DNA from: Dictyostelium discoideum
Lineage: Eukaryota
Length of the DNA: 64,000 nucleotides
Direction: 5' to 3'
Assembly: GCA_000004695.1 (NCBI GenBank)
Contig: CM000154.2
Coordinates: forward strand, 1,696,001-1,760,000
The number at the start of each line of letters is the position of its first letter. Within the stretch, counting starts at the first letter, position 1. Positions 1 through 64,000 of this stretch are shown here, in pieces. The position numbers and the translations under genes are program-made. A model generated the notes under the pieces. The model searched no databases and was not told where the DNA came from. It saw only the letters and a list, made by a program, of their open reading frames with translations.

Positions 1-1039
1 CTTTTTATTCTCTTCCCATTTCTCTTCTTTGGTTGCTAATAATTGTTGGAAAATATTCTTAAAAACAAATTCCAATTGTGCTGTATTCAATAGTAGGTAT
101 AGTACATCCTCTTGTGAACCACCCATCAATACTAAATCCTTAAATTTCTTTTGACTTGCATTACTATGTAACATAACCCAACGAATTGTAACATTACAAC
201 GACGTAATGTAGTAATGATCTTATGAACATTATCAACAATATACTCTTCAACCAATAATCCATCAACTAATAAATCATCGACCAACTTATTCAATTCACT
301 AACTTCTTTCCAAAATCTTTGTGTTTGATATTGTATATTCGATTGTATAATAGTATTACCCATTGCTGTCTTTGCTGCTTTATATGGTTCCCATGCAACT
401 GATAAATCAATTGTAAATCCTAAAAAAAATGATATAACCCAATTATCTGGGAAAAATTTATCAACAATTTCTCTCATTATTGACTTTTTTTTTTATTAAA
501 ACAAAAAATTAATTTTAATTATTAATTATCAATTATCAATCATTATTATTAAAATAAATGTATATATACTTACATTTTTATTATTTAAAATATCAGGAAT
601 GAAATATAATATAACATAAATCATACATGCTTGAGTTGATAATGCAACAGATCTATGTTCAGGTTGTGGGAAAGATTCAGTACCATTATAGAGATCATCA
701 GAACGTAAACGACCAACAATCATTGAAATTACATTCTCTGGTAATTCAACACGTCTAAAATATTCCTCTGGATAATTTGGTGGTTTCTTTGGTGAACCTG
801 GTATATAACCTGTACTCTTACAAAGTTTACATACTTCATCAATTAATGGTAAATCAACAGGTCCTTTGTTTCTAAGGTATGAAATTAACATTCTCTCTCT
901 AACTGGTCCTTCAATTAAATTATCCATTAAAATTAACATTACACCATATAAATAAACTGCTTCTGATAATAATTGTTTACCATCACCATTTATTAAAATT
1001 GCCTATAATAATAAAATATAGATATACATATTATTGTTA

Positions 1040-1102
<63 letters not shown>

Positions 1103-1605
1103 GTTGTTTAATTGGTTATTATCTATAATAAACTTACCTCAATTGTTAAATGAATATAAAAACCTTTTTCAACATCAACAATATAATGCTCTAAATCCAT
1201 AATATATTTATAAATACTTTCAAATAAATGATAAAATCTAATTAAAATATCAATATGATTATCTCTAAATTCTGTTTCCAAATCAACTAAATCCTAAATT
1301 ATAATTATAATAATGATAATATTATAAATATGATTAGAATTATTATTTTCTCTTTTTTTTTTTAAAAGAAAACTTACAGCATTTTCTTCAATTTTAGATT
1401 CATAAAAATCTGGATTTGAAAGATATTTAAAATCTAATAAAATGTCTTGATATTTTCTAGCTTCATTTCTATCTTCTAATTTGAAAACACTTGGAATATG
1501 TGCACTTAAACGAAGTAATTCAGCAATGATCGCATTACCACGAGATACTAATCTAAGTAGATTTTGACCTGCTTGACTACCTTCCCCTAAAAATTCTTTT
1601 ACCAT
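1..1605 (-). CDS. Strumpellin (WASH complex subunit 5) homolog, N-terminal part; gene runs off the window at position 1
   Basis: The minus-strand translation starts [34 protein letters not shown]. Later exons give [58 protein letters not shown] and [20 protein letters not shown], all of which align with conserved blocks I recall from human strumpellin. Inferred exons (minus strand) are 1382..1605, ~1137..1294, ~577..1002 and 1..~476. Introns use GTAAGT donors, and one contains an (ATT)n tract. Confidence 0.85.
1041..1106. repeat. (ATT)n microsatellite inside a strumpellin intron
   Basis: There are about 20 perfect TTA/ATT units at 1041-1103, followed by two TTG units. Confidence 0.9.
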
Positions 1606-2544
1606 TTTTTTAAGATCCTTATTTCTTTTTCTTTTTTTTTTTTTTTTTTTTTTTTTTTTGTCGATTAAAAATAAATAAAAATAGTAAAAATTAAAAAATA
1701 AAAAAAAATAAAAATAAAAAAAATAAAATAAAAATTAAAATATAAATAAAAAAAAAAAAAAAAGATTTTTTTAGTTAAACAGTGAAAATTTTTTATAAAA
1801 AAAAAAAAAAATAAAAAAAATAAAAAAAAAAAACAAAAAAATAAAAAAAAAAAAAAAATATTTTGTGGAAAAATAGGATGATGTTTCTCAATTTTAGCTT
1901 AATATTTAAACACTACCCTTTTTAAAATGATATTCTTTGATTTAATACATGGAAATTTTTATTTTTTTATTTTTTTTTTTTTTTGGTTACATGTTTATTT
2001 AGTCAAATTTTTTCATTTTATTATCAAAATCATTTTTTTTTTAAATTGTCAAAAACACACCACATCAAAATGACTTTTTTTTTTTTTCCAATCATGCCCA
2101 TTTTTTTTTTTTTTTTAGTCAATCGCGGCCATTTTATTCCGGACATGGTTTTAATTTTTTTTTTCCAATGTCTCCCGTTTAAATTGAAACATATGAGTTT
2201 TTTTTTTAATTTTTTTTTTTTTCTTAAAAAACTTGAAAACATTTCTTTATTTTTTCACGTTCCTTTTTTTTTTTCAACATTTCACCCACCAGATGTCAAT
2301 TTGGTGCCAAGATATTTTTTTTTTCTTGAAAAACAAAGTGTGTGAAAGCTACACCATCTGATTTCAATTAAAACACACACCAATTCTGTTTTTTTTATTT
2401 TAATTTTTTTTTTTTTTTGCAATATTTTTTATTTATATATTTTCTTTTAATTTTTTAATTTTTTTATTTTTTTATTTTTTTTTTTAATATTAAATCATTA
2501 TTATTTTAAACCAAACCACACAAAAGAAATTGAAAAATAAAAAA

Positions 2545-3904
2545 ATGAAATTTATATTTTCTATTATTACTTTATTTTCAATAATTTCATATGCTAATTT
2601 AGTTTTAGCATCAACCCAAGATTTTTCATCTTTTATTACCAATGTCAGTAAAACATTTAATTTTTTTTTTTCTTTTTTTTTTTCCAAATTTTGATATTAT
2701 TATTATTATTATTATTTTTATTATTTATTATTTAAAAAATATTATATAAACTTATTTAAAAAAAAAAAAAAATAAAATAATAGTTGGAAAATTTTATAAA
2801 TGATAAAACAAAGAGTGTAAATTTAAATGATATTGGTATTCATATGACACCAGAATATTTAAATTTTCAAATTAATCAAACTTATCAAACATCATCGGAT
2901 CTTTTACTTAGAGAGAAATTTTCAAAACTTGTAAATACAATTCCACCATGGTCATCAAAGGATAGTTTTATTATTAATGATGGTAGTGAGCCATTTATGT
3001 TTGAAGAATATTCAGATATAATTAATAATGCTGAATATAATAATGATAAAACTACATTCAAATTTTCATTAGTAAAAGGTCAATTATTAAATTATTTTAG
3101 ATATTCCAGTATTTCCGGTGAACCAGGTTACTACATTACAACATTGAACAAACCAACTGAAAATTATGATACTACAAACGATAATATTAATGATTTATTT
3201 ACAATTCATCAATCGTATGATTTCCAAAATTGGGATTTCAATATTGGTGCTGGTAAAACAGTGGTTCCAGTGACTGATCAATTTAAAATTGAATTTAATT
3301 TATTAAAAGTTGATATCAACAGACTTTCATGGTTTGCTCCATCTTTATTTACTGATAAAACTTGGCAATATGTTAATCCAGGTTATGTTAGCAATGGTAA
3401 TGGAAATGGTATCATACCAAAATTCATTACATCTTTAATTTTAATTAAAGATCTCACTATTACTCTCCAACAAAGTAATCAAAATACTGACATACTTAAA
3501 CAAATTAATGATGAATATTATTCAACTTCAGGTAATTCAATTAGTGTATGTATTTTTTTTTTTTTTTTTTTTAAAAGTTAATTTCATACTAATTTTTATT
3601 TTTATTTTTATTTTTTTATTTTAATAAAAAGTTTGGCCCATTATTAGTAAAAGAAAATGATAAAGTTAGCAATGATGTTGAATTTGTTGGTAATTCAATT
3701 ACAATTCCAGAAATTCAAATGATTGCAGTCGTTAGTGATAACGTTCCATTCTCACCAATAGATATTGTCACATCAACTCCACAACCAACAAATCAAAATC
3801 AAAATCAAAATCAAACACAATCACCTTCAAATTCAAATATTTTAAATCCATCATTATTAATTATTTCTTTGATTTTAATTTCTCTCTCTCTTTTTTTAAA
3901 ATAA
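2545..3904 (+). CDS. Hypothetical secreted protein, predicted GPI-anchored (N-terminal signal peptide plus C-terminal hydrophobic tail)
   Basis: An ATG at 2545 encodes MKFIFSIITLFSIISYANLVLASTQDF, which is signal-peptide-like. A 265-aa ORF at 2784..3545 ends at a GTATGT donor at 3546. The last exon, 3632..3904 (acceptor AG at 3630-3631), ends ...NILNPSLLIISLILISLSLFLK*, which is a hydrophobic C-terminus typical of a GPI signal. Asn-rich N-glycosylation sequons are present. The exon 1/exon 2 junction (~2647 / 2784) could not be resolved in frame with a canonical donor. Confidence 0.55.
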
Positions 3905-4401
3905 ACAATTAAAAAAAAAAAAAAAAAAAAAAAAATCTCACGACTTAAAATGATGTCAACACTGCTTGTTCAAGATTTTTGAGAAAAAATTATAAAAAAA
4001 TAATCCAAATTAAAAATAAAATAAAAAAATAAAAAAAAAATAAAATTTAATTTTTGAAAGTGTGTGTGCGCTAGTGGTGGAAATTTTTTTTTTTTTTTTT
4101 TATTTTTTTTTTTCATCTCTCTTTACATACACTCCACTATTATTATTATTACTGTTTATAGCAATATAAAACTTTTTGTTTTTTAATTTTGTTTTTGTGT
4201 TTTTATATTTTTGTTTTGTTTTTTTTTTTTTTTTTTTTGTTTTGTTTTTTTTAGTTTAAATTTCTCAAATCAAAAAATTAAATATTTAATAAATAAATAA
4301 ATAAATTAATAAATAAATAATAAGTAATTTTGTATAAAAAAAAAAAAATTTCAAAAGGAAAAACTGTTTGTATTTACAACAACAACAATAGCAATTTAAT
4401 C

Positions 4402-5204
4402 ATGCAAAATCCAAGAGCATTAGCAAATATTAGTAATCAAGCACCTTCTTTGCAAAAACAACAAAAGAAGGCTGTTTTATCTCAACCAACACCAACAAAT
4501 ATTAACATTGTTAATTCAGCACCAAGATCTTTTTCAGTTTATACTCAAGAAACTGAACTTGAAAATGCCTATAAAAAAATAAAAGAACTTGAAGAGCAAA
4601 ATAAATTAAAAGATCAAATTATTAAAGACCAAGAACTAACTTTACTATTGTTAACAAATTCAAATGATTATAGTGACAAGTTAACAATTAAACAAACCAA
4701 TAATCGTCTTAGAAAAATTCAACAACAAAATATTGAAATTGAAAGTCTAAAAGAAAAACGTGAAGAAGACCTTTATAACAATGAAAAATCTGATATTCTC
4801 GATAAAAAATTAACTCAACATAGAATTAGATCAATTCAAAAGTTAAAAGCTGAAAATGTAACTATTTTTTATTTTATTTATATATATAAATTAATATTAT
4901 TATTATTATCTCTTTTATTAATTATTTTATTTTATTTTATTTTATTTTATTTTATTTTATTTTTATTTATTTATAGCAAGAACTTCGTCAATTGAATAGC
5001 AATAATTCAAAAGTAGTTAATGTTAATATTGTTAATGAGGAGCAACTTAATCAATCATTACAAACAATCACTGTTTCATCACAACCACAACCACAACTAC
5101 AACTACAATCACCAACACAAGTTGAACAATCAAAAAGACCAATTTATCAATATGATTTGGATTTCGATTATGGTATGGATAATCAACACGTAGGTGAATG
5201 TTGA
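4402..5204 (+). CDS. Hypothetical coiled-coil protein (2 exons)
   Basis: An ATG at 4402 gives MQNPRALANISNQ... Exon 1 is 4402..4857 with a GTAACT donor at 4858. A 119-bp AT-rich intron carries (ATTTT)n. The acceptor AG is at 4975-4976, and exon 2 is 4977..5204, in frame (…KLKAEN|QELRQLNSNNSKV…). Heptad-like charged repeats are present (ELENAYKKIKELEEQNKLKDQIIKDQEL). Confidence 0.5.
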
Positions 5205-6263
5205 AATTGGTAAAATAAATTTGAAAAATCAAATTTAATGTAAAACTGCATCTAATTTAAAAAATTAATAAAAGGAATAAAATAATAAAAATAAAAATAA
5301 AAATCCAACTTTTAGTTCAATCAATCAAATCAATTGTATTACTGGTTTGTTATTTTTTTATTATTATTATTATGGTTTAGTCACTCAAATTTCTCTTATT
5401 TTATTTTACTTTATTTTAATTTTATTTTTTTAATTAATTTTGAAAAAGAAAACTTCAATAATTCAACCGTCTGTTTGGTAATAATATTTGAAGAAATTGA
5501 GAAAAAAAAAAAAAAAAAAAAAAAAATTTGGCGCCATTTTTTTTTTTTTTTCTTAATTTTTTACAAATATTCATCCCCAAATTAAAATCTCAAATGGGAA
5601 ATGAAAATTTTATGAAATATATTTATTGGTTTTCCAAAGATATTTGAAATTGTAAATAAATAAAAAAAATAAAATAATCAATGATTAATAAAATAAAAAA
5701 TAAAAAATAAAATGAAAAGGTGGATTACCATATTAACTCTAAAATAAACTTTTTTCTTAAGGTTATCTTGAAATAAATAATAATTTTTTTAAAAAAAAAA
5801 AAAAGATTAATTTAATATCGAAATAGTTTTATATTTTTTTTTTATTTAAATTTGGAAAAAGTTTATCACTATAAAAAAAATTCCATTCACTTTTTTTTTT
5901 TTTTTTTTTTTTTTTTTTGCCCAATTTATTATTATTTTTATTATTATCAGATCTTAAAATGTAAAAAGAAAAAAAATTCAAAATAAAAATATTTCCTTTG
6001 TTGTATGGGGTAAATAGATCTGATAAATAAAATGAGCATAAAACTTATATATAATAATAATAATAATAATATTAATAATAATAATAATAATAATAAAAAT
6101 AATAATAAAAATAATAATTAATAAAGATATTAATCTCAAAAAATTTGTATGATGAAAAAAATCAAGAAATCAATTGCATACACACAAAAAAATTATTTTC
6201 ATTCAAAACAAAAGATTTTTTAAAAGAAAAACTTTACGATAAAATGTTGGGAAAAACCAAAAA

Positions 6264-6310
<47 letters not shown>

Positions 6311-7634
6311 CCAATGGTTTGTTTTTTTTTTTTAGATTTTTTAATTTTTTTTAATTTTGTCAAAAAAACCATTATATTTAAGTGGTAAGTTTATAAAAAT
6401 ATATTATCCCAATAAAATCCATAATATTGATTCATATATTATTTTTAAATAAATATAAAAAAAAAAAAAAAAAAGAATAATAATTTTATTATTTAATTTA
6501 TTTATTTTTTTATACTTTTTTTATTATTATTTAAATTAAAACCACCTTTTTTAAAGAAATGGCTAAACATTTGTAACTATACATTTATTGGCAACCTTTT
6601 GATTATTTTAAAAAAAAAATAAAATGAATATTCTAATATTCTGATGAGAATCCCAAAGTAGAAGTTCTTGTTATACTTTGAAAATAAAAATTGGTAAAAT
6701 TTGTTATGATTAATCAAATTAACTTCTTAGTTTAAAAAATAATTTTAATTGTGAGAGTATTTAATTATCTGTCAATGAAATATCTGGAAATTTTTATATT
6801 TAATTTTTTTTTAAAAAATTTTTTTTGAGGGATCATTAATAATAATAATAATAATAGTGATTTTTTAAAAAAAATAGTTAATCTTAGTAAACAAAGTCGT
6901 TCTTATAATATCAAATTTCTGCCAGATATTTTTTTTTTTTTTTTTAAGATATTTTTTATCTTTTTTATTTTCACTTTTTTTTTTTTAAATTTTTTTTTTT
7001 ATTTTTATTTTTTTATATAATCTGAAAAGGATTCTCGCAAGATTAAAATAATTATTATAATTACTTTGAAAAAAAAAAAAAAAGAAAAAAAAAAAAAAAA
7101 TACTCTAACCCATAGTAGTTAATAGATTTATTTAAATCTATGCAAATTTATTGATTGTTTTTTTTTGAAATAATAATTAAAAAAAGAGGAAACGGAAAAA
7201 AAAAAAAAGAATGTAAAAATGTTTTAAAAAAAATTGAAAAAAAGATTTATTGTTTAATTAAATAATTAAGAAAAAAAAATTTATTTATTCATAAATTATT
7301 TGAATTATTTGAGTTGCAAATTTGATTAAATTGAAATAAATTTATAAATTTATAAATATGATTAAATTGAAAGATCTGTTCTTGTGATTGGTTGAATGTG
7401 ATCCTTTTTAACGGAGTTGGCATATATTAATAAATTAAAAATCTTTTTATTTATGAATCTAATATTATTTTTTTTAATTTTTTTTTTTTTTTAATTTTTT
7501 TTTTTTTTTTTTAAATAATTTTCCTTTTCATTTGGTGTGTGAACGAAGATGTTTGTTATAGTGGCATACTTGTATGAGTGGGTGGGCATGATATTCATTC
7601 ACCTAAAATTGAGCGAACATTATTTTTTTTTTAA

Positions 7635-7640
<6 letters not shown>

Positions 7641-7686
<46 letters not shown>
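7641..7686. repeat. poly(T) homopolymer (~46 nt) in the gene desert
   Basis: Uninterrupted T run; a further T20 lies immediately downstream. Confidence 0.9.
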
Positions 7687-7701
7687 CACAAATTGCGAGA
7701 A

Positions 7702-7732
<31 letters not shown>

Positions 7733-8282
7733 TTTTTTGAATCATTTGTTTGTGTGTGTTGTTCAAAAATAAAAACAATAAATATAAAAAAAAGTAGGTA
7801 TGGTATTATTAAAATAACTTTTTTTTTTTTTTTTTTTTCTCTTTCTCCCAAACTATTTTTGTTCTGTTTATTTTTATTTTTTTTATTATATTTTATTTTT
7901 TTTTATGTATCATCATTACCACATTCGTTCACTCGTTTTTTTTTTGTAATGGTTTTAATTTTTTCGCGCTTCTTTTTTTTTTTCCTTTTTTGTTTTTTTT
8001 TTTGTTTTACTCTTTATATATTTTAATAAATGTGGTATTTTGGGATGAATAGAATATTTTATTCAATTAAACTTTAGAAAGTCTTTCGTTTTTTTTTTTC
8101 TAAAATTTTTTATTTTTTATTTTTTTGTTTTTCATAAAAATTATTCCCAAGCTATTTTAAAAAAAAAAAATAACCTATAATCACCCAATAAAAATAATAA
8201 TAATAATTAATAAAAAAAAACAAAATAATAATAATAATAAAATAACCAATTATTATTATTTATTTTTTATTTTTTTTTATAT

Positions 8283-8314
<32 letters not shown>

Positions 8315-9492
8315 CAATTCAATACGATTTGACTTTGCAATTTATTGGAATTGACTTTTTTTACATTAAAAAAATTATAATAATAAAATTAAAATATTAT
8401 GGTGGTTGTGTTGACTGGTGGATACTTCATTGTAGTAAAAAAAAAAAAAAAAAATTAATTCAAAGGATCACAAACAAAATTAATATTTTTTTTTTATCAT
8501 AATTAATTTCCATAAGCTTACCAGTAATATTGGTGTGTTTTTGTTCCATAAAATTAAAATAAAAAAAAAAAAAAAAACTTGTAGCATTATTTTTTAGTAT
8601 ATTGTGGGATGTGTGCTTTGATCAGTTCAATTTAATCAAAATCATATAATATTGTATAGTGTAGTGTAGTTTTTTTTTTTTTTTAAATTTAATTTAATTT
8701 TTCCCACTGCGTTGTTTCTTTTTTTTTTTTTTTTTATTTTTTTAATTATAATAATTAAAAAATTTTTTTTTTTTTTTTGGTGTGCTTTTTTTTTTCTTTT
8801 TTTTTTTTTTATAATAATAATAATAATAATAGTAATATTATATTTATATATATTTTTATAATTATAAACCAATACTAATAAATAATAAATCCAGTTTTAG
8901 ATAACTATAATAAATTATTTTTATTTTTTTAATTTTTTCCAGGTTTCAAAATATTTTTTTTCAGGAAAATAAAAAAACAAACTTAATTGGTTGGAATTTT
9001 TTTTTTTTCCAAAAATCTAATAACTCAAACAGTTTAATATTATTTTTATTTTTTTTTTTTTTCTAGAGAGGTAATTATATTATGGATCTATTTATTGCTA
9101 TTATTAACTTCACACTACACTATTCAAGATTTAAATAAAAAAAAAAAAAAAAAAATTTAAAAAAAAATTAAATTAAATTAATTAAAAGTGTGGTGTGATT
9201 GTTTTTGTTTTTGTATTATTTATTTTTTTATTTTTTTTTTTTATCCAAAAAATAATAAATTAAGTGTTACCATGTCATATAAACCCAATAACCACTCAAT
9301 TTTTCACTTTACAAATTTACAATAAATTAATTTACTTAGTTTCCTCTTTATCACTACTCCAAATTATTATTTTATATAAAATAATATTCACACCCCCCAC
9401 TCAAAAACACACATAAAATTATTTATATCACATAAATTTGTTATAAATACAATAACTCAACCATAATAATTTTAATACCCATTGCTTTTTAA

Positions 9493-9496
<4 letters not shown>

Positions 9497-9529
<33 letters not shown>

Positions 9530-9553
9530 TATTATTATTATTATTATTATTAC

Positions 9554-9616
<63 letters not shown>
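9497..9616. repeat. (ATT)n microsatellite (~40 units, two ACT interruptions)
   Basis: tattattatt... run from 9497 to 9616, followed by T-rich low complexity. Confidence 0.9.
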
Positions 9617-9617
<1 letters not shown>

Positions 9618-10212
9618 TTTCTTTTTTTTTTTTTTTTTATTTTTATTTTTTCTTTTTTTATTTTCCAATATTTTTTCACCTTTTTTTTTTTTTTTTTTTT
9701 TTTTTTCCTCATTATTTTTTTTTTTTCCAAAAACCAACATGTTCCAATTTTGATCATTAATAAATATTCATAAAAAAAAAAAAAAAATATATTATTTCTA
9801 ACGACCAAATTTCATTTATTTATTTATTATAGATGCCCTTTTAATCAATTAAAAATAATATAAAAAAAATTAATTTTTGTTTGTGTCCTTTGTTCCTTTG
9901 TTCCTTTGTTCGTAAATTTGTGTTTAGTAATTGTGTTTTGCTTGTGTTTGTGTTTTTTTTTTGTTGTCTTTGTAATTTTTAATTGTCATATTAGTAGCCA
10001 AAAATAAAATAAAATAAAAAAAAAAAAAAAAAATAAAAAAAACAGAATAAGTCCAAAAAAAAAAAAAAAAAAAAAAAAAAGTATAAGTCCTAAAAAAAAA
10101 AAAAAAAAAAAAAAACAAAAACCTTGTGTAAAGCTTTTTGTCATTATTTGCGTGTGTAACTTTCTATTTTTGCAATAAATTTTAAAAAAACAAATACATA
10201 TCTTTTTATAAA

Positions 10213-10385
10213 ATGTCTGCTGCCGTTGTTAAGCCATTCAAAATTTTTAATGATTTTGAAAATAAAGAAAACATAGATCCTTTGACTGGAATATGTTCAA
10301 ATACAAAGCCAAACATTTTCACATCAAAAAAAAGAGTTCCACTCAGAGATATAACTCCTGTTACAACTGTAAGATATTAATAGAA

Positions 10386-10421
<36 letters not shown>

Positions 10422-10703
10422 TATTCAATTTTTTTTTTATACTAATTTTATTTTATTTTTTCTCCAAATATATTTTTTTTTTTAATATAGAAATATCCAA
10501 CGTCACCAAAAAAATCAAGACAAGTCGCTGTTGATTTAGCTTCTAATTATATCCCACCTGTTTTCAATTTGCAAATTTCATCCAACGTTCCAGCAACTAA
10601 AAAACCAATCAATAATGGTTTCAATTTTATTAATGGAAACTCAAATGGTAGTTTCAGTATCTATCATGATGTTCCAACTTCATCTGTTAAAACAATTAGA
10701 TAA
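10213..10703 (+). CDS. Small hypothetical protein (122 aa, 2 exons) with KEN box, RxxL destruction box and a TSPKK CDK site; securin-like APC/C-substrate signature
   Basis: Exon 1, 10213..10368 (52 codons): MSAAVVKPFKIFNDFENKENIDPLTGICSNTKPNIFTSKKRVPLRDITPVTT, with a GTAAGA donor at 10369. Exon 2, 10491..10703 (acceptor tatAG at 10489-10490): KYPTSPKKSRQVAVDLASNY...VKTIR*. It was missed by the ORF track because each exon is under 60 aa. The phases are consistent (156 + 213 nt). Confidence 0.45.
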
Positions 10704-10895
10704 TTAAAAAAAAAAAAAAAAAACCAAAAAAAAAACCCCCGCAAAAAAAAAAAAAAAAAAAAGGAAAAAAAAAAAAAGGAAAAAAACAATTATTAATTGG
10801 GTTTTATAATAAAACCTTATAAAAAAAAAAATAACAACAATAATTAATAATAATATATCAATATTGACCTTTTTTTATGAAGAAAAAACAAAAAA

Positions 10896-10929
<34 letters not shown>

Positions 10930-12037
10930 AAAAAATATTTTAAAATAGAACTTAATTTTTAAAATAAATTTCTTCATTTTTTTTTCCCTTTTTTTTTCCT
11001 TAAATTGATTTCTACTATTTTTTTTTCTTTGACTTTTTATTAAATTAAAATAAAAAAACACTAAATATTTTCTAATTTTTTTTATTGATAACTAATTTTC
11101 CAATTTTTAATTTTCTGAAACTTTTTTTTCCAAGTAAAATTTTATAAATCTTATAGTTTTTTTTAAAAAAAAGATAAATAATTTAATTCTTTATTTTTTT
11201 ATTTTATTTTTTCATTTTTTTTATTAATTTTTTAATTGTTAGGATTATTTTATTTGTTTTATTTTTTTATTCTTATTTTTTTCAAAATTATTAAAAAAAA
11301 TTAAAAAAATATAACAATCAAATAATTTTTTTTGGTTTTTTTTTTCAAAATATTTAATATAAAATATTTTCCCTCTGGTGGTTCTTCAAAATATAAAAAA
11401 AAAGAATACAACCTTTTCTATTTTAGAATTTTTTTTTTTTTTTTTTTTTTTTCGTTCGATTTTATTTTTTTAGAATTTAATTATTTAAAATTCATTTTTT
11501 GTAATTGTTTTATTTTAAAGAAAAACGAATAGGGATAAATTTAATATAAAAAATAGATTTTTAAAAAAAAAAAAAATTGATTTGTTATTTTTTTATTTTT
11601 TAATTAAATAAGTTTTATAAATTTATTATTTTTATTTTATCGTTTTTTTTAAAAAAAGATAAATTAGAGGGCAGATTTAAAAATTTAATTTGTTATTACA
11701 TTTTTTACTTTAACTAACATTTTAATTTGAAAACATGAGACAAATCCACCAGCGCCGCATAAAATTACTTTTCACCACTTTGGTTCTGATTTTTAAATCC
11801 AACCTCCCTTAGTTTTGTTTTTTTTTTTGTTGGATTGCGGGTGTATTTTTTTTTTAATCTTATTTTTTTATTTTCTATGAGATTTTTGGGAGTTTATTTT
11901 TTTATTTTTTCTGTATTTAGAAATTATTTATTTAATATATTAGTGAATATAAAAAGAAAAAAAAATTAATAAAAAAAAAAGAAAAAAAAATAAAAAAAAA
12001 AAAAAGAAAAAAAAAAAATTAAAAAAATAATAATAAA

Positions 12038-12547
12038 ATGAAATTAATTTTATAGTTTGCTTATTATTAATATTCAATTATTTTATTGGCATTAGTTTTG
12101 GAAATATACAATTAAATTCAAACCAACAACAACAACAAAAACAACAAATTATAAACCCACAAGATCATATGGAATGTGAAATATGTTTTTACATGGTAAG
12201 ATTATTAAAAGATTTATTAGCAGAACAAAGAACAGGAGATGAAATCATCAAAAAATTAAAAATTTATTGTGGTTTCCTTCCAGAAGATGATGATCAAGTT
12301 GTATGTAAACCAATATCCTTTTTTCCACTGTTTTTTTTTTTTTCTCAACTATTTATTTTTTCTTACAATTTTTTATTTTTCATTTTTTATTTTTTTTAAA
12401 TAGTGCAAACAAATCATTACCAATAATGGTACTAAATTAATAGAAACTGAACGAAATTCATTAGGTTGACCTTCTGATCTTCGATCAAAAACTTGTAGTA
12501 TCGTGGATTTTTGTGTAACAACACCACCAATAACTTATAAATTCTAA
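12038..12547 (+). pseudogene. Saposin-like (SAPLIP / amoebapore-like) secreted protein gene with two disruptions (frameshift in the signal peptide, in-frame TGA); pseudogene or sequence errors
   Basis: An ATG at 12038 gives MKLIL and then a stop. One added T in the TTTT run restores MKLIFIVCLLLIFNYFIGISFG (signal peptide) followed by ...QDHMECEICFYMVRLLKDLLAEQRTGDEIIKKLKIYCGFLPEDDDQV. There is a GTATGT donor at 12301. The acceptor AG is at 12402-12403, and exon 2 is 12404..12547: CKQIITNNGTKLIETERNSLG-TGA-PSDLRSKTCSIVDFCVTTPPITYKF*. The six-Cys spacing (C-x2-C ... C-x9-C ... C-x5-C) matches the saposin B fold. The in-frame TGA is at 12467-12469. Confidence 0.5.
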
Positions 12548-13021
12548 TTAAGGAGTTCTCATTCCTCATCTAAAAATGATATACTCTCTATCCCTGTAGA
12601 GTTTGTTTGGGGATACTCTTCAAAATTTATTTCAACAATATACTGCAATAGTTATTTAATTATATTTGTGAAATAAAAAAAATAATAACAACCACCCCAT
12701 TAAAATAATTAGAGTATCCCTAAGAGAACCTGATTTTTATTTGATTTTTTTTTTATTATTATTATTTTTTTGGTGAATCGGACAATAATACCATTTTATT
12801 TAGTTATAAAATAAAAAAAAAATAAAAAAATAAAAAAAAAAAGAACAATAGACTCATGAGTTAAAAAAAAAAATTATAAACTAAATATTTAGTTTCTTAT
12901 AATTATTTAATTTTTTTTTTATTTTTTTTATTTATTTTAAATAGTAAATTTATATGTATTAAATATATGTATATAGGTATTTATATGAATGTATATTATA
13001 GATAGAGATTATTTTTATTAT

Positions 13022-16000
13022 TTAAAATAAGAATAATTCTTTTTTAATACCTTCTCTCTTCCAAGCTGGAATCTTTAACCATTCAGTTCTAGTCATTTTG
13101 AAAACTTTTTCAAAATCTTCATCATTGAGATAAGTATCCAATTTAGTAGAGTCAACGCCAGCAGGTAATGGATCGGCCAATAACTCTTCATAGGTATAGA
13201 TTTCTTTGAGATAATCTTTAAGTACTTGTTCAACTGGGATACCATCTTTTTCAACCAAAGGTAATTTATTCTTTGGATATTTAGAGGTACACCAAGCACG
13301 GAAATAACTTTTGAAACCAATTGGTTCTTCGAATGGAGTTGCAATTAGTACTTTAGTGTGCTCTTTTGAATGACCCAATTTTGAAGTTTCAATAAAGTTT
13401 AATACAACTTCCATAGAGGCACGTTTAGTACGATGAGTTGCACGACTACCAATCCAAAGGTAAATATGACTTTGTACATCCAATATACAAACGGATCCAA
13501 TATCTAGATCATCTTGAGAGAATGGTGATTCCTCTGTAACTTCAACGATACCCGATGCATTACTACAAACAAAGAAACGTGGTTTATAAGTGAATGAGGT
13601 TGGAATTGAACTACTTTGAATCATAATATCATTAAAGTATTTTTGTCTACCACCTGTACTTTCAAAAGCTGACCAAAATTCATTGGATTCACTACCTTCT
13701 TTTAAGATTTCGATTGGAGCTGAAGTGGAATTGAAATTCTCTGCGATTGAGAGAGCAGAGTTTTGTTCAGCATCCAATGAGAATTTACCATGCCAAATGT
13801 AAATCTTTTCAGGAGTACGCAAGATTGAAACATGTAAAGTATTTAACATTGAGCTTGAGAATTCTACTTGAACGGCACGAATATCAATTTTATCTAAACC
13901 TTTAACTTGATAGAGTGATGGTTTCTTTGGATCATAGTTATTGTATTTACCTTTATGAATTACCATTTTGGTTTTGAAAAGATTTAAAAAGTTTTTACAT
14001 TCTTTATTTGCAACTACTCTAGTTTGAACACAAGCACCAACCAATGATTCATTGAGATCAACTGTTAAATAAGCGGAAGTACCTTTTTCATTGATTGAAG
14101 AATCTCTACCTAAATAATAATAGATAACATGAGCTTCCTTATTATTTTGCATATAGGTATAGAGAACGATATAACTATCTGATGAAAAGAATTGAGAATA
14201 TAAATGTTGTGGATGATCAATCTTTTCATAGTCTTCAATTTTCCAAACTTTAACACGACCACCTTCATCAATTGGTATTGTGAATAAGGCTTCATTATCA
14301 ATGAATGGAGTTGTCATACGTGATGCCAATGTTTCAATTTTATGCTCAACCTTTGAGGTTGCAACATGACTTTTAATCTCTTGACGAGTGGTTGAAATTG
14401 GCAACATACCTGGATAATTTGCAAATTTCTCTTTGAAGAGATTATTTTCACCAAATTCGGTTAATCTTGTTATCTTTGTCCAATCTACACGATCTTTTTG
14501 AGCTTGTAATACCAATGCAACTTTAGTTGCCATTTTTCTTTGAATTGATGATGATTCTTTACCAACCCAAACAAAGATTTCAGTGACACAATCAACAACA
14601 TATACAAATTTAGTATTGAGAATTTCTTTATTTGGTAATTTCCAATCAGTACCTTCCCAAGCTAAACGAGCACGTAATGAATTCTTTTTAACATCTAAAC
14701 CAACACGATAAATTGTAGTTTTAATTGATTCAGTATCTTGTTCCTCTGGAGTTGGAGTTGTTGCGATTGGATCGGAACTATTACCACCTAAAATTTCCCA
14801 AAAATCAAATGATTGTTCATCACGACCTTGATCCAATTGAATTAGTGTTGATTTACCACCTCTTTCTTTTGTACGAATTCTATTTGCAAAATCTAATGCC
14901 TTTGCTTTATTGACACGACTTGTTTTTGAACCTGCCCAGACGAAAATTCTTGGACCAGCATCTAAAATAAAAGAGTTATGACAATTCAATGATGATGTTG
15001 ATAATTTAACCATTCTAACTCTAATCTTTCTTTTACCTTTAACTTGAATTAAAATCTTTTGTTTACCATTTTTAATTGCTGTTAAATCCAAATAACGTGT
15101 TAAATCATCAGCTGATGGATCCAATAAATTACCATTACTACCAGATGATGGAATTGATGATGATGATGGTAATGGTGAGAGTACTTCTTTTTCATTGATA
15201 CCGAACATTTTAATGATATCAATTGAACGTTTTCTTGCAGCTTCCAAACCATCGATCCAACGAGTACAATCATCAAATTCTGCTGTTGGTGCGATTGTAC
15301 GGAAATTACAAACTACTTGATTCATTGAATCATATAGAGTGAATTCATTTGGTGAAATCTTTTTAATTAATGAAATTGAAGATAATTGGATTCTGAGCTC
15401 TGGTGTTGTTGATAGTTTATTACGTGATACAAATAAATCCTCTGCTAATAAGGCAACAAAACATTGACCCCACATTGAAAAGATACCAGGTAATTTTCTT
15501 GATAATTGACCTTCCAATGGTTGCTCTTCTTCCTCTTCTTCAACACCCCCTTCATTGGTATTTGATTCGTCATCACTCATTGGTGAACTAATTAATTCAT
15601 CCATTGTTGAAGCTCTTGTTAATACTGATTTTGGTTTAGTTTCACCTGAACTCTTTAGATTTTGACGTAATACTGATAACCATGATCCACGTTCTTCTTT
15701 GGTTTTTGCTAATAAATGAATGATACGATTTGGTGTTGACAATTGGAAACTAAAACCTTGAATTGTGAAAATTTCTTTGGTTTTATGTGCAGAGATTGCT
15801 TTCTCCAAATGAATAGTCTCTAATGGATCCAATTGTTTCAATGATTTATTCTTGTATGAATAAAGCATACCCTCTGAAACTACATACCATTTCTCTGTAT
15901 TTGAATTCCATAATAAACCTGGTATTAATTCTGTTAAATTACCTTCAATTACAATATCACTTTGTTTAATACCTGTACTTGAATTTAATGGAGTTGATGA

Positions 16001-18213
16001 TGTTGAATTGTTTGCTCTTAATGGTGGTGGTGTTGAAGAAGAAGATGTAGTGGTGGTGGTGGTAGTAGTGGTAGTGGTGGTTGATGAAGTTTGAGCAATT
16101 GATAATGGTGATGCAAATGTTGATGGTGGTGTCGATGTTGATGATGATGGTGATGGTTTTGAAAATCCACCTGAACTTTTCAATGATGTATATGATGGAT
16201 TTCTTGATAATACACTATGATGTCTAGTTTGAGTTGGTGTTGATGATTTTGGTGTTGTTGAATTTGGTGATTCGCTACCTTGTTGTTGTTGTTGTTGTTG
16301 TTCTTTTGGTGATGGTACAGAGAATTTTTGTAATGCATTTTTATTTTCAGATATAACCATTGGTGATGGTGCAACAGGTGTTGTATTAACTAAATGAAAT
16401 TCACCCATTGTTGGTGAAACAACAGATTGATCAACTTGTTGTTTCATTTCTCTATAAGCATTAATTGATTGACACCAAGCATCTCTTTGTTTAACAGTTG
16501 AACATTCCATTCTATGTTCTTTTCCATTTAAAAGTATAATATTGAAACGTAAAGACCATTCCTCACCAGAGGTATTTTCATCTTCATCATAAATGTCAAC
16601 ATATTTTATATTTAAGACTGGTGAATCCCAAATTGCTTGAGCAGAATCTTCATTTAAGAAACAATAAATTTTATCTTTTACAATCTTTAAATATCTATTC
16701 TCATAAGAATTAAATAACCAACCTTCAATTTCTTGTTTAACAATACCTTCAGTAATGAATGGTGAATCACCGCCATTACCATCACCATCGCCACCACCAC
16801 CACCACTACCACTATTACCAATTGAAAGTTTTGATAATTGTTCTAATTTATCTTTTTCTTTACTTTTACCACCTTCTTCTTCTGATACTTCATAAATTGA
16901 TTGAACTCCATCTGGTTTCATTGAGATTGTGTGTGGAATAACTTTTAATTGTTTATCAGCGAACCAAAGTGAGCAATCTGTAGTTGGATCACCAGATGGG
17001 CAAGGAGGGAAAATATCTTCTTGGAAAAGTTGTGATTTTCTTGGACACATAAATGAAACCATTTCAACAGAATTTGCAGCAGTTAAACGTAAGAATCTAT
17101 CGATTTCACAAATGTTAACATCGACAACACTCTTTGGTAATAGGGTGATAGCACTTTGAGTGACATTACCAAATGTTGCTTTACCAATATGATGAGCGTT
17201 ATTCTTTTCAATTTCATAATAATAGATACCATCACCTTTACCGCCTAAATAAACCATATTGGTACCGAAATCATAATAAGGTGATAGGATTGAAGAATCG
17301 GTTGTAACATCTTTTGAAACCAATGGTTGTGAAGATTGTAATTGACGTGGATCCCAAAGATATAATTGACGTTGTGCACTTTTATTTGCGCCAACAGTAC
17401 AAATCAATTCTAAACCATTTGAATCAGCCCAACATAATTTAAATCCTTGTGCACCTTCGTGAGTTGATATAGTTTGAATTGGTGTTGATTGACTTCTTGG
17501 ATCGTATAATCTCATTTTCTTATCCCTTGATGAGGTTGCCAACTTGTCACCACCACTCCAAGTATTCCAACCGACAGACATAATCAAATCTTCATGTCCT
17601 GTTAATTTTTGAATCACTGATGATTGTTCACCTGTGCTTGATAAATCCCAAATATCCAATGTATAATCCAATGTTGATGACATAAATAATGAATCCACTG
17701 ATGGATGAAAATAAACACCTGTAACTCTTTTTTGTTGTTTTGGTAATGTAATCAATGGTGTCACTAAATTATCCTTTATCAATCCTTCCTCTGGCACTTC
17801 CCATATCTTTATCGTACAATCTCTACTACCAGTTGCAATAACATAATCATTAAAATTACTAAATTCAAAACATGATATTGGATCTGTATGTCCTTTAATA
17901 CAAAATGGTGTATCTGGTACTTTACCATGATTACTTAATTTTGTAATTGATAAACATGATCCACCTAAATAAATAAAAATAAAATAAAATAAAAATATTA
18001 ATATATTTATTTAATTATTTAATTATTTATTAATACTTTACCACCAATTGAAGAAGGATAAGCAAATAAACTTTTTGAAGATTTTAAAAGTTCTTCAGAT
18101 GCTGAATTAACTTTTAAATTTGTATAAAATAATTCTTTTTTACAAACTTTGCTAAATACATTTCTTACTTTTGATTCCCTTACAATTGATTTTTCAATAC
18201 TTTTATATTCCAT
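13022..18213 (-). CDS. vilA: Villidin (coronin-like WD repeats + PH domains + gelsolin repeats + villin headpiece), 1704 aa
   Basis: Exon 1, 18042..18213: MEYKSIEKSIVRESKVRNVFSKVCKKELFYTNLKVNSASEE...SSIGG, which looks like a coronin N-terminus, with a GTAAAG donor. Exon 2, 13022..17964 (acceptor AG at 17965-17966): GSCLSITKLSNHGKVPDTPFCIKGHTDP... It carries coronin-type WD repeats, PH-like segments, gelsolin/villin segments and a C-terminal headpiece KLPAWKREGIKKELFLF*. The total is 5115 nt, i.e. 1704 aa, which matches the villidin architecture as I recall it. Internal poly-T/S and poly-Q tracts are present. Confidence 0.9.
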
Positions 18214-18625
18214 TTTTTATATCGTTTTTATTATTATTATTATTATTTTTTTTTTTTAAAAATACATTAAAATATACACACAAATTTCTTTTAAAAATTT
18301 GGATATTTATTAGTTTTATAAAAATACAATGAAAAAAATAAAATAAAATAAAAATAAAAAGTCTTAAAAAAAGTAAAATCTAAATTTTACAATTTTGGAA
18401 AAATGAAAAATAATATTGGTAGGTTAATAAATAATTTTAAAATTATGCAATTTGTAAAAATAATTTTGGTTTAAATATTAAAAAAAAAAAAACGAATAGA
18501 AATTTATTAATTTAAATTAATAAATAAAAACCTTTTAAATATGTAAATATATATTTATATATATTAACAAGAAAGAAAATCTCCCCAATTAATTATGGGA
18601 ATAAAAAATAGTAAAAAAAAAAAAT

Positions 18626-18663
<38 letters not shown>

Positions 18664-20259
18664 GGAATGAAAGATTATATTCTAAATAATATTGTTATTA
18701 AATTTGAAACAAAAAAAAAAACTAGAATAAAAGATTATAATTCTAAATAATTTACAAAAATATTTTAAAATAAAAAGAATTACAATAATGAAAAACAAAA
18801 ATAAAAAAAAAAAAATAAAAATAAAAATTTAAAAAAATAAAAATAAAAAATTTAAAATAAAAATGAAACTAATAAAACACATTATCGTACACTGTTTATG
18901 TGGATTTTTAGTTTTTAAAAAAAAATAAATATATATTTATGTGGGGATATTTATAAATATCTAAATAATTTTAAAAAAAAAAAAAATATACATACTAAAG
19001 GGGTATTAGAAAAAAAAAAAAAACACAAATTGTGTGCAGGAAAAAAATAATTTTATATAGTATTATTAATATTAATATTAAGTGAAGTGAGTTTATATAT
19101 TTTTGCAATAAACAAAAATAAAAATAATAAAAATAAGAATGATAAAAATAATAATAATAATAATAATAATAAAAAGAGATTGTTGATTTTTAGATGATAA
19201 TAAAAAAAAATAATAATAATAATAAAAATAAAATTAAAAAAAAAAAAAAAATTAAAAAAAAACAAATAAATTAATTATTTTACAGTTAAAAATTTCAATA
19301 AAATCATGATGGAGTGTTTTTGTGTGTCTTTTTTTTTTTTATTTTGTATGTAAAAACTCTAAAATTATCATAATAAATGTTTATTTATGCGAAAGTATTG
19401 TTTTTTTTTTTTTTTTATTTTTTTTTTTATTTTTTTTTTTGTCCACACACCCACACATTTCACCACCAAACACACACCCCCACAAAAGAATATTTTTAGG
19501 AAGTTTAAAAATAGATTATTACAGCAGGAAAACAATAATATGTTGTTTTTTTTATGTGAGAGTTTCTATTTGTGTGAATTTATATGATTACCTTTAATTC
19601 ATATATTGACTGTGTATGTTATTATTAATGTTGTTATTAATGTTATCTAAATGAAAACAATAAGCACCCCTCTAATAATATAACAGCTAAACATTACACT
19701 AACTAACAACAAGCAGCACGTACACACACAATAAACACACACACACACAAAACATCTTTAAGCTTGTTTTATTTTTTTTCTTTTTTTTTTTATCTGTTTA
19801 ATCTAGATTTTGTAAATTACAATTATTATCATTGATTTTTTTTGTAGTTTCATTTAATTTTACCTGAAAAGATTTTGTTAATATCTTTTTATTATAACCC
19901 CTAATCAAATTACTACATTTGTATAAACTCTTTTTTTTTTTTTTTTTTTCCTTTCTTTTTATTTTTATTTAATTATTTGTACTTCCAAAATACATCATAT
20001 TCATCGACATATAAAAAAAACAATATTAACTGTAAAAAGAATATATATAAAAAAAAACTAATGATAAAATAAATAAATAAATACGATCAAATTTTGATTT
20101 ATGAGTGAGATGATAATCCAAGTGTTGTGTGAAATTTACCTTTTATATTTTTTTATTTTTTATTTTTTATTTTTATTTATTTTTTTATTTTTATTTTTTT
20201 ATTTTTATTTTTATTTATTTTTTTATATATAAAAATACAAAATAGAACACACTAAAAAA

Positions 20260-20291
<32 letters not shown>

Positions 20292-20408
20292 AAAAAAGAA
20301 AACAAAAATAAAAAAAGTGGTTTTGATTGCTGATTAAGTGTTTTTTTTTTTTTTTTTTTGTTATTAAAATAAAAATTAAATAAAATTTTGCAAATATTTT
20401 CGTGAGGC

Positions 20409-20439
<31 letters not shown>

Positions 20440-21736
20440 AAAAAAATAAAAATAAAAAAAGGATTTTTTCAAAAACACAACTGACTCAAAAGATCTGAAT
20501 TTGCTTATTAAAATACAAATAGAAGCATATATACAACTACATTGTTTAAATACTCCGCATAAATCATTTCTATTTTTAATGAAATGACTAAAATAATGAT
20601 TAGCTATTTCATAGTCTTTTATTATTTTATAGTGTGAACGTATTTTATATTCTTTTATTATTTTATAGTCTGAATACATTGCTAAAAATACAATCTACAT
20701 GAATTTGGGTTAACCCCATTTAAAATAAAAATATTATTTTTTTTTTATTATTTTATTTTTTTTATTTTTTTTATACATAATATTTGTGTTAAAATGAAAT
20801 TTATTTTTTTTATGTTTTTTATAATTGCTTTAGGTCATACACTTATAAACAGTTTTGATCAAGAATGTAGCAATCTTTATTTATTGAAACGTGATTTAAC
20901 CTATTTAACATCAATATTTTAAATAAAAAAAATATTTATTTAAAAATTTTTTAGTTTTTTTTAGTTTTTTTTAATTTTTAATTTTGATTTTTTTTTTTTT
21001 TTTTCATTTTAAATATTCATTATAATTCAACATACAAAAATGGTAAACAATGATGCAAAAATTGGTAGAAGAGAATTCTATGATAGAGTAGAATCGGTCA
21101 GACCAAAATCTCCACCACGTGAACGTCCAACATACACTTATTCAAACAGCCGTACAGTCGACGGTTATTCAAATCGTGGCCCAAGAGCTGATTTCTAATC
21201 TTTTAAAAAAAAATTATTAGTTTTTTTTATATGTCTATATGGTGAATGTAAATATTTACAATTTATAGTAGCAATAATAAATACTTTATTTTCAGTATTG
21301 CCAACAATCAGCAATACTAATTATATAATTTATTTAATTTTAGCACAACATCATCGAAAGAAAATTCAAAATAATAAAAAGAAATAAAAAAATAAAATTT
21401 TTTTTTTTTGTTTTATTTATTTATTTATTTATTTATTTCACCACAACCATTGGTTCATATTTTGGCAAACCCGATCCTTATGAAATATTAATCCAAGATT
21501 GTAGATGGAAGAAAGATAGTTTAAAAGTTAGATTCAAAATTGAACAAGTACAATAAATTTATATATTTAAAATAAAATTCATGAAGCATGTAATTGTTAT
21601 GTAAATTTTTACATAGACGCGACGATGCAAAAATAAATTTTAATTTTTTTTGTTTTTTTTTTTTTTTTTTAAAAATGAGATATATTTTTATAAAAATCAT
21701 TGCAAAAAAAATTTTTACTATATTTCTTAATTCAAA

Positions 21737-22105
21737 ATGAACAACATTATTACTGTCGAATCGTGTAATAATACTAATAAATGGAACAACACATTTTATT
21801 TAAAATATTCTGATCACCAAATCAATTACACCCAAAGAGCTTGTTGGGCAATCGGAGTTAGTGGAGACGTTGTTGATCATGCATTAGTATCAATCGATTC
21901 AAATCATTACAGACTTACTGTTACTTTCGACGGAAATCCAAGTAAATTCAGAATTCTTAGAGGCGACCGTGAAAATATTATGAATGAAATTGTTACTTTA
22001 AATGGTACTCAAAACTTTACAATTCATGGACTTGCCAAGGAAGAATCAATTAAAAACACTGCCCTCCATTTTCAACATATTCAACCAGACTATACATTTG
22101 TATAG
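21737..22105 (+). CDS. Hypothetical protein (122 aa)
   Basis: ORF MNNIITVESCNNTNKWNNTFYLKYSDHQINYTQRACWAIGVSGDVVDHALVSIDSNHYRLTVTFDGNPSKFRILRGD... It has non-repetitive composition and a canonical ATG, and it lies in a gene-containing interval. No family assignment is possible. Confidence 0.35.
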   Translation: MNNIITVESCNNTNKWNNTFYLKYSDHQINYTQRACWAIGVSGDVVDHALVSIDSNHYRLTVTFDGNPSKFRILRGDRENIMNEIVTLNGTQNFTIHGLAKEESIKNTALHFQHIQPDYTFV

Positions 22106-22253
22106 GGTATTATTAAATTAAAAGACCAAAATAAATTTAAAAGGTTATTTTTGAACCGTTTGTTTACCAACAAAATAGATAACTCTTATATAAGGGACAA
22201 TACATATTATTTTATTTTAAAAAATTATTTCGTAAATAAAATCGTTTTGTAAA

Positions 22254-23225
22254 TTATTGTTCGCTATGGTTGTATGTTGCGATAGATGGGTCATTAAATG
22301 TATTTAAATATTCAATATCTAATTCTCCAATTGGATTCTTTTTTGACACATGATTCATTAGATTTAACACGTCACTTGATTTAATATTTTCATTAATTTT
22401 TAAATATGATATAAAACTTTTGATAAATGAGTGTACATACAACGCACATGAGTTTTTTGTTTTTTGTTTTGTGTGATCTTTACTAAATAAGATTTTAATA
22501 TTATTTTTAAGCAACCAGCTATATAACTCTTTAACTTCTTCGTTTTCAAAATAGTTTTCTTCTGATCCTGCTGGATCATAAATAAAACAATAATAACTTC
22601 TTCTAATTTTTATTATAACGACTAAACTAACGTGCCATTCAACTATTTCATCTCCAGAATTTGTATATACAAAGAATGAGATAATATTATGTTTACCAAA
22701 ATTTGACCATACAGCATCATTTTCACTGAACATTGCACCACCTTTATTTTTAAAAAACTTTTCAGAGATTGGTTCTATTGTTCTATCTTTATCGTTATGA
22801 ATGAAATGCATATTTAAATTTGGTTCAGATGATAATAAAGAAGTTTTAAAGCTTGAACAATAAACACCATTAAACTTTATATGATTTTGTGAATGTTCAA
22901 ATACTATTTTTTTTTTTTCTTTCTCTAATTTCTCTTGATATTCTTTTATCAACAATATCTTTTGAACATCATATTGTTTTTCCATTTCCTTTTGAATTTC
23001 TTGTTGTTTTTCATTCAATTTATTTTCAAATAAATTATGCTTTTCTAATTCCATTTGATCTTTTTCTTTTTGTTGTTTTTCTCTCCATCTTTCACGATTT
23101 ACTCTTCGATATTCTTGAGTTGTTTCATCATTTTTATATTTTGTTCTTCTTTTTGATGCACGATCAATCTCTCTCTTTCTTGCTCTCTTTTCTTCTTCAG
23201 TTAAATTTGATTTCGGTCTTGCCAT
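22254..23225 (-). CDS. Hypothetical protein with N-terminal basic region plus coiled coil (bZIP-like) and an unassigned ~200-aa C-terminal domain
   Basis: A 323-aa intact ORF. MARPKSNLTEEEKRARKREIDRASKRRTKYKNDETTQEYRRVNRERWREKQQKEKDQMELEK (basic cluster followed by heptad-like K/E repeats). Then a non-repetitive C-terminal region (…IYDPAGSEENYFENEEVKELYSWLLKNNIKILFS…). Confidence 0.5.
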   Translation of the reverse strand: MARPKSNLTEEEKRARKREIDRASKRRTKYKNDETTQEYRRVNRERWREKQQKEKDQMELEKHNLFENKLNEKQQEIQKEMEKQYDVQKILLIKEYQEKLEKEKKKIVFEHSQNHIKFNGVYCSSFKTSLLSSEPNLNMHFIHNDKDRTIEPISEKFFKNKGGAMFSENDAVWSNFGKHNIISFFVYTNSGDEIVEWHVSLVVIIKIRRSYYCFIYDPAGSEENYFENEEVKELYSWLLKNNIKILFSKDHTKQKTKNSCALYVHSFIKSFISYLKINENIKSSDVLNLMNHVSKKNPIGELDIEYLNTFNDPSIATYNHSEQ

Positions 23226-23546
23226 TTGATTAAATGTTAAATTTTTATGATGATCACTAAATTGAAATAAATAATAAAAACCGAAAAGTTTTTTTTTTTT
23301 CGATTTTTATTTTTATTTTTATTTTTTTTTTTTTAATTTTATTATTTTTTATTAATTGTGATAATTAATAGAATTTTTTTAAATAAATATTATTTGTATA
23401 ACTAAAAATATACAACAACAAAGATATTTTAATTTTAAAAATCAAAATAATATGTATGTGGTGAAAATAATATGGTATATGAAACATAAAATAAATAAAT
23501 AATATGATATATGAAACATAAAAATAATATGATAAAAACAATTTTA

Positions 23547-24254
23547 TTATTTTGGTTTTGATATTCTTTCTAAATATGAAGCATCATTTTTCATTAATGA
23601 TATTAATTCTTTGCTATATTCTAGTTTCTTTTGAAACTCATTGAATCGATGAGTTAAATCTAATCTTTTTTGTTCTAAATCAATAACAATACTATATAAG
23701 TGAGCATAATTTTTATTTTTAAAATTGATCGAATTTAAAATAATATTTTCGATCTGTTGTAAAGCGATAATACCTGATGCTTTAACTAATCTTTCATCGG
23801 TAGTTATTGTAATATTTGTATTGAATACAGTTTCAGAATCATAATCTTTATATTTGGATGAAGTAAAAGGAATATCTTTTATTGGAGAAAGAATAGTTGA
23901 TAACGTTTTTTTAATTTCTTTGTCTATAAATACTACCTCCACAATCCATAATATTGGATCGAATACATTAATTGTTTGTTTAATTGGTTGAGTTTGAGTT
24001 TGAGTTTGAGTTTGAGTTTGAGTTTCAGTTTCAGTTTCAGTTTGAGTTTGAGTTTGAGTTGGAGTTGGAGTTGGAGTTGTAGTTGTAGTTGTAGTTGGAG
24101 TTGGAGTTGTAGTTGGAGTTTGTCTTTCTAAATAATGTTTTAATAAAAGTGATTCTTTTATTTGTATTGGTATAATTACCAATTCTTTTATAGATTCCTC
24201 TAATTCTTTTTGATTTTTTACAATATGTCCACATTGAATCAATTGGTAGTTCAT
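23547..24254 (-). CDS. Hypothetical protein with (TP)n/(TQ)n/(TE)n linker
   Basis: A 235-aa ORF: MNYQLIQCGHIVKNQKELEESIKELVIIPIQIKESLLLKHYLERQ, then TPTPTTTTTTTPTPTPTQTQTQTETETETQTQTQTQTQTQ, then a non-repetitive C-terminal half ending ...ERISKPK*. Codon usage is Dictyostelium-like. Confidence 0.4.
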   Translation of the reverse strand: MNYQLIQCGHIVKNQKELEESIKELVIIPIQIKESLLLKHYLERQTPTTTPTPTTTTTTTPTPTPTQTQTQTETETETQTQTQTQTQTQPIKQTINVFDPILWIVEVVFIDKEIKKTLSTILSPIKDIPFTSSKYKDYDSETVFNTNITITTDERLVKASGIIALQQIENIILNSINFKNKNYAHLYSIVIDLEQKRLDLTHRFNEFQKKLEYSKELISLMKNDASYLERISKPK

Positions 24255-24313
24255 CCAAAAACATTTGCAATTCTACATTAAAAGCTTTTTCTGAAATTAT
24301 TCTTCAATCGGGT

Positions 24314-24688
24314 TTGGTAAAACCATCAGCTACAACATTAGTATTCCAACAACAAGCACCTGGTCATTTTAACTGTGGCTTTTATGCTGCATCAAACTTT
24401 TGTATTGTTGTTAAATCTATTCTCGAAGGAATTACAATTGGTCCTCAATTTCAACATGATCCAAAAAATTATTTAATCAATCCAGAATATTTAAGAGCAT
24501 TATTCAGAACAATGTTTCAATTTTTAGAAACGAATGATCCTAAATTTGTTAATGATTTTGCAAGATTACAATATTATTTTGAAGAATATATTAAAAAAGA
24601 TTGCTCAATTGATTTTAAATCATCAATTCCACTAAATTCAGGAAATATGGTTCGAAAAAAACAAATTAAACCAATAAATAAAAATTAA
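24314..24688 (+). CDS. Hypothetical ORF with a Q-x7-NCG-FYA motif reminiscent of cysteine-peptidase/deubiquitinase active-site boxes (weak)
   Basis: A 124-aa ORF. The frame stays open upstream to at least 24242, where it overlaps the 5' end of the minus-strand ORF 23547..24254, so the true start and exon structure are unknown. Contains ...FQQQAPGHFNCGFYAASNFCIV.... Confidence 0.3.
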   Translation: MVKPSATTLVFQQQAPGHFNCGFYAASNFCIVVKSILEGITIGPQFQHDPKNYLINPEYLRALFRTMFQFLETNDPKFVNDFARLQYYFEEYIKKDCSIDFKSSIPLNSGNMVRKKQIKPINKN

Positions 24689-24692
24689 TTTT

Positions 24693-24730
<38 letters not shown>

Positions 24731-24816
24731 ATTATAAATTTAATTTTTAATTTTATTTTTAACTTTTTTTTTTATATTTTTTTTAATTTCGTAAATTATT
24801 GCTAAATATTACTAAT

Positions 24817-25575
24817 ATGTACACATACGAAGACTTTGAAATTATTTTAACATCACCTGTAAACAACTACCACAAAAAATTAAGTCATACAATTAAAAAA
24901 AACAAAATAACATTAAATAATAAAGAATTTGATATCATTGAAAATAATTCTATAAAATATATAAAATCAAGTGATAAAGAAGAAATAATTGGGCATTACC
25001 ATATAAATAATAATAAACATTTAAATTATAAAAATACTAGAAAACGTATAGTAGATGATCAAATTCTAATAAAATCAACAGAAATTAAAAGTTACATTTT
25101 AAAATGTGGATGCAACCCCTGCAACAAAGAAAACGATAATGAAATTAGTATTAATAGAGACGTAAAAGAGAATATAGGTCCAATAAAATTATTTAAAGAA
25201 ACAAATCTTACAAATTGTAATAATAATAATAATAATATTACTACTCTACAACCTAATATTGAAATTATATCAAGTTACAATGAAAATGAAGAAACATACG
25301 AAGAAGAAACAAATAAAAAAAGAAAATTAAATTTTGAAAATTGTTCAACATATTCCACACAATTTACTTTAGGTTCAAAAAAAGTTTTAGTTATTTCAAC
25401 TACTAAAGAAAATATAAATAATTTAGATAATAAAGAGTCTATTGTAGAAAATTCATTTTTTATTTTTGATAGTTGCCAAATAGAAAATAATGAAATAAAT
25501 AACTATAAAGAAATAATATTATCAAAAGTTAGCCAAGACCCAATGTTTATTAAATATTTAAACATGTATAAATAA
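24817..25575 (+). CDS. Hypothetical Asn/Lys-rich protein
   Basis: The first in-frame ATG is at 24817 (MYTYEDFEIILTSPVNNYHKK...), and the ORF runs to the stop at 25573-25575. It is non-repetitive apart from an N-run, and contains a Cys cluster (KCGCNPCNKE). Confidence 0.45.
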   Translation: MYTYEDFEIILTSPVNNYHKKLSHTIKKNKITLNNKEFDIIENNSIKYIKSSDKEEIIGHYHINNNKHLNYKNTRKRIVDDQILIKSTEIKSYILKCGCNPCNKENDNEISINRDVKENIGPIKLFKETNLTNCNNNNNNITTLQPNIEIISSYNENEETYEEETNKKRKLNFENCSTYSTQFTLGSKKVLVISTTKENINNLDNKESIVENSFFIFDSCQIENNEINNYKEIILSKVSQDPMFIKYLNMYK

Positions 25576-25619
25576 AATAAATAATTTAAAAATTTTTAAT
25601 TAAAACTAGAGCATATATA

Positions 25620-26333
25620 TTAAATATATATTAATGTAACTTTTATTTGGTTTTTAGATATGTCGGTGAGTGAATTAAAGTATCGTTCAAAGTGTGTATC
25701 TTTATGCATACATAGTTTTACTTGAAATTTTATTTGATTTTTTTTTGATTTTCTTTTAATTAACAACCAAATTGAATTAAAAAAGTATTTTAATTTTGAT
25801 TGTCTATCATAATCTGAATCTTTTGCTTGAAACAAAAAAGAAAGTTTGATTTCTTCAATTGCGGTGTAGAAATCAAATATTATATAAAAACGATAACGAT
25901 TAGAAGAACTATTAGGCAATATGTTTTCTATATTGGTATACTTTAAAGATGGTAATGTTGGTAATAATAATTGAGAAATGATTATTGGAGTTATATGTTT
26001 TTTATCAAAATCATCGCATTTTGTAAAATCAATAGTGAAAATATCAACTACTGAAAAAAATTCATACTTGGTTGAATTGTACTTAACTTGTTTTATTGTT
26101 TCATAATGGAAAACCTTGGGTGGTTTATAATCAAAACTTCTTTTACCATTTTGGTCCAAAATCGGTACAAATAATGGAAATGTTTTATCTTCTAATTTCT
26201 TTGATAAAACTTTGAAAAATTGTTTTGAAACTAATGATAGATTATATATTTCTTTGTTTTTTATTTTAGTTTCATATTTTATTTTCTTATAATCTTCATT
26301 TAAATCTTCATATGATTCATCTGGTTTTGACAT
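25620..26333 (-). CDS. Hypothetical protein with an F-box-like N-terminus
   Basis: A 237-aa ORF beginning MSKPDESYEDLNEDYKKIKYETKIKNKEIYNLSLVSKQFFKVLSKKLEDKTFPLFVPIL (LxxxxVSKQFxxVL resembles the F-box core). No introns are evident. Confidence 0.45.
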   Translation of the reverse strand: MSKPDESYEDLNEDYKKIKYETKIKNKEIYNLSLVSKQFFKVLSKKLEDKTFPLFVPILDQNGKRSFDYKPPKVFHYETIKQVKYNSTKYEFFSVVDIFTIDFTKCDDFDKKHITPIIISQLLLPTLPSLKYTNIENILPNSSSNRYRFYIIFDFYTAIEEIKLSFLFQAKDSDYDRQSKLKYFFNSIWLLIKRKSKKNQIKFQVKLCMHKDTHFERYFNSLTDISKNQIKVTLIYI

Positions 26334-26717
26334 GAGACATAGATCGATTTAGATTTTTTTTATATTTTTTAAAATATTATATGAAATTTCAAAAAAGGAA
26401 AAATATTTTTTTTGTTTTTTTTTTTTCCTTTTTTTTTTTCCTTTTTTTTTTTTATAATTGAGGTGATCGCAAAAATTTTTTTTTTTAGTATTATTTTTTT
26501 ATTTTTTTTTGAAATTTTTATTTGTTTTTATTTTATTATTATTTTTTTTTTTTTTAAAAAATTATTGTTATAAAAAAAACTATTACTTTGATCGTTACCA
26601 CTATGGTATTAATCAGTGAACAGAAATTTAAAGAATTTGGTAGTGGCATTTTTGACTTCCTCTATAATAATTTTATACCAAAAAAAAAAAAAATAATATT
26701 AGTTTGGTTTATTTTTA

Positions 26718-26920
<203 letters not shown>

Positions 26921-26925
26921 GTTTT

Positions 26926-27212
26926 TTATATAAAATAATTACCATTAATTTCTAAAATACTTGAATTTTTATTATCAAACATTATATAGAATTCTCTAAA
27001 ATCTATTTTCTTTGCAACTATCCATCTATCTTGCTGAGTTTTAACGATGATTTCAGATGATAAACCACCCTCAAAATCTGCATGAATTTCATTTAATAAT
27101 TTCATTGTTTCTTTATTTAATTCTGGTCCTTTTGGTTTAATTGGTGATCTTATTGCTAAATTCATTTGATTAAAATAAATATATTTATATTGTTCATCAA
27201 AACTATAATAAT

Positions 27213-27249
<37 letters not shown>

Positions 27250-27568
27250 TTAATAAATTAATTATTATTATTATTAGTATTTCCTATCTTACTTTGCTTT
27301 TTTTGCATAATGTTGTTCTAAAGTTAGATTTACAAATTCGAAATTTTGAACCAATGAAGCTGATAAATCTTCAAATGGTAATTGAGGTAAATCAGATGGA
27401 TCAATTAAGAATAATAAAAATGTATCCTTTTGTTCATATACAATCATTGCTTGTGGTTTACCACCTAACCATACCATTGGTAATGAATCTTTTTGTATCA
27501 TAAACCCTGTTCTTACACTATACAGTTTATTAATTATTTAATTATTAGTAGTAAATAATTAATATTTA

Positions 27569-27643
<75 letters not shown>

Positions 27644-28290
27644 AATATACCCTTTAGTTTGCCAAATTGGTATATTATTTGAATTATTTTTAACGATCAT
27701 TGAATTTGAAGAATTAATATCAGGACCAACTTTAACCATATTGATGAGATAGTTATAGAGTATTCTAGTTTCATTTTGTTCTAAAGATGATAGAATTAAA
27801 TTATCTTTATACAAGACTAACCCAAAACGAAATGAAGATAGAGTCGATTGAAAATGTAAATCCACAGAATTGATATAACCAAATATTGTTAAATAAACAT
27901 TCTTATTTAATGGTAAGAATTTAATACCATCTAATGAAGTGAATAAATCTAATTGATCGAATTGAATTTGTTGTATGTATGGTTTAACGAATGATTCTAA
28001 TCGTTTTCTAACATTGTCATAAGATGTTTTCGATGCTAATGACATGATACTACCATTGAATGTTTGCCAAGTCTGATAGATTTGTTGTATAGTTTTCATC
28101 AATATTATATCATCAACCTCATCCTCTATATACTCTCTCTTATTATCTTTACCTGTTATACCTGTTGGATTATAAACTGATAATACCATCCATATATCCT
28201 CCTCTGGATGTAATAATGCTAATGTACTCTTCTTTGTATGTATAAATTCACATGGTTGACCTGGTGAAAATTGTCTTTATTATCATTGTA

Positions 28291-28348
<58 letters not shown>

Positions 28349-28610
28349 GTTATTGTTATTATTGTTAATATATTCATTATTTATATATTATTATTTTTAT
28401 ATTTTATTAAAAATGAAATGAAATGAAAATTTACTTTGTAAATAAAACATATGCTTCGGAAATACCAACTGAATTAGTTTGTTCACCAATATTAATTGTT
28501 GGTGGATAGAAAAATAATATCTTTTCATGTTCTGTACCCTCTTTTTGACCCAATTTGGAACAATATATAACAAAATAATGTAATGAGGTTTCAACTATTG
28601 GCACTGACAT
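26926..28610 (-). CDS. ccz1: CCZ1 homolog (vacuolar fusion / Mon1-Ccz1 Rab7 GEF subunit), 4 exons, 433 aa
   Basis: Exons (minus strand): 28435..28610 (MSVPIVETSLHYFVIYCSKLGQKEGTEHEKILFFYPPTINIGEQTNSVGISEAYVLFTK), 27651..28274, 27293..27517 and 26926..27202. Donors are GTAAAT, GTATAT and GTAAGA, the acceptors are AG, and the phases are consistent (1302 nt). The conserved blocks match my recollection of human CCZ1: EHEKILFFYP (human ENKILFYHP), DIWMVLSVYNP (NFWMVMVVRNP), LDLFTSLDGIKFLPLNKNVYLTI, LILSSLEQNETRILYNYL (LIWSGLEQDDMRILYKYL), and the C-terminal EIIVKTQQDRWIVAKKIDFREFYIMFDNKN. Confidence 0.85.
27570..27642. repeat. (ATT)n microsatellite inside CCZ1 intron 2
   Basis: About 24 perfect units. 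Confidence 0.9.
28292..28372. repeat. (ATT)n / (GTT) microsatellite inside CCZ1 intron 1
   Basis: tattattatt... ending in tattgttattgttatt. Confidence 0.9.
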
Positions 28611-29816
28611 TCTTTATTTATTTATTTATTTATTTATTTTATTTTATTTATTTATTTATTTTTTTATATTGATCGTTTGAAAAAAAAAAAGAAAAAAGAA
28701 AGTGTAGTGTTGGTAGAGTGTAAATGTTCGTTATTGAGATTGAAGGTGTTTAAAAAGTCTATTTTACATGTATTGCACTATTATCTTTTTTTTTAATTTT
28801 TTTTTTTTTTTTTTTTAAGCGAAAAAATAAAATAAAATTAAAAAAAAAATTTGAAAAATAAAATAAATTTTTTTTTTTAATTTTTTACCTCTCCCACTTT
28901 CAATAAATATCTTTTTTTTTTTTTTTTACTATTTCAGCTGGTTGATATTTTGAATTTTTTTTTTCTTTTTTTAGATAATTTGATGTTTATTAATAGTAAA
29001 AACAAATAGTTTTAAAATTAAACAAAAATAATAAAATAAAATAGTATTATAAGGTTTATATTATTTGAGAAATAAAAAAATATTATCTTTTTTTTTTAAT
29101 TTTTTTTTTTTTTTTTTTTTAATTTTAAATGCTGAGTTTCAGTCATACAAAAAAAAAAAAAAAATAAATAAAATTAAAATATGATAATTTTAATTTTTTT
29201 TTGTTTTAATTTTTGATATAGATATTGATTATTTTAGTGTGTTATTTATTATTTTATGATAGAGGTGGAAATTTTCAAGTTGGTAAATAAAAAAAAAAAA
29301 AAAAAAATAAGAAAAAATAATTACCTTTTCAAGAATTTAATTCCAACCCCAAAGAAATCGAAATTAAATAATATTAATCAAAAAATAAAAATTAAAAAAT
29401 GAGGTTTAACATCTTTATTAATTAATTTAATTTTATAATACATGAAATACATTTTTAATTTGATACTTTTGTTTCAAAATTTAAAATATTATTTACATTT
29501 TTAATTTTTTTTTACAAAACAAAAATATGAATTTTCTTGGTTTTAATAACACAAAATAAAATAATTTTTTTTTTTTTTAATTTTTTTTTTTCTATCTCTA
29601 CGAATAACCTTTAAATTGTTATAAATGGGGAAAACCTAAAAAAAAAAAAAAAAAAAAAAATTCTCTGAAAATGAAAATTGCCAAGATAATTGTGACCACT
29701 ACCAAACTGCACTCTGGGTCCCATTTATGTTTTTTGGGATAGGGTTTAAAAAAAATAAAAAAAACCTAAAAAAATATCTCCTAATAATTATAACATCATT
29801 GATTAATTAAAAAATT

Positions 29817-29854
<38 letters not shown>

Positions 29855-29981
29855 TTTTATTAATATCAGATTTATTTAACACAACTTCATTTAAAAATAA
29901 AAGCTTTTTTAAAATATTAAGTTATATCTTTTTTAAAAAAAAAAAAAAATAACTTAAATTGGAGACTCTTTTATACTGAAA

Positions 29982-30170
29982 ATGATTTCCCAAGTTCTTA
30001 AATTTAAGGGTATCGTTTATAAAGTGCAGATTTCAGAGTTAAGAATCAAGATTAGTAGAGATCTATTGATGGAATTAATTTTTGAAAAACTAATGGAAAA
30101 TGCAAAATTAAATAAAGAATTAGAACTTTTAAAAAATGAAATTCATGAAATCAAAAATTCACTAAAATAA
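29982..30170 (+). CDS. Small hypothetical coiled-coil ORF (62 aa) lying between two copies of an ~85-bp direct repeat
   Basis: MISQVLKFKGIVYKVQISELRIKISRDLLMELIFEKLMENAKLNKELELLKNEIHEIKNSLK*. It is supported only by the ORF and its non-homopolymeric composition. Confidence 0.25.
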   Translation: MISQVLKFKGIVYKVQISELRIKISRDLLMELIFEKLMENAKLNKELELLKNEIHEIKNSLK

Positions 30171-30309
30171 AATAAAACAAAAAAAAAAAAGCAATAAAAT
30201 TTAAAAAATTATTAATATTAATTTTATATAGTATTTTTAAAAATATTCAATTATTTAATCCACTTATTTTTGAAAAATTTATTTTGGGAAAGTTTTGAAT
30301 TAATTAGAT

Positions 30310-30381
<72 letters not shown>

Positions 30382-30760
30382 TAATTTTTTTTTTTTTTTA
30401 ATATGTATTAAAATTCTTTGAAAATTGCCAAGATAATTATGACCAAACTGCACTATAGACCTTTTTTGTTTTTTTAGAATAAGGTTTAAAAAAAAATTAA
30501 AAAAAAATAATAAAAAATAAAAAAAAAAAAAAATAAAAAATGAGATTTTTTTTTTTTTTTTTTTTTTGGGGAATGTTGACAAAATAATTACTTAATTCAA
30601 CACCTATGAAATATGTGTTCCTTAAAAAGTTTAACGAAACCATAACGATCTCATAAGCTAATTCTCTTTTTGTTCAAAAAGAAGGGAAAGTTTGATATCA
30701 TTTCTTTGTTTTTTTTTTTTTTTTGCTATGAATTAACAAAGATTCGGTTGTAGCCAATAC

Positions 30761-30798
<38 letters not shown>

Positions 30799-30933
30799 CG
30801 TCTAAAACAAATATGTATAAATAGAATTAATATTTTTTTTTATTTTCATTATCAAATACAAAAGCAAAAACAAAAATAAAAATAAATATAATTTTCATAT
30901 TATAAATAAAAAAAATAAAATAAAAAATAAAAA

Positions 30934-31065
30934 ATGGAACCAATTTTAAATTCAAATGAAGGTAAACAAGTTTGGTATATTACAGGTAAGTGTTAAATCT
31001 TTTTATTTTAATCATAATTTTTTTTTTTTTTTTATTTTCTTTTTTACTTATTGATTCCAAATCTT

Positions 31066-31103
<38 letters not shown>

Positions 31104-32028
31104 GTATTGATTAAATAAATCAAAGGTTGTACAAGTGGAACTGGTTTATCTTTAGCCAAAAAATTGTTATCATTAGGACATAGTGTTGCTGGTACTACAA
31201 GAGATATTAATAAATTAAAACAATTGAGTATTTTTAATGATAAATCATTTTTGGGATTACAAGTTGATATTGTTTCCAGTAAATCAGTTAGAGAATCAAT
31301 TGAAAAAACTATTGAGCATTTTGGTGAATTAACCCATGTAATCAATAATGCAGGATATGGAATTGTAGGCTCCGTTGAAGAAGTATCAGAAGAAGAAGAC
31401 AAGAAATTAATGGATGCCCTTTACTTTGGTAGGTTTCAAAAAAAAAAATCCATTGTCAAAAAAAAAAAAAAAAAAAAAAAAAAGTATTAATTTTTTAATT
31501 TTTTATATTAATATATATATAGGTCCTTTAAATGTTATTCGTTCAGTTTTACCTTATTTCAGATCAAGAAACAATGGTTACATTTTTAATGTAAGTTCAA
31601 TTGCTGGTATTAAAGGCTATCCAAGATTTGGTAATTATAGTGGTGCTAAATTCGCATTGGTTGGTTTAACTGAATCATTAGCACAAGATGTTTTACCATT
31701 TAATATTAAAGTTTCATGTATTGTACTTGGTTATATTGCTACCGGTTTCCAAAGTGCAAATGATTATTGTAAAAATTTAATTCCAGAATATCAAAGTCGT
31801 CAAATATTTGGTTCAATAATGAAACATATTGAAGAAACTGTAACTGCTGGTGACCCTGATAAAGTTGCTGATGTTATCATTGAAAACTCTACCAAATCTG
31901 AATTACCATATAATCTTTTCGTTGGTCCACTAAGTACTTTTGAAATGGCTGAATCTAAAGTCAATGAAATTACTCAACAAATTCAATCTCAAAGAGAAAG
32001 AAATTCAAATATTTTAATTGAAAAATAA
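30934..32028 (+). CDS. Short-chain dehydrogenase/reductase (SDR) family oxidoreductase, 3 exons, 286 aa
   Basis: Exon 1, 30934..30985 (MEPILNSNEGKQVWYITG, donor GTAAGT). Exon 2, 31126..31428. Exon 3, 31523..32028. The Rossmann motif ITGCTSGTGLSLA (TGxxxGxG), NNAG and the catalytic YSGAK (YxxxK) are all present. The phases are consistent (861 nt). Confidence 0.85.
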
Positions 32029-32285
32029 ACTATTATTATTATCCATTATAAACTTTTTTTTTTTTTATTTTTATTTTTTTATATTCGGAATTTGATTAAT
32101 TAATTAAATGGTTGGAAATTATTATTGTAATATTAAGAAGAGATTTTAAAAAATATTAAAAATAAAAAATAATATATATTTTTTTTAAAAAAGGTTTTTA
32201 TTTATTTATTTATATAAAAATAGTTTTTTTTTTTTTTGTTATTTTTTTTTTTATTTTTTTTTTTGTTGTTTTTTTTTTTTTTTGT

Positions 32286-34370
32286 TTAGATAATATATTT
32301 TGATAAATCAGTTTTGAATAATAATTCACTTAAATGTTTTCTAATGTCGGGAGTATCTAAAACAACTGTTTTACCTTTATGAATATCACAATTAAAACTT
32401 ATATCCTCTACGATACGTTCAATGATACCATGTAATCTTCTAGCGCCAAGATTTTGAACTTGAGCATTTGCTTCAAAAGCGATTTTTGCAACTTCTAACA
32501 ATGCATCATCAGTGAATTCCAATTGAATATCTTCAGTTTTAAGTAATGCTTTTTGTTGTTGAATTTGATTATTCTTTGGTTCAGTTAAGATCTTATAGAA
32601 ATCCTTTTGTTCCAATGGTTTAAGTTCAACACGAATTGGTAAACGACCTTGTAATTCACTAATGAGATCTGATGGTTTAGTATTATGGAAAGCACCTGAA
32701 GCAATGAATAAGATTCTACTGGTATCTATTTGACCATACTTTGTGCTAACCATACAACCTTCAACGATTGGAAGAAGATCTCTTTGAACGCCATCGGTTG
32801 AAGCGTCACCACCATTCTTTATACTTTCACGAGATGTACAAATCTTATCGATTTCATCCAAAAATACAATACCATTTTGTTCGGCCGATTGAATTGCCAA
32901 TTTGGTTACATCTTGAGAGACAGTGTAGAGGTCTCTATATTGTTTTTCAAAGATTTCTTTTGCCTCTGCAATGGTTACTTTTTTAATTTTTGATGGTTGT
33001 TTATCGATAGCAGAGAGTAGTTTAGCGATATTTTCATCATAAGCTTGACCCAAGGATCCCTTTGAATCGGATGATACTTCAATTTCAATCTCTACGGAAT
33101 CCAATTGACCTTCTCTATATTTCTTTAATAATTCTTCGATTGTGATTGCACTTAGATCATTTTGTAAACCAATTAAAGAGGAGATAACATTCTTTTCAAC
33201 ATCGGCTTCAATCGATGCTTTATGTGAGTTTGCAATCTTGGTTTTAATATTACTAATACTTGCTTCGATGAGATCACGAATGATTGTATCAACGTCTGGA
33301 CCATGAAAACCAACCTCTGTATATTTGGTTGCTTCAACCTTTACAAAGGGCGCATTGATAATCTTTGCTAAACGACGTGCCAACTCTGTCTTACCAACAC
33401 CAGTTGGACCAATCATTAAGATATTCTTTGGATAAACATCTGGTTTCATTGATGCATCTAAACGCTTTCTTCTCCAACGATTACGTAACGCAATTGAAAT
33501 GGCTCTCTTTGCATCGGATTGACCAATTACATATTCATCCAAACCACTAACTATATCTCTTGGTAATAAATTATCTTCTCCAATCATATCCTCTGTGAAA
33601 TTATACTTTGGTGCTACATGTTGTTGATGCTGCTGTTGTTGTTTGGCGTGATCTTTATTAAGTTTATTAAAATGTGATACCAAATGATTAATCGCTTTAT
33701 CCATGCTACCTCCGTTTTTTGTATCTGATAATTTCAAAAGTTTGTTAAATAAAATTGGATCCTCTTTAAAAATCTTTTCTAAATTTTCTTCAAGAATAGA
33801 GAGATTATATTTACCTTTACTTTGCATTGGTATTATAACCAAACCATTTTTAATATCACTTAAATCTGAAAAATCAAATTTATTTGTAACTTTTGATAAT
33901 AATGGTGATGTTGTTGTTGTTTTAGTTGTCGCTGTTTCAGTTTCAATTGGTTTTGATTCGAGTGGTGGTGTTGTTGTTGTTTTAGTTGTTGCTGTTTCTG
34001 TTTCAATTGGTTTTGATTCGAGTGGTGATGTTGTTTCTTTTGATTGCGATGGTTTTTGTTTATTTTTTGAACCCTTTGGTCTACCTCTTTTAGGTTTTTC
34101 TGTTGTTATATCTATTTCATTTGTACCTTCTGAAGCCTTTGTTGCTACAGTTTCTTTTTCTAAATCTTTTTCAATTTTCTTATAAATATGATCTAATTTT
34201 AAAGGATTTGAATCATCATTTTCAATATCATCTTTATCTTTACCATTTGTAATTGAACAATATCCTCTATTAAATTTTAAAATTGATAATTGTGGTTGTT
34301 GTGTTTGTTGGGATAATCTAAAAGTTAAAGATGATTTTGCTAATTTAAATAGATTTTTTGAATGAATCAT
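32286..34370 (-). CDS. HslU (ClpY) AAA+ ATPase homolog, bacterial-type, predicted mitochondrial, with a ~250-aa N-terminal extension containing an AT-hook and a tandem repeat
   Basis: A 694-aa single-exon ORF. The Walker A motif is IGPTGVGKTELARRLAKIINAPFVKVEATKYTEVGF. Further HslU blocks are VQRDLLPIVEGCMVSTKYGQIDTSRILFIASGAFH, SDLISELQGRLPIRVEL and NLGARRLHGIIERIVEDISF. The N-terminus MIHSKNLFKLAKSSLTFRLS is presequence-like. The segment KPKRGRPKGSKNKQKP is an AT-hook. A 20-aa repeat, PLESKPIETETATTKTTTT, occurs twice and is encoded by a 60-bp tandem repeat at about 33880-34030. Confidence 0.9.
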   Translation of the reverse strand: MIHSKNLFKLAKSSLTFRLSQQTQQPQLSILKFNRGYCSITNGKDKDDIENDDSNPLKLDHIYKKIEKDLEKETVATKASEGTNEIDITTEKPKRGRPKGSKNKQKPSQSKETTSPLESKPIETETATTKTTTTPPLESKPIETETATTKTTTTSPLLSKVTNKFDFSDLSDIKNGLVIIPMQSKGKYNLSILEENLEKIFKEDPILFNKLLKLSDTKNGGSMDKAINHLVSHFNKLNKDHAKQQQQHQQHVAPKYNFTEDMIGEDNLLPRDIVSGLDEYVIGQSDAKRAISIALRNRWRRKRLDASMKPDVYPKNILMIGPTGVGKTELARRLAKIINAPFVKVEATKYTEVGFHGPDVDTIIRDLIEASISNIKTKIANSHKASIEADVEKNVISSLIGLQNDLSAITIEELLKKYREGQLDSVEIEIEVSSDSKGSLGQAYDENIAKLLSAIDKQPSKIKKVTIAEAKEIFEKQYRDLYTVSQDVTKLAIQSAEQNGIVFLDEIDKICTSRESIKNGGDASTDGVQRDLLPIVEGCMVSTKYGQIDTSRILFIASGAFHNTKPSDLISELQGRLPIRVELKPLEQKDFYKILTEPKNNQIQQQKALLKTEDIQLEFTDDALLEVAKIAFEANAQVQNLGARRLHGIIERIVEDISFNCDIHKGKTVVLDTPDIRKHLSELLFKTDLSKYII

Positions 34371-34560
34371 TTTTATCTATCTATATATATCCTCCCTTTA
34401 CCCAATAATAATATATATAAATATTTATATGAATAATTAAAAGTTTTTTTTTTAAAAAAAAAAAAAATAAAATAAAATAAAATAAAAAAAAAAAAATAAA
34501 AAAAAATAAAATATATTATTGAAAAAAAAAAAAAAAAAAAAAAAAAATTAAAAAAAAAAT

Positions 34561-34591
<31 letters not shown>

Positions 34592-34910
34592 AAAAAAAAT
34601 TAATTAAAATTAAATAAAATGGAAAAAAATCGTTTTTTATTTTATTCTTTTTCCCTTTATTATGCATTTTGGAACAACTTAAATTTATTTTTTTAAAAAA
34701 AAAAAAATAATAAAAATAAAAATGAATTTCGGTTAAATTTTAGTAAACACGTTTCGTTTAAAATATTAATTGTGAATATCGATTTATGTGGGCCATTCTT
34801 TTTTTTTTTTTAATTTTCATTTTCATTTTCATTTTTTTCATTTTTTTTTTTTTTTATTTTTTTTATTTTTTTTTATTTTTTTTTTAATCTAAACAAAATA
34901 AATAATAAAA

Positions 34911-35374
34911 ATGAATTTTTATAAATTATTATCAAACAATTGTGTTAGATCATTAACGAAATCAATTAATAATAAACCAATAATAAATCCAAAATTTATT
35001 ACAAGCAATACTTTTATTAAAAGATCATATTTTACAAAATCACCAAATAATTTATATTCAAATAACTATGATAATTATGAAACTATAAATAAACAACAAC
35101 AACATCAACATCAACATCAACAACTTGAATTTCCAGAACAAAGAAATAATAATAGTAATAATAAAAAAGAAGAAATTACAGCAGAATCATTTGAATCAAA
35201 ACCATTAATTGTTGAATTAGATAGTAAAAACTTTAGTGAAGTTATAAAATCAAAAGTACCAATAATTTTAAATGTATATGTTAATCATGGTACAGTGTCA
35301 CCTGCATTAACTGAAGCATTAAAAGCATATGCTCAAGAATATCCTGGTTGTTTTTTATTAGCAAATGTAAGTGT

Positions 35375-35406
<32 letters not shown>

Positions 35407-36232
35407 TATATAATATATATGTATTATATAAAATAATTTCTAATTTCTTTTTATAATATGATAGTTAGATGTTGATAAGAATTTAGAAATAGCAAACGCA
35501 TTGAAAGTTGAACAATTACCAACTTTATTTACATTAAATAAAGGTCAAGTGCTTCAACAATTTGTTGGATTGCCAGATCATGAAACATTGGATAAATTGG
35601 TTAATGGATTATTGAAATTATCAGGTGGATTAATTGGTAATAAATCAATTGAACAATTACAAACCATTGCTGAATTATTCATAAAATCAAATGAAATCGA
35701 AAAGGCTATTGAAATCTATGAGAATCTATTATCAAATGATACAACTCAATTACTTAGAACTCTACTAGGCTTCATTCAATGTTACACAAATTTGAATGAA
35801 CCTGATCAAGTTGAAAAATATTTATCAATTATTAAAGAGAAATTCCCAAATGAATTAGATCATAAAATTATTCAATCATCTAAAAGAATTTTACAATTAA
35901 AGAAACAAGTCTCTCAAACTGTTGATAGTCTATATAAAACTCATAATCTTACTTTAGAACAAATCGAAGATAAATTAAATAATGATCCAACAAATTTAGA
36001 TTTAAAATATGATTTATCCTTATTATATTATCAAATTGGTGAATATGAAAAATCAATTAATCAATTATTAGAGATTTTAAAAATTAATAAAAAATTTACA
36101 CCAAAAAATGATGATCAATCAAATACAGATTCTGCTAAAAATTTAATTGTTAAAATATTTGAATCTTTAGATTCACAAGATCCATTAGTTATAAAATCAA
36201 GAAAACAATTAAATAATATTTGGTTCTCTTAA
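34911..36232 (+). CDS. Thioredoxin-fold domain plus C-terminal TPR-like helical domain protein (YbbN/CnoX-like chaperedoxin architecture), 2 exons, 407 aa, with a presequence-like N-terminus
   Basis: Exon 1, 34911..35366 (donor GTAAGT). The intron carries (AT)n/(TA)n. Exon 2, 35465..36232. The thioredoxin-like segment is ...FSEVIKSKVPIILNVYVNHGTVSPALTEALKAYAQEYPGCFLLANVDVDKNLEIANALKVEQLPTLFTLNKGQVLQQFVG. The CxxC active site is replaced by HGTVS, with no redox cysteines. The C-terminal half has repeated helical hairpins (IEQLQTIAELFIKSNEIEKAIEIYENLL…YYQIGEYEKSINQLLEILKI). Confidence 0.7.
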
Positions 36233-36417
36233 TTCGAAAAAATAATAATAAAAAAAAAAAAACAAAAAAAAAATAGAATTTGAAATTAAATTTTCAAAAA
36301 TTTAATTTATATAAAATTAATTTGGTTAAATTATTATTTTTTATTTTAAATTTATGTTTGAAAAAAAAAAAAAAAAAAAAATAATAAAAAAAAAAAAAAA
36401 GATTATAACTTTTAAAT

Positions 36418-37901
36418 TTAGGAATAAGTATAAAATGAAAAGGAATTTCCATTACTAATACATAATGATGGAAAGAATGTATTATTATTAATATTGTTAG
36501 TATTACTTGTTTCACTTTGTTGATTTGAAAAATAATCAATAAATTGTAAAGTTGATAAAGATGAGAAATGACCAATTGTTTTAATTAAACTAGCAGTTGT
36601 TGTATTCCAAATTCTTATGAAACCATCATCACCACAGGCTGATAGATATTGTTGATCAGGTGATATTGAAATACCCATTCTTTTTGAAGTACCACTATTT
36701 TTATTATGTAAATATTGAGTTACAATTTTATTTACTCTTCTATCCAATTTACTAATTTCACCATTTATTGAACCAATAATTAAATAATTATCATCAACCA
36801 ATGATTTAATGAATGATATTGAATTATTATGTGGATTTAATTTTTTATTAATAATATTAATTCCAATATTATTATTATTATTATTATTATTATTAGTATT
36901 TGAATTTGAGATTGAATTGTTTTTAAATCTAATATCTAAAGTTCTAACAATACCATCTCTTGAACCGTTAAATAATAAATTACCGTTACTGTTAAAATCT
37001 TGAATGAATATATCACTTTTTGAGAGGAATTTATTTAGTAATTTTTGATTATTTAAATCATAGAGATAACAAATTCCATTACCACCAATTGAAATTAAAT
37101 GTTCATTTTGTGGATTCCATTCTGAACACCAAACACTTGTTTCATTTAACATTAAATTTCTTAAACATTGTGCATTGGCAGGTTGAGAATTAATTGAGTA
37201 AATCCAAACTGATCCATCTTTATTACCATCACCTAATGTACAAATTGATACGATTGATGGGTACTTTAAATTAGTACGAATTGAACTAACTTCACTATCC
37301 ATTGAAAATGAACTTGAAATTCCATTTTCAATCTTTATTTCAAAATTATAATTTAAATCTTGATTTCTATTAAATAAATTATCATTATTATCATTTTTAT
37401 TGTTTTTATTATTATAACAATTAATCCAATCTATTGTTATAAATGATCTACTTGATGATATTATACCTTTAGTTATAATTTCATTATTATTGTTACTAAT
37501 ACTACTACTACTACTACTATCACCAAATATTGATAAACATGTTGATGATGTTGGTTTTGAAATTGTTTTAAATTCTGAAAAATAATTACCAATCATAATA
37601 TCCTTTATATGATAATCCAATCCAATCCTTTTTATATTTTGTGTTAATTCACGTTCTATTAAAAGGTTTGAAAGATTTTTAAATTTAATAGTTGAATTAT
37701 TTGTAGTTTGTTTAATTTTAATTGGTAATTCTTCTTCTTCTTTTTCTTTTTTCTTTTTCTCTAATAACATTTGTTGTAATTCTTTAGTTAATTTAAAGTA
37801 TCTATTCTTATCAACATCAAAATAATATCCTGGAATTTCTTTATTTACATTTTGTGTTGTATTATTATTATTATTATTTGTTGTTGTAGATGTAGTGGTG
37901 G

Positions 37902-37932
<31 letters not shown>

Positions 37933-38376
37933 AGATGAATTATTATTATTTGAAGGGGGTGAATTTGCATTACTAAGGGGTTGTGGAGGACTTAGCATTA
38001 ATAATGGTGGTGTTTTCCTTCCATTATTATTATTATTATTGTTATTATTATTGTCTATATTTAATTTATTTGAAGATATTAAAGGTGGGGTTTCAATAAA
38101 TCTATTTAATTTTGGTTTTTTATCTTTACTTTTTTTGGTTATATTGTTATTATTATTATTATTAGAATGAGATTGTGGAGGTGAAGTGGCAGTTTTATTT
38201 ATTTTTTTGCTTGTTATTTTGGTTAATTTTTCATTATTTCCATCTTGTTGTTGCCCTTCTTCTTTTTCTTCTTTTGTGAATTTATTGGATTTATTGTTTC
38301 TACTATTTTGGTTATTATTATTTATTTTATTACTTTTTTTCATTTGCTTTTGTTTTGAATTATGACGACATGCCAA
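36418..38376 (-). CDS. WD40-repeat protein, DCAF4/WDR21-like (N-terminal PGYYFDxxKNRYF motif)
   Basis: A 652-aa single ORF with a low-complexity N/T/S N-terminus. It then carries EIPGYYFDVDKNRYFKLTKE, matching the DCAF4 signature as I recall it. The C-terminal half has WD-like repeats (GSVWIYS, ISIGGNGICYLYD, LLFNGSRDGIVRTLD, GDDGFIRIWN). Poly-N and poly-T are encoded by trinucleotide runs. Confidence 0.7.
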
Positions 38377-38473
38377 AATAAAATTTCATAAAATCCCCCC
38401 CTGATTTTTTGAAAATTTTTTCATTTTTTTTATTATTTTTAATTTTTTATAAATAAAAAAAAAAAATGAAGTT

Positions 38474-38523
<50 letters not shown>

Positions 38524-38623
38524 CAATTGTTGATTAATCAAGAAACTGTATCACTTAAATAAATATTTATATATATATATATAATATATATATATTATTT
38601 ATTTATTTAATTGGTGTGTAAAT

Positions 38624-40547
38624 ATGACAAATAATAGTGGTAATTCCATTAAAACAAGACCTAAAAATATAGATGGTGATGCAGAAGATTCAACACGTTC
38701 AGAAAAGAAACCAGTTGTTTATGTTGAAGATCCACCAACCCCACCAAGATGGCTTTCTTATGAATTCATATTTTATTATATAATAATTGTTATTGGTTAT
38801 ATTGTTGTACTTAAAATGTTATTAACAAGATCAAATGGTAATTATAATAATAAATACTATTTCTTTAATTTTATTTTTATGGTACTAATCAAATTAATTT
38901 CAATAAAATAATAATAATATACATACATATAAATATATATAGAATATAATGATGGATTAAAAGAAAATAAAGGTATTGTTGAAGGTTGGTTTTTAGGTAG
39001 AAAACAAGATTTATCAGATACACAATATAAGATATATAGACAAAATTTCCCATTACTTTCAATTGGTTTATCAATTTTCTTATTCGTTAGTGCTTCTATT
39101 CGTAAAAACTTTCCAGTTTGTATCTTTATATAATAATAATAATTATAATTATAATAATTATAATTATAATAATTATAATAAATATAGATTATTAATTTTT
39201 AAATTTTTAAATTTTTTTTTTTAATTAAAAAAAAAATAGGATAAACCATTTGTTAGAATTTTATTTTATAATATTATATCATTAGGATTTTTAATATTTG
39301 TACATGGATCATCAACAATTATTGTATTAGGTATTGCAATTATTAATTTTAGTATTAGTAGAATTTTTGAAAGATCAAAGATGTTACCAGCAGTTACATG
39401 GATTTTCAATTTAATTATATTATGGACATGTTACATTTATGAAGGATATTCATTCAAAAGTTTATCAGGATTATTGGGTGATGAAACTTGTGTTTGGTTA
39501 GATAGTCATAAAGGATTCCTAAGTTGGGAGACATATTTCAAAGTTAGTATGTTAAGATTCATTAGTTATAACAATGATTATTATTGGGCAAAATCAAAGA
39601 GACCAGTGGTCGACCTTAAGGGAAAGAGCGCCTATTTCATAGCACAAGAACGTCATCAACCAATGGAACATTACTCATTCTCACATTTCCTTGCATACAT
39701 TTTCTATATACCATTGTATATTGCAGGACCAATCACAACATTCAATGCATTCACAGCACAAGTTTATAACCCACAAAAGACCTACTCTTTCGGTGATTTG
39801 GTTAAAGCAAGTATAAAGATACTTTTGGTGTTTTTGGGACTTGAGATCTGCCTACACTATTGTTATTATCATTCATTCGATAAGAGTGATGTATGGATGA
39901 CATTCACCGGTGCAGAGGTTGCATTGACCGGTTACTTGGTATTGAATTTCATGTATGTAAAATTCTTAATCATTTGGAGAACCTTTAGATTGTTTGCCTT
40001 GTTTGATGGTATCGATACACCAGAGAATATGAACCGTTGTGTCAATAATAACTATACATTCACTGGCTTTTGGAGATCTTGGCATGGCGCTTTCAACAAA
40101 TGGACCATTCGTTATCTTTACATTCCATTGGGTGGAAAGAAAACTCAATTCGTCTCAATTTGGATCATCTTTTTCTTCATTGGATTATGGCATGACCTTT
40201 GGTTAAGTTGGATTGCTTGGGCCCTCTTAAATTGTGTTTTCTTCTCAATTGAAATTGGTATCATGTTTTATTTCTATCATCCAAAACGTTTACCACTCCG
40301 TCGTAAATGGTATTGGAGATTCATGGTTGCCATTGCTGGTACTTTCAATATCTTTTTATTAATGGTTGCAAATTTGGCTATCCTCCATGGTTTCGAAAAT
40401 TCAATTATCTTTATTCACAATGCTTTCTTTGTACCTGGTGGTCCAACCGCTTTCATTTTAGCTTATTCTTGGTTATTCTGTGGTATTATGGTAATGATTG
40501 AACTACGTGAATCTGAAAAACGTTCAAAAGAAATTAAACCATTTTAA
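38624..40547 (+). CDS. MBOAT-family membrane-bound O-acyltransferase, GUP1/HHAT-like, 3 exons, 564 aa
   Basis: Exon 1, 38624..38837 (donor GTAATT). Exon 2, 38943..39115 (donor GTTTGT). Exon 3, 39240..40547. The MBOAT signature is WRSWHGAFNKWTIRYLYIPLGG, and an invariant His lies in a hydrophobic context (WHDLW). The protein is multi-pass hydrophobic. The phases are consistent (1695 nt). Confidence 0.85.
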
Positions 40548-40665
40548 TTAATAAATAAATAAATAAATAAATAAAATAAATAAAAAAAATAAAAAAATTA
40601 AAAAAATTAAAAATTTAGATTTAAGGTTTTTGATTTTTGATTTTAGATTTTATATTTTATTTATT

Positions 40666-43403
40666 TTAATATTTTTTTTTTAATTGGGTAATCATAACTT
40701 TCCTTTTCTTATTTAAATTATTATTTCCCCAAAATGTTTCTTCTTCTGTTGTTGTTGTTGTTGGTGTTGATGATGTTGATGTTGTATTTGTTGGTTTGGT
40801 TTTTAAAAAGTCATTGCTATTATTCTTCTTTTCATTTACACTTGTACTACCAAAATTAAAACTAAATTTAGTTGGTTGAGATGATTTTGCCATTGTTGTT
40901 GATGATTTATTTAATTTTGAATTCTTTTCTTCTTTTTCTTTTTTATCATTTTCTTTTACAATTGAAAATATATTAAAACTACTTTCTTCTTTTTCATCAT
41001 TATTATTATTATTATTACTATTATTATTACTATTACTATTATTAATATTAGGTTTATTTTCATTTGTTGGTTTTATAAATAATGATCTCCATGATTGGGC
41101 AACTTTAATATCATTCTTTAAAACTTTTTTAACATTTGGATTTTGAATTTGTTTTTTTTTATTTGATTTTGATTTTGATTTTGATTTTTCTGATTCTGAC
41201 TCTTTCTCTGATTCTGATTCTGATTCTGACTCTGATTCTGATTCTGACTCTGACTCTTTCTCTGATTCTGATTCTGATTCTTTCTCTGATTGAGATTCTG
41301 ATTCTGATTCTGACTCTGATGAATTAGTAACATCTTTATTTGATTCCTTTTCACTTTCATCTTTACTTTCACTTTCACTTTCACTTTGGTTTGATTTTCC
41401 TTCAATATCCATTGAATCTTCTTTATCGTTTTCACTTGATTTATCTTCCTCGTCTTCTTTTTCACTTTGGCTGCTGCTTTGATTGTCATCACCATTTTTG
41501 GTATCTGGTGTGTCTTCATTTTCAATCTCACTTTGACTTTCACTTTCGCTATCACTTTCACTTTCACTTTCACTTTCATTTGATTTGTTATCAATAACCA
41601 TTGAATCATCTTTTTCATTCTCATTTTCACTTTCACTNNNNNNNNNNNNNNNNNNNNNNNNNNNNNNNNNNNNNNNNNNNNNNNNNNNNNNNNNNNNNNN
41701 NNNNNNNNNNNNNNNNNNNNNNNNNNNNNNNNNNNNNATAATTATTTGATGATTTATTTTCACCATCACTATCACTTTCGAATAAAACCATATCCTCACC
41801 TGAATGTGATGTGGCAGTGAATGAAGCTGCAACTTTTGATTGTTCCATTCTTCTCTTTCTAAAGGCCTCTTGTCTCTTTCTTTCACCATCTAGAGCAGAT
41901 TGTTTTTTAATATCATAATCAATAACTTTTTCTTCATATTGACCACTTTCATTTTCTGAATAACTTTTTTTATTATTTTTTAATTCATTTTTATAATAAT
42001 TTTCATCATATTCTTCTTCTCCTTCACCATAACCATATCCATCTTCACCATAATAATTTTCATCATATCCCTCTTCACCATAACCACCATTATTATTATT
42101 ATTATTATTATTATTATAATTATTATTATTATTATTTTCACTATTGTAACTATTTTTATGTTTATTATATTCATTATTATAATCATTATTAATATTTCTA
42201 TTGTTATTGTTATTATTAAATTGAGAACCATCATAATAATCACTCTCATAAAATGCACCATAACCTTTATTAAAATCATTTGATTTATTTTCATTATTTG
42301 GTACAATACTATTTTCTTCATTATTATTTTCATCATTAAATGATACAGCACCTCTATAACTATCATCATTATTATTATTATTATTATTATTATAATTATT
42401 ATAATTATTATTATAATTATTATTATAATTATCCCTACTACTATTATTATAATTATCTCTATTATTTCTATTATTTCTATTATCATTTTCAATTAAACCA
42501 TCTAAAAATTGATACTCTTTTGAAAATTGTGAATGTTTTGGTTTATTATTTTCAAAACTATTTTCTCTAGCCCATTCTGGATGTTGTTTTCTATATTCTA
42601 AATATCTTTCATACATAGCATGCATTGATTTCTTTTCTAATCTTAATCTCTTTCTAAATTTTACATTTTCTTCATCTCTTCTCTTTTCAATTTCTTTTTC
42701 TTCTTGTAATCTTTCTTCTTCTTTTTTCTTTAAAATTTCTTCTTCTTCTTCTTTTTCTTTTTTTTTAATATCATTTAATTTCTCTAAATAATTTGGTTTT
42801 GCTTTTTGAATTTTTAATACTGATCCTTTCCATTTAGTTTTATTTAAAACACTTAATGCTAAAAAAAAAATAATAAAAAAATAAAAAAATAAAAAATATT
42901 AATATATATATATATATATATTTTAATAATTTACAATATTATTATTATTTACCTTTATTTAAAGAATCAATGGTTGGGAAATAAACATTTAAATAAGCGA
43001 AACCTTTATATTGATTTGAAGATATATCATTAATAAATTCTAATTTTTCTAATTTTGTATCTTTAATCATTGAAGAGAATAAATTATCAATTTCAGAGAA
43101 TTGAATAGTTGGGTTTAAACCACCAACATATAATCTAATGGTNTTTGGATATTTATCAGCTTCAATTTGTCTTAATCTTTCTCTTTCTTCTTGTTTCTCT
43201 TTTTCAATTCTTTGTTTCTCTAATTCTGCATCTTTAACTGCTTGTTCTGCTTTATCATGTTCTTCCATTAACAGTTTCAATTCCTCTTGCTTCTTTCTTT
43301 CCTCCTCTTCAAGTTTACGTTTATCTTCTTCTTCTCTTTCTTTTTGTAAACCTTCATAATAGAAGTTCATCATACCACCAAACCTAAAATCAAAATCTCC
43401 CAT
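40666..43403 (-). CDS. Nucleolar protein 8 (NOL8/Nop8)-like RRM protein; CDS is interrupted by a 100-N assembly gap
   Basis: Exon 1, 42953..43403: an N-terminal K/E coiled coil followed by the RRM RLYVGGLNPTIQFSEIDNLFS...KGFAYLNVYFPTIDSLNKG, with a GTAAAT donor. Exon 2 starts at 42858 (acceptor AG at 42859-42860): ALSVLNKTKWKGSVLKIQKAKPNYLEKL, matching the NOL8 box SVLNKTKWKGGTLQIQLAK. Long N/Y-rich and S/E-rich acidic repeats run to the stop at 40666-40668. N's at 41638-41737 fall inside this exon, so the frame across the gap is unknown. A single N at 43143 gives an X in the RRM. Confidence 0.7.
41638..41737. other. Assembly gap (100 N) inside the NOL8-like coding exon
   Basis: A run of n characters. 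Both flanks encode S/E-rich acidic repeats on the minus strand. Confidence 0.99.
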
Positions 43404-43512
43404 TTTTTTCCCTTTCTTTAAAATAATTACTATTTAAAAATAATAATTATAAATATTAAAAAAAATTATTTAAAAAATAAAAAATAATATAATGATTATT
43501 AAATAAGGACAA

Positions 43513-43549
<37 letters not shown>

Positions 43550-43558
43550 GAACGAAGC

Positions 43559-43589
<31 letters not shown>

Positions 43590-43901
43590 AAAAAAAAAAA
43601 AAAATAAAAAATTTGAAAAAAAAAAAGAATGATTACATTTATATTTTATATTTTTTAAATCATTTTGTGTATTTTTGAGTTCTATTTATCTTTAAAATAA
43701 ATAAAATCGTTGCTATAAAAAATAAAATTTAAATTAAAAATAAAATGAAAAAAAGGAAAAAAAAAATGGAAAAAAAAAAAAAAAGGGAAAAAAAAAGGGA
43801 AAAAAAAAAAAAAGTCAACTTTTTACCTTTTTTTTTTATAAGGACCAAGAATTAATTTTATAAATAAAAAAATAAATAAAAATTTTAAAATGGTTATTTT
43901 A

Positions 43902-45216
43902 TTAATAAATATTTTTTTGATAATGTTCAGTACTTTTCTTTTGTTTAACAGAAAGGAATAAATGAACTCTTCTATTGAAAATTTTTTCCAAATCTTTTTT
44001 TGATTCCAAATAGATTGATTTAATTGTTTGACCCATTTTTACCAAGGATAAAGGCTTTATGAGATGATTTTGTTACGATGAAATCATGATCGATTCTGAG
44101 ATCACCATTTTTAAAATTTGTCCAACCAATTGTTGATTGAACCACACTATAGGGTATTTCATATCTAAGTTTTGAATAAAGTTTCTCTTTAATTATTTCC
44201 TCTGCTCTAAAGAAATCACTTTGATTGGTTGATGTTTTATCAGTGAATTCCCATTGTCCAGGTTTTGCCTTGGTAAGTAAAAAGTTTGTAAGATCCTCCA
44301 CTCTAATATTTGAAGTGGCGGAAACTATAAATGTATCGGTAAAAATGTTACCTTCATTTAATTGAGATATCATTTGAACTAGAGTTTCCTTCTTTTTAAC
44401 CAAATCAACTTTATTTACCACCAATATGAATTCCTTCTCATCCAAACTATCATTCACTATTGCGCCCAATTCTTCATTGGAGGCGGTGGCAGCATTCGCT
44501 TTGGCATTGGTTTGTTCCATTCTCATTCTTTTAATTAAATTTAACATTTGTTCTTCCAATTTACCAACGATGAATTCTGTATCTGATGAATTATTATTAG
44601 TGGCATCAACAACCAATAAAACAATGTCAGCCTCTTTAACTACACCCCATGCTAAATTTACAAATTCACGTACATGTGCCATCCTATTGAAATTCTTTAT
44701 TATACCAGGTGTGTCGTGAAATAGAATTTGTGTATCATCTTTTGAGTAAATACCCAATACTGCATCTCTTGTGGTATGTTCGGTTGGTGATACTGCACAT
44801 ATCTTTTCACCAACTATTGAATTGACCAAGGTTGACTTTCCTGCATTGGGTGCTCCAATAATTGCAACATTCAATGTCTTGGCATTTTCATTGTGTATTG
44901 GTGTTTCCAATTGCATTGATTGTTCTGTGATATCTGGTGGTGTAATATTATAACTTCTAACAACACGTTTTCTTTTAATTGGTTGTGCTCTTTCTTCTCT
45001 AATCTTTTTATCTTGTTCCTCTAATATATTAATTTGATGTTGTATTGGATTAACATTTACACCATATCTTTTCATAATTGAATAATCTCTATAGAAACAT
45101 ATGTTTTTAAAATTATTTCCACTATTTATAATTATACCATCGGTTTTTAATATATTCCTTTTATTTAAAAAATTTTCATTTATTACTTTTAAAATTTTAT
45201 TTGAATTTCTTATCAT
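43902..45216 (-). CDS. Era-type GTPase (ERAL1/Era homolog, mitochondrial ribosome-assembly GTPase) with an apparent +1 frame disruption in the KH domain near 44028
   Basis: ORF 44020..45216. It contains GAPNAGKSTLVNSIVGEKICAVSPTEHTTRDAVLGIY (G1 and G2), DTPGI (G3) and NKVDL (G4), followed by a KH-domain start IPYSVVQSTIGWTNFKNGDLRIDHDFIVTKSSHKAFILGKNG. It ends prematurely at SNN* right after an A5 run. Removing one A gives LGKMGQTIKSIYLESKKDLEKIFNRRVHLFLSVKQKK...*, ending at 43902-43904, which reproduces the Era/ERAL1 C-terminal pattern (IGPKG..ISQIA.EAG.DL.DIF...V.IRLSVK). Confidence 0.8.
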
Positions 45217-46049
45217 TTCTTATTTTTTGGAAAAAAAAAAAAAAAATTATTATATATGTGTTTCGTTCGTTTTTATTTACATTTAAAAAAAAAAAAAAAA
45301 AAAAAAAAATAATAAAAATAAAATTCTTTTCAACTTTTTTTTTTTTTTTTTCAACTTTTTTTTTATTTTTTTCAACTTTTTTTTTTTTTTTTTGATCATT
45401 TTTTTTTTTTACAATTTATCAATAATAAATAATATTAATTTTTTTAGAATTATATGTAGACATTATTTAAACAATTCTGGGGTGATGCAATAAAAAATGG
45501 AATTAAAAATTTTTTTTAAAGAAAAAAAAGAGGGGGGCATAATGATGAAAAAAAAAAGATATCGTTTCGTCCATTGAAATTTCATTCTGTTTAGAGTTGA
45601 TTTTACTTTTTTTTTTTTTTTTTCTCTTTTATATTTTATATTTTCATTTATTTTATTTATTTTGATTATTTTTATTTATAAAAATCATTAATTTAAATTA
45701 AAAAATAAAAAAAAAAATAAAAAAATAATAAAATTAAAAAATAAAAAAAAATAAGAAATAAAAAAGATGATAGGCAGGTTGAATTTTCTAGTAAATGGAT
45801 AATCCTGATGAATTATGAGGATTAATCTTCTCACTGATGAAATGTCCTTTTTTTTTTTTTTTTATTTAAATAAATTTTTACTCCATTTTTTATTGTATTA
45901 TTGCTGAATTGTTTATTTCTTGTTTATTTTTGTTGCCTTCCCAACAACATATTTTTCTCATAATTAAAATATTATTTTTTATTTTTATTTTTTTTATTAT
46001 TTTATTTTTTGTTTTGTGTAGTTTTATTTTTGGGAAAATGGGTTGGGAG

Positions 46050-46092
<43 letters not shown>

Positions 46093-46237
46093 AATCAATA
46101 TTTTTTTTGTGATGACTTTTCCGATTTGGGAAGGGTGCTTTTACTGTAAAAAATTTGATTTTTATTTGATTTTTTTTGATTTTTTTTTTTTTTTTTTATG
46201 AGTGAGTTATTCAAAATTGTGGACTCCACATCAAAAA

Positions 46238-46269
<32 letters not shown>

Positions 46270-46632
46270 GTCTCCCAACCCATTTTTTTTTTTTCTGTCA
46301 CATAATATCAATTCTTTTCAAGGGTAGAGAATTTATTTAATTTATTTTCTATTTTTATTATATATATATATATATATTTTTTTTTTTTTTAATTAAAAAA
46401 ATAAATAAAATTGAATAGTAGCAAATTGTAGTACTTGTTGTGGTAATAATAATAATAAAAATAATAATTAATTAATAATAATAATAATAATAATAATTGT
46501 AGTTAATAATAGTAAAAGCAGTTAGATTATAGTAGTAATAGTAATATTATTACTAATAGTGGTATAAATTAATTTATAGTTTATCTTGCCATTAGACTTA
46601 TATCATCATTTATTACATCATTATTTTTTTTT

Positions 46633-46736
<104 letters not shown>

Positions 46737-46913
46737 TTTTTTTTAATAAAAAAAAAAAAAAAATTTCCCCCAAACCCCCAAAATTTGGGGGGGGGCCCCC
46801 ATTTTAAAAATTTCCCCCCCCCCCCCCCTTAAAAAAAAAAACCGGCCCAAAAGGGTTTAAAAAAAAGGGGTTAAAAAGGGTCTTATTAAGAATTGGTGAG
46901 GTAAAAAAAAAAG

Positions 46914-47013
46914 NNNNNNNNNNNNNNNNNNNNNNNNNNNNNNNNNNNNNNNNNNNNNNNNNNNNNNNNNNNNNNNNNNNNNNNNNNNNNNNNNNNNNNN
47001 NNNNNNNNNNNNN
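46914..47013. other. Assembly gap (100 N) with low-quality homopolymer stutter on both flanks
   Basis: Flanks such as cccccaaacccccaaaatttgggggggggccccc, tttcccccccccccccc and ggggggggggggaaaagcc are uncharacteristic of this genome and typical of degraded read ends. Confidence 0.95.
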
Positions 47014-47240
47014 GGGGGGGGGGGAAAAGCCTGGGTGAAAAAAGGTGCCTTTATTTAAATCCCTATGATAAAAAATCTTTTTTGTGCCAATTGTGTTTGT
47101 TGATCCAACCCCCTGGGGGAAGTTTAATTTAATTTTAATTTTAATTTTGGTTTTTAATTTTTTTTTTTTTTTAATTTTTTTTTAATTTTAAATTTAATTT
47201 CCTTAATTAAATTAATTTTTTGGTTAAATTAATATCCCCC

Positions 47241-47271
<31 letters not shown>

Positions 47272-47468
47272 TAGATTGTGGGGTGCGTTAAAAAAATTTT
47301 CCTTTTGTTTTTTTTTTTTAATTCTTTCCATAATTTTTTTTTTTTTTTTTTTTTTAATTTTTTAATTTTTTTTAATATTATTATTTATATATTGTTGTTA
47401 TAACATAAAAATAAAAATAAAAATAAAAATAATAATATAATAATAAAATAAATAAATTATAATTGTAA

Positions 47469-47501
<33 letters not shown>

Positions 47502-48502
47502 TAATAATTATTTAATTTTTCATCATCAACATCACTATCAATCAAAAAGTAAATTATTTAAAAAATAAAGTTGGTTTGTGAGAAACTTTTTGGTGACAAT
47601 CAATTCTAAAATCCTCTCAACTATAAATAGAAAAAAGAGTGATACTTTTAACAACAATAATTCTCAAAAAAAAAAAAAAAAAAAAAAAAAATAATAATAA
47701 TAATAAAAATAAAAATAATAGTAATTATTAGTTTTTATTAAATGAATATATTTTCTTATATTCAAAGTTTGTGGTTCCTTAAAAAGTAAATTCTACCCAC
47801 CTTCACCTTCATTATTAATTATTAGTTTAGAATTAAAAAAAAAAAATAAAAAAATAAAAAGGATTTATATAACAAATCAATATAGGCCAATTTTCGATGT
47901 ATTAATTGACAAATTATCACTTTATCAATTTCGAATAAATTAAAATTTTTTTTTATTTAATTATTGTTTTTTTTATTTATTTATTTAATAATATTATTTT
48001 TTTAATTTATTTTTATTATTATTATTTTTTTTTTTTGCAATTCCAACAATATCATCATCGATTACACCACACACATTTTCAAACTTATACCCCCACACAA
48101 TTAATAATAATTATTATTTGGTTGATTAAAAAAAAAAAAAAAAAAAAAACAAAAAAAAAAAAAAAAAACTAACCAAAGACAAAAAAAAAATCCAAAATTA
48201 AAATTTTTATCTTGTTTATATGTTTTATAAATAACTAACGCAATATATATATATATATATATATAGATAACTTCCTTTTTTAAAATCAATTCAACCAAAA
48301 TAATATTATACTTTTTTAAAATCAAAACCAACAACCCCATTTTTATTTTTATTTTTTTTTTTATTTTATTTTTATTTTATTTAATTTTTTTAAAGTTGTT
48401 CAAAAATATATCTATTTTTATAACACAATCCATTTTTATTTTATTTTATTTTAAATTTTTTTTTTTTTTTTTTTTTTTTTTAATTATATTATTTTGCATA
48501 CT

Positions 48503-48554
<52 letters not shown>

Positions 48555-48821
48555 CATCATTTAAACAATCCATCTAATTATTTAATTTTATCTTTTTTCT
48601 TTTCTTTCTTTTTTTTTATTTCATAGAAATTTTTTAAAATAAAAAAAATTAAAAATTCATAAAAAAAGTCAATTTAATCAGTAAAAATAATATATAAAGA
48701 AAAATAAAAATAGAAATAAAAATAGAAATAAATAAATAAATAAAAAAAAAAAGAATTAAAAAGAAAAAAAAAAGAAAAGAAAAAAAAAAAAAAAGTATAT
48801 ATATAAAAAAAAATCAAAAAA

Positions 48822-49106
48822 ATGATTTTACAAGTCAGAGTTAAATTTCCATCAGATTATCCAGTTATTTATAAAACAATTAGGTTGGATAATTCATTAA
48901 CAGTGCAAGAGGCAATTTTAGCAATTGGTCAAGCAATTAATGTAACACCAGCTTCAGATTTGGGATTATATTTACCAGACGATCCAAAGCATTTAACAGA
49001 TACAGAATTACTTTCCTCATTTGAAAGTTTTAGTGATGCTCAATATATAGAATTAAAATCAAAGAAATCTAGTAAAAATAAAGATAGTTGCTGTACTATC
49101 ATGTAA
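48822..49106 (+). CDS. Small hypothetical protein (94 aa) with a ubiquitin-like/Ras-association-like N-terminus and a C-terminal polybasic plus CAAX prenylation motif
   Basis: MILQVRVKFPSDYPVIYKTIRLDNSLTVQEAILAIGQAINVTPASDLGLYLPDDP...ELKSKKSSKNKDSCCTIM*. The CTIM at the end is a CaaX box, and a second Cys plus a Lys-rich stretch lie upstream of it. It is a single ORF with an ATG start. Confidence 0.5.
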   Translation: MILQVRVKFPSDYPVIYKTIRLDNSLTVQEAILAIGQAINVTPASDLGLYLPDDPKHLTDTELLSSFESFSDAQYIELKSKKSSKNKDSCCTIM

Positions 49107-49324
49107 AATTTATAAATCTATATACTATATATATTCCCCAATTCTCTCACTCTCTTTCTCTAAATTCACACACACATACAAATATTTTTTTTCCACTTTT
49201 TTTTTTTTTTTTCCACTTTTTTTGGAAACAGAACTTGTTTCTATAATTTTTTTTTAAAAAAAAAAAAAAAAAAAAACAAAATATAATAATTCATTTACTA
49301 TTTATTTCTATAAAATACTAAAAG

Positions 49325-49367
<43 letters not shown>

Positions 49368-49651
49368 GTCCGATGTTTAATAAAAAAAAAAAAAAATTAA
49401 AAATTAAAAAAGAAAAAAAAATTGGTATTATAAATAAAATTAGAATTTTTTTTGATATAAACAAATTGAAACCTTTTTTTTTTTTTTTCCTTTTTTATTT
49501 CTTATATTCTATTTTTTTTTTTTTTTAAAGTTGAGTACTCAATAAAAAAAAAAAAAAGAAAGAAATTTTAAATATATGAATAAATAGGTTTTTTTTTTTT
49601 TATTTTATTTTATTTTTTTAAACCTTTTTTTTTTTTTTTATTTATTTTTTT

Positions 49652-51438
49652 TTAAATCTTTTTTGAAGGAGCAACTGGAATATAAGCACCAGCAATATTA
49701 AAAGGTTTTGAAGAAGAAGCAGCAACAGTTAAAGCATGGAAAGGACCACCTTCGAATGGTTCTTTAATACCTAAAGATTTAAAAGTATTTTTAATTAAAT
49801 CATCTAAAGTTGCATAATGAGTTTGACCGCCATGATGAATATAACCAGAGCCTTGTTTATAGATGACACGAGCATGAATGATTTCTTTGTTTTTATTTAA
49901 GTAAGAGATGGCGTATGAACCAGGGTCACTACTGAAACGAAGGATATAGGTACCAGTTTTCTTACCGGCTAAATATTGAGAGGCATTCTTTGAGCTAGTT
50001 GCAGCCATGAAACCTTTGATAGAACAAATGGAGTAAACTTTATCAAAGAATTCCCTACCGTTAGTCAATGGACCAACCCAAGTTAAAATCTTACCAAAGT
50101 TATCAATGGTCACCATATCACTATCAACTGGCACCAATAAAAGTTTTAAGAATTTAATTTTAATATCATCAGCGGATAAATTTGATTCGAAACCACAATA
50201 GAGTGAAAAGTTTACAATGAATGAATTCCAAGGTACCTCCTCCTTGCCCATATAGTATTGACTCCAAAATTGTCTAGCACTAGAGTCTAAAATCAAACCA
50301 TCGATTAAAATGGTTTCCAAGATTCTTTGTTTTGAGATTTCTGCGAATGATGGACGACGTGATGGATAGTGGTCCCAGCATCTTGCTAAAAGGTCCTTTA
50401 AACGAGTTGGGAAATAGTCTGGAATAATTGGACGATTCTTTTTATTGACCACACCTTCCACCAATTGTGGATAGGAGCTGTACAATTTATTGTATGGTTC
50501 TTGTTTGGTCAACAATTCCCAAAGGAGTATTGAGAATGAGAAAACATCGACTTTACCATCGTATGGTTGGTTGACCAACATCTCTGGTGCCATGTAAAGT
50601 GGTGAACCAGCTTGACCCAATAGTTTATCTTTAGAATCTGGTTTCATATACTTACTAAGACCGAAATCGGCCACCTTTACCACCCAATTTTGGTCGACCA
50701 ATAAATTTGCGGGCTTCAAATCCAAATGGAGAATATTTGATGCGTGTAACCATGTCATACCCAATACTGTGTCACGTGCTATTAAAATTGCACGTTTAAA
50801 AGTGATGAAATCTGATGTATCCTCTTTTGCACGTAACAATGAATGAACGGACCCTTTTGGCATTAACTCTGTCACAATTGATAGATCCTCTGGTGCTGTA
50901 CATGCACCCATAAATAAAAGTAAATGAGGATTACGTAATTTTGCCATTAAACTAACTTCCTTTTTAAATTCATTCATTGTATTCTCTTCAAATACTGTTT
51001 GTGTCAATTTCTTAATTGCAACTTCTTTACCCCTAACAATACCCTTATAGACTGATCCAAATGCTCCACTACCCAATTTGGCTTCACGATTATATGATAT
51101 TTCATTTCTATCGATTTCCCATCTAATTATCTCTTCTTCATCTCTATTCTTTGTTGAATCTGGTGATATAGTTGATGTTGAATCTTCTGTTAATGATCCA
51201 TTTAAAATTACACTTGAATAATTTTGATTACTATCACTTGAATTTGTATTATTACTATTATTATTATTATTATTAGGATTAATTCTAAATGATGAGATTT
51301 TTAATTGCTCCCATGCACTAATTATACTTGTATCATTTGGTTGTTTTTGTTCAACCAATAAATTTGTAATAATTTCTTGTCTATATCTTTCTAATGTTTG
51401 TATTTTTTCTGCTTTTAATTTTAAATCAATTAACTAAT

Positions 51439-51469
<31 letters not shown>

Positions 51470-51588
51470 GTGAATAGAAAATGAGAAAAAAAAAAAAAAA
51501 AAAAAAAAAAAATGGATGGAAAATAAAAAAAAAAAATAAAAAAATGTTAATTATATTTTTATTATTTTTATTATTATTATTATTATTA

Positions 51589-51670
<82 letters not shown>

Positions 51671-51854
51671 ATACAGATTCAGTAAATAATTTATTGATTA
51701 ATTCTCTTTCTTGAGCTGGATTTTGTGAATTAATTGCATTATCAACCAATGTACGAATTTCAAGTTCTTTAGAAGCTTGCTTTGATTCTAGTTGTTTAAC
51801 TTCTTCTGTTAATTGAAGAATGGAACTTTCAAGCTTTGAGATTTTATCGTTCAT
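49652..51854 (-). CDS. SH2-domain-containing protein kinase (Dictyostelium Shk family: TKL-like dual-specificity kinase domain + C-terminal SH2), 2 exons, 653 aa
   Basis: Exon 1, 51675..51854 (MNDKISKLESSILQLTEEVKQLESK..., coiled coil, donor GTATGT). The intron carries a long (AAT)n. Exon 2, 49652..51433 (acceptor AG at 51434-51435). Kinase motifs: GSGAFGSVYKG, AIKKL, HLDLKPANLL, VADFGLS and APE. C-terminal SH2: FMAATSSKNASQYLAGKKTGTYILRFSSDPGSYAISYLNKNKEIIHARV. The paralog (shkA-E) cannot be assigned from the sequence alone. Confidence 0.85.
51570..51669. repeat. (ATT)n microsatellite inside the Shk kinase intron
   Basis: About 33 units, with one GTT interruption. Confidence 0.9.
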
Positions 51855-52710
51855 TCTTCTTTTATTATTATTATTATTTTTTTTTTTTGTGGTGCTATAA
51901 TATAATATGGATTTATGAGTAAAGTGGTCCAATGAAAAAAAAAAAAAAAAAAGAAAAGGTGGAAAAAAATAAAGATAAACAATGGAAAACAAATATAAAA
52001 ATAAAAAAAAAAAAAGAAAAAATAAAAGATTATTTTTACACTCAAAAAAAAAAAAAAATCAGCAAAAAAAAAAAAAATAAAAAAAATAAAAAAAAAAAAT
52101 AAAATTAAAAAAAAATAAAATAAAAAAAAAAAAAAAAGTTGGATTCAACCAACAAAGTTTATGAAAAAAAAAAAAAACTTGAGAAAAAAATTAACTTATC
52201 TATGTTAAATTATTGTTATTACTTTCAATCTTATTTAAATATTGTTACTTATTAGTACTTTTTTTTTTTTATGTTTTTGAAATTTTTTATTTTTATTTTT
52301 AATTTTATTTATTTTTTTTTGAAAATAAAAACACACCAAAAAATGTTTACCCCTTTATAAATTTTTTTTTTGATAAATTTAGATAAAGATTTAATCAAAA
52401 AAAAAAAAAAAAAGTTAATTAAAATATCTTTTTTCATATCATTTTTTTTTTTTTTTCATTTTTTTTTTTCACAAATTAAAAATAGATATTTTTAATCAGG
52501 AAAAAAAAAGTAATCAAAATAAAATAAAAAAAATGATTACAAATATTTTTTCAAATTTACAAATTATAAAAACTCTTTAAACTATTAAATAAAAAAAAAA
52601 ATAAAAAAATAAAAAAATAGAATAGTTATTGATCTATTAAAGATTTTTTTTTTTAATAAAAAAATTTATTTATAAAGTACAAGAAAGATTTTAAAAAAGA
52701 AAATTAAAAA

Positions 52711-53538
52711 TTAAGGTCTGTACAATCCATCTTGAAAAGAATTTAATTGACTTAATTGATGTTGTCTTTGTTGTTGTAATAATTGTTGTTGTTGAAGGAA
52801 ATATTGTTGTTGGACTTGTTGTTGAGTTTGTCCTAAAAGGTTTTGTTGTTGTAATAATTGAAATTGTTGATTTTTAATTTGTTGATTAACTAAAGCATCA
52901 TTACTACCAATACCAATGCCACTAGTGTTTTGTTGAAATAATAATTGGGTCTCTAATTTCTTGATTTTTTCATCTTTTTCTTTATTTGATTTAATTAAGT
53001 CACTTAAAACTGTTCTTAGAGATAAATGGTAACAATTGATTTCATGTATTGAAACTTCTGATTTCGTAGATCTGAATGGACATAAAATATCTTGACCACT
53101 GCAATTAACAATTGCCATTGAACAATCGAATTTAATATGATGATCGAATTCGGATCGGGTGAATTTGGATCCACAACCTTCACAGTGCTGTGATTTACAT
53201 TGTTTGTCCAAATGCATTGATTTATATTCACCCCTTTTAATTGACGATACATCATCACATAATGTACATGTCACTAATGCTTCATTTAATTTATTTGATA
53301 CATACTTTGCTACGATTCCAATCGATGCCATTTGATTACATAATGGACAAATTGGTTTAACTGATATTGCATTATTTATACATTCCCTACAAAACATTTG
53401 ACCACATTGACTCTCCACAACTGGATCATTTAATACTTCTAAACAAATTGCACATTCTAATCCATTATCGATTTTCTCAGGTTCTAAATATTTAAATGTA
53501 ATATTATTATTTCCATTTTTATTAAAAGGATTATTCAT
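52711..53538 (-). CDS. RING finger (C3HC4) plus TRAF-type zinc finger protein with Q-rich C-terminus
   Basis: A 275-aa ORF. RING: CAICLEVLNDPVVESQCGQMFCRECINNAISVKPICPLC. TRAF-type zinc fingers follow (VTCTLCDDVSS..HLDKQCKSQHCEGCGSKFTRSEFDHHIKFDCSMAIVNCSGQDILCPFR...HEINC). Then a coiled-coil and poly-Q tail. Confidence 0.75.
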   Translation of the reverse strand: MNNPFNKNGNNNITFKYLEPEKIDNGLECAICLEVLNDPVVESQCGQMFCRECINNAISVKPICPLCNQMASIGIVAKYVSNKLNEALVTCTLCDDVSSIKRGEYKSMHLDKQCKSQHCEGCGSKFTRSEFDHHIKFDCSMAIVNCSGQDILCPFRSTKSEVSIHEINCYHLSLRTVLSDLIKSNKEKDEKIKKLETQLLFQQNTSGIGIGSNDALVNQQIKNQQFQLLQQQNLLGQTQQQVQQQYFLQQQQLLQQQRQHQLSQLNSFQDGLYRP

Positions 53539-54412
53539 TTCTTTTTTTTTTTTTTTAAAAAATTGAATATAAAAAATAAAATATTATTTTATTAGTAATG
53601 TAGGTTTTTTTTTTTTTTGAATTTTTAAAAATAAAAAATTAAAAAAATAAAAAAAATTTTAATTTAAATATTTTTTTTTTTTTTTTATTTTATTTCCTCT
53701 CATATATTCAAGTATCTGAATACTTTTCCTATTTTTATTTTTTTTAATTTAAAATTTTTTATTTTTTATTTTTTTTTTTTTTTATTTTTGGAAAAGGGTT
53801 GGAAATCAAAAAAATCAAAAATTGTTACTAAACTGTATCACTTCATAAAGTATAAATCATACATGTAAATTAAAATTGAAAAAAAAAAAAAAAAAATAAA
53901 AAAGAAAAAAAAAAAAATAAAAACAATTTTAAGAATTAAATAAAAAAAAATAAAAGAAAAAACCATCTTTTTAATCATCCACCATAATTATATTATTTAA
54001 AAAAAAAAAAAAAAAAATGAATTTAATATAAAATATTTATTTATTTTTGATCATTTTTATTCTTTAAAAGGAAAAGAAAAAAGAAAATTTAAAAGAAAAG
54101 AAATAAAAAAAATAAAAAAAAAATTTTAAACATTTCCAAAACAATCAAAATAGTTGAACTTCACTTTTTAATTTATTTTATTGTTTGTTGTTCATTTTAT
54201 TTTATTTTAATTTTTTTTAATTTTTTTTTTTTTTCATTTAATTTTTTTTTTAATTTTTTTTTTTTTTTAATTTTTTGCTCAACTTCACAAAAAAAAAAAA
54301 TTTCATTTATAACTTTTTTTAATTTTTTTTTTTTTTTTTCATTTATTATTCTTAGTATATATATATTTTTTTTTTAATATTTTAATTATTCACTTTATAC
54401 ATATAATAAAAA

Positions 54413-56480
54413 ATGGCTGATATTGAAATGTCCGAAGCATCAAAAACTCCAGTTGTTGCTGAAGAAGTTGTAGATCCAGTTCAAAAAGCTAATGAAGCAT
54501 CATTATTAACTTTTGCTGGTATGTTATATAAAAGAAATAAATAAATGAATAAATAAAAAATAAAAAATAATGATTAAATCAAAATATACTAATAAAAAAA
54601 AAAAAAAAAAAAAAAAAAATATTATTTAATAATTTTTTTTATTTATTCATTTATTTGTTTCTTTTATATACTGCATACAGATTTAAAAAAAAATATTGGA
54701 TTAATTGATAAAGGTGTAGATACAAAAGAAATGAGATTTATTATTAGTGTTCTTAGACAAACACAATCAATTAGAAAGAAATTAAACTATAAAGTTTTAA
54801 ATCAAATTGTTAATTTTGCATTCTCTCATCAAAATCATGCCACAAAGAAAAACTTTTTATTATCATTTTTAAAGGTAATTATTTAATAATCACTATTATT
54901 TATTATAAGTATTATTATTATTATTATTAGAGTGGTGAATTAACTTTTTTTTTTTTAATTTTTAATTTTTTAATTTTTTAATTTTTTTTTCATCAACCCC
55001 CAAAAAAAATAATTATAATCAATTATTAATAATAGTCTGATGGTAGTTCAATGGATATTGATTCTACTACACAAGCAGAAAAAGAAACTACACCATCATC
55101 ATCATCATCACATTTGAATATTGAAGTTGAAAGTTATATTCACCTTTTAGTATTAATATATTTAATTGATCAAAAAAAATATGAAGATGCAACCAAATGT
55201 TCATCAGCTCTTATGGAGACTGTTCAATCTAACACAAGAATTACTCTCTATCCATTATCATCAAAAATTTTCTTTTATTATAGTTTATCTTATGAAATGA
55301 CAAATAATCTTCATGAAGTTAGATCGTATGTATTTTTATTTATTTATTTTTTTTTTTTTAAAAAAAAAAAAAAAAGTTATTAATATAATTTTTTATTAAT
55401 TATTAATTATTAATTATTTTTTTTTTTTTAAAAAAAAAAAAAAAGAACATTATTATCAGCACTTCGTACAGCAACATTAAGACATAATGATGAAGGTCAA
55501 GCAACAATTATTAATTTATTATTGAGAAATTATTTAGAATATAATTTATTTGAACAAGCAGATAAATTATTGGCCAATACACAATTCCCAGAATCTGCAT
55601 CAAGCAATCAATTTGCACGTTATTTCTACTATCAAGGTAGAATTAGAGCCATTCAATTAGAGTATGCTGAATCATTTAAATTCCTCACACAAGCAATTAG
55701 AAAAGCACCACAAAACACTGCTGGTGGTTTCAGAAGAACTGTTTATAAACTTTTATCAATCGTTCAATTATTGATGGGTGAAATTCCAGAAAGAAATACT
55801 TTCTCACAAAAACAATTAAAAATTGCACTCAAACCATACTTTCATTTAACTGAAGCCGTTAGAGTTGGTGATTTAGGTTCTTTCAATCAAGCTTTGGAAC
55901 AAAATTCAGACATTTTCAAATCAGATCAAACTTTTACCCTTGTTCAAAGATTACGTTCAAATGTTATCAAAGCTGGACTTAAAAAATTAAATACTGCTTA
56001 CTCTAGAATCTCTTTCAATGATATTTGTACAAAATTAAAATTTGATGGTACTACTCAAGATATCATGTTTATTATTGCAAAGGTAAGCTAATTTTTATTT
56101 TTAATTTTAAAACTATTTTTTTAATTTTTTTTTTTTTTCCTAATATTTATATTTTTCTACTTTTTTAAAAAAAAAAAAAAAACTGTAAACAGACTATTAA
56201 AGATGGTGTTATTGATGCAACTATAAATTATGAAGGTGGTTACCTCCAAAGTAGAGAAAATATTGATGCTTATTCAACTCAAGAACCATTACATGCTTTC
56301 TCCAATAGAATTGATATTTGTTTAAAGATTCACAATGATTCCCTTAAAGCTATGAGATTCCATCCAGATTTAAATAAAGCTGAAACTGAAAAGATTGCTG
56401 AAGTAGCCAAAACTATTAAAGAAGAAATGGAAAGACAAGCTGAAGAAAGCTCTGATAATGAAGGTGATTCTGATTTTTAA
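54413..56480 (+). CDS. psmD3: 26S proteasome regulatory subunit Rpn3 / PSMD3 (PCI domain), 5 exons, 504 aa
   Basis: Exons 54413..54518, 54681..54874, 55036..55325, 55446..56082 and 56193..56480. Donors are GTATGT, GTAATT, GTATGT and GTAAGC, the acceptors are AG, and all phases are consistent (1515 nt). The conserved PCI/C-terminal blocks are [84 protein letters not shown], which closely matches metazoan PSMD3. Confidence 0.9.
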
Positions 56481-56787
56481 GTAAATAATAATAAAAAAAA
56501 AAAAAAAAAAAAAAAATTTATAAAAACATTGAATTAAATGTATTATACAATAATTTATAAATATTCAAAATTATATAAATAAATTAAATAAACTAAATAA
56601 ACTAATATAAAAAAAACTAAAAAAAAAAAAAATGTTTTCTTAACTATTTTTTTTCCAAAGTATGTTTGTTGGTAATATATCCAAGAATAAAAAATTAGGA
56701 AAAAAAAACATATATATATTTTTTTAAGTGACAACTAACGACAAAACAAAGCCATTTTTTTTATTTAATTTATTTTTAGAGAATGGT

Positions 56788-57207
56788 TTAAGCCCCTAAC
56801 TTCTTTTGTATGTTTACTCTTTCAGTTTGAATCAATGAAACAACAATATCATCTTCATTTTGATGATGATAATTGTTGTTGGACAACTTTTCACACGATA
56901 CAAATAATTCACTGGAATTTACATTTGTTTCAAGTGTTGAAAGAGTTGATGATGATGATGATGATTCATTGATTAAACCGTTTTTGTTATTAATGGAATT
57001 GATTTGTAATGGTTTGTTTGTATTAGATGTAGTTGTAGTTGTATTTTTTTCATTTTTGTATTTTTCTTTAATTATTGTTGTTGTTGTTGTAGTTGTTGTA
57101 ATAGTTGTTGTTAATGTTGTTTTTGGTGAAAGTGATTTTTGTTGTTGTTGTTGTTGTTTTTGAATGGTAGAGAAGGAAGGGGCAACCTTAAAAGTGGAGG
57201 AGACCAA
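56788..57207 (-). CDS. Low-complexity hypothetical ORF (139 aa, T/S/Q/N-rich) immediately downstream of eRF1; possibly spurious
   Basis: The ORF has an ATG start but is dominated by poly-T/S/Q runs. It starts only ~37 nt after the eRF1 stop codon on the same strand. Confidence 0.2.
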   Translation of the reverse strand: MVSSTFKVAPSFSTIQKQQQQQQKSLSPKTTLTTTITTTTTTTTIIKEKYKNEKNTTTTTSNTNKPLQINSINNKNGLINESSSSSSTLSTLETNVNSSELFVSCEKLSNNNYHHQNEDDIVVSLIQTERVNIQKKLGA

Positions 57208-57243
57208 ACCAGTACCATTTCTGTTGCTGGTTTTTTCAATTGG

Positions 57244-58474
57244 TCAAAAGTCTGAATCACTATCATCGTATTCATTCTCATCTGGATTATCGAAATCATT
57301 GAGTTGAGCGAAATCTACTTGATAACGGAGTAAACCACCCAAACCACCAAAACCTTTACAGAATTGTGAACCTTCTTGAGATTTGTTGGTGACGAATTCG
57401 AGAGAGGCACCAAAGTTTTTGTAGTTATTGGCGAACCACTCAACGATTGGCATTTCTTCGACGATTTCATAGTCAAGACCAGATTCTTTATCCTTAAAGA
57501 CAGAGGCATCTTTATTTTGATCTTTATTTAAAAAGATGACTTTCTCTTCACCAGTTGGTAAACGAAGTAAGTAACGAATTGTTTCCAATGATTCCCAAAC
57601 GATTAAAGTGTGAGCAGCACCCAAGTCCAAAGCTTTCAAAGTATCAGCGATACCGAAACAATACTTACCAGTGTCTTGTGCGATCTCTTCAAAGAATTGT
57701 GAGATTAATTTCTTCTCTTGAATGAATTTGACACTTGAGAGAACTTCACCAGATAATTCGATAGCTTGATTGAAACCATTATCACCACCATAGGAAACAT
57801 CGACGATTTTAATGATCTTTTCACGAAGACGTTGATCAAACATATCAGAGGTACCAAGTTCAGTCTTGAAATCGGCAGAACCAGCTAAAATCAAACCTGA
57901 AACGTTTGGTTTATCATTGGTGACGTAGAATTGGGTGGCCAACTCTGAAACTTTACGAACGTAATTGTGACGTTTTTCCATACGAAGACGAGCGAAACGA
58001 AGGGCAGATTGACCACCACGACCGTGTTTCTTTGGGAGATCTACTGTAATCTTATGGAGAACTGTTCTGGTTGAACCACATAATAAACCAAAGAGTGCAC
58101 CATTACCATCTACGACGATGAAACCAAACTTTTCATCACTCTCTAATAATTCACCCAATGGTGCTGTATGGAATTTATTATCACATAAATAGAGTGAGGT
58201 ATTGATTGGTTTGAATGGTTCAATATCGATACGTACTGGTTTCTCTTTACCTTCATCTGTAACCATTGTACCGCAATAAATAACTAAACCATTATCTGGT
58301 ACTTTAGTATATAACTTTAATCTTTGTTGTGCTGATGTAATTGCACCCAATACTGATAATCTATTAACTCTTGATTTAATATTTGATGCTGTACCATACT
58401 CTTCTGCTAACATTTTATTAACTTTTGCAATTTGATCACCTGGACGAATAATTAATGAAATCATAGATGTACCA

Positions 58475-58528
<54 letters not shown>

Positions 58529-58781
58529 ATTATAAAAAAAAATTAGTAAAATAGAATAAATTAATTTGGTTATTTGTTTTCTTGATTTTAAAAAAAAAAA
58601 ATTTTTTTCTTTTTTTTTTCTCTTCTTTTTTTCTTCTTTTTGGAAATGGTTTTTTTTTTTTTTTTTAATAATTAGGTTAAAAAACATACCCTCTGGCAGC
58701 TTCCAAATTTTTAATTAATTTTTTGATTTTCCATTGTTCAACTTGCTTATCTGCATTTTGTTGATCATCAACAGCTGACAT
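57244..58781 (-). CDS. erf1: Eukaryotic peptide chain release factor subunit 1 (eRF1), 2 exons, 441 aa
   Basis: Exon 1, 58690..58781 ([31 protein letters not shown], donor GTATGT). Exon 2, 57244..58477 (acceptor AG at 58478-58479), beginning [56 protein letters not shown]. The NIKS and GGQ motifs are present ([15 protein letters not shown]). The acidic C-terminal tail is typical. Confidence 0.95.
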
Positions 58782-59270
58782 CTTTTTATTTTTTCTTTAA
58801 AATTATAAAAAACTATACAAAAAAGTTTGAATTGTATGGTAAAAAGTAAGATAAAGATAAATCAAATTTGAAAAAAAAAAAAAAAAATTTTAAAAAAAAA
58901 ATTTAAAAAAAAAAAATTGAAAAAAAAAAAAAAAAAAAAAAGAAAAACAAAAACCAGAACGAAAAACGAAAAAAATTATAAAAAAAATAACTTAAAAGTT
59001 AAATTTCAATAAAAATAAAAAAATAAAAATAATTAGTAGAGATATTTATAAATACTTACTTTAGTTTTCTTTTTGGATTTTTAGTTTAATTTTTTTTTAA
59101 AACTTTTCTTTTTTTTTTTTTTTTTTTTTTTATGTTTTATAATTATTGAAATACAAAAATGAATAGTTGAATGTATTTTTTTTTTTTTTTTTTTTTTTTA
59201 TTGGTTTTAAAATTTTTTTTTTTTTTTTTTTTTTGGGCTTAAAATTATATTTTTTTTTTTTTTGGTTAGG

Positions 59271-59308
<38 letters not shown>

Positions 59309-60288
59309 CCCAATAAAGATAAATTAAAAATTTAAATTTTGGATATTATTTATTATTTCCCAAATTAATTTGGAAAGAAAATGGAATGTTAAAAAAAAAA
59401 TAAAAAAAAAATAAAAAAAAAATAAAAAAATAAAAAAAATAAAAAAAATAACACACAAAATTACCTTATGTAAAAAAAAAAATTAAAAATAGTTTTTTTT
59501 TTATTTTTTTTATTTTTTTAATTATTTCTAAATCCTACCAAATAAAATCTGGATTAATTATCTTAATATTTTTTTTAATTTTTTTTTTTTTTTTTTTTCA
59601 GACTCATGAATGGGAAGTTCACTTTCAGTTTTTTACATATATATATTTTATATTATCCCAACAACTCAAAATCCACTTGGGAATTTGAATTGTTAATTTT
59701 TTTTTTAAATAATTTCTTTTTTTTTTTTTCCCAAAAATTATTGAAACCTAATAACTTTTAGTTGGAATAATTAATAACATAGATTTTTTTCTTTTTTCTT
59801 TTAAAATAAATCCAAAAAATTTTGACCAATACTTTTTATAATTATTTTTTTTATTTATTAAACTTTTTTTTTTTTTTTTAATTTTTTAAAAGTTCTTATT
59901 TAACCAAGAATACCATAAATATTTTTTATTTTAAGTAGATTTAAAAAAATTAGTTTTTCTCTTGCCAAAAAAAAAAAAAAATTTTTTTTTGAGAAAAAAT
60001 GAAATTTAAATTGGATTTCATTTAGTTTTTTTTAAAATTTCATATTTTTTTCAATTAAATTTTGTTTGTGGTAGTAGAAGATACGACCTATATAAAAAGC
60101 ATATAAAGTTATCTATAATAAATGAGCCTCATTTTTCCCCAATATAATTATAAAAAAAACATTAGAATAATCGTAATGGAGTTCTCTATTAATTGATACC
60201 AAATTTATTAATATTGAAAAATAGTAAGTTATATAAATACCTAAATTACTTTAAAAACTACCCTTTCTTCAATCTGCTAAAATAATTT

Positions 60289-60290
<2 letters not shown>

Positions 60291-60372
<82 letters not shown>
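60291..60372. repeat. poly(T) homopolymer (~82 nt) followed by (CT)n
   Basis: An uninterrupted T run upstream of the DNAJC7 homolog. Confidence 0.9.
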
Positions 60373-60683
60373 CTCTCTCTTTTTTTTTTTTCTTTTTTTT
60401 TTAATTTTTATTTTTATTTTTTTAAAAAAATTCCCGCGATTAATATAATATATATATATTATAAAATAACTATAATTTTATTTTAAGTAATAAAAAAAGT
60501 TAATATACATACTCATATATATAAATAACCACAAAAAAAAAAAAATAAAAAAATAAAAAAATTTTAAAAATTAAAAAATAAATAAAAAAAAAAAAAAAAT
60601 AAACTACACTTTAAAAGAAACACAACACAACACAACACAATAACAATAACAATAACAAAAACAATAACAATAATAAATTAAAA

Positions 60684-61334
60684 ATGGATCACGAAGAATG
60701 CAAAACACAAGGTAATAACTACTTTAAACAATCCCAATATATGGATGCAATTAGATGTTATACACAAGCAATTGGTAAGTTTTTTATTATTTTTTTCATT
60801 AACTACAATATTATTATTATTATTATTTATTATATTATTAACACTTTTTTTTTCATATAATAGAATTATCAAATGGCACAATTGCAGCATATTATGGAAA
60901 CAGAGCAGCAGCATATTTAGCAATTTGTACAAAATCATCATTACAAGATTCAATTAAAGATTCATTAAAAGCAATTGAATTAGAAAGAAGTTTCATTAAA
61001 GGTTATACAAGAGCATCAAAAGCATATATTCATTTAGCACAATATGATCAAGCTGCCTCAATTATTGTACGTGGTTTAGTATTTGATCCAAGAAATAACG
61101 AATTATTACAAGAAAAGAATCAAATTGATTCAATACAAAGAACCATTTCATCACTCACCAAAGAGAAAGCTTTATCAAATCCATCCTCAAGTTTAAATCA
61201 AATTGAAAATGTACTTTCACAATCAAAATATAATACACAACTTCAAGTTTTAAAAGCAAGAGTGTTAATAGAATTAAAACAATATCCACAAGCTTCAAAT
61301 TTAATGACGTATGTAAAAAATAAAAAAAATAATA

Positions 61335-61375
<41 letters not shown>

Positions 61376-61790
61376 CATTTTAAAACATTTATTAATTAAA
61401 ATTTTTATAATTTATTATTATAATAATAATAATATAATATTACTATATATAGTACATTATTACAAGAAGATTCAAGAAATCCAGAATATTTATATGTTAG
61501 AGGTTTATCATTATATTATCAAAATAATTTCCCATTGGCTCTTCAACATTTCCAAAATTCATTAACATATGATCCAGATTATTCAGAGAGTAGAGTGGCA
61601 TTAAAGAGATTAAGAAGTATAGAATCAAAAAAGAAAGAAGGTAATGAATATTTCCAATCTAAAAATTATCAAGCTGCTTATGATTCATTCACTGAAGCTC
61701 TTTCAATTGATCCAAAATTAGAAACTATGAATTCTCAACTTTATTCAAATAGAGCTGCTGCATTAGTTCATGTAAATTTTATTATAATTA

Positions 61791-61826
<36 letters not shown>

Positions 61827-62646
61827 CAATAACCTAATCATATATTTTATTATTTATTTTATTTTATTTTATTTTTATTAGTTAAATAGAATTAGTGAAG
61901 CAATTAATGATTGCACAAGTGCAGTTACAATTGATCCAAATTATGGTAAAGCATATATTAGAAGAGCACAATGCCAAATGAAACAAGAAAACTATGAAGA
62001 TGCAGTTAGAGATTATGAGAAAGCACAAAGTTTAGATCCAGAGAATGGTGAATTACAAAGAAACATTAAAGAAGCAAAGATTGCTCATAAGAAATCATTA
62101 AGAAAAGATTATTACAAGATATTAGGTGTTTCAAAGGAAGCAGGTGAAACAGAGATTAAGAAAGCTTATAGAAAATTAGCATTACAATATCATCCAGACA
62201 AGAATAATCAATTACCAGAGGAAGAGAAAGCACAAGCTGAAAAAATGTTTAAAGATATTGGTGAGGCATACAGTGTTTTAAGTGATGAGAAAAAGAAACG
62301 TCAATACGATATGGGTCAAGATGAAAATGGTATGCCATTCGATGCCGATATGGGTGGTGTTGATATCAATAGTGTGTTCTCACAATTCTTTAACCAAGGT
62401 GGTATGGGAGGTGGTATGGGAGGTGGAGGCTTTGGTGGCATGGGAGGCGGAGGTTTCGGCGGTATGGGAGGTGGAGGTTTCAGCGGTATGGGAGGTGGTG
62501 GTGGTTTCGGTGGAATGCCATTTGGTTTCGATATGGGAGGTGGTGGCGGCTATGGTGGCATGGGTGGCGGTTTTGGTGGTCATAGTGGTCATTCTCATGG
62601 TGGAAGTAGAAGTAGATCCTCAAGAGGTGGCAATGAATATAGATAA
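60684..62646 (+). CDS. dnajc7: DnaJ homolog subfamily C member 7 (DNAJC7/TPR2-like): TPR repeats plus J domain, with a C-terminal Gly/Met/Phe-rich tail; 4 exons, 539 aa
   Basis: Exons 60684..60774 ([31 protein letters not shown], donor GTAAGT), 60864..61308 (donor GTATGT), 61453..61771 (donor GTAAAT) and 61882..62646. Phases are consistent (1620 nt). TPR consensus appears repeatedly (GN.YF....Y..A...Y..A). J domain: [33 protein letters not shown]. The tail consists of [10 protein letters not shown] repeats. Confidence 0.9.
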
Positions 62647-62746
62647 ACACTATAGTTTCAACACTTTTTTTTTTTTTTAAAAAAAAAGAAAATTATTTAA
62701 TAATTTATACTTTATAAAATTATTATTTTTTAATAATAACACTAAT

Positions 62747-62810
<64 letters not shown>

Positions 62811-63061
62811 AATCAAATAAAACTACTAATATATTAATATAATAACACAATGCAATAATATTATTTAACTTAAATAATAAACTTTTATTTTATTTTTTTT
62901 TAAATAATACTAAAAAAGTTTTTTTTATTTTTTATTTTTTTTTTTTTATTTTTTTGATCATTAATCTATTTTTTTTATTTTTTATTTTTGTTTTTTTTAA
63001 ATTACCCCCACACACACATACATACACTAACTCATATGTGTGATAAAAAAAAAAAAAGTAC

Positions 63062-63099
<38 letters not shown>

Positions 63100-63109
63100 T
63101 TAAAAGAGA

Positions 63110-63748
63110 ATGAGAATTGTTAAAACAACATCAAATGAATTAGTATTGGTTCATAGTAATAGACTTAAGGAATGGTCAATGGGATTAGCAATTGCATCAA
63201 TTGGATTATTACCAACTATATTTCATACAAGTGATGAACTTTTTATAAAGATGTCAAAAGTTGTATTCATTATTACATTTATATTGATTGGATTATTAGG
63301 TATTCATGAAGAGTATTATATTGAATTCAATGTTAAAAAGAGAAAAATGACAATGGAATATAGAAATATAATAGAGGTATTAACAATGCAACCTGGTAGA
63401 AATATGGTATTGGAATTAGATCAAATTAGAGGTGCTGTCATTCAAGAGATTAAAGAAAAGAAACCATTATATAAATTAGCAATCGATTATTCTGATGGTC
63501 TTAAAATTGGTGTAACTGAAACTTGTTATTTCTTTCCTGATCAAATTACTGAAATTAAAAATTCAATTAATAAATGGTTATCTGATAATGGTATAATTGG
63601 TAATAATAAAAATAATAAAAATAATAAAAATGAAGAAGATGAAGATTACAGTAATGATGAAGATGATGAAGATTATAGTGATGATGAAGATGAAAAAGAA
63701 AAAGAAAAAGTTCAATCTATTAAAAAGAGAACTAATAAAGTAAAATAA
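63110..63748 (+). CDS. Hypothetical membrane protein (two predicted TM segments) with an acidic D/E-rich C-terminus
   Basis: A 212-aa ORF. Hydrophobic stretches are GLAIASIGLLPTIF and VVFIITFILIGLLGI. The C-terminus is EEDEDYSNDEDDEDYSDDEDEKEKEK, and no homopolymer dominates. Confidence 0.45.
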   Translation: MRIVKTTSNELVLVHSNRLKEWSMGLAIASIGLLPTIFHTSDELFIKMSKVVFIITFILIGLLGIHEEYYIEFNVKKRKMTMEYRNIIEVLTMQPGRNMVLELDQIRGAVIQEIKEKKPLYKLAIDYSDGLKIGVTETCYFFPDQITEIKNSINKWLSDNGIIGNNKNNKNNKNEEDEDYSNDEDDEDYSDDEDEKEKEKVQSIKKRTNKVK

Positions 63749-63887
63749 ATGTAAAAAATAATAATAATAATAATATCCTTTTTTTTTTTTTTTTTTTTAA
63801 TATTTTAATTTATTATATTCTTTTTTTTTTTTTTTTTTTTTATTTTTTTTTTTTTATTTTTTTTTATTTTCTGGAAAAATGGAATAT

Positions 63888-64000
63888 TTATCTTTTTAAT
63901 AATGAAGTTTTTGAAACTTTTTGACGACTACCACGAGAGATTGATTTGAATTTGATATAATCTCTAACTTTTTTACCAGATGAAGATAAAACTTTTTGTT
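63888..64000 (-). CDS. 3' end of a minus-strand gene running off the window (C-terminus ...GKKVRDYIKFKSISRGSRQKVSKTSLLKR*)
   Basis: The reverse-strand frame is open from the window edge to a TAA at 63888-63890. Composition is basic and non-repetitive. No family can be assigned from 37 residues. Confidence 0.25.
   Translation of the reverse strand, partial: QKVLSSSGKKVRDYIKFKSISRGSRQKVSKTSLLKR

Follow-up and report, generated by a model that had tools for sequence, protein, structure and literature searches.

[quoted passage not shown] This question is raised by DDB_G0288575, a gene of Dictyostelium discoideum on the forward strand of the window (the whole 64,000-nucleotide stretch of D. discoideum DNA that was analysed, 21.7% G+C). 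An earlier note, made from the letters of this DNA, had described the locus as an unannotated-looking two-exon gene whose product bears a KEN box, a D-box and a CDK site, and had likened that product to securin and to some CDK inhibitors, which were held to be too divergent to be found by sequence similarity.

The gene runs from ATG to TAA at 10213..10703 (+) and encodes 122 residues. Exon 1 (10213..10368, +; 156 nt, 52 codons, 31% G+C) encodes residues 1-52 and carries an ABBA-type motif, the KEN box and the D-box, whereas exon 2 (10491..10703, +; 213 nt, 31% G+C) encodes residues 53-122 plus the TAA stop at 10701-10703. Between them lies a phase-0 intron of 122 nt (10369..10490, +; GTAAGA...TATAG) with 9% G+C, and the start codon at 10213 stands in the context AAAATG. 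The exons, splice sites and stop lie exactly where the earlier note had placed them and the product is the same string of residues; either exon alone gives less than 60 aa in the list of open reading frames, as had been said. The gene is, however, already annotated: the spliced translation is an exact match to a public 122-aa protein (XP_636650.1 / Q54IR4), which is listed under DDB_G0288575 as a "hypothetical protein". Longer models of 172-173 aa from other D. discoideum strains, in which the VKTIR end is replaced, were set aside. We prefer the 122-aa model because their extra exon is absent from the + strand of the window and because the Ile-Arg end is conserved across species. A literature search returned no paper on DDB_G0288575 or on the motif strings KENIDP, VPLRDIT and NKENIPP, a word-indexed single-sequence protein search with the product retrieved only the protein itself, and Pfam assigned it to no family even at E<=10.

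Orthologues are present in other dictyostelids. D. citrinum, D. firmibasis, D. dimigraforme and further D. discoideum isolates have near-identical proteins (96-99%), and an exhaustive HMMER search retrieved F1A5R2 from D. purpureum (91 aa, 51% identity) and A0A151Z762 from Tieghemostelium lacteum (104 aa, 47% identity); among the more distant dictyostelid species compared, whole-protein identity is only 45-51%. The reading frame is kept in four close Dictyostelium species, in D. purpureum and in T. lacteum, and a single phase-0 intron directly follows the D-box in all five species whose DNA was read (D. discoideum, D. firmibasis, D. dimigraforme, D. purpureum and T. lacteum). Between D. discoideum and either D. 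firmibasis or D. dimigraforme, the exons are 90-94% identical, compared to 36-40% for the intron and 44-62% for the flanks. The codon differences in these two comparisons are 14 synonymous to 3 non-synonymous and 25 to 2, or 39 to 5 when summed. Because the frame and the intron are conserved, the exons are far more alike than the intron, and synonymous changes far outnumber non-synonymous ones, we conclude that the gene model is sound and that the protein is under purifying selection. The splice of 10368/10491 is likewise supported by comparison with other species.

A conserved block also lies upstream of the gene (CAAAAACCTTGTGTAAAGCTTTTTG..ATTATTTGCGTGTGTAA; 10116..10175, +). It is nearly invariant in D. 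firmibasis and D. dimigraforme, whereas the surrounding A-runs diverge, and it can be recognised in D. purpureum as TTGTGTAAAACTTTTTGT...TTTGCGT. This block is probably a promoter or 5' UTR element. Upstream of DDB_G0288575 no E2F-type element was seen, only the conserved TTTGCGTG-containing block. The gene neighbourhood is kept with D. firmibasis and D. dimigraforme only; synteny is kept neither with D. purpureum, where TAF6 lies downstream, nor with T. lacteum.

Within the protein, the invariant dictyostelid columns fall into four islands, namely F9/I11/F12, K18 to G26, K39 to T48 except V42, and I121/R122, with M1, S2 and N78 in addition. Outside these islands, the dictyostelid orthologues differ in both sequence and length. 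AlphaFold2, run on an alignment of 25 sequences, predicts neither helix nor strand (pTM 0.20, mean pLDDT 64.8, with the peak over the D-box). The protein is thus read as disordered, as had been proposed for its remainder, and the KEN box and D-box appear as islands in a fast-evolving chain.

Each of the four islands fits a defined APC/C ligand motif, for which the published consensus is Fx[ILV][FY]x[DE] for the ABBA motif, KEN with N at -1 and P at +3, RxxLxxI for the D-box, and an IR tail (PMC5717348). The first island is an ABBA-type motif, FKIFND (residues 9-14; 10237..10254, +), which reads FIIFDE in D. purpureum and FLIFNE in T. lacteum, giving the pattern F.IF[ND][DE]; similar motifs, FVIYED in Willaertia and FAIYQD in two unnamed proteins, lie near the N-terminus of relatives. 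The second is an extended KEN box, NKENIDPLTG (residues 17-26; 10261..10290, +), with the KEN itself at 18-20. After a gap of 20 residues comes the D-box, RVPLRDITP at 41-49, within the longer KKRVPLRDITP (residues 39-49; 10327..10359, +), where K39, K40, R41, P43, L44, R45, D46, I47 and T48 are the invariant positions. The fourth is the C-terminal tail VKTIR-COOH (10686..10700, +). The KEN box and D-box had been recognised before, and the loss in other dictyostelid orthologues that was then named as a refutation is not seen, both boxes being invariant. Among 25 family members, KEN and R122 are invariant, P23 is nearly so, and the R.PL.DIT form of the D-box is found family-wide. Both the ABBA-type motif and the Ile-Arg tail had been missed by the earlier reader.

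Two other motifs have a narrower distribution. TSPKK (10500..10514, +; SPKK is residues 57-60) is a full CDK consensus site at S57 and is invariant in the closest species. The CDK site claimed earlier is thus present, but the full consensus is confined to those species, with a bare TP in T. lacteum and no site there in D. purpureum. A second ABBA-type motif, FSIYHD (residues 107-112; 10653..10670, +), matches the pattern in all eight closely related sequences; D. purpureum and T. lacteum carry a deletion there.

How often such motifs arise by composition can be judged from 200,000 composition-preserving shuffles of the product. KEN occurred in 2.3% of them and RxxLxx[ILVM] in 2.5%, and the other two motif types, ABBA and an [ILM]R end, occurred in 0.8% and 0.4%. 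KEN and RxxLxx[ILVM] were found jointly in 0.05%, and the full set, with ABBA and the [ILM]R end added, in 0 of 200,000. The presence of an APC/C recognition signature is supported by these motifs, and is strengthened by the two extra conserved motif types.

The signature extends beyond dictyostelids. A dictyostelid profile reached Willaertia magna (Heterolobosea) with E = 7.7e-4 against 5.8 billion sequences, and also Balamuthia mandrillaris and unnamed environmental proteins. A second profile, made from the KEN-to-D-box core alone without C-terminal information, returned 56 further proteins of 50-97 aa, including hypothetical proteins of Coccomyxa, Solanum, Medicago, Hibiscus, Nepenthes, Bertholletia, Xanthoceras and Puccinellia. 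The protein is therefore not too divergent for sequence similarity, as had been supposed, since motif-level profiles do retrieve relatives. An [ILMFYV]R end is present in 26 of the 56, compared to about 2% expected (binomial P about 1e-29, relatedness ignored), and these ends comprise 14 FR, 5 IR, 4 LR, 2 MR and 1 YR. Because the core profile held no tail information and yet recovered these hydrophobic-Arg ends, the tail appears to travel with the degrons. Tail and degrons occur together in Balamuthia, Willaertia, Coccomyxa and many angiosperms. Many of the remaining core-profile matches stop 5-20 residues past the D-box, as would a gene call truncated at an intron.

The layout of a KEN box, about 20 residues, a D-box and a C-terminal hydrophobic-Arg is thus found in unnamed 50-150-aa proteins of Balamuthia, Heterolobosea, green algae and land plants. 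Its recurring form is an optional N-terminal ABBA-type motif, [DN]KENI[DP]P.TG, 17-40 mostly basic residues, R.PL.DIT and then hydrophobic-Arg-COOH, where the stretch between D-box and tail spans 26-75 unconserved residues. Pfam gave no family match for nine relatives of the DDB_G0288575 product, and a PDB sequence search with the core profile yielded chance matches only (clumping factor B and aspartyl-tRNA synthetase).

These observations lead us to lean toward a model in which the protein is a multivalent regulator of the APC/C, a competitive substrate or pseudosubstrate of the Mes1 / OSD1 type. The APC/C itself is likely the target, and not merely the destroyer, because the islands conserved beyond the closest species are all APC/C-binding motifs. 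In this model, the KEN box and D-box would occupy both receptors of one Cdc20 or Cdh1, while the ABBA-type motifs would lie in the inter-blade groove, either of that coactivator or of another. The role of the first ABBA-type motif is uncertain, because it stands too near the KEN box (3-4 residues in dictyostelids, 0 in the relative P0026) for both to bind one coactivator simultaneously. The Ile-Arg tail would insert into a pocket for IR tails or the C-box on the TPR lobe (Apc3 or Apc8), like the tails of Cdc20, Cdh1, Apc10 and Nek2A. Such high-avidity binding could restrain APC/C activity until the protein is itself ubiquitylated or displaced, and CDK phosphorylation at S/T-P sites may tune the restraint. 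The product contains 12 lysines, which make ubiquitylation likely. The proposed mode is that of S. pombe Mes1 and plant OSD1/UVI4. That the protein binds the APC/C, that it inhibits it rather than just being degraded, and that it acts at a given stage, be it mitosis or sexual meiosis, are inferences.

An important caveat is that motifs alone cannot part an inhibitor from a rapidly degraded substrate, because near-optimal KEN boxes and D-boxes are also found in efficient substrates. DDB_G0288575 could accordingly encode an ordinary, very efficiently targeted APC/C substrate, whose function lies in its lineage-specific C-terminal part, for example in YIPPVFNL, and whose tail and ABBA motif set early, checkpoint-resistant destruction as in Nek2A and cyclin A. 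We consider this rather unlikely. In its favour, the degrons match the substrate consensus, the lysines are in place, and the Met-Arg tail of Nek2A and the ABBA motif of cyclin A serve timing and not inhibition (PMC5717348). In addition, a [YF][IL]PP[VA]FNL stretch is common to D. discoideum and D. purpureum, and in the closest species the whole protein is 96-99% identical with few non-synonymous changes. However, no island other than the APC/C motifs survives to T. lacteum or beyond, the 26-55 residues from D-box to tail have no motif in common in the members from other lineages, and the conserved effector domain that is normal for substrates is absent.

The reading of the earlier note, that the protein is securin-like, would make it the missing dictyostelid securin, degraded by the APC/C and binding and blocking separase. 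It does resemble securins (PTTG1 / Pds1 / Cut2 / Patronus) in being short and disordered, with an N-terminal KEN box and D-box as APC/C degrons. The slot for a dictyostelid securin is also open, because a dedicated survey of D. discoideum and Polysphondylium pallidum detected separase in them but no securin (bioRxiv 10.1101/2024.01.07.573240, Suppl. Table 1), and Dictyostelium separase is regulated together with mitotic genes (PMC3386910). Securins are recognised, though, not only by KEN box and D-box but by an invariant glutamate in a conserved pseudosubstrate patch, EIEKFFP in human (PMC6690013), and by an LPE-type motif downstream of that patch (PMC6858450). The DDB_G0288575 product has no glutamate after residue 19, no acidic position that is conserved in D. 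purpureum or T. lacteum, and neither LPE nor VPE. Where the acidic, separase-interacting half of securins would be expected, its C-terminal half is basic (8 K/R, 2 D and no E after the D-box). In D. purpureum, moreover, just some 40 residues remain past the D-box, while securin extends along separase from end to end. The Pfam securin family PF04856 gave no match at E<=10 for the product and none for nine relatives, the conserved C-terminal Ile-Arg tail is not a securin feature, and plants carry close relatives of the DDB_G0288575 family beside their own securin, Patronus. We therefore abandon the securin label and judge this identity improbable. Nothing points to a CDK inhibitor, which had also been suggested.

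Sororin, which the same survey likewise did not find in D. discoideum or P. pallidum (10.1101/2024.01.07.573240), was considered as well. It is defined by a C-terminal two-helix charged domain and an FGF motif (supplement of 10.1101/2024.01.07.573240). We rejected this candidate: the DDB_G0288575 product has no predicted helix, a basic C-terminus without an acidic cluster, and GFNF as the only approach to FGF.

It is also very improbable, in our estimate, that the protein is a positive cofactor or adaptor of the APC/C, for instance a small protein akin to a subunit, which stabilises the binding of coactivators or brings the ligase to some site and is no brake at all. IR tails are used by the activating proteins Cdc20, Cdh1 and Apc10, and several small APC/C subunits are disordered (PMC5717348), but a protein that sits in the KEN and D-box receptors by its nature competes with substrates, and every characterised protein with a KEN box, D-box and tail (Mes1, OSD1, UVI4) is a negative regulator. 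Finally, chance motif matches in a functionless, low-complexity small ORF, which might be suspected given that the genome is AT-rich and rich in N, S and K and that short motifs are common, are effectively refuted by the empty shuffle result, by motifs that coincide with invariant columns among species at 45-51% overall identity, and by the conserved intron and the marked deficit of non-synonymous changes.

We return to the multivalent APC/C regulator as the preferred reading. The protein looks like a known kind of molecule, a small APC/C inhibitor of the Mes1 / OSD1 type. To judge from the literature that was searched, it has not been described that such a protein occurs in Amoebozoa, that the tail can be an Ile-Arg variant, that an ABBA-type motif is added, or that the architecture is widely distributed. 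To our knowledge, no APC/C inhibitor and no securin has been named in Dictyostelium, an organism in which the G1 phase is absent and meiosis is poorly understood. DDB_G0288575 provides a concrete 122-aa candidate for APC/C restraint there, with four motifs that can be altered by point mutation. The evidence is all computational, and we regard the gene as a worthwhile and cheaply testable lead.

Among characterised proteins, Acm1 illustrates the proposed binding. [quoted passage not shown] FKIFND and FSIYHD fit Fx[ILV][FY]x[DE], the consensus of the ABBA (A) motif, though the first lies only 3 residues before the KEN box and the second is limited to the closest species. In Acm1, however, the A motif lies about 30 residues before the KEN box with a helix between, instead of 3-4 residues, and Acm1 lacks a C-terminal Arg tail and works with 14-3-3 proteins. 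No sequence similarity was detected between Acm1 and the DDB_G0288575 product.

The tail has its parallels elsewhere. The Ile-Arg tails of Cdc20, Cdh1 and Apc10 dock on Apc3 and are mimicked by the Met-Arg tail of Nek2A, and a C-terminal hydrophobic-Arg dipeptide can bind the TPR subunits Apc3 or Apc8 with no part played by the degron receptors (PMC5717348). Nek2A thus shares both a hydrophobic-Arg tail and a KEN box with the Dictyostelium protein. Each of these proteins nevertheless has a folded domain (kinase in Nek2A, WD40 in Cdc20 and Cdh1, DOC in Apc10), whereas the DDB_G0288575 product has none.

S. pombe Mes1, a meiotic APC/C inhibitor, is similar in overall plan. At 101 aa it is of similar size and has a KEN box, a D-box and a C-terminal hydrophobic-Arg in the order seen in DDB_G0288575, the same three elements in the same order as OSD1 (PMC3406007). 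Mes1 binds coactivators via its KEN box and D-box and is substrate and inhibitor at once, serving as a competitive substrate for Slp1/Cdc20 and as a pseudosubstrate for Fzr1 (Kimata et al., PMC3084671). Its tail is Met-Arg where DDB_G0288575 has Ile-Arg, and no ABBA motif has been reported for it. None of the profile or sequence searches from DDB_G0288575 retrieved Mes1, and the likeness is a functional analogy drawn from the published description, not a shown homology.

For the plant proteins OSD1/GIG1 and UVI4/PYM the resemblance extends to the sequence of the degrons. The features that define OSD1 are a GxEN/KEN box, a D-box and a C-terminal Met-Arg tail; in the plant, OSD1 depends on its D-box and tail, and the arrest of mouse oocytes takes all three (Cromer et al., PMC3406007). 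In the OSD1/UVI4 alignment (PMC3406007 supplement), the KEN box reads NKEN[VL]PP in monocots and conifers, the D-box reads R[TS]PL[RQ]DIT, the two are 20-31 residues apart, and the proteins end in ..LMSMR. The counterparts in DDB_G0288575 are NKENIDP, the same extended D-box form as RVPLRDIT, and ..VKTIR in place of ..[ST]MR; its gap of 20 residues equals that of OSD1 and falls within the 17-40 of the family. OSD1 and UVI4 differ in being twice as long (216-292 aa), in having an MR rather than an IR tail, and in their own conserved N-terminal MPEARDR block and helical-looking LTPxKKLLNSID..EK region, both absent from the DDB_G0288575 product.

Profile comparison places this resemblance in the degrons. 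With hhalign, the family aligned to OSD1/UVI4 with 94% probability over 38 columns, from KEN to D-box, and a reversed control reached 0.3%. When the small plant proteins were dropped, the value was 73% over 11 columns; all of the signal lay in the degrons. A non-plant core HMM gave OSD1/UVI4 scores of 5-15.5 bits, where the highest of 2,700 shuffles reached 7.1, and gave the small plant proteins 23-32 bits. In one fragment, P0035, a KENINPATG box is combined with an OSD1-type WYPRTPLRDIS D-box. The degron-limited similarity to OSD1/UVI4 could reflect either distant homology or convergence on the same receptor sites.

On the homology side, we tentatively raise a broader model, which seems to us possible but doubtful. 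In this model, DDB_G0288575 would belong to an ancient family of minimal disordered APC/C regulators with the layout (ABBA) / KENI[DP]P.TG / R.PL.DIT / hydrophobic-Arg-COOH in Amoebozoa, Heterolobosea, green algae and land plants. [quoted passage not shown] Mes1, OSD1/UVI4, Acm1 and Emi1/2 have been treated as evolutionarily unrelated, lineage-specific solutions (PMC3406007). One small-protein architecture in at least three eukaryotic supergroups would, if the model is true, challenge that view of unrelated inventions, and structural work would gain from it a natural multivalent APC/C ligand of minimal size.

The nearest relatives in plants are not OSD1 and UVI4 themselves but small proteins of land plants and Coccomyxa, such as Medicago G7ZVJ4 and tomato A0A3Q7I8Q0. 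These have 82-97 aa, NKENIPP, R.PL.DITHLF and a C-terminal ..FR; they differ from the Dictyostelium protein in their Phe-Arg tail and in having no ABBA-type motif, and all are annotated as hypothetical. OSD1 is a gene used in engineering clonal gametes, and the unnamed plant relatives of about 90 aa would be new candidates beside it. As judged by sequence, these small plant proteins with a KEN box, a D-box and an FR tail are the closest plant counterparts of the Dictyostelium protein.

The region 5' of DDB_G0288575, the two-exon gene for a disordered 122-aa protein, carries several candidate control elements. Cross-species comparison shows a block, CAAAAACCTTGTGTAAAGCTTTTTG..ATTATTTGCGTGTGTAA (window 10116-10175, 35-95 bp 5' of the ATG), that D. 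firmibasis and D. dimigraforme share almost unchanged and that can still be recognised in D. purpureum. Farther 5', at 9880-9996, lie a GT-rich tract (GTTTGTGTTTGTG...) and GTAATTTTTAATTGTCATATTAGTAG; T. lacteum has a GT-rich tract too. All three probably belong to the promoter or the 5' UTR, and no E2F-type site was seen upstream. A long simple-sequence tract of (ATT)n/(TAT)n plus a T-run occupies window 9480-9760 upstream, and on each strand it produces false ORFs of poly-Y, poly-I and poly-N.

Two other ORFs of the window were also read. A 1591-aa ORF at 13022-17797 (-) looks villidin-like: it opens with a WD40/coronin-like part, closes with a villin-headpiece-like one, and has PH-like regions and gelsolin repeats. 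In D. firmibasis and D. dimigraforme this same gene lies downstream of the DDB_G0288575 orthologue. The sequence read on either side of the D. purpureum and T. lacteum orthologues lacks it. The ORF at 4330-4995 (+), which starts MQNPRALANISNQ... and continues into a long coiled-coil-like region (ELENAYKKIKELEEQNKLKDQ...), has no significant Pfam match. Its RALANISN resembles a D-box, but the spacing is one residue out (RxL instead of RxxL).

Models from other D. discoideum isolates (P0005 and P0006, 172-173 aa) have a 55-residue acidic exon in place of the C-terminal VKTIR. This exon was not found downstream of DDB_G0288575 on the + strand of the window; the sole match is a weak one (61% identical) on the opposite strand, at 12568-12621 (-). 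The acidic ends probably stem from faulty annotation or from a rearrangement in those strains.

P0014, an environmental protein of 205 aa, contains a LIM domain (PF00412) and ends in ..FIR. Its N-terminus carries the same KEN and D-box module, NKENIDPLTG ... RKPLRDIT, and therefore the module exists also in fusion with a folded domain. Four small environmental proteins (P0032, P0042, P0064 and P0066) form a second class, with DKENIDP.(T/S)G..SP in common as well as R..VL[RK]E[IV], which is D-box-like. They end in an acidic, probably helical C-terminus (..FREL/LREL) without the hydrophobic-Arg tail, and may represent a separate KEN-box family.

In the family alignment A4 and the matches to the KEN-to-D-box core profile, KENIDP.TG hardly varies, and ..SP frequently comes next. 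The SP suggests that CDKs control KEN binding in many family members, but not in the D. discoideum protein. No published KEN-box rule in the literature examined accounts for the TG, and the KEN box of this family extends well past the canonical motif.

Follow-up and report, generated by a model that had tools for sequence, protein, structure and literature searches.

The gene hslU of Dictyostelium discoideum encodes an HslU (ClpY) unfoldase preceded by a long N-terminal extension, and by sequence comparison one short element of this extension, an AT-hook, is under strong constraint within a fast-diverging, mostly disordered arm. Our analysis suggests, as the best reading, that the hook anchors the protease to AT-rich mitochondrial DNA. 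To this reading in full, a mitochondrial HslU which retains the hook-bearing arm and is anchored at the nucleoid by multivalent binding, a probability of roughly 0.45 was assigned. The stretch of DNA analysed, hereafter the window, comprises 64,000 nucleotides (contig CM000154.2, positions 1,696,001 to 1,760,000), and nucleotide positions below refer to it. The gene and the region upstream of it are:

32286..34370, minus strand: coding sequence of D. discoideum hslU, DDB_G0288593, 694 aa plus stop, single exon
34371..34910, no strand: intergenic region, 540 bp, ~11% GC, with long A/T runs, presumed promoter region

The coding sequence (32286..34370, minus strand) forms one uninterrupted ATG-to-stop ORF of 694 aa, which is 100% identical to DDB_G0288593 of D. 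discoideum AX4 and has an in-frame TAG three codons upstream of its ATG; in four other Dictyostelium genomes, too, the orthologue is one uninterrupted ORF. Throughout the five Dictyostelium genomes the frame of the N-terminal extension is open and its indels are multiples of three, and the DNA of the extension has a GC content of 27% versus ~10% in adjoining non-coding DNA. Judged by open frame, indels in threes and GC contrast, the 267-aa extension is coding. The 540-bp intergenic region is common to hslU and a divergently transcribed neighbour. A tRNA scan of the window found none.

The C-terminal part of the protein comprises the following features:

32289..33569, minus strand: HslU/ClpY AAA+ unfoldase core, aa 268-694, assigned by TIGR00390, alignment and fold
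33387-33410, minus strand: Walker A, GPTGVGKT
33300-33311, minus strand: pore-1 loop, GFHG
within the HslU core, minus strand: I-domain, about aa 377-510
32847-32870, minus strand: Walker B, IVFLDEID
32631-32657, minus strand: ELQGRLPIR, Arg-finger/sensor region
32430-32447, minus strand: sensor-2, GARRLH
32289..32312, minus strand: C-terminal tail TDLSKYII with Tyr at position -3, corresponding to HslV-activating tails

The assignment of this part to HslU (ClpY) in the initial annotation was borne out by the profile search, in which the hslU equivalog TIGR00390 reached 502 bits (cutoff 362.45), with the full model (1-441/441) aligned to aa 268-694, and by the HslU fold; ClpX models gave scores far under their cutoffs. 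With phmmer, E. coli HslU (1E94_E) was matched end to end, I-domain region included (E=1.8e-116), and in a Foldseek search with the AF2 core the top matches were all HslU (target-normalised TM-score, TMt, 0.77-0.88). Alignment with bacterial HslU, as had been proposed, delimited a core of aa 268-694 and an N-terminal extension of 267 aa. GPTGVGKT, IVFLDEID, ELQGRLPIR, GARRLH and GFHG are all present, and in a 58-sequence alignment these motifs are invariant or nearly so, save for the two middle residues of the pore loop. As far as its sequence tells, aa 268-694 is a complete, motif-intact HslU with an HslV-docking tail and predicted unfoldase activity, and HslV of D. discoideum, whose gene lies outside the window, was seen by mass spectrometry (PMC12828403).

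Compared with bacterial HslU (E. coli; 1E94, 1DO0, 6PXK), the D. discoideum protein is colinear from residue ~3 to the last at ~45-50% identity, and I-domain, Walker A/B, Arg-finger region, sensor-2 and HslV-activating tail are common to both. It differs in the pore-1 loop (GFHG vs GYVG), in position -3 of the tail (Tyr vs Phe) and in the additional 267-aa extension with its presequence-like start, AT-hook, linker and helical module. Trypanosoma brucei HslU2 resembles it as a nuclear-encoded eukaryotic HslU with a Tyr tail, the tails reading TDLSKYII in D. discoideum, IDLAKYIL in T. brucei HslU2 and EDLSRFIL in E. coli. Two HslU paralogues are present in kinetoplastids as opposed to one for D. 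discoideum among the matches listed, which held no second, HslU1-type paralogue. At what we take to be the position of E. coli Pro315 the D. discoideum residue is Pro. The equivalent residue of TbHslU2 was reported as Thr, and its tail Tyr as a main determinant in the activation of HslV (PMC4106860). The earlier statement that HslVU is confined to only a few eukaryotic lineages had to be given up, since HslU was also found in mosses, green algae, jakobids and other Amoebozoa.

The element of main interest lies in the extension:

34050..34097, minus strand: AT-hook KPKRGRPKGSKNKQKP, aa 92-107, RGRP core with basic flanks

This single AT-hook of the extension, KPKRGRPKGSKNK, reads KPK-RGRP-KGSKNK, with Lys at the place of the first Pro of PRGRP. 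The HMGA1 core is P-R-G-R-P with positive flanks, and hook 1 of HMGA1 has Gly for the first Pro (PMC3353895). That the hook core equals the second AT-hook of HMGA proteins had been noted before and proved correct: RGRPKGSKNK is identical in 10/10 residues to HMGA1 DNA-binding domain 2 (DBD2) in its DNA-bound structure (2EZD/2EZE), and the sequences of this domain (2EZD/2EZE) were the only ones in the PDB to match the hook segment. By sequence it is an AT-hook motif of the HMGA-DBD2 type, its DNA binding being putative. The D. discoideum hook was unreported by the Pfam AT_hook profile (PF02178, cutoff 17.4), a test which is powerless for single hooks because HMGA1 DBD2, used as positive control, itself misses the cutoff with only 12.3 bits. 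The predicted structure of aa 71-194, hook included, has a pLDDT of ~30 and no secondary structure, and HMGA hooks are described in published abstracts as disordered until DNA-bound. Likeness to HMGA1 hook 2 comprises RGRPKGSKNK including the KGSKNK extension, the disordered basic segment and acidic stretches nearby. HMGA proteins, however, are small architectural factors of the nucleus whose chains have three hooks each, with PRGRP as core, whereas D. discoideum HslU has one KRGRP hook per chain on an AAA+ unfoldase, and six are expected per hexamer. Against the tethering reading, a single AT-hook per chain, as is known for HMGA proteins, binds weakly alone. The searched literature contained no account of an AT-hook on HslU, in line with the initial annotation, which was aware of none.

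Among Dictyostelium species 0-1 of 13 hook residues differ, compared with 23-70% in the flanking segments and 3-13% in the AAA+ core (hook identity 0.93 vs 0.52 and 0.43 in the flanks). Hooks were found in aligned columns in H. album (Heterostelium), A. subglobosum (Acytostelium) and P0013, a deep dictyostelid lineage. The Acytostelium hook was seen in an extended ORF after a truncated gene model had been mended and reached 13.6 bits with Pfam AT_hook (cutoff 17.4), and the P0013 orthologue, which has two hooks, reached 23.4 bits against the same cutoff of 17.4. In about 260 non-dictyostelid HslUs (~110 + 148), at least 47 of which have N-terminal extensions, no basic-flanked GRP was found.

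The hook could be thought of as functionless, a neutral consequence of coding sequence which is purine-rich and of low complexity in an AT-rich genome, and in favour of this the arm around it is of low complexity, fast-evolving and bears a recent 60-bp duplication, while two lineages are without the hook. Yet when the 267-aa extension was shuffled, GRP with at least four basic flanking residues appeared in 0.04% of cases, and the hook's GRP is the only one in the ~14,000 aa of the window's long ORFs; moreover, the hook stands as a near-invariant island between diverged flanks, and deep dictyostelid lineages have one at the aligned position, as against none in the ~260 other HslUs, so this explanation is disfavoured and the least probable of those weighed here.

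A GRP core has, by sequence, been lost in two dictyostelid lineages. In P. violaceum, as in a related metagenomic sequence, the aligned position has a Lys/Arg patch but no GRP, the segments being KRKGKQTKNSKK and KKKRQSKKAK in P. violaceum and P0007, and T. lacteum has nothing at the hook position; hslU of both P. violaceum and T. lacteum is an intact single ORF. Some lineages can therefore do without the hook, and charge, instead of minor-groove insertion, might be what is selected. In D. purpureum the annotated model of 491 aa is without the extension, and a homologous presequence and a segment KKGGRPKGTKKK can be recognised in the DNA upstream, but their frames differ, stops occur and introns are not obvious, which would reflect either assembly error or decay; D. 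purpureum was left out of the hook-bearing species.

A generic basic patch in place of a DNA tether, serving as an import aid or as a cardiolipin/membrane, mitochondrial RNA or polyphosphate site with the GRP incidental, would agree with the retention of a Lys/Arg-rich segment without GRP in P. violaceum and P0007 and with the net charge of the hook segment (+7 in 22 residues). AT-hook-like motifs have also been reported to bind RNA. This explanation is nevertheless rather unlikely, as none of the hook-bearing lineages examined, on at least three deep dictyostelid branches, departs from GRP, and of the six Dictyostelium-clade sequences four have RGRPKGSKNK whole and the other two KGRPKGSKNK; under constraint on charge only, Gly and Pro would be free to drift, as in P. 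violaceum.

Ahead of the hook lie two segments:

34257..34370, minus strand: presequence-like N-terminus, aa 1-38, ending in NRGYCS (34254-34271), recognised by heuristics
34098..34250, minus strand: acidic segment (aa 41-91, net -6), in which aa 60-70 are predicted to form a single short helix

A presequence-like N-terminus had been claimed before, and by heuristics the claim stands. No Asp or Glu occurs before aa 45, seven Lys/Arg lie in aa 1-44, and the maximum hydrophobic moment is 0.57. NRGYCS contains the motif R-x-[FY]-[CS]-S at aa 35-39, which resembles the R-3 cleavage site of MPP and is kept in every full-length dictyostelid orthologue, at aa 32-42, but for P0013 (R-Y-C-S). By this prediction D. 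discoideum HslU is most likely mitochondrial; localisation data for Dictyostelium HslU were not found in the searched literature.

Cleavage at ~aa 38 would leave the hook on mature HslU. It might instead be absent from the working enzyme, if the arm or its first ~110 residues were removed after import or translation started at a downstream Met, and would then be a targeting or precursor feature. The length and mostly disordered state of the extension and in-frame Met codons at aa 182, 223 and 262 speak for such a removal, which is nonetheless improbable: the acidity of aa 41-91 (net -6) does not suit a presequence, aa 35-39 hold the conserved R-3-type motif, initiation at Met182 would lose the presequence-like N-terminus, and propeptides destined for removal seldom show constraint equal to that on the AAA+ core, as the hook does.

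A nuclear role, with the hook as nuclear localisation signal or binder of nuclear AT-rich DNA and HslU nuclear or dual in location, was also considered. KPKRGRPKGSKNK resembles a classical basic NLS, AT-hooks are typical of nuclear proteins and the window DNA is ~80% A+T, the nuclear genome being as AT-rich as the mitochondrial one or more so. As the nuclear genome is extremely AT-rich as well, AT-richness alone is no pointer to the mitochondrion and the hook by itself is no indicator of compartment. Against a nuclear role stand the conserved presequence-like N-terminus, the mitochondrial location of HslVU where it has been localised in eukaryotes (trypanosomatids), and the need of HslU for HslV, the eukaryotic homologues of which are mitochondrial where characterised; we regard it as very unlikely.

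Under the preferred reading, tethering to mitochondrial DNA, aa 1 to ~38 would act as a cleavable matrix presequence, and the HslU hexamer would bear six flexible arms, each with an acidic stretch followed by an AT-hook. Multivalent minor-groove binding would then anchor HslU, and hence HslV, to the AT-rich mitochondrial nucleoid, and unfolding and degradation would be concentrated on DNA-bound proteins, for example replication or transcription factors. HslVU anchored in this way would be akin to DNA-associated Lon and to kDNA-associated HslVU of T. brucei, which restrains mtDNA replication. It is a more doubtful, tentative extension that nucleoid-anchored HslVU of social amoebae, by six hook arms per ring, controls the turnover of such factors and hence mtDNA copy number.

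Lon (bacterial; mitochondrial LONP1/Pim1) is an AAA+ protease which binds DNA, is present in nucleoids and degrades DNA-associated proteins. It belongs to another AAA+ family than HslU, has a fused protease domain and no AT-hook, and its DNA-binding determinant is not homologous. TbHslVU is mitochondrial and associated with kDNA, and its knock-down leads to over-replication of minicircles (PMC2277460, PMC10719067). For TbHslU no DNA-binding motif is given in these reports or in a further one (PMC2277460, PMC4106860, PMC10719067), whereas D. discoideum HslU has the AT-hook. AT-hooks are known from a mitochondrial HMG-box protein of Podospora and from trypanosomatid TAC53 homologues, TAC53 being kDNA-proximal with DNA binding inferred without biochemical confirmation (PMC7463775, PMC12453217). 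The Podospora mtHMG protein and TAC53 are structural or packaging proteins, whereas HslU is an unfoldase.

The role of HslVU outside kinetoplastids was raised as a question by the authors of the T. brucei study (PMC2277460). If this control of mtDNA copy number by nucleoid-anchored HslVU is true, then, together with the trypanosome data, the link between HslVU and mtDNA maintenance would be widespread or ancestral in eukaryotes which kept HslVU and no peculiarity of kinetoplastids. HslU with a conserved minor-groove motif would indicate, at the level of sequence, that this protease works on or near mtDNA in a second, distant supergroup. It would also offer a compact natural case of an AAA+ unfoldase recruited to DNA by a short disordered motif made multivalent via hexamerisation. 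D. discoideum is a haploid, genetically tractable model, and the hook makes the question open to direct experiment. Should the hook be irrelevant, the locus would amount to an organellar protease gene of the ordinary kind, annotated before now, whose leader is of low complexity.

The part of the extension between hook and core comprises:

aa 108-160, minus strand: Thr/Ser/Pro/Glu-rich linker, fast-evolving, holding the 60-bp units
33909..34028, minus strand: two 60-bp tandem units, aa 115-154, encoding Ser/Pro-PLESKPIETETATTKTTTT twice, 57/60 identical
33651..33890, minus strand: second conserved block, aa 161-240, containing DIKNGLVIIPMQ, with three predicted helices in aa 190-240
33618..33641, minus strand: Gln/His run QQQQHQQH, aa 244-251, variable, at the junction with the core

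The initial annotation had described an exact duplication encoded by a perfect 60-bp tandem repeat. The 19-aa string PLESKPIETETATTKTTTT is indeed duplicated exactly (aa 116-134 and 136-154), but the repeat is not perfect, the 60-bp units differing at three of 60 bases, two of them synonymous and one exchanging Ser and Pro; TRF reported 33903-34035 with 2.2 copies and 94% matches. These mostly synonymous differences fit recent duplication or gene conversion. In D. cf. discoideum and D. citrinum the repeat is absent by TRF. A functional role for it was rejected, as it was undetected in these close relatives and sits in the linker, the most variable segment of the HslU protein; by sequence the duplication is an ordinary, recently homogenised, lineage-specific part of a low-complexity linker with no specific role. 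A Pfam scan of the whole extension yielded only PH_18, below threshold (10.9 bits vs cutoff 26.6). In the second conserved block, aa 161-240, identity to AX4 is 0.70-0.94 per 10-residue block among five other Dictyostelium sequences, and its helices are weakly predicted with a pLDDT of 52-67.

The hslU gene is carried on the reverse strand of the window at 32286-34370 as an ATG-to-stop ORF of 694 aa, with a TAG in frame three codons 5' of the ATG and flanking non-coding DNA of A/T runs and about 10% GC. The encoded protein is 100% identical to D. discoideum AX4 DDB_G0288593, thus the gene had already been annotated; the gene and eukaryotic HslU as such are already known. It is likewise a single uninterrupted ORF in four other Dictyostelium genomes. 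Nearby ORFs encode a WD40/PH/gelsolin/villin-headpiece protein, an SH2-domain kinase, eRF1, an MBOAT protein and a short-chain dehydrogenase, and fit a segment of a nuclear chromosome; GC across the window is 15-33%. The first of these (13022-17797, reverse strand, 1591 aa) combines WD40, PH, five gelsolin repeats and a villin headpiece in a villidin-like architecture, and is where window GC peaks (32-33%). The short-chain dehydrogenase gene (adh_short; 31164-32028, forward strand) is convergent with hslU and split into two ORFs at a poly-A/Lys run, through either a short intron or a change of frame; D. citrinum and D. cf. discoideum likewise have adh_short downstream of hslU, so that synteny is conserved.

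The initial annotation of a bacterial-type HslU proved correct on several grounds. The NCBIfam equivalog TIGR00390 (hslU) aligned over its entire length to the core, aa 268-694, with 502 bits (cutoff 362), while ClpX models scored far under their own cutoffs. In a phmmer search against PDB sequences aa 267-694 matched E. coli HslU (1E94_E) end to end (E=1.8e-116), and hence the N-terminal extension (aa 1-267) starts exactly at the start of the bacterial protein. An AlphaFold2 model, built on an input alignment of 58 sequences, was confident from about aa 258 on, and the top structural matches were all HslU, with target-normalised TM-scores of 0.77-0.88. Conserved motifs are Walker A GPTGVGKT, Walker B IVFLDEID, ELQGRLPIR and GARRLH. 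The C-terminal octapeptide TDLSKYII is the counterpart of the tails by which E. coli HslU (EDLSRFIL) and T. brucei HslU2 (IDLAKYIL) activate HslV; in HslU2 this activation depends chiefly on the Tyr (PMC4106860). HslV itself was reported for D. discoideum and detected by mass spectrometry (PMC12828403). The pore-1 loop (aa 354-357, window 33300-33311) reads GFHG, in contrast to GYVG in E. coli; GFHG also occurs in amoebozoan HslUs among the matches listed, with GYHG in D. firmibasis. The His is found in the eukaryotic sequences inspected, Polysphondylium violaceum reading GFQG, and the aromatic residue is retained in these variants. The D. firmibasis orthologue also carries a poly-Ser insertion, SSSSSSSSSPSSSSSS, aligned to aa ~433-450, and thus even the I-domain, which handles substrate, tolerates low-complexity expansion.

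Layout of the N-terminal extension of D. discoideum HslU
aa 1 to ~38: presequence-like start, without acidic residues, six Lys/Arg, NRGYCS at its end
aa 41-91: acidic segment, net charge -6, one short predicted helix
aa 92-107: AT-hook, KPKRGRPKGSKNKQKP; the wider aa 91-112 with net charge +7
aa 108-160: linker, Thr/Ser/Pro/Glu-rich, containing the tandem repeat
aa 161-240: helical block, three predicted helices, pLDDT 52-67
aa 244-251: Gln/His run, followed by the core

Residues 1-194 are predicted to be disordered (pLDDT <50), except for a helix at aa 60-70. The helical block (window 33651-33890), which includes DIKNGLVIIPMQ, is a second constrained part of the extension, well conserved inside the Dictyostelium clade and outside it recognisable by eye only as a vague amphipathic-helix likeness; a Pfam match was sought there and none was found.

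The core of the hook, RGRPKGSKNK, had been described as identical to the second HMGA hook, and this holds at all 10 of its residues for HMGA1 DNA-binding domain 2, the sole PDB sequence (2EZD/2EZE) matched by a 33-aa query around the hook. The HMGA1 core is P-R-G-R-P with basic flanks, hook 1 having Gly for the first Pro (PMC3353895); D. discoideum HslU differs in having Lys at that position. Shuffling the extension gave GRP with at least four basic neighbours in 0.04% of trials, and across the window's long ORFs (about 14,000 aa) no GRP tripeptide other than that of the hook occurs. Pfam AT_hook did not report the D. discoideum hook; since the HMGA1 control (DNA-binding domain 2) itself stayed at 12.3 bits, short of the 17.4 cutoff, this test is without power for single hooks.

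Comparison with other dictyostelids advances beyond the initial observation and speaks against the rival view of the hook as neutral low complexity. KRGRPKGSKNK is present in D. cf. discoideum (two genomes) and D. citrinum, and KKGRPKGSKNK in D. dimigraforme and D. firmibasis. Relative to AX4, 0-1 amino-acid changes fell in the 13 hook codons, against 12-57% of residues in the acidic segment, 23-70% plus gaps in the linker and 3-13% in the AAA+ core; identity is 0.93 in the hook and 0.52 and 0.43 in its flanks. Heterostelium album has KPKRGRPSTKFERR. The annotated HslU of Acytostelium subglobosum (P0011, 544 aa, start MAEIQNTS; DF837576.1, L002:2689-3801) is truncated N-terminally, as its ORF runs 104 codons further upstream (MLSN...MRSFASS...PPKRPRGRPANKFERR) through a presequence-like start and an AT-hook. 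P0013, an EukProt dictyostelid on its own branch, possesses two hooks, TPKRGRPRKE and KKPRGRPKKD, above the Pfam cutoff (23.4 bits). In a MAFFT alignment the hooks of Dictyostelium, H. album, A. subglobosum and P0013 share columns. Alternatively, the segment could be a generic patch of basic residues serving some other role. P. violaceum provides the strongest argument for this: in it and in a related metagenomic protein GRP is missing, and the aligned position has only Lys/Arg-rich KRKGKQTKNSKK and KKKRQSKKAK. What tells most against this reading is that no hook-bearing lineage departs from Gly-Arg-Pro. Neither hook nor patch is aligned in Tieghemostelium lacteum (alignment A1 columns ~130-160), and as the P. 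violaceum and T. lacteum genes are both intact single ORFs (L003, L004), the losses are real; these hook-less HslUs are possible natural comparators. In D. purpureum the annotated protein (P0009, 491 aa; GL871226.1, L001:2460-3000) is without presequence, and the DNA upstream of its start holds a homologous presequence, FFWRNFCNIIDDKDNDG, and hook-like KKGGRPKGTKKK / KKGKKGGRPKGTKKK in different frames with stops between, an ambiguous picture that suggests either decay of the extension or frameshifts introduced at homopolymer runs during assembly. Basic-flanked GRP was absent from the other ~110 HslUs of the first search and from 148 further 50%-identity-cluster representatives, at least 47 of them with N-terminal extensions. 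From this distribution and the real losses, the hook seems to be an addition specific to Dictyostelia, ancestral there and secondarily lost in some lineages.

The tandem repeat had been taken for a perfect 60-bp duplication. At the protein level a 19-aa string, PLESKPIETETATTKTTTT, does occur twice exactly, but between the DNA units (33909-34028) there are three differences in 60 positions, two being synonymous. Close relatives have two diverged copies in the protein, and TRF, applied to the DNA of two relatives, found no 60-bp repeat; the repeat is read here as an ordinary, recently homogenised linker.

In full-length dictyostelid orthologues the first 40-50 residues are almost free of acidic residues (exception H. 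album, Glu at position 22), and all except P0013 (R-Y-C-S) share R-x-[FY]-[CS]-[ST] at aa 32-42, which heuristically resembles an MPP R-3 site. A rival possibility is that the arm is removed on maturation; as aa 41-91 are acidic, a presequence reaching as far as the hook is unlikely. A further rival reading takes the hook for a nuclear localisation signal or a cause of dual targeting, against which stand these presequence-like starts. While the identity and intactness of HslU are shown, as are the presence, constraint and distribution of the hook across lineages, the mechanism is a proposal: after a presumed import, cleavage near aa 38 would leave the hook on the mature protein, a hexamer would present six hook-bearing arms with avidity for AT-rich mtDNA, and tethering to the nucleoid might direct HslVU to substrates bound to DNA. 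In function the nearest precedent is HslVU of T. brucei, which is mitochondrial and enriched at kDNA, its depletion leading to ~20-fold minicircle over-replication, with the PIF2 helicase as candidate substrate (PMC2277460; PMC10719067). AT-hooks are present in a mitochondrial HMG-box protein of Podospora and in homologues of the kDNA-proximal trypanosomatid TAC53, where DNA binding is inferred (PMC7463775; PMC12453217). The searchable literature yielded no report of HslU with an AT-hook or another DNA-binding motif. The hook is chiefly of value as a specific lead, open to experiment, on what mitochondrial HslVU does in eukaryotes other than kinetoplastids.

Divergent from hslU, and having in common with it a 540-bp AT-rich intergenic region, are two forward-strand ORFs (34911-35456 and 35501-36232), between which a (TA)n run lies in what is probably an intron. 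The N-terminus, MNFYKLLSNNCVRSLTKS...KRSYFTKS, is likewise presequence-like, and is followed by a segment that is thioredoxin-like by eye, where Pfam gave no match, and by a TPR_20 domain (77 bits). Since this architecture resembles YbbN/CnoX-type chaperedoxins, the neighbour may be a second mitochondrial proteostasis gene beside hslU.

Follow-up and report, generated by a model that had tools for sequence, protein, structure and literature searches.

Within the 64,000-nucleotide stretch of Dictyostelium discoideum DNA that we analyzed (the window), two nuclear genes are divergent neighbors: an HslU gene on the minus strand and a YbbN/CnoX-like gene on the plus strand. This layout raises the question of whether the two genes lie side by side because their products belong together. 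The preliminary description of the locus had taken the head-to-head pair to suggest co-regulation and possibly a functional pairing, and had placed the start codons about 540 bp apart; the spacing was confirmed by measurement, and the features of the locus are given in Table 1. When position 35366 was joined to position 35465, the plus-strand gene yielded a single frame of 407 codons whose 407-aa product was 100% identical to DDB_G0288595. The intron of this gene was missing from the preliminary description. Literature searches by the gene ids DDB_G0288593 and DDB_G0288595 returned no match for either.

Table 1. Features of the HslU/CnoX-like locus (positions in the window)
Feature	Positions	Strand	Remarks
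HslU gene DDB_G0288593	32286..34370	-	single exon, 694 aa; exact match to DDB_G0288593
HslU N-terminal extension, aa 1-267	33570..34370	-	sequence, composition
Intergenic spacer, divergent	34371..34910		540 bp between start codons, 10.4% G+C, long A and T runs
DDB_G0288595 exon 1, ATG at 34911	34911..35366	+	presequence-like N-terminus, N/Q-rich linker, first thioredoxin-fold half including GTVS
DDB_G0288595 intron, 98 nt	35367..35464	+	GTAAGT...ATAG, contains (TA)n run
DDB_G0288595 exon 2	35465..36232	+	second thioredoxin-fold half (cis-Pro LPT), TPR_19 and TPR_20, C-terminal helix DPLVIKSRKQLNNIWFS

The identification of the minus-strand gene as HslU was borne out by the exact database match and by the NCBIfam profile TIGR00390, which at 502 bits exceeded its cutoff of 362 and covered profile positions 1-441 of 441 within the HslU core (residues 268-694). 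The alignment with E. coli HslU ran from end to end (E. coli residues 4-443) at 47% identity, with identical Walker A (GPTGVGKT) and Walker B (IVFLDEIDKI) motifs and an alignable I-domain region (query 375-490). The C-terminal HslV-activating tail is present as DLSKYII, corresponding to DLSRFIL of E. coli; the tyrosine in this tail is also found in the HslU2 type (PMC4106860). The nearest prokaryotic HslU relatives were alphaproteobacterial, at ~50% identity, in agreement with the bacterial ancestry that had been proposed. Like the mitochondrial HslVU of other protists (Trypanosoma brucei, Leishmania, Diplonema and Andalucia), Dictyostelium HslU is nuclear-encoded and has an alphaproteobacterial-like core preceded by a predicted N-terminal targeting extension. 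However, the extension is unusually long (267 aa) and carries an AT-hook-like motif, KRGRPKGSKNK, at aa 94-104 as well as a tandem repeat, the 20-aa unit SPLESKPIETETATTKTTTT occurring twice. The (K/R)GRP motif was kept in D. citrinum, D. dimigraforme, D. firmibasis and Heterostelium, and one homologue (P0192) had two copies of it. The pore-1 loop also differed, reading GFHG instead of GYVG, so that the aromatic residue is kept while Val is replaced by His; in D. purpureum the loop is GYHG. Kinetoplastids have two HslU proteins, whereas Dictyostelium had one among the matches listed.

We then asked what the plus-strand gene encodes. The preliminary description had proposed a thioredoxin-fold N-terminus and a TPR-like helical C-terminus in the architecture of YbbN/CnoX, and a Pfam profile search matched all three domains: Thioredoxin (PF00085) at residues 101-198 with 41 bits (cutoff 23.5), TPR_19 (PF14559) at 226-282 with 35.8 bits (cutoff 25) and TPR_20 (PF14561) at 311-406 with 75.8 bits (cutoff 25). 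By BLASTP, residues 100-406 aligned with residues 6-284 of E. coli CnoX (E 3e-12), and a profile search of the PDB found YbbN (3qou) at an E-value of 6.8e-17, collinear from 9-308 to 9-283. Since AF2 with only 5 sequences gave a pLDDT below 50 in the thioredoxin domain, a 100-sequence alignment was used instead, and the resulting model had a pLDDT of 93.7 and a pTM of 0.80, with the thioredoxin domain in the order beta-alpha-beta-alpha-beta-alpha-beta-beta-alpha. This domain of the model superposed on thioredoxins at 1.2-1.8 A with TM scores of 0.85-0.92, and in a Foldseek search with the whole model ranks 1-3 were all YbbN structures (E 5e-14 to 1e-12, ~315 columns), with E. coli YbbN 3qou at the top. 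The cis-Pro of the LPT motif (alignment position P80) was invariant across 100 homologues. Apart from dictyostelids, word-indexed searches turned up just a few bacterial matches, whether the query was the single protein or a four-sequence profile, and the wider homologue set came from an exhaustive representative search. A profile scan of bacterial genomes for a CnoX-like gene gave one weak locus only, the back-translated patterns being too dictyostelid-specific. Taken together, the Pfam matches, the AF2 fold and the alignment running the length of E. coli CnoX assign DDB_G0288595 to the YbbN/CnoX family as a full-length member. It shares with E. coli CnoX (YbbN; PDB 3QOU, 9WCW) the thioredoxin fold and the atypical TPR domain, collinear over the full length, while the identity is only 22%; unlike the E. 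coli protein, it carries an N-terminal extension of 98 residues that starts like a presequence, and it is encoded by a eukaryotic nuclear gene with an intron.

The basic, hydroxylated and presequence-like N-terminus that had been noted for DDB_G0288595 was evident from its first 40 residues, which hold 7 K/R, 8 S/T and 0 D/E; acidic residues begin only at position 54. The N-termini of this protein and of 14 eukaryotic homologues were basic and without acidic residues, and R38, F41 and T42 (in KRSYFT) were invariant across five dictyostelids. The N-terminus of HslU is likewise presequence-like, having an R-3 motif (NRGY|CS) and no acidic residue up to residue 45, and both proteins thus carry a conserved R-x-Y|(F/C) motif in an acid-free, basic, hydroxylated N-terminus. 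From these features we infer that both proteins are probably mitochondrial. The mitochondrial proteome of Diplonema papillatum includes HslVU together with a 'co-chaperone YbbN' (PMC12699882); this experimentally mitochondrial YbbN is likened to DDB_G0288595 by its family name, orthology being assumed. The text of the Acanthamoeba mitoproteome paper mentions neither HslU nor the CnoX/YbbN family.

The preliminary description had further reported that the CxxC was replaced within HGTVS, leaving the protein redox-inactive. In our alignment, the SQHC of E. coli CnoX corresponded to G128-T129-V130-S131, which places GTVS at the CxxC/SxxC site in support of that claim, and E. coli Cys63 corresponded to V155. 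Cys148 was considered as a substitute for Cys63 and was ruled out, as its counterpart in E. coli CnoX is Gln56 (in NGQF) and other dictyostelids have Ser or Lys at this position. Redox-active forms of YbbN/CnoX have been described (PMC6282202, PMC10998233), and the YbbN/CnoX proteins of the Caulobacter, Pseudomonas and Xylella type, which belong to the same family, have an intact CxxC. Unlike these, DDB_G0288595 lacks both cysteines of the motif and would not be expected to have thioredoxin-like oxidoreductase activity; without any redox cysteine, mixed disulfides and 'redox rescue' would be impossible. Judged by its sequence, DDB_G0288595 therefore belongs to the family by descent and fold without being a chaperedoxin in the functional sense. 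The site was also without Cys in D. citrinum, D. purpureum, P. violaceum, Cavenderia and Tieghemostelium, and the orthologues read GTIS, GDLS, DSLS, NSYS and SDLS there, Acytostelium (STHC) being the only dictyostelid orthologue that retains a Cys. On the other hand, homologues from non-dictyostelid amoebozoans had a CxxC: WCTPC in Balamuthia, WCAPC in Phalansterium and WCEPC in Soliformovum.

That all catalytic cysteines are gone, and that dictyostelids differ freely in the residues that have taken the place of CxxC, would also fit a decaying relic that has lost its chaperone function and persists by drift or in an unrelated role. However, across Dictyostelia and beyond the frame has stayed open, with intron position and complete architecture preserved, and five dictyostelid orthologues (44-96% identity) shared 110 invariant columns, which cluster in the TPR domain and in the C-terminal helix. 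The confident AF2 fold argues for purifying selection, and homologues of bacterial length that lack cysteines were also found (for example P0023, P0037 and P0048). We consider decay to be very unlikely.

To our knowledge, CnoX has so far been characterized in bacteria only, where it plugs into GroEL. [quoted passage not shown] The same study noted CnoX-like proteins in eukaryotes and raised, as speculation, the existence of redox-independent Hsp60 plugins. GroEL binding in E. coli is lost when CnoX carries a His-tag at its C-terminus. In DDB_G0288595 a C-terminal helix was predicted at residues 392-406, and the six GroEL contacts corresponded to K377, K399, L401, N402, W405 and F406, so that five of the six positions were identical or conservatively replaced, the exception being Y280 (N402). 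The segment SRKQLNNIWFS fits the family consensus GRxRLSxxLFx, and an ending of the form ...R(K/R)xLxxI(W/L)FS was common to most of the ~100 homologues, among which the C-terminal helix was conserved. The Dictyostelium protein ends in ...IWFS, whereas E. coli CnoX ends in ...LLY, and extends one residue past the aromatic that provides the terminal carboxylate contact in E. coli; this ...LFS-type end is closer to the majority bacterial YbbN/CnoX form than to the E. coli form. Because DDB_G0288595 retains the TPR domain as well as the helix conserved at the C-terminus, a docking or holdase role with Hsp60 is the most likely one for it.

We therefore arrived at a joint explanation that we regard as probable, though well short of certain. 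HslU and DDB_G0288595 would be two independent nuclear genes, of bacterial descent, for proteostasis factors of the mitochondrial matrix, which turned into immediate divergent neighbors only in the D. discoideum/D. citrinum lineage. HslU would act as the AAA+ unfoldase partner of mitochondrial HslV, while the cysteine-free CnoX-like protein would work with mitochondrial Hsp60 as a redox-independent holdase or docking co-chaperone. By this explanation, DDB_G0288595 would be expected to bind Hsp60, to have holdase activity and to have no functional link to HslU. A more specific suggestion, which we offer tentatively and at somewhat less than even chances, is that dictyostelids carry a natural cysteine-free mitochondrial CnoX, a 'redox-independent Hsp60 plugin' that docks on the chaperonin by its conserved C-terminal helix; a bolder form of this suggestion would add a hand-off to the neighboring HslU. 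If true, it would provide a graded natural series from CxxC through SxxC to none in a genetically tractable eukaryote whose amoebozoan relatives keep CxxC. The locus thus offers a concrete plugin candidate in a model organism with routine knockouts and tagging: a CnoX orthologue that has a presequence-like N-terminus, lacks the redox cysteines and keeps an intact predicted docking helix, and whose close relatives retain one or both cysteines. The gene-pair idea by itself adds little.

We turned to gene order in other species to evaluate the proposed functional pairing. Among the species examined, the head-to-head HslU/CnoX-like arrangement was limited to D. discoideum and D. citrinum. The two D. 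firmibasis genes are separated by a BPI-like gene of 511 aa, and the pair is not linked in any of six further amoebozoans (D. purpureum, P. violaceum, Cavenderia, Tieghemostelium, Acytostelium and Planoprotostelium). The synteny data therefore did not support a functional pairing. A related possibility is that the CnoX-like protein is a holdase serving mitochondrial HslUV as substrate adaptor or hand-off factor, and that the adjacency reflects delivery of clients to the protease instead of to Hsp60. The genes are adjacent in two species and near each other in a third, the two families persist in a similarly scattered range of protists (Dictyostelia, Balamuthia and, by proteomics, Diplonema), and the Planoprotostelium CnoX homologue lies 158 bp downstream of a gene for an FtsH-type AAA+ protease. 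However, the linkage was conserved neither in amoebozoans nor in E. coli, the sole bacterium compared for linkage, we found no HslU interaction of CnoX in the papers that we consulted, and the best-conserved surface of the protein is the GroEL-docking helix; an adaptor role for HslUV appears extremely unlikely. The D. discoideum genome has roughly 12,500 genes. With 936 Dictyostelium mitochondrial proteins (PMC9118663), about 20 divergent pairs of mitochondrial neighbors would be expected by chance among that number of genes. The identities of the two genes are far beyond chance, while their adjacency is compatible with it. Divergent gene pairs with some hundreds of bp between them are commonplace in this genome; at the next minus/plus junction in the window, between a WD40 and an MBOAT gene (about 38344-38623), the spacer is only ~280 bp. 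The adjacency of HslU and the CnoX-like gene looks like a recent accident of gene order, a lineage-specific neighborhood in a compact genome.

The spacer could still serve as a shared bidirectional promoter that co-regulates both genes, for instance under mitochondrial protein-folding stress, without any need for the proteins to touch. The start codons are close, and the two products are plausibly active in the same compartment and process. A/T runs dominated the short-word BLAST comparison of intergenic regions, yet two specific non-homopolymer blocks common to D. discoideum and D. citrinum emerged in the center of the spacer, GGAACAACTT at 34671 and ATGAATTTCGGTTAAA at 34722. On the other hand, neither block was found upstream of either D. 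firmibasis gene, a search of the 540-bp spacer for the heat-shock element GAAnnTTC found none, and in every species past D. citrinum the arrangement is absent or interrupted. Equally short spacers join unrelated neighbors such as the WD40 and MBOAT genes, and D. discoideum and D. citrinum are so close that leftover intergenic identity is expected. A shared promoter is thus unlikely in our view, although the gene proximity kept in three close species may allow some local co-expression through shared chromatin.

The main interest of this locus lies in DDB_G0288595, an uncharacterised, presequence-bearing CnoX orthologue of a tractable eukaryote, which combines a cysteine-free redox site with an intact chaperonin-docking helix. 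The window was drawn from nuclear DNA of Dictyostelium discoideum AX4, and the two products were identical to database entries DDB_G0288595 (CnoX-like) and DDB_G0288593 (HslU). The preliminary description had placed the two genes head to head across a spacer of about 540 bp, and this was confirmed, with the start codons 540 bp apart. It had not mentioned the intron of the CnoX-like gene, which holds a (TA)n microsatellite of ~13 units. The spacer was 10.4% G+C, mostly A and T runs, and a heat-shock element sought in its 540 bp was not present. Two non-homopolymer blocks in mid-spacer, GGAACAACTT and ATGAATTTCGGTTAAA, were identical in D. citrinum, and neither was found upstream of HslU or the CnoX-like gene in D. 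firmibasis. These blocks are candidate promoter elements, or simply reflect recent shared ancestry.

Features of the HslU and CnoX-like genes and their surroundings (window coordinates)
Feature	Position	Strand	Remark
Short-chain dehydrogenase (SDR) gene	31164-32028	+	flanks HslU
HslU gene (DDB_G0288593)	32286-34370	-	single ORF, 694 aa
HslU pore-1 loop	approx. 33310-33321	-	aa 351-354
HslU N-terminal extension	33570-34370	-	aa 1-267; outside TIGR00390 match
Tandem repeat in HslU extension	approx. 33900-34030	-	aa 114-153
AT-hook-like motif in HslU extension	approx. 34059-34091	-	aa 94-104
Spacer block GGAACAACTT	34671-34680	+	
Spacer block ATGAATTTCGGTTAAA	34722-34737	+	
CnoX-like gene (DDB_G0288595)	34911-36232	+	joined frame, 407 aa
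Intron of CnoX-like gene	35367-35464	+	98 nt, GT..AG
(TA)n microsatellite	35376-35402	+	within the intron
C258 of CnoX-like protein	35682-35684 region	+	TPR domain

Four lines of evidence showed that assignment of DDB_G0288595 to the YbbN/CnoX family is correct. Pfam detected Thioredoxin (101-198), TPR_19 (226-282) and TPR_20 (311-406), all above gathering thresholds and in the same domain string as in bacterial YbbN/CnoX. A profile built from four dictyostelid orthologues matched E. coli YbbN (3qou) and the 'Chaperedoxin' 9wcw (E ~7e-17), collinear across 300 positions, and in pairwise BLASTP residues 100-406 aligned to residues 6-284 of E. coli CnoX (from NC_000913.3) with 22% identity (E 3e-12). 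The AlphaFold2 model from a 100-sequence alignment (pLDDT 93.7, pTM 0.80) showed ten helices after a classical thioredoxin fold, and Foldseek ranked YbbN of E. coli and Salmonella at the top (E 5e-14 to 1e-12, ~315 columns). The thioredoxin domain alone superposed on thioredoxins at 1.2-1.8 A. The global TM-score against YbbN structures was low (0.45-0.50), consistent with the mobility known for the thioredoxin domain of CnoX (bioRxiv 10.1101/2022.05.03.490446).

The reported lack of a CxxC also held, since E. coli SQHC aligned with G128-T129-V130-S131 and E. coli Cys63 with V155. The site reads GTIS in D. citrinum, GDLS in D. purpureum, DSLS in P. violaceum, NSYS in Cavenderia and SDLS in Tieghemostelium, while Acytostelium retains a cysteine (STHC). 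More distant amoebozoans retain either the complete CxxC (Balamuthia WCTPC, Phalansterium WCAPC, Soliformovum WCEPC) or an xxxC form (Planoprotostelium, Clastostelium). From this series we infer that redox function was lost stepwise within Dictyostelia. The cysteine-free state has precedent in the family because bacterial-length homologues also include such forms. The only conserved cysteine remaining in DDB_G0288595, C258 (LLGFIQCYTNL), was invariant in five dictyostelids; in the family alignment of 100 sequences most members have cysteine at this column (consensus GLxxC), and E. coli has Glu.

In E. coli CnoX the last helix, the most conserved portion of the TPR domain, binds the GroEL apical domain through R255, R277, L279, Y280, L283 and Y284, and binding is lost on removal of ten residues or addition of a C-terminal tag (Dupuy et al., bioRxiv 10.1101/2022.05.03.490446). 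The same study reported that the E. coli protein binds Hsp60 from human mitochondria, noted CnoX-like proteins in eukaryotes and raised the possibility of redox-independent Hsp60 'plugins'. The six contacts correspond to K377, K399, L401, N402, W405 and F406 in DDB_G0288595, whose ending, DPLVIKSRKQLNNIWFS, fits the family consensus; R307 of the family alignment (A3, ~100 homologues) occurs in at least 90% of sequences. On this basis we propose that DDB_G0288595 may dock on Hsp60 via its C-terminal helix.

The presequence-like N-terminus also stood, with 7 K/R, 8 S/T and no D/E in the first 40 residues, and an R-3-type processing motif, KRSYFT, was invariant across five dictyostelids. An exhaustive search returned 7259 relatives at E <= 1e-3. 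The top-scoring ones were eukaryotic, with N-terminal extensions of 58-133 residues and likewise basic, acid-free N-termini, and came from Tieghemostelium, Acytostelium, Cavenderia, Synstelium, Balamuthia, Planoprotostelium, Clastostelium, Phalansterium, Soliformovum, Acrasis (Heterolobosea), Chroomonas (cryptophyte) and Incisomonas (stramenopile). The Diplonema mitochondrial proteome contains both a 'co-chaperone YbbN' and HslVU (PMC12699882). The Tieghemostelium lacteum orthologue, annotated as 1499 aa and fused to a DUF4211 region (locus L005, 8001-12672), and the 718-aa Synstelium model (protein P0014), with a large insertion in the active-site loop, look like gene-model merge artefacts.

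The HslU identification was borne out as well. The NCBIfam equivalog model TIGR00390 matched residues 268-694 along its entire length (502 bits, cutoff 362), and BLASTP gave 47% identity to E. coli HslU (NC_000913.3) from E. coli residue 4 through the last. Walker A and Walker B were the same as in E. coli, and the C-terminal tail reads DLSKYII against DLSRFIL. The pore-1 loop is GFHG (canonical GYVG; D. purpureum GYHG), a histidine being unusual in this translocating loop. Among the matches listed, the closest prokaryotic HslU proteins were alphaproteobacterial (Aestuariivirga, Rhodospirillales, Niveispirillum; ~50% identity), and the Andalucia orthologue carries a mitochondrial annotation. 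The N-terminal extension starts with a basic, acid-free segment and a conserved NRGY|CS motif, and further on carries an AT-hook-like KRGRPKGSKNK. Its (K/R)GRP core was present in D. citrinum, D. dimigraforme, D. firmibasis and Heterostelium album, twice in the eukprot protein P0192, and absent from the P. violaceum and Acytostelium orthologues compared. This motif might anchor HslU to nucleoids of AT-rich mtDNA; a T. brucei report (PMC2277460) describes control of mitochondrial DNA replication by HslVU. A 20-residue unit, SPLESKPIETETATTKTTTT, occurs twice in tandem in the extension, and its copy and sequence differ between strains of the D. discoideum complex.

The possible functional pairing suggested from gene order was not supported by comparison of synteny. 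D. citrinum has the same order (SDR, HslU, CnoX-like, WD40, MBOAT) with a 546-bp spacer. D. firmibasis keeps orientation and order, but its two genes are separated by a 511-aa BPI-like gene, and it is from this gene that HslU diverges. In D. purpureum the CnoX-like gene is flanked on one side by a rearranged WD40-MBOAT-X block and on the other by genes that in the window stand at 57-62 kb, and HslU is on a different scaffold. The two genes of P. violaceum are on separate contigs, the divergent neighbour being a low-complexity protein, and HslU was not found within 8 kb of the CnoX-like gene in Cavenderia, Tieghemostelium, Acytostelium or Planoprotostelium. E. coli has hslVU at 4.12 Mb and cnoX at 0.517 Mb. 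The next divergent junction in the window (WD40/MBOAT) spans only ~280 bp. The genome holds roughly 12,500 genes; with 936 mitochondrial proteins, ~67 adjacent mitochondrial-mitochondrial pairs, ~20 divergent, are expected by chance. The best reading of the head-to-head order is a recent gene neighbourhood, specific to this lineage and set in a compact genome; co-expression, if found, would be unremarkable in any pair of this type.

Two other adjacencies were observed. In Planoprotostelium fungivorum (locus L007, 4930-9436) an FtsH-type AAA+/Peptidase_M41 gene is followed on the same strand, 158 bp downstream, by the CnoX-like gene, a second, independent case of an AAA+ protease gene adjoining a CnoX-like homologue, which may be coincidence. 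An SDR gene flanks Dictyostelium HslU (also in D. citrinum, adh_short, locus L012, 6341-7150), and the SDR gene ybbO directly adjoins E. coli cnoX; this is almost certainly coincidence.

What the first reader, a model, noticed from the sequence alone, without database searches (positions are those of the whole stretch)
43902..44040. Era GTPase KH domain truncated by an A-homopolymer frame disruption
The annotated ORF ends ...ILGKNGSNN* right after the run aaaaa (reverse strand) at about 44028. Deleting one A yields LGKMGQTIKSIYLESKKDLEKIFNRRVHLFLSVKQKK*. That reproduces the conserved Era/ERAL1 KH-domain tail and extends the CDS to 43902. This is either a genuine frameshifted allele or pseudogene of an essential mitochondrial ribosome-assembly GTPase, or, more likely, a homopolymer length error.
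Basis: seen in the sequence. Interest (0 to 1): 0.5.

Follow-up and report, generated by a model that had tools for sequence, protein, structure and literature searches.

The report
Extra G truncates reference Era gene
The Dictyostelium discoideum AX4 reference sequence has one surplus G that cuts short the gene for a mitochondrial-type Era GTPase; every other available sequence lacks that G and encodes the full protein, so this is almost certainly a sequencing error and not biology.

Summary
The window is D. discoideum AX4 reference chromosome 5. The 398-aa ORF at 44020..45216(-) is exactly the annotated DDB_G0288609 / XP_636640.1 / Q54IP6. The frame break is real in this sequence.

The lesion is not in the A-run. 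All 14 independent sequences read CTT GGT AAA AAT GGT CAA. These are three D. discoideum long-read assemblies, nine Logan read-set contigs, D. cf. discoideum and D. citrinum. A5 is conserved in all of them, and only the window has GGG (44032-44034) where the others have GG. The true peptide is GKNGQTIK, not GKMGQTIK.

One assembly, GCA_054883475.1, is almost certainly the sister lab strain AX2-214. It is identical to the window across the CDS apart from this G.

The gene lies on a 5.2-kb island between two 100-N gaps. The island also holds a lone N, other bases private to the reference, and stuttered read-end sequence. A 6-kb control region nearby shows no clean differences.

Removing the G lifts KH_2 from 15.6 to 42.0 bits and the NCBIfam Era equivalog from 207.9 to 240.2 bits (cutoff 237).

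Verdict: a reference base-call error that has propagated into protein databases. It is an ordinary gene and a useful curation fix. A genuine AX4-specific mutation is not strictly excluded, because no AX4 reads could be reached.

The parts
44020..45216 (-). ORF as it stands in the window: 398 aa, ending ...ILGKNGSNN*. This is the annotated AX4 gene model DDB_G0288609 (XP_636640.1, EAL63136.1, UniProt Q54IP6).
   Evidence: ORF. (exact-sequence look-up gives the AX4 accessions; contig length 5,125,352).
43902..45216 (-). Full Era/ERAL1-type CDS (437 aa plus stop) once one G of 44032-44034 is removed. It is identical to KAM9947337.1 (P0001).
44032..44034 (-). GGG run holding the one surplus G. This is the true site of the frame disruption; all other sequences have GG here (Gly395 codon GGT).
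   Evidence: pairwise differences for L001-L010. (site table for L001-L014).
44036..44040 (-). A5 run (Lys393-Asn394, AAA AAT). It is correct as written and conserved, and it is not the lesion.
   Evidence: AAAAAT in all 15 sequences. K-N conserved in the D. discoideum clade.
44020..44022 (-). Premature TAA stop created by the frame slip.
43905..44030 (-). The 42 codons of the KH-domain tail (QTIKSIYLESKKDLEKIFNRRVHLFLSVKQKKSTEHYQKNIY), out of frame in the window.
   Evidence: 17 of 42 positions invariant in 13 dictyostelid orthologues. (aligns to human ERAL1 up to residue 435/437 and E. coli Era up to 280/292).
43902..43904 (-). True stop codon (TAA) of the gene.
   Evidence: gene calls of 437 aa in 10 independent contigs.
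44269..44871 (-). Era-type GTPase (G) domain, residues about 116-316. G1 GAPNAGKS, G3 DTPG and G4 NKVD are visible in the translation.
   Evidence: MMR_HSR1 80 bits; GTP_EFTU 160-316. (TIGR00436).
43941..44160 (-). Type-2 KH domain, residues 353-425 of the repaired protein. The frame slip splits it at residue 395/396.
   Evidence: KH_2 353-425, profile positions 1-73 of 78, 42.0 bits after repair; 353-397, 15.6 bits as in the window.

Best explanation
The window is the Sanger-era D. discoideum AX4 reference. In it a GG dinucleotide in the Gly395 codon of the mitochondrial-type Era GTPase gene (DDB_G0288609) was over-called as GGG. The extra base shifts the frame, a TAA follows four codons later, and the automatic gene model ends at 398 aa. 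It loses the last 42 residues, which are the second half of the RNA-binding KH domain. The organism most probably makes the normal 437-aa protein. By homology with bacterial Era and human ERAL1, that protein would bind the 3' end of small-subunit rRNA through the KH domain and act in mitochondrial small-subunit assembly.

Shown here: the surplus G is unique to this record, and the repaired protein is a full-length Era. Inferred: that it is a base-calling or assembly error and not a mutation private to the AX4 clone, and the mitochondrial function.
For: (1) All 14 independent sequences read GGT AAA AAT GGT CAA. They are GCA_054883475.1, GCA_054859385.1 and GCA_054859355.1 (D. discoideum), GCA_054859205.1 (D. 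cf. discoideum), GCA_054859325.1 (D. citrinum) and nine Logan contigs from two SRA run series. Only the window has GGG.

(2) GCA_054883475.1 is the same lineage as the window. The Era CDS is otherwise identical. The two share a private C at 43893 where all others have T. A 6-kb control region (30300-36380) differs from the window only within or immediately beside homopolymer tracts. A wild isolate, by contrast, has dozens of coding SNPs. The assemblies match Holland et al. 2025 (PMC12745789), whose D. discoideum set is AX2-214, CR116C and OT3A. By N50 (5.3 Mb against a 5.29-Mb contig) and by elimination, this one is AX2-214, which like AX4 derives from NC4.

(3) The local reference quality is poor. 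The gene sits on a 5.2-kb island between 100-N gaps (41638-41737, 46914-47013). There is a lone N at 43143 beside a wrong base (CCA AAN ACC against CCA CAA ACC), and private C's at 43842, 43797 and 43785. Stuttered sequence with G9/G11/C15 runs flanks the second gap.

(4) Repair restores family scores: KH_2 15.6 to 42.0 bits and NF000908 Era equivalog 207.9 to 240.2 bits against a cutoff of 237. The repaired protein aligns to ERAL1 and Era almost to their C-termini.

(5) The tail is under purifying selection across Dictyostelia.

(6) No contig on record encodes the 398-aa product or either short downstream ORF.

(7) AX4 resequencing found 1916 shared substitutions against the reference, attributed to reference errors or ancestor differences (PMC3466296).
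Against: No read set known to come from AX4 itself could be examined. The Logan runs carry private synonymous SNPs (44986 A>T, 33648 C>T), so they are a different strain. The identification of GCA_054883475.1 as AX2-214 is by elimination, not from its BioSample record. GGG against GG is a short run and not a classic long-homopolymer error. The negative look-ups for the truncated product are weak evidence, because even the reference record is not in that index.
Confidence: 0.9

Rival explanations
1. A genuine +G insertion arose in the AX3/AX4 laboratory lineage after it split from NC4. AX4 then really makes a 398-aa Era lacking half its KH domain: a null or hypomorphic allele tolerated in axenic culture.
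For: The reference record does read GGG. No AX4-specific reads were available to contradict it. Lab strains are known to carry private lesions, such as the AX4 chromosome 2 duplication (PMC12745789).
Against: The sister lineage (probably AX2-214) has GG. The rest of the CDS shows no decay. The lesion sits among other demonstrable reference defects on a gap-bounded island, whereas a control region is clean. The measured mutation rate is very low, 2.9e-11 per site per generation (PMC3466296). The tail is strongly conserved. From general knowledge, not tested here, Era/ERAL1 loss is severely deleterious in bacteria and vertebrate cells.
Confidence: 0.07
2. One reading: the A5 homopolymer (44036-44040) is one A too long, and the true protein reads GKMGQTIK.
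For: Deleting one A also restores the frame and a KH_2 match of 39.0 bits.
Against: A5 is present in all 14 independent sequences and the difference maps to the G run. Asn394 is conserved throughout the D. discoideum clade and no orthologue has Met there. The G-deleted repair scores higher (42.0 bits) and is identical to a deposited protein.
Confidence: 0.01
3. The break is bridged biologically, by a programmed +1 ribosomal frameshift, RNA editing, or a tiny intron.
For: None beyond the existence of two overlapping frames.
Against: All relatives are simply in frame at this spot, so no recoding site is conserved. A one-base intron is impossible. The orthologous proteins and ERAL1/Era are collinear through the site.
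Confidence: 0.01

Closest known systems
GTPase Era, mitochondrial (human ERAL1; PDB 8csp chain a, 437 aa)
   Same: An N-terminal extension, then an Era-type G domain, then a C-terminal type-2 KH domain. The repaired protein has the same length (437 aa) and aligns from residue 103 to 425 against ERAL1 102-435 (E = 5.8e-42).
   Different: Only moderate identity. There is an extra low-complexity insert (about residues 225-262, ...MRMEQTNAKANAATASNEELG...) between G-domain segments. Mitochondrial targeting and 12S-type rRNA binding were not tested here.
Bacterial Era (E. coli, PDB 1ega / 1x18; NCBIfam TIGR00436, NF000908)
   Same: G1-G4 motifs and the KH tail (...[35 protein letters not shown] against ...GKNGQTIKSIYLESKKDLEKIFNRRVHLFLSVKQK). 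It passes both equivalog cutoffs after repair. The best bacterial hits are alphaproteobacterial Era at 35-41% identity.
   Different: About 110 extra N-terminal residues and an internal insert. It is a eukaryotic nuclear gene.
Known class of artefact: single-base errors in the 2005 D. discoideum AX4 Sanger reference
   Same: A discrepancy between the reference and every resequenced relative, in a low-coverage, gap-flanked stretch. AX4 resequencing reported 1916 shared substitution discrepancies (PMC3466296). AX2 against AX4 was only 99.5% identical at another locus despite common ancestry (PMC12745789).
   Different: This one falls in a coding region and truncates a conserved domain, so it propagated into RefSeq, UniProt, EukProt and MetaClust.

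Membership tests
Era / ERAL1 GTPase family | Era-type G domain with G1 (GxxxxGKS), G3 (DxxG) and G4 (NKxD) motifs | tested here: met
   MMR_HSR1 80 bits. GAPNAGKS, DTPG and NKVD are read directly in the translation. Unaffected by the frame break.
Era / ERAL1 GTPase family | Complete C-terminal type-2 KH domain, in the sequence exactly as in the window | tested here: not met
   KH_2 15.6 bits against a gathering score of 22; only profile positions 1-46 of 78 are matched.
Era / ERAL1 GTPase family | Complete C-terminal type-2 KH domain, after removing the surplus G (this is the protein of every other assembly) | tested here: met
   KH_2 42.0 bits, profile positions 1-73 of 78. Aligned to the ends of ERAL1 and E. 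coli Era.
Era / ERAL1 GTPase family | Whole-protein score above the curated equivalog cutoffs | tested here: met
   TIGR00436: 140.9 bits truncated and 166.9 repaired, cutoff 116.25. NF000908: 207.9 truncated (fails) and 240.2 repaired (passes), cutoff 237.
Era / ERAL1 GTPase family | Binds the 3' end of small-subunit rRNA and acts in (mitochondrial) small-subunit assembly | not testable with these tools
   Inferred from homology only. The N-terminal extension of about 110 aa relative to bacterial Era is compatible with a presequence, but targeting was not tested.
Genuine frameshift allele / pseudogene | The frameshift is seen in independent sequence from the same lineage | tested here: not met
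   The sister-lineage assembly GCA_054883475.1 (probably AX2-214) has GG. No contig encodes the truncated product or the orphan downstream ORFs. Reads from AX4 itself could not be reached.
Genuine frameshift allele / pseudogene | Further signs of decay (additional disabling changes, relaxed constraint) | tested here: not met
   The surplus G is the only difference from L001 in 1.3 kb of CDS. The tail is conserved across Dictyostelia.
   A5 in all 15 sequences.
Programmed ribosomal frameshift | The two-frame arrangement and slippery site are conserved in relatives | tested here: not met
   All 14 relatives have a single continuous frame.

The most novel reading that the evidence does not exclude
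The AX4 laboratory strain, alone among D. discoideum lineages, really carries the +G and lives with a mitochondrial Era that lacks the last helix and strand of its KH domain. That would mean either that the KH tail is dispensable for mitoribosome small-subunit assembly in this amoeba, or that AX4 has a compensated mitochondrial translation defect of which users of the standard strain are unaware.
Probability: 0.06. Interest if true: 0.45.

Novelty: not a real feature. Interest (0 to 1): 0.07.

Why it matters
Biologically it does not matter: this is an ordinary, conserved Era/ERAL1 orthologue. Practically it is a concrete curation fix. The AX4 gene model DDB_G0288609 (XP_636640.1, Q54IP6) is 39 residues shorter than the true 437-aa protein (42 true C-terminal residues are replaced by three out-of-frame ones) and lacks a detectable KH domain. 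The truncated form has been copied into RefSeq, UniProt, EukProt and MetaClust. As a result the model-organism entry is named only 'Era-type G domain-containing protein', while orthologues are named 'GTPase Era, mitochondrial'. It also marks window 41.6-47.3 kb as a low-quality stretch of the reference, where other calls (the N at 43143 and the gap flanks) should not be trusted. Only if AX4 truly carried the lesion would it matter for the many laboratories that use that strain.

Tried and rejected
(1) A-deletion repair (GKMGQ). It restores the frame, but the DNA of 14 independent sequences contradicts it. My first exact-context regex failed for that very reason.

(2) A search with the 116-aa C-terminal fragment, meant to find partial Logan products ending in GSNN* or continuing as GQTIK. 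The word index gave only 8 candidates and no hit, so it was uninformative. The full-length search listed no D. discoideum fragment clusters either.

(3) Exact look-ups of the 398-aa product and of the two possible orphan downstream ORFs (47 aa from TTG, 44 aa from ATG) found nothing on record. This is weak negative evidence only.

(4) Literature searches for DDB_G0288609 / Q54IP6, for the SRR accessions of the Logan runs, and for reports of AX4 reference frameshift errors gave no hits. The supplementary tables of PMC12745789 are not held, so the assembly-to-strain mapping could not be read directly and was made by elimination.

(5) Intron or programmed frameshift: rejected, because all relatives are collinear and in frame.

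(6) Whether the Logan contigs are RNA or DNA could not be decided. The gene has no intron, and the contig ends coincide with long T/A runs.

Full report
WHAT THE WINDOW IS. The window has 21.8% G+C, two 100-N gaps and one lone N. The 398-aa ORF at 44020..45216 on the minus strand is, residue for residue, the annotated protein DDB_G0288609 of Dictyostelium discoideum AX4 (EAL63136.1, XP_636640.1, UniRef100_Q54IP6), on a record of 5,125,352 bp. The window is therefore a piece of the AX4 reference chromosome, and 'the annotated ORF' in the finding is the public gene model.

CHECK OF THE OBSERVATION. On the minus strand the sequence reads ...CTT GGT AAA AAT GGG TCA AAC AAT TAA, giving ...LGKNGSNN*, with the stop at 44020-44022. 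The +1 frame is open from there to a TAA at 43902-43904 and encodes ...TIKSIYLESKKDLEKIFNRRVHLFLSVKQKKSTEHYQKNIY. With a per-codon stop probability of 0.089 in this composition, 41 open codons have a chance of about 0.02. Homology makes the point stronger. Pfam KH_2 scores 15.6 bits on the ORF as written, below the gathering score of 22 and covering only profile positions 1-46 of 78. It scores 39.0 to 42.0 bits with positions 1-73 after a one-base repair. So the frame break and the hidden KH tail are real. Three details in the finding are off. The A5 run lies at 44036-44040, not about 44028. The quoted repaired peptide stops ten residues early, although the end coordinate 43902 is right. The third is the important one and is treated next.

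WHERE THE EXTRA BASE IS. Two single-base deletions restore the frame: one A of AAAAA (giving GKMGQTIK) or one G of the adjacent GGG (giving GKNGQTIK). The G-deleted version scores higher on KH_2 (42.0 against 39.0 bits). A homologue search returned a 437-aa D. discoideum protein, KAM9947337.1 (P0001), which reads GKNGQTIK. I fetched the DNA that encodes it: one chromosome-scale NCBI assembly (GCA_054883475.1, L001) and nine Logan contigs from runs SRR28564540-43 and SRR26869257/58/66/67/68 (L002-L010). A base-by-base comparison shows the same thing in all ten: the window has one surplus G at 44032-44034 and the A-run is unchanged. Four more assemblies give the same string, CTT GGT AAA AAT GGT CAA. 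They are two further D. discoideum isolates, D. cf. discoideum and D. citrinum. That makes 14 of 14 independent sequences with A5 and GG, against GGG in the window alone. At the protein level, Lys-Asn-Gly-Gln/Lys is conserved throughout the D. discoideum, citrinum, firmibasis and dimigraforme clade, and no orthologue has Met at that position. Its proposed refutation test ('independent reads confirm A5') is formally met without the conclusion following.

ERROR OR ALLELE? This is the real question, and the argument has three parts.

First, lineage. The NCBI assemblies carry consecutive locus-tag prefixes (ACTFIR, ACTFIT, ACTFIV, ACTFIW, ACTFIY, ACTFIZ) and species labels that match Holland et al. 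2025 (PMC12745789, PRJNA1300491). [quoted passage not shown] The isolates kept as D. discoideum are AX2-214 (N50 5.3 Mb), CR116C (4.9 Mb) and OT3A (1.5 Mb). GCA_054883475.1 has a 5.29-Mb contig here and a protein identical to AX4's outside the lesion. The other two D. discoideum assemblies carry about ten amino-acid changes and dozens of coding SNPs. L001 shares with the window a C at 43893 where every other sequence has T. In a 6-kb control region (30300-36380) it differs from the window only within or immediately beside homopolymer tracts. It is therefore the same lineage as the reference and, by elimination, AX2-214. AX2 and AX4 both descend from NC4, so any real difference between them must have arisen in the laboratory. 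This strain assignment is an inference; the supplementary tables were not available.

Second, local quality. The Era gene lies on a 5.2-kb island between the gaps at 41638-41737 and 46914-47013. On that island the reference also has a lone N at 43143 next to a wrong base, inside another ORF: CCA AAN ACC where both L001 and a wild isolate read CCA CAA ACC. It has private C's at 43842, 43797 and 43785 where all others have A. It also has about 600 bases of stuttered sequence around the second gap, for example TTTCCCCCAAACCCCCAAAATTTGGGGGGGGGCCCCCATTTT, with G9, G11 and C15 runs. These runs are otherwise almost absent from the 64-kb window, and the stretch does not align to L001. It looks like unpolished read ends. 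Over-calling GG as GGG is the same kind of fault. In contrast, the control region has no clean discrepancy.

Third, background. Three AX4 mutation-accumulation lines shared 1916 substitution differences from the reference. The authors attributed them to reference errors or ancestor differences, while the measured mutation rate was 2.9e-11 per site per generation (PMC3466296). Holland et al. found AX2 and AX4 only 99.5% identical at another locus despite their common origin. That is the same level I see here: 99.0% on the island and 99.5% in the control region.

Finally, no contig on record encodes the 398-aa product or either orphan downstream ORF that a GGG template would yield. This is only weak evidence. 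I put the error explanation at about 0.9. A genuine AX3/AX4-lineage insertion remains at about 0.07, because I could not reach reads that are certainly from AX4. The Logan runs carry private synonymous SNPs (44986 A>T, 33648 C>T), so they come from another, closely related strain.

WHAT THE GENE IS. After repair the protein passes both NCBIfam Era equivalog models: TIGR00436 at 166.9 bits (cutoff 116.25) and NF000908 at 240.2 bits (cutoff 237). The truncated form fails the stricter model at 207.9 bits. It aligns with human mitochondrial ERAL1 (8csp chain a, also 437 aa) from residue 103 to 425, reaching ERAL1 residue 435 of 437. It aligns with E. coli Era to residue 280 of 292. G1 (GAPNAGKS), G3 (DTPG) and G4 (NKVD) are all present. 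The nearest bacterial relatives are alphaproteobacterial Era proteins at 35-41% identity, and an N-terminal extension of about 110 residues precedes the G domain. Both facts fit a mitochondrial Era. Targeting and rRNA binding are inferred from homology, not tested. The 42 residues lost in the reference model follow directly after the GxxG-type loop (GKNG) of the KH domain. Seventeen of these 42 positions are invariant in 13 dictyostelid orthologues, which share a core reading IK.IYLE.KKDLE..FN.RVHLFL.VK. From established structural knowledge of Era, this segment forms the last helix and strand of the KH fold that holds the 3' end of small-subunit rRNA. A protein ending at GSNN would not be expected to fold there. 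This is inference and was not modelled here.

REJECTED ALTERNATIVES. An intron or a programmed frameshift is excluded, because every relative is in frame and collinear through the site. Pseudogenisation is not supported, because the surplus G is the only change in 1.3 kb of CDS relative to the sister lineage.

VERDICT. The feature is best classed as not real biology. It is a base-call error in the AX4 reference that has propagated as a truncated Era model into RefSeq, UniProt, EukProt and MetaClust. Interest is low. The value lies in a precise curation fix and a warning about window 41.6-47.3 kb. The decisive check is trivial: count the G's at 44032-44034 in AX4 reads or in an AX4 amplicon.

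Noticed in passing
window 46740-47340 (both flanks of the 100-N gap at 46914-47013): About 600 bases of 'stuttered' sequence with G9, G11 and C15 runs and doubled or tripled bases. This is quite unlike the rest of the 22% G+C window, which has only three other G/C runs of 6 or more. It does not align sensibly with the sister-lineage assembly L001 and looks like low-quality Sanger read ends left in the reference.
   Followed up: partly
window 43143-43145, inside ORF 42945..43403 (-): There is a lone N and an adjacent discrepant base in a coding region. The window reads CCA AAN ACC (P-X-T), while L001 and the wild isolate L011 both read CCA CAA ACC/ACT (P-Q-T). The protein (…TIRLYVGGLNPT…KGFAYLNVYF…) looks RRM-like; I did not test that.
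   Followed up: partly
window 41638-41737 (100-N gap): The gap falls inside Asn-rich coding sequence (ORFs 40666..41889 and 41633..42625, minus strand, translate with a run of X). L001 has 393 bp and L011 has 435 bp in its place, so the reference gene model here is incomplete.
   Followed up: no
window 43842, 43797, 43785 (3' flank of the Era gene): There is a C in the window where other assemblies have A: 43842 in all that cover it, 43785 in L001, L011 and the Logan contigs that reach it, and 43797 in L001 and the Logan contigs that reach it. These are probably further reference miscalls on the same island.
   Followed up: partly
L002-L010 and L016-L021 (Logan contigs; runs SRR26869256-68 and SRR28564540-43), at window 44986, 43893 and 33648: These read sets come from a strain very close to NC4/AX4 but not identical to it. 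They have private synonymous SNPs at 44986 A>T (Era) and 33648 C>T (a 694-aa AAA+/ClpB_D2-small protein), and the ancestral T at 43893. The strain and the library type (RNA or DNA) could not be established.
   Followed up: partly
window 30300-36380 compared with L015: In this control region the reference and the probable AX2-214 assembly differ only by homopolymer lengths (T/A runs, up to 25 bases) and by three substitutions lying within or beside those runs. Which of the two is right at those runs is unknown. They account for the 99.5% identity figure, with no clean SNPs.
   Followed up: no
Era protein residues about 225-262 (window about 44430-44545, minus strand): A low-complexity insert (…MRMEQTNAKANAATASNEELGAIVND…) splits the G domain relative to bacterial Era and ERAL1. 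It varies in length among Dictyostelium species: 437, 433, 421 and (N-terminally shorter models) 383 aa. It is probably a tolerated surface loop.
   Followed up: no
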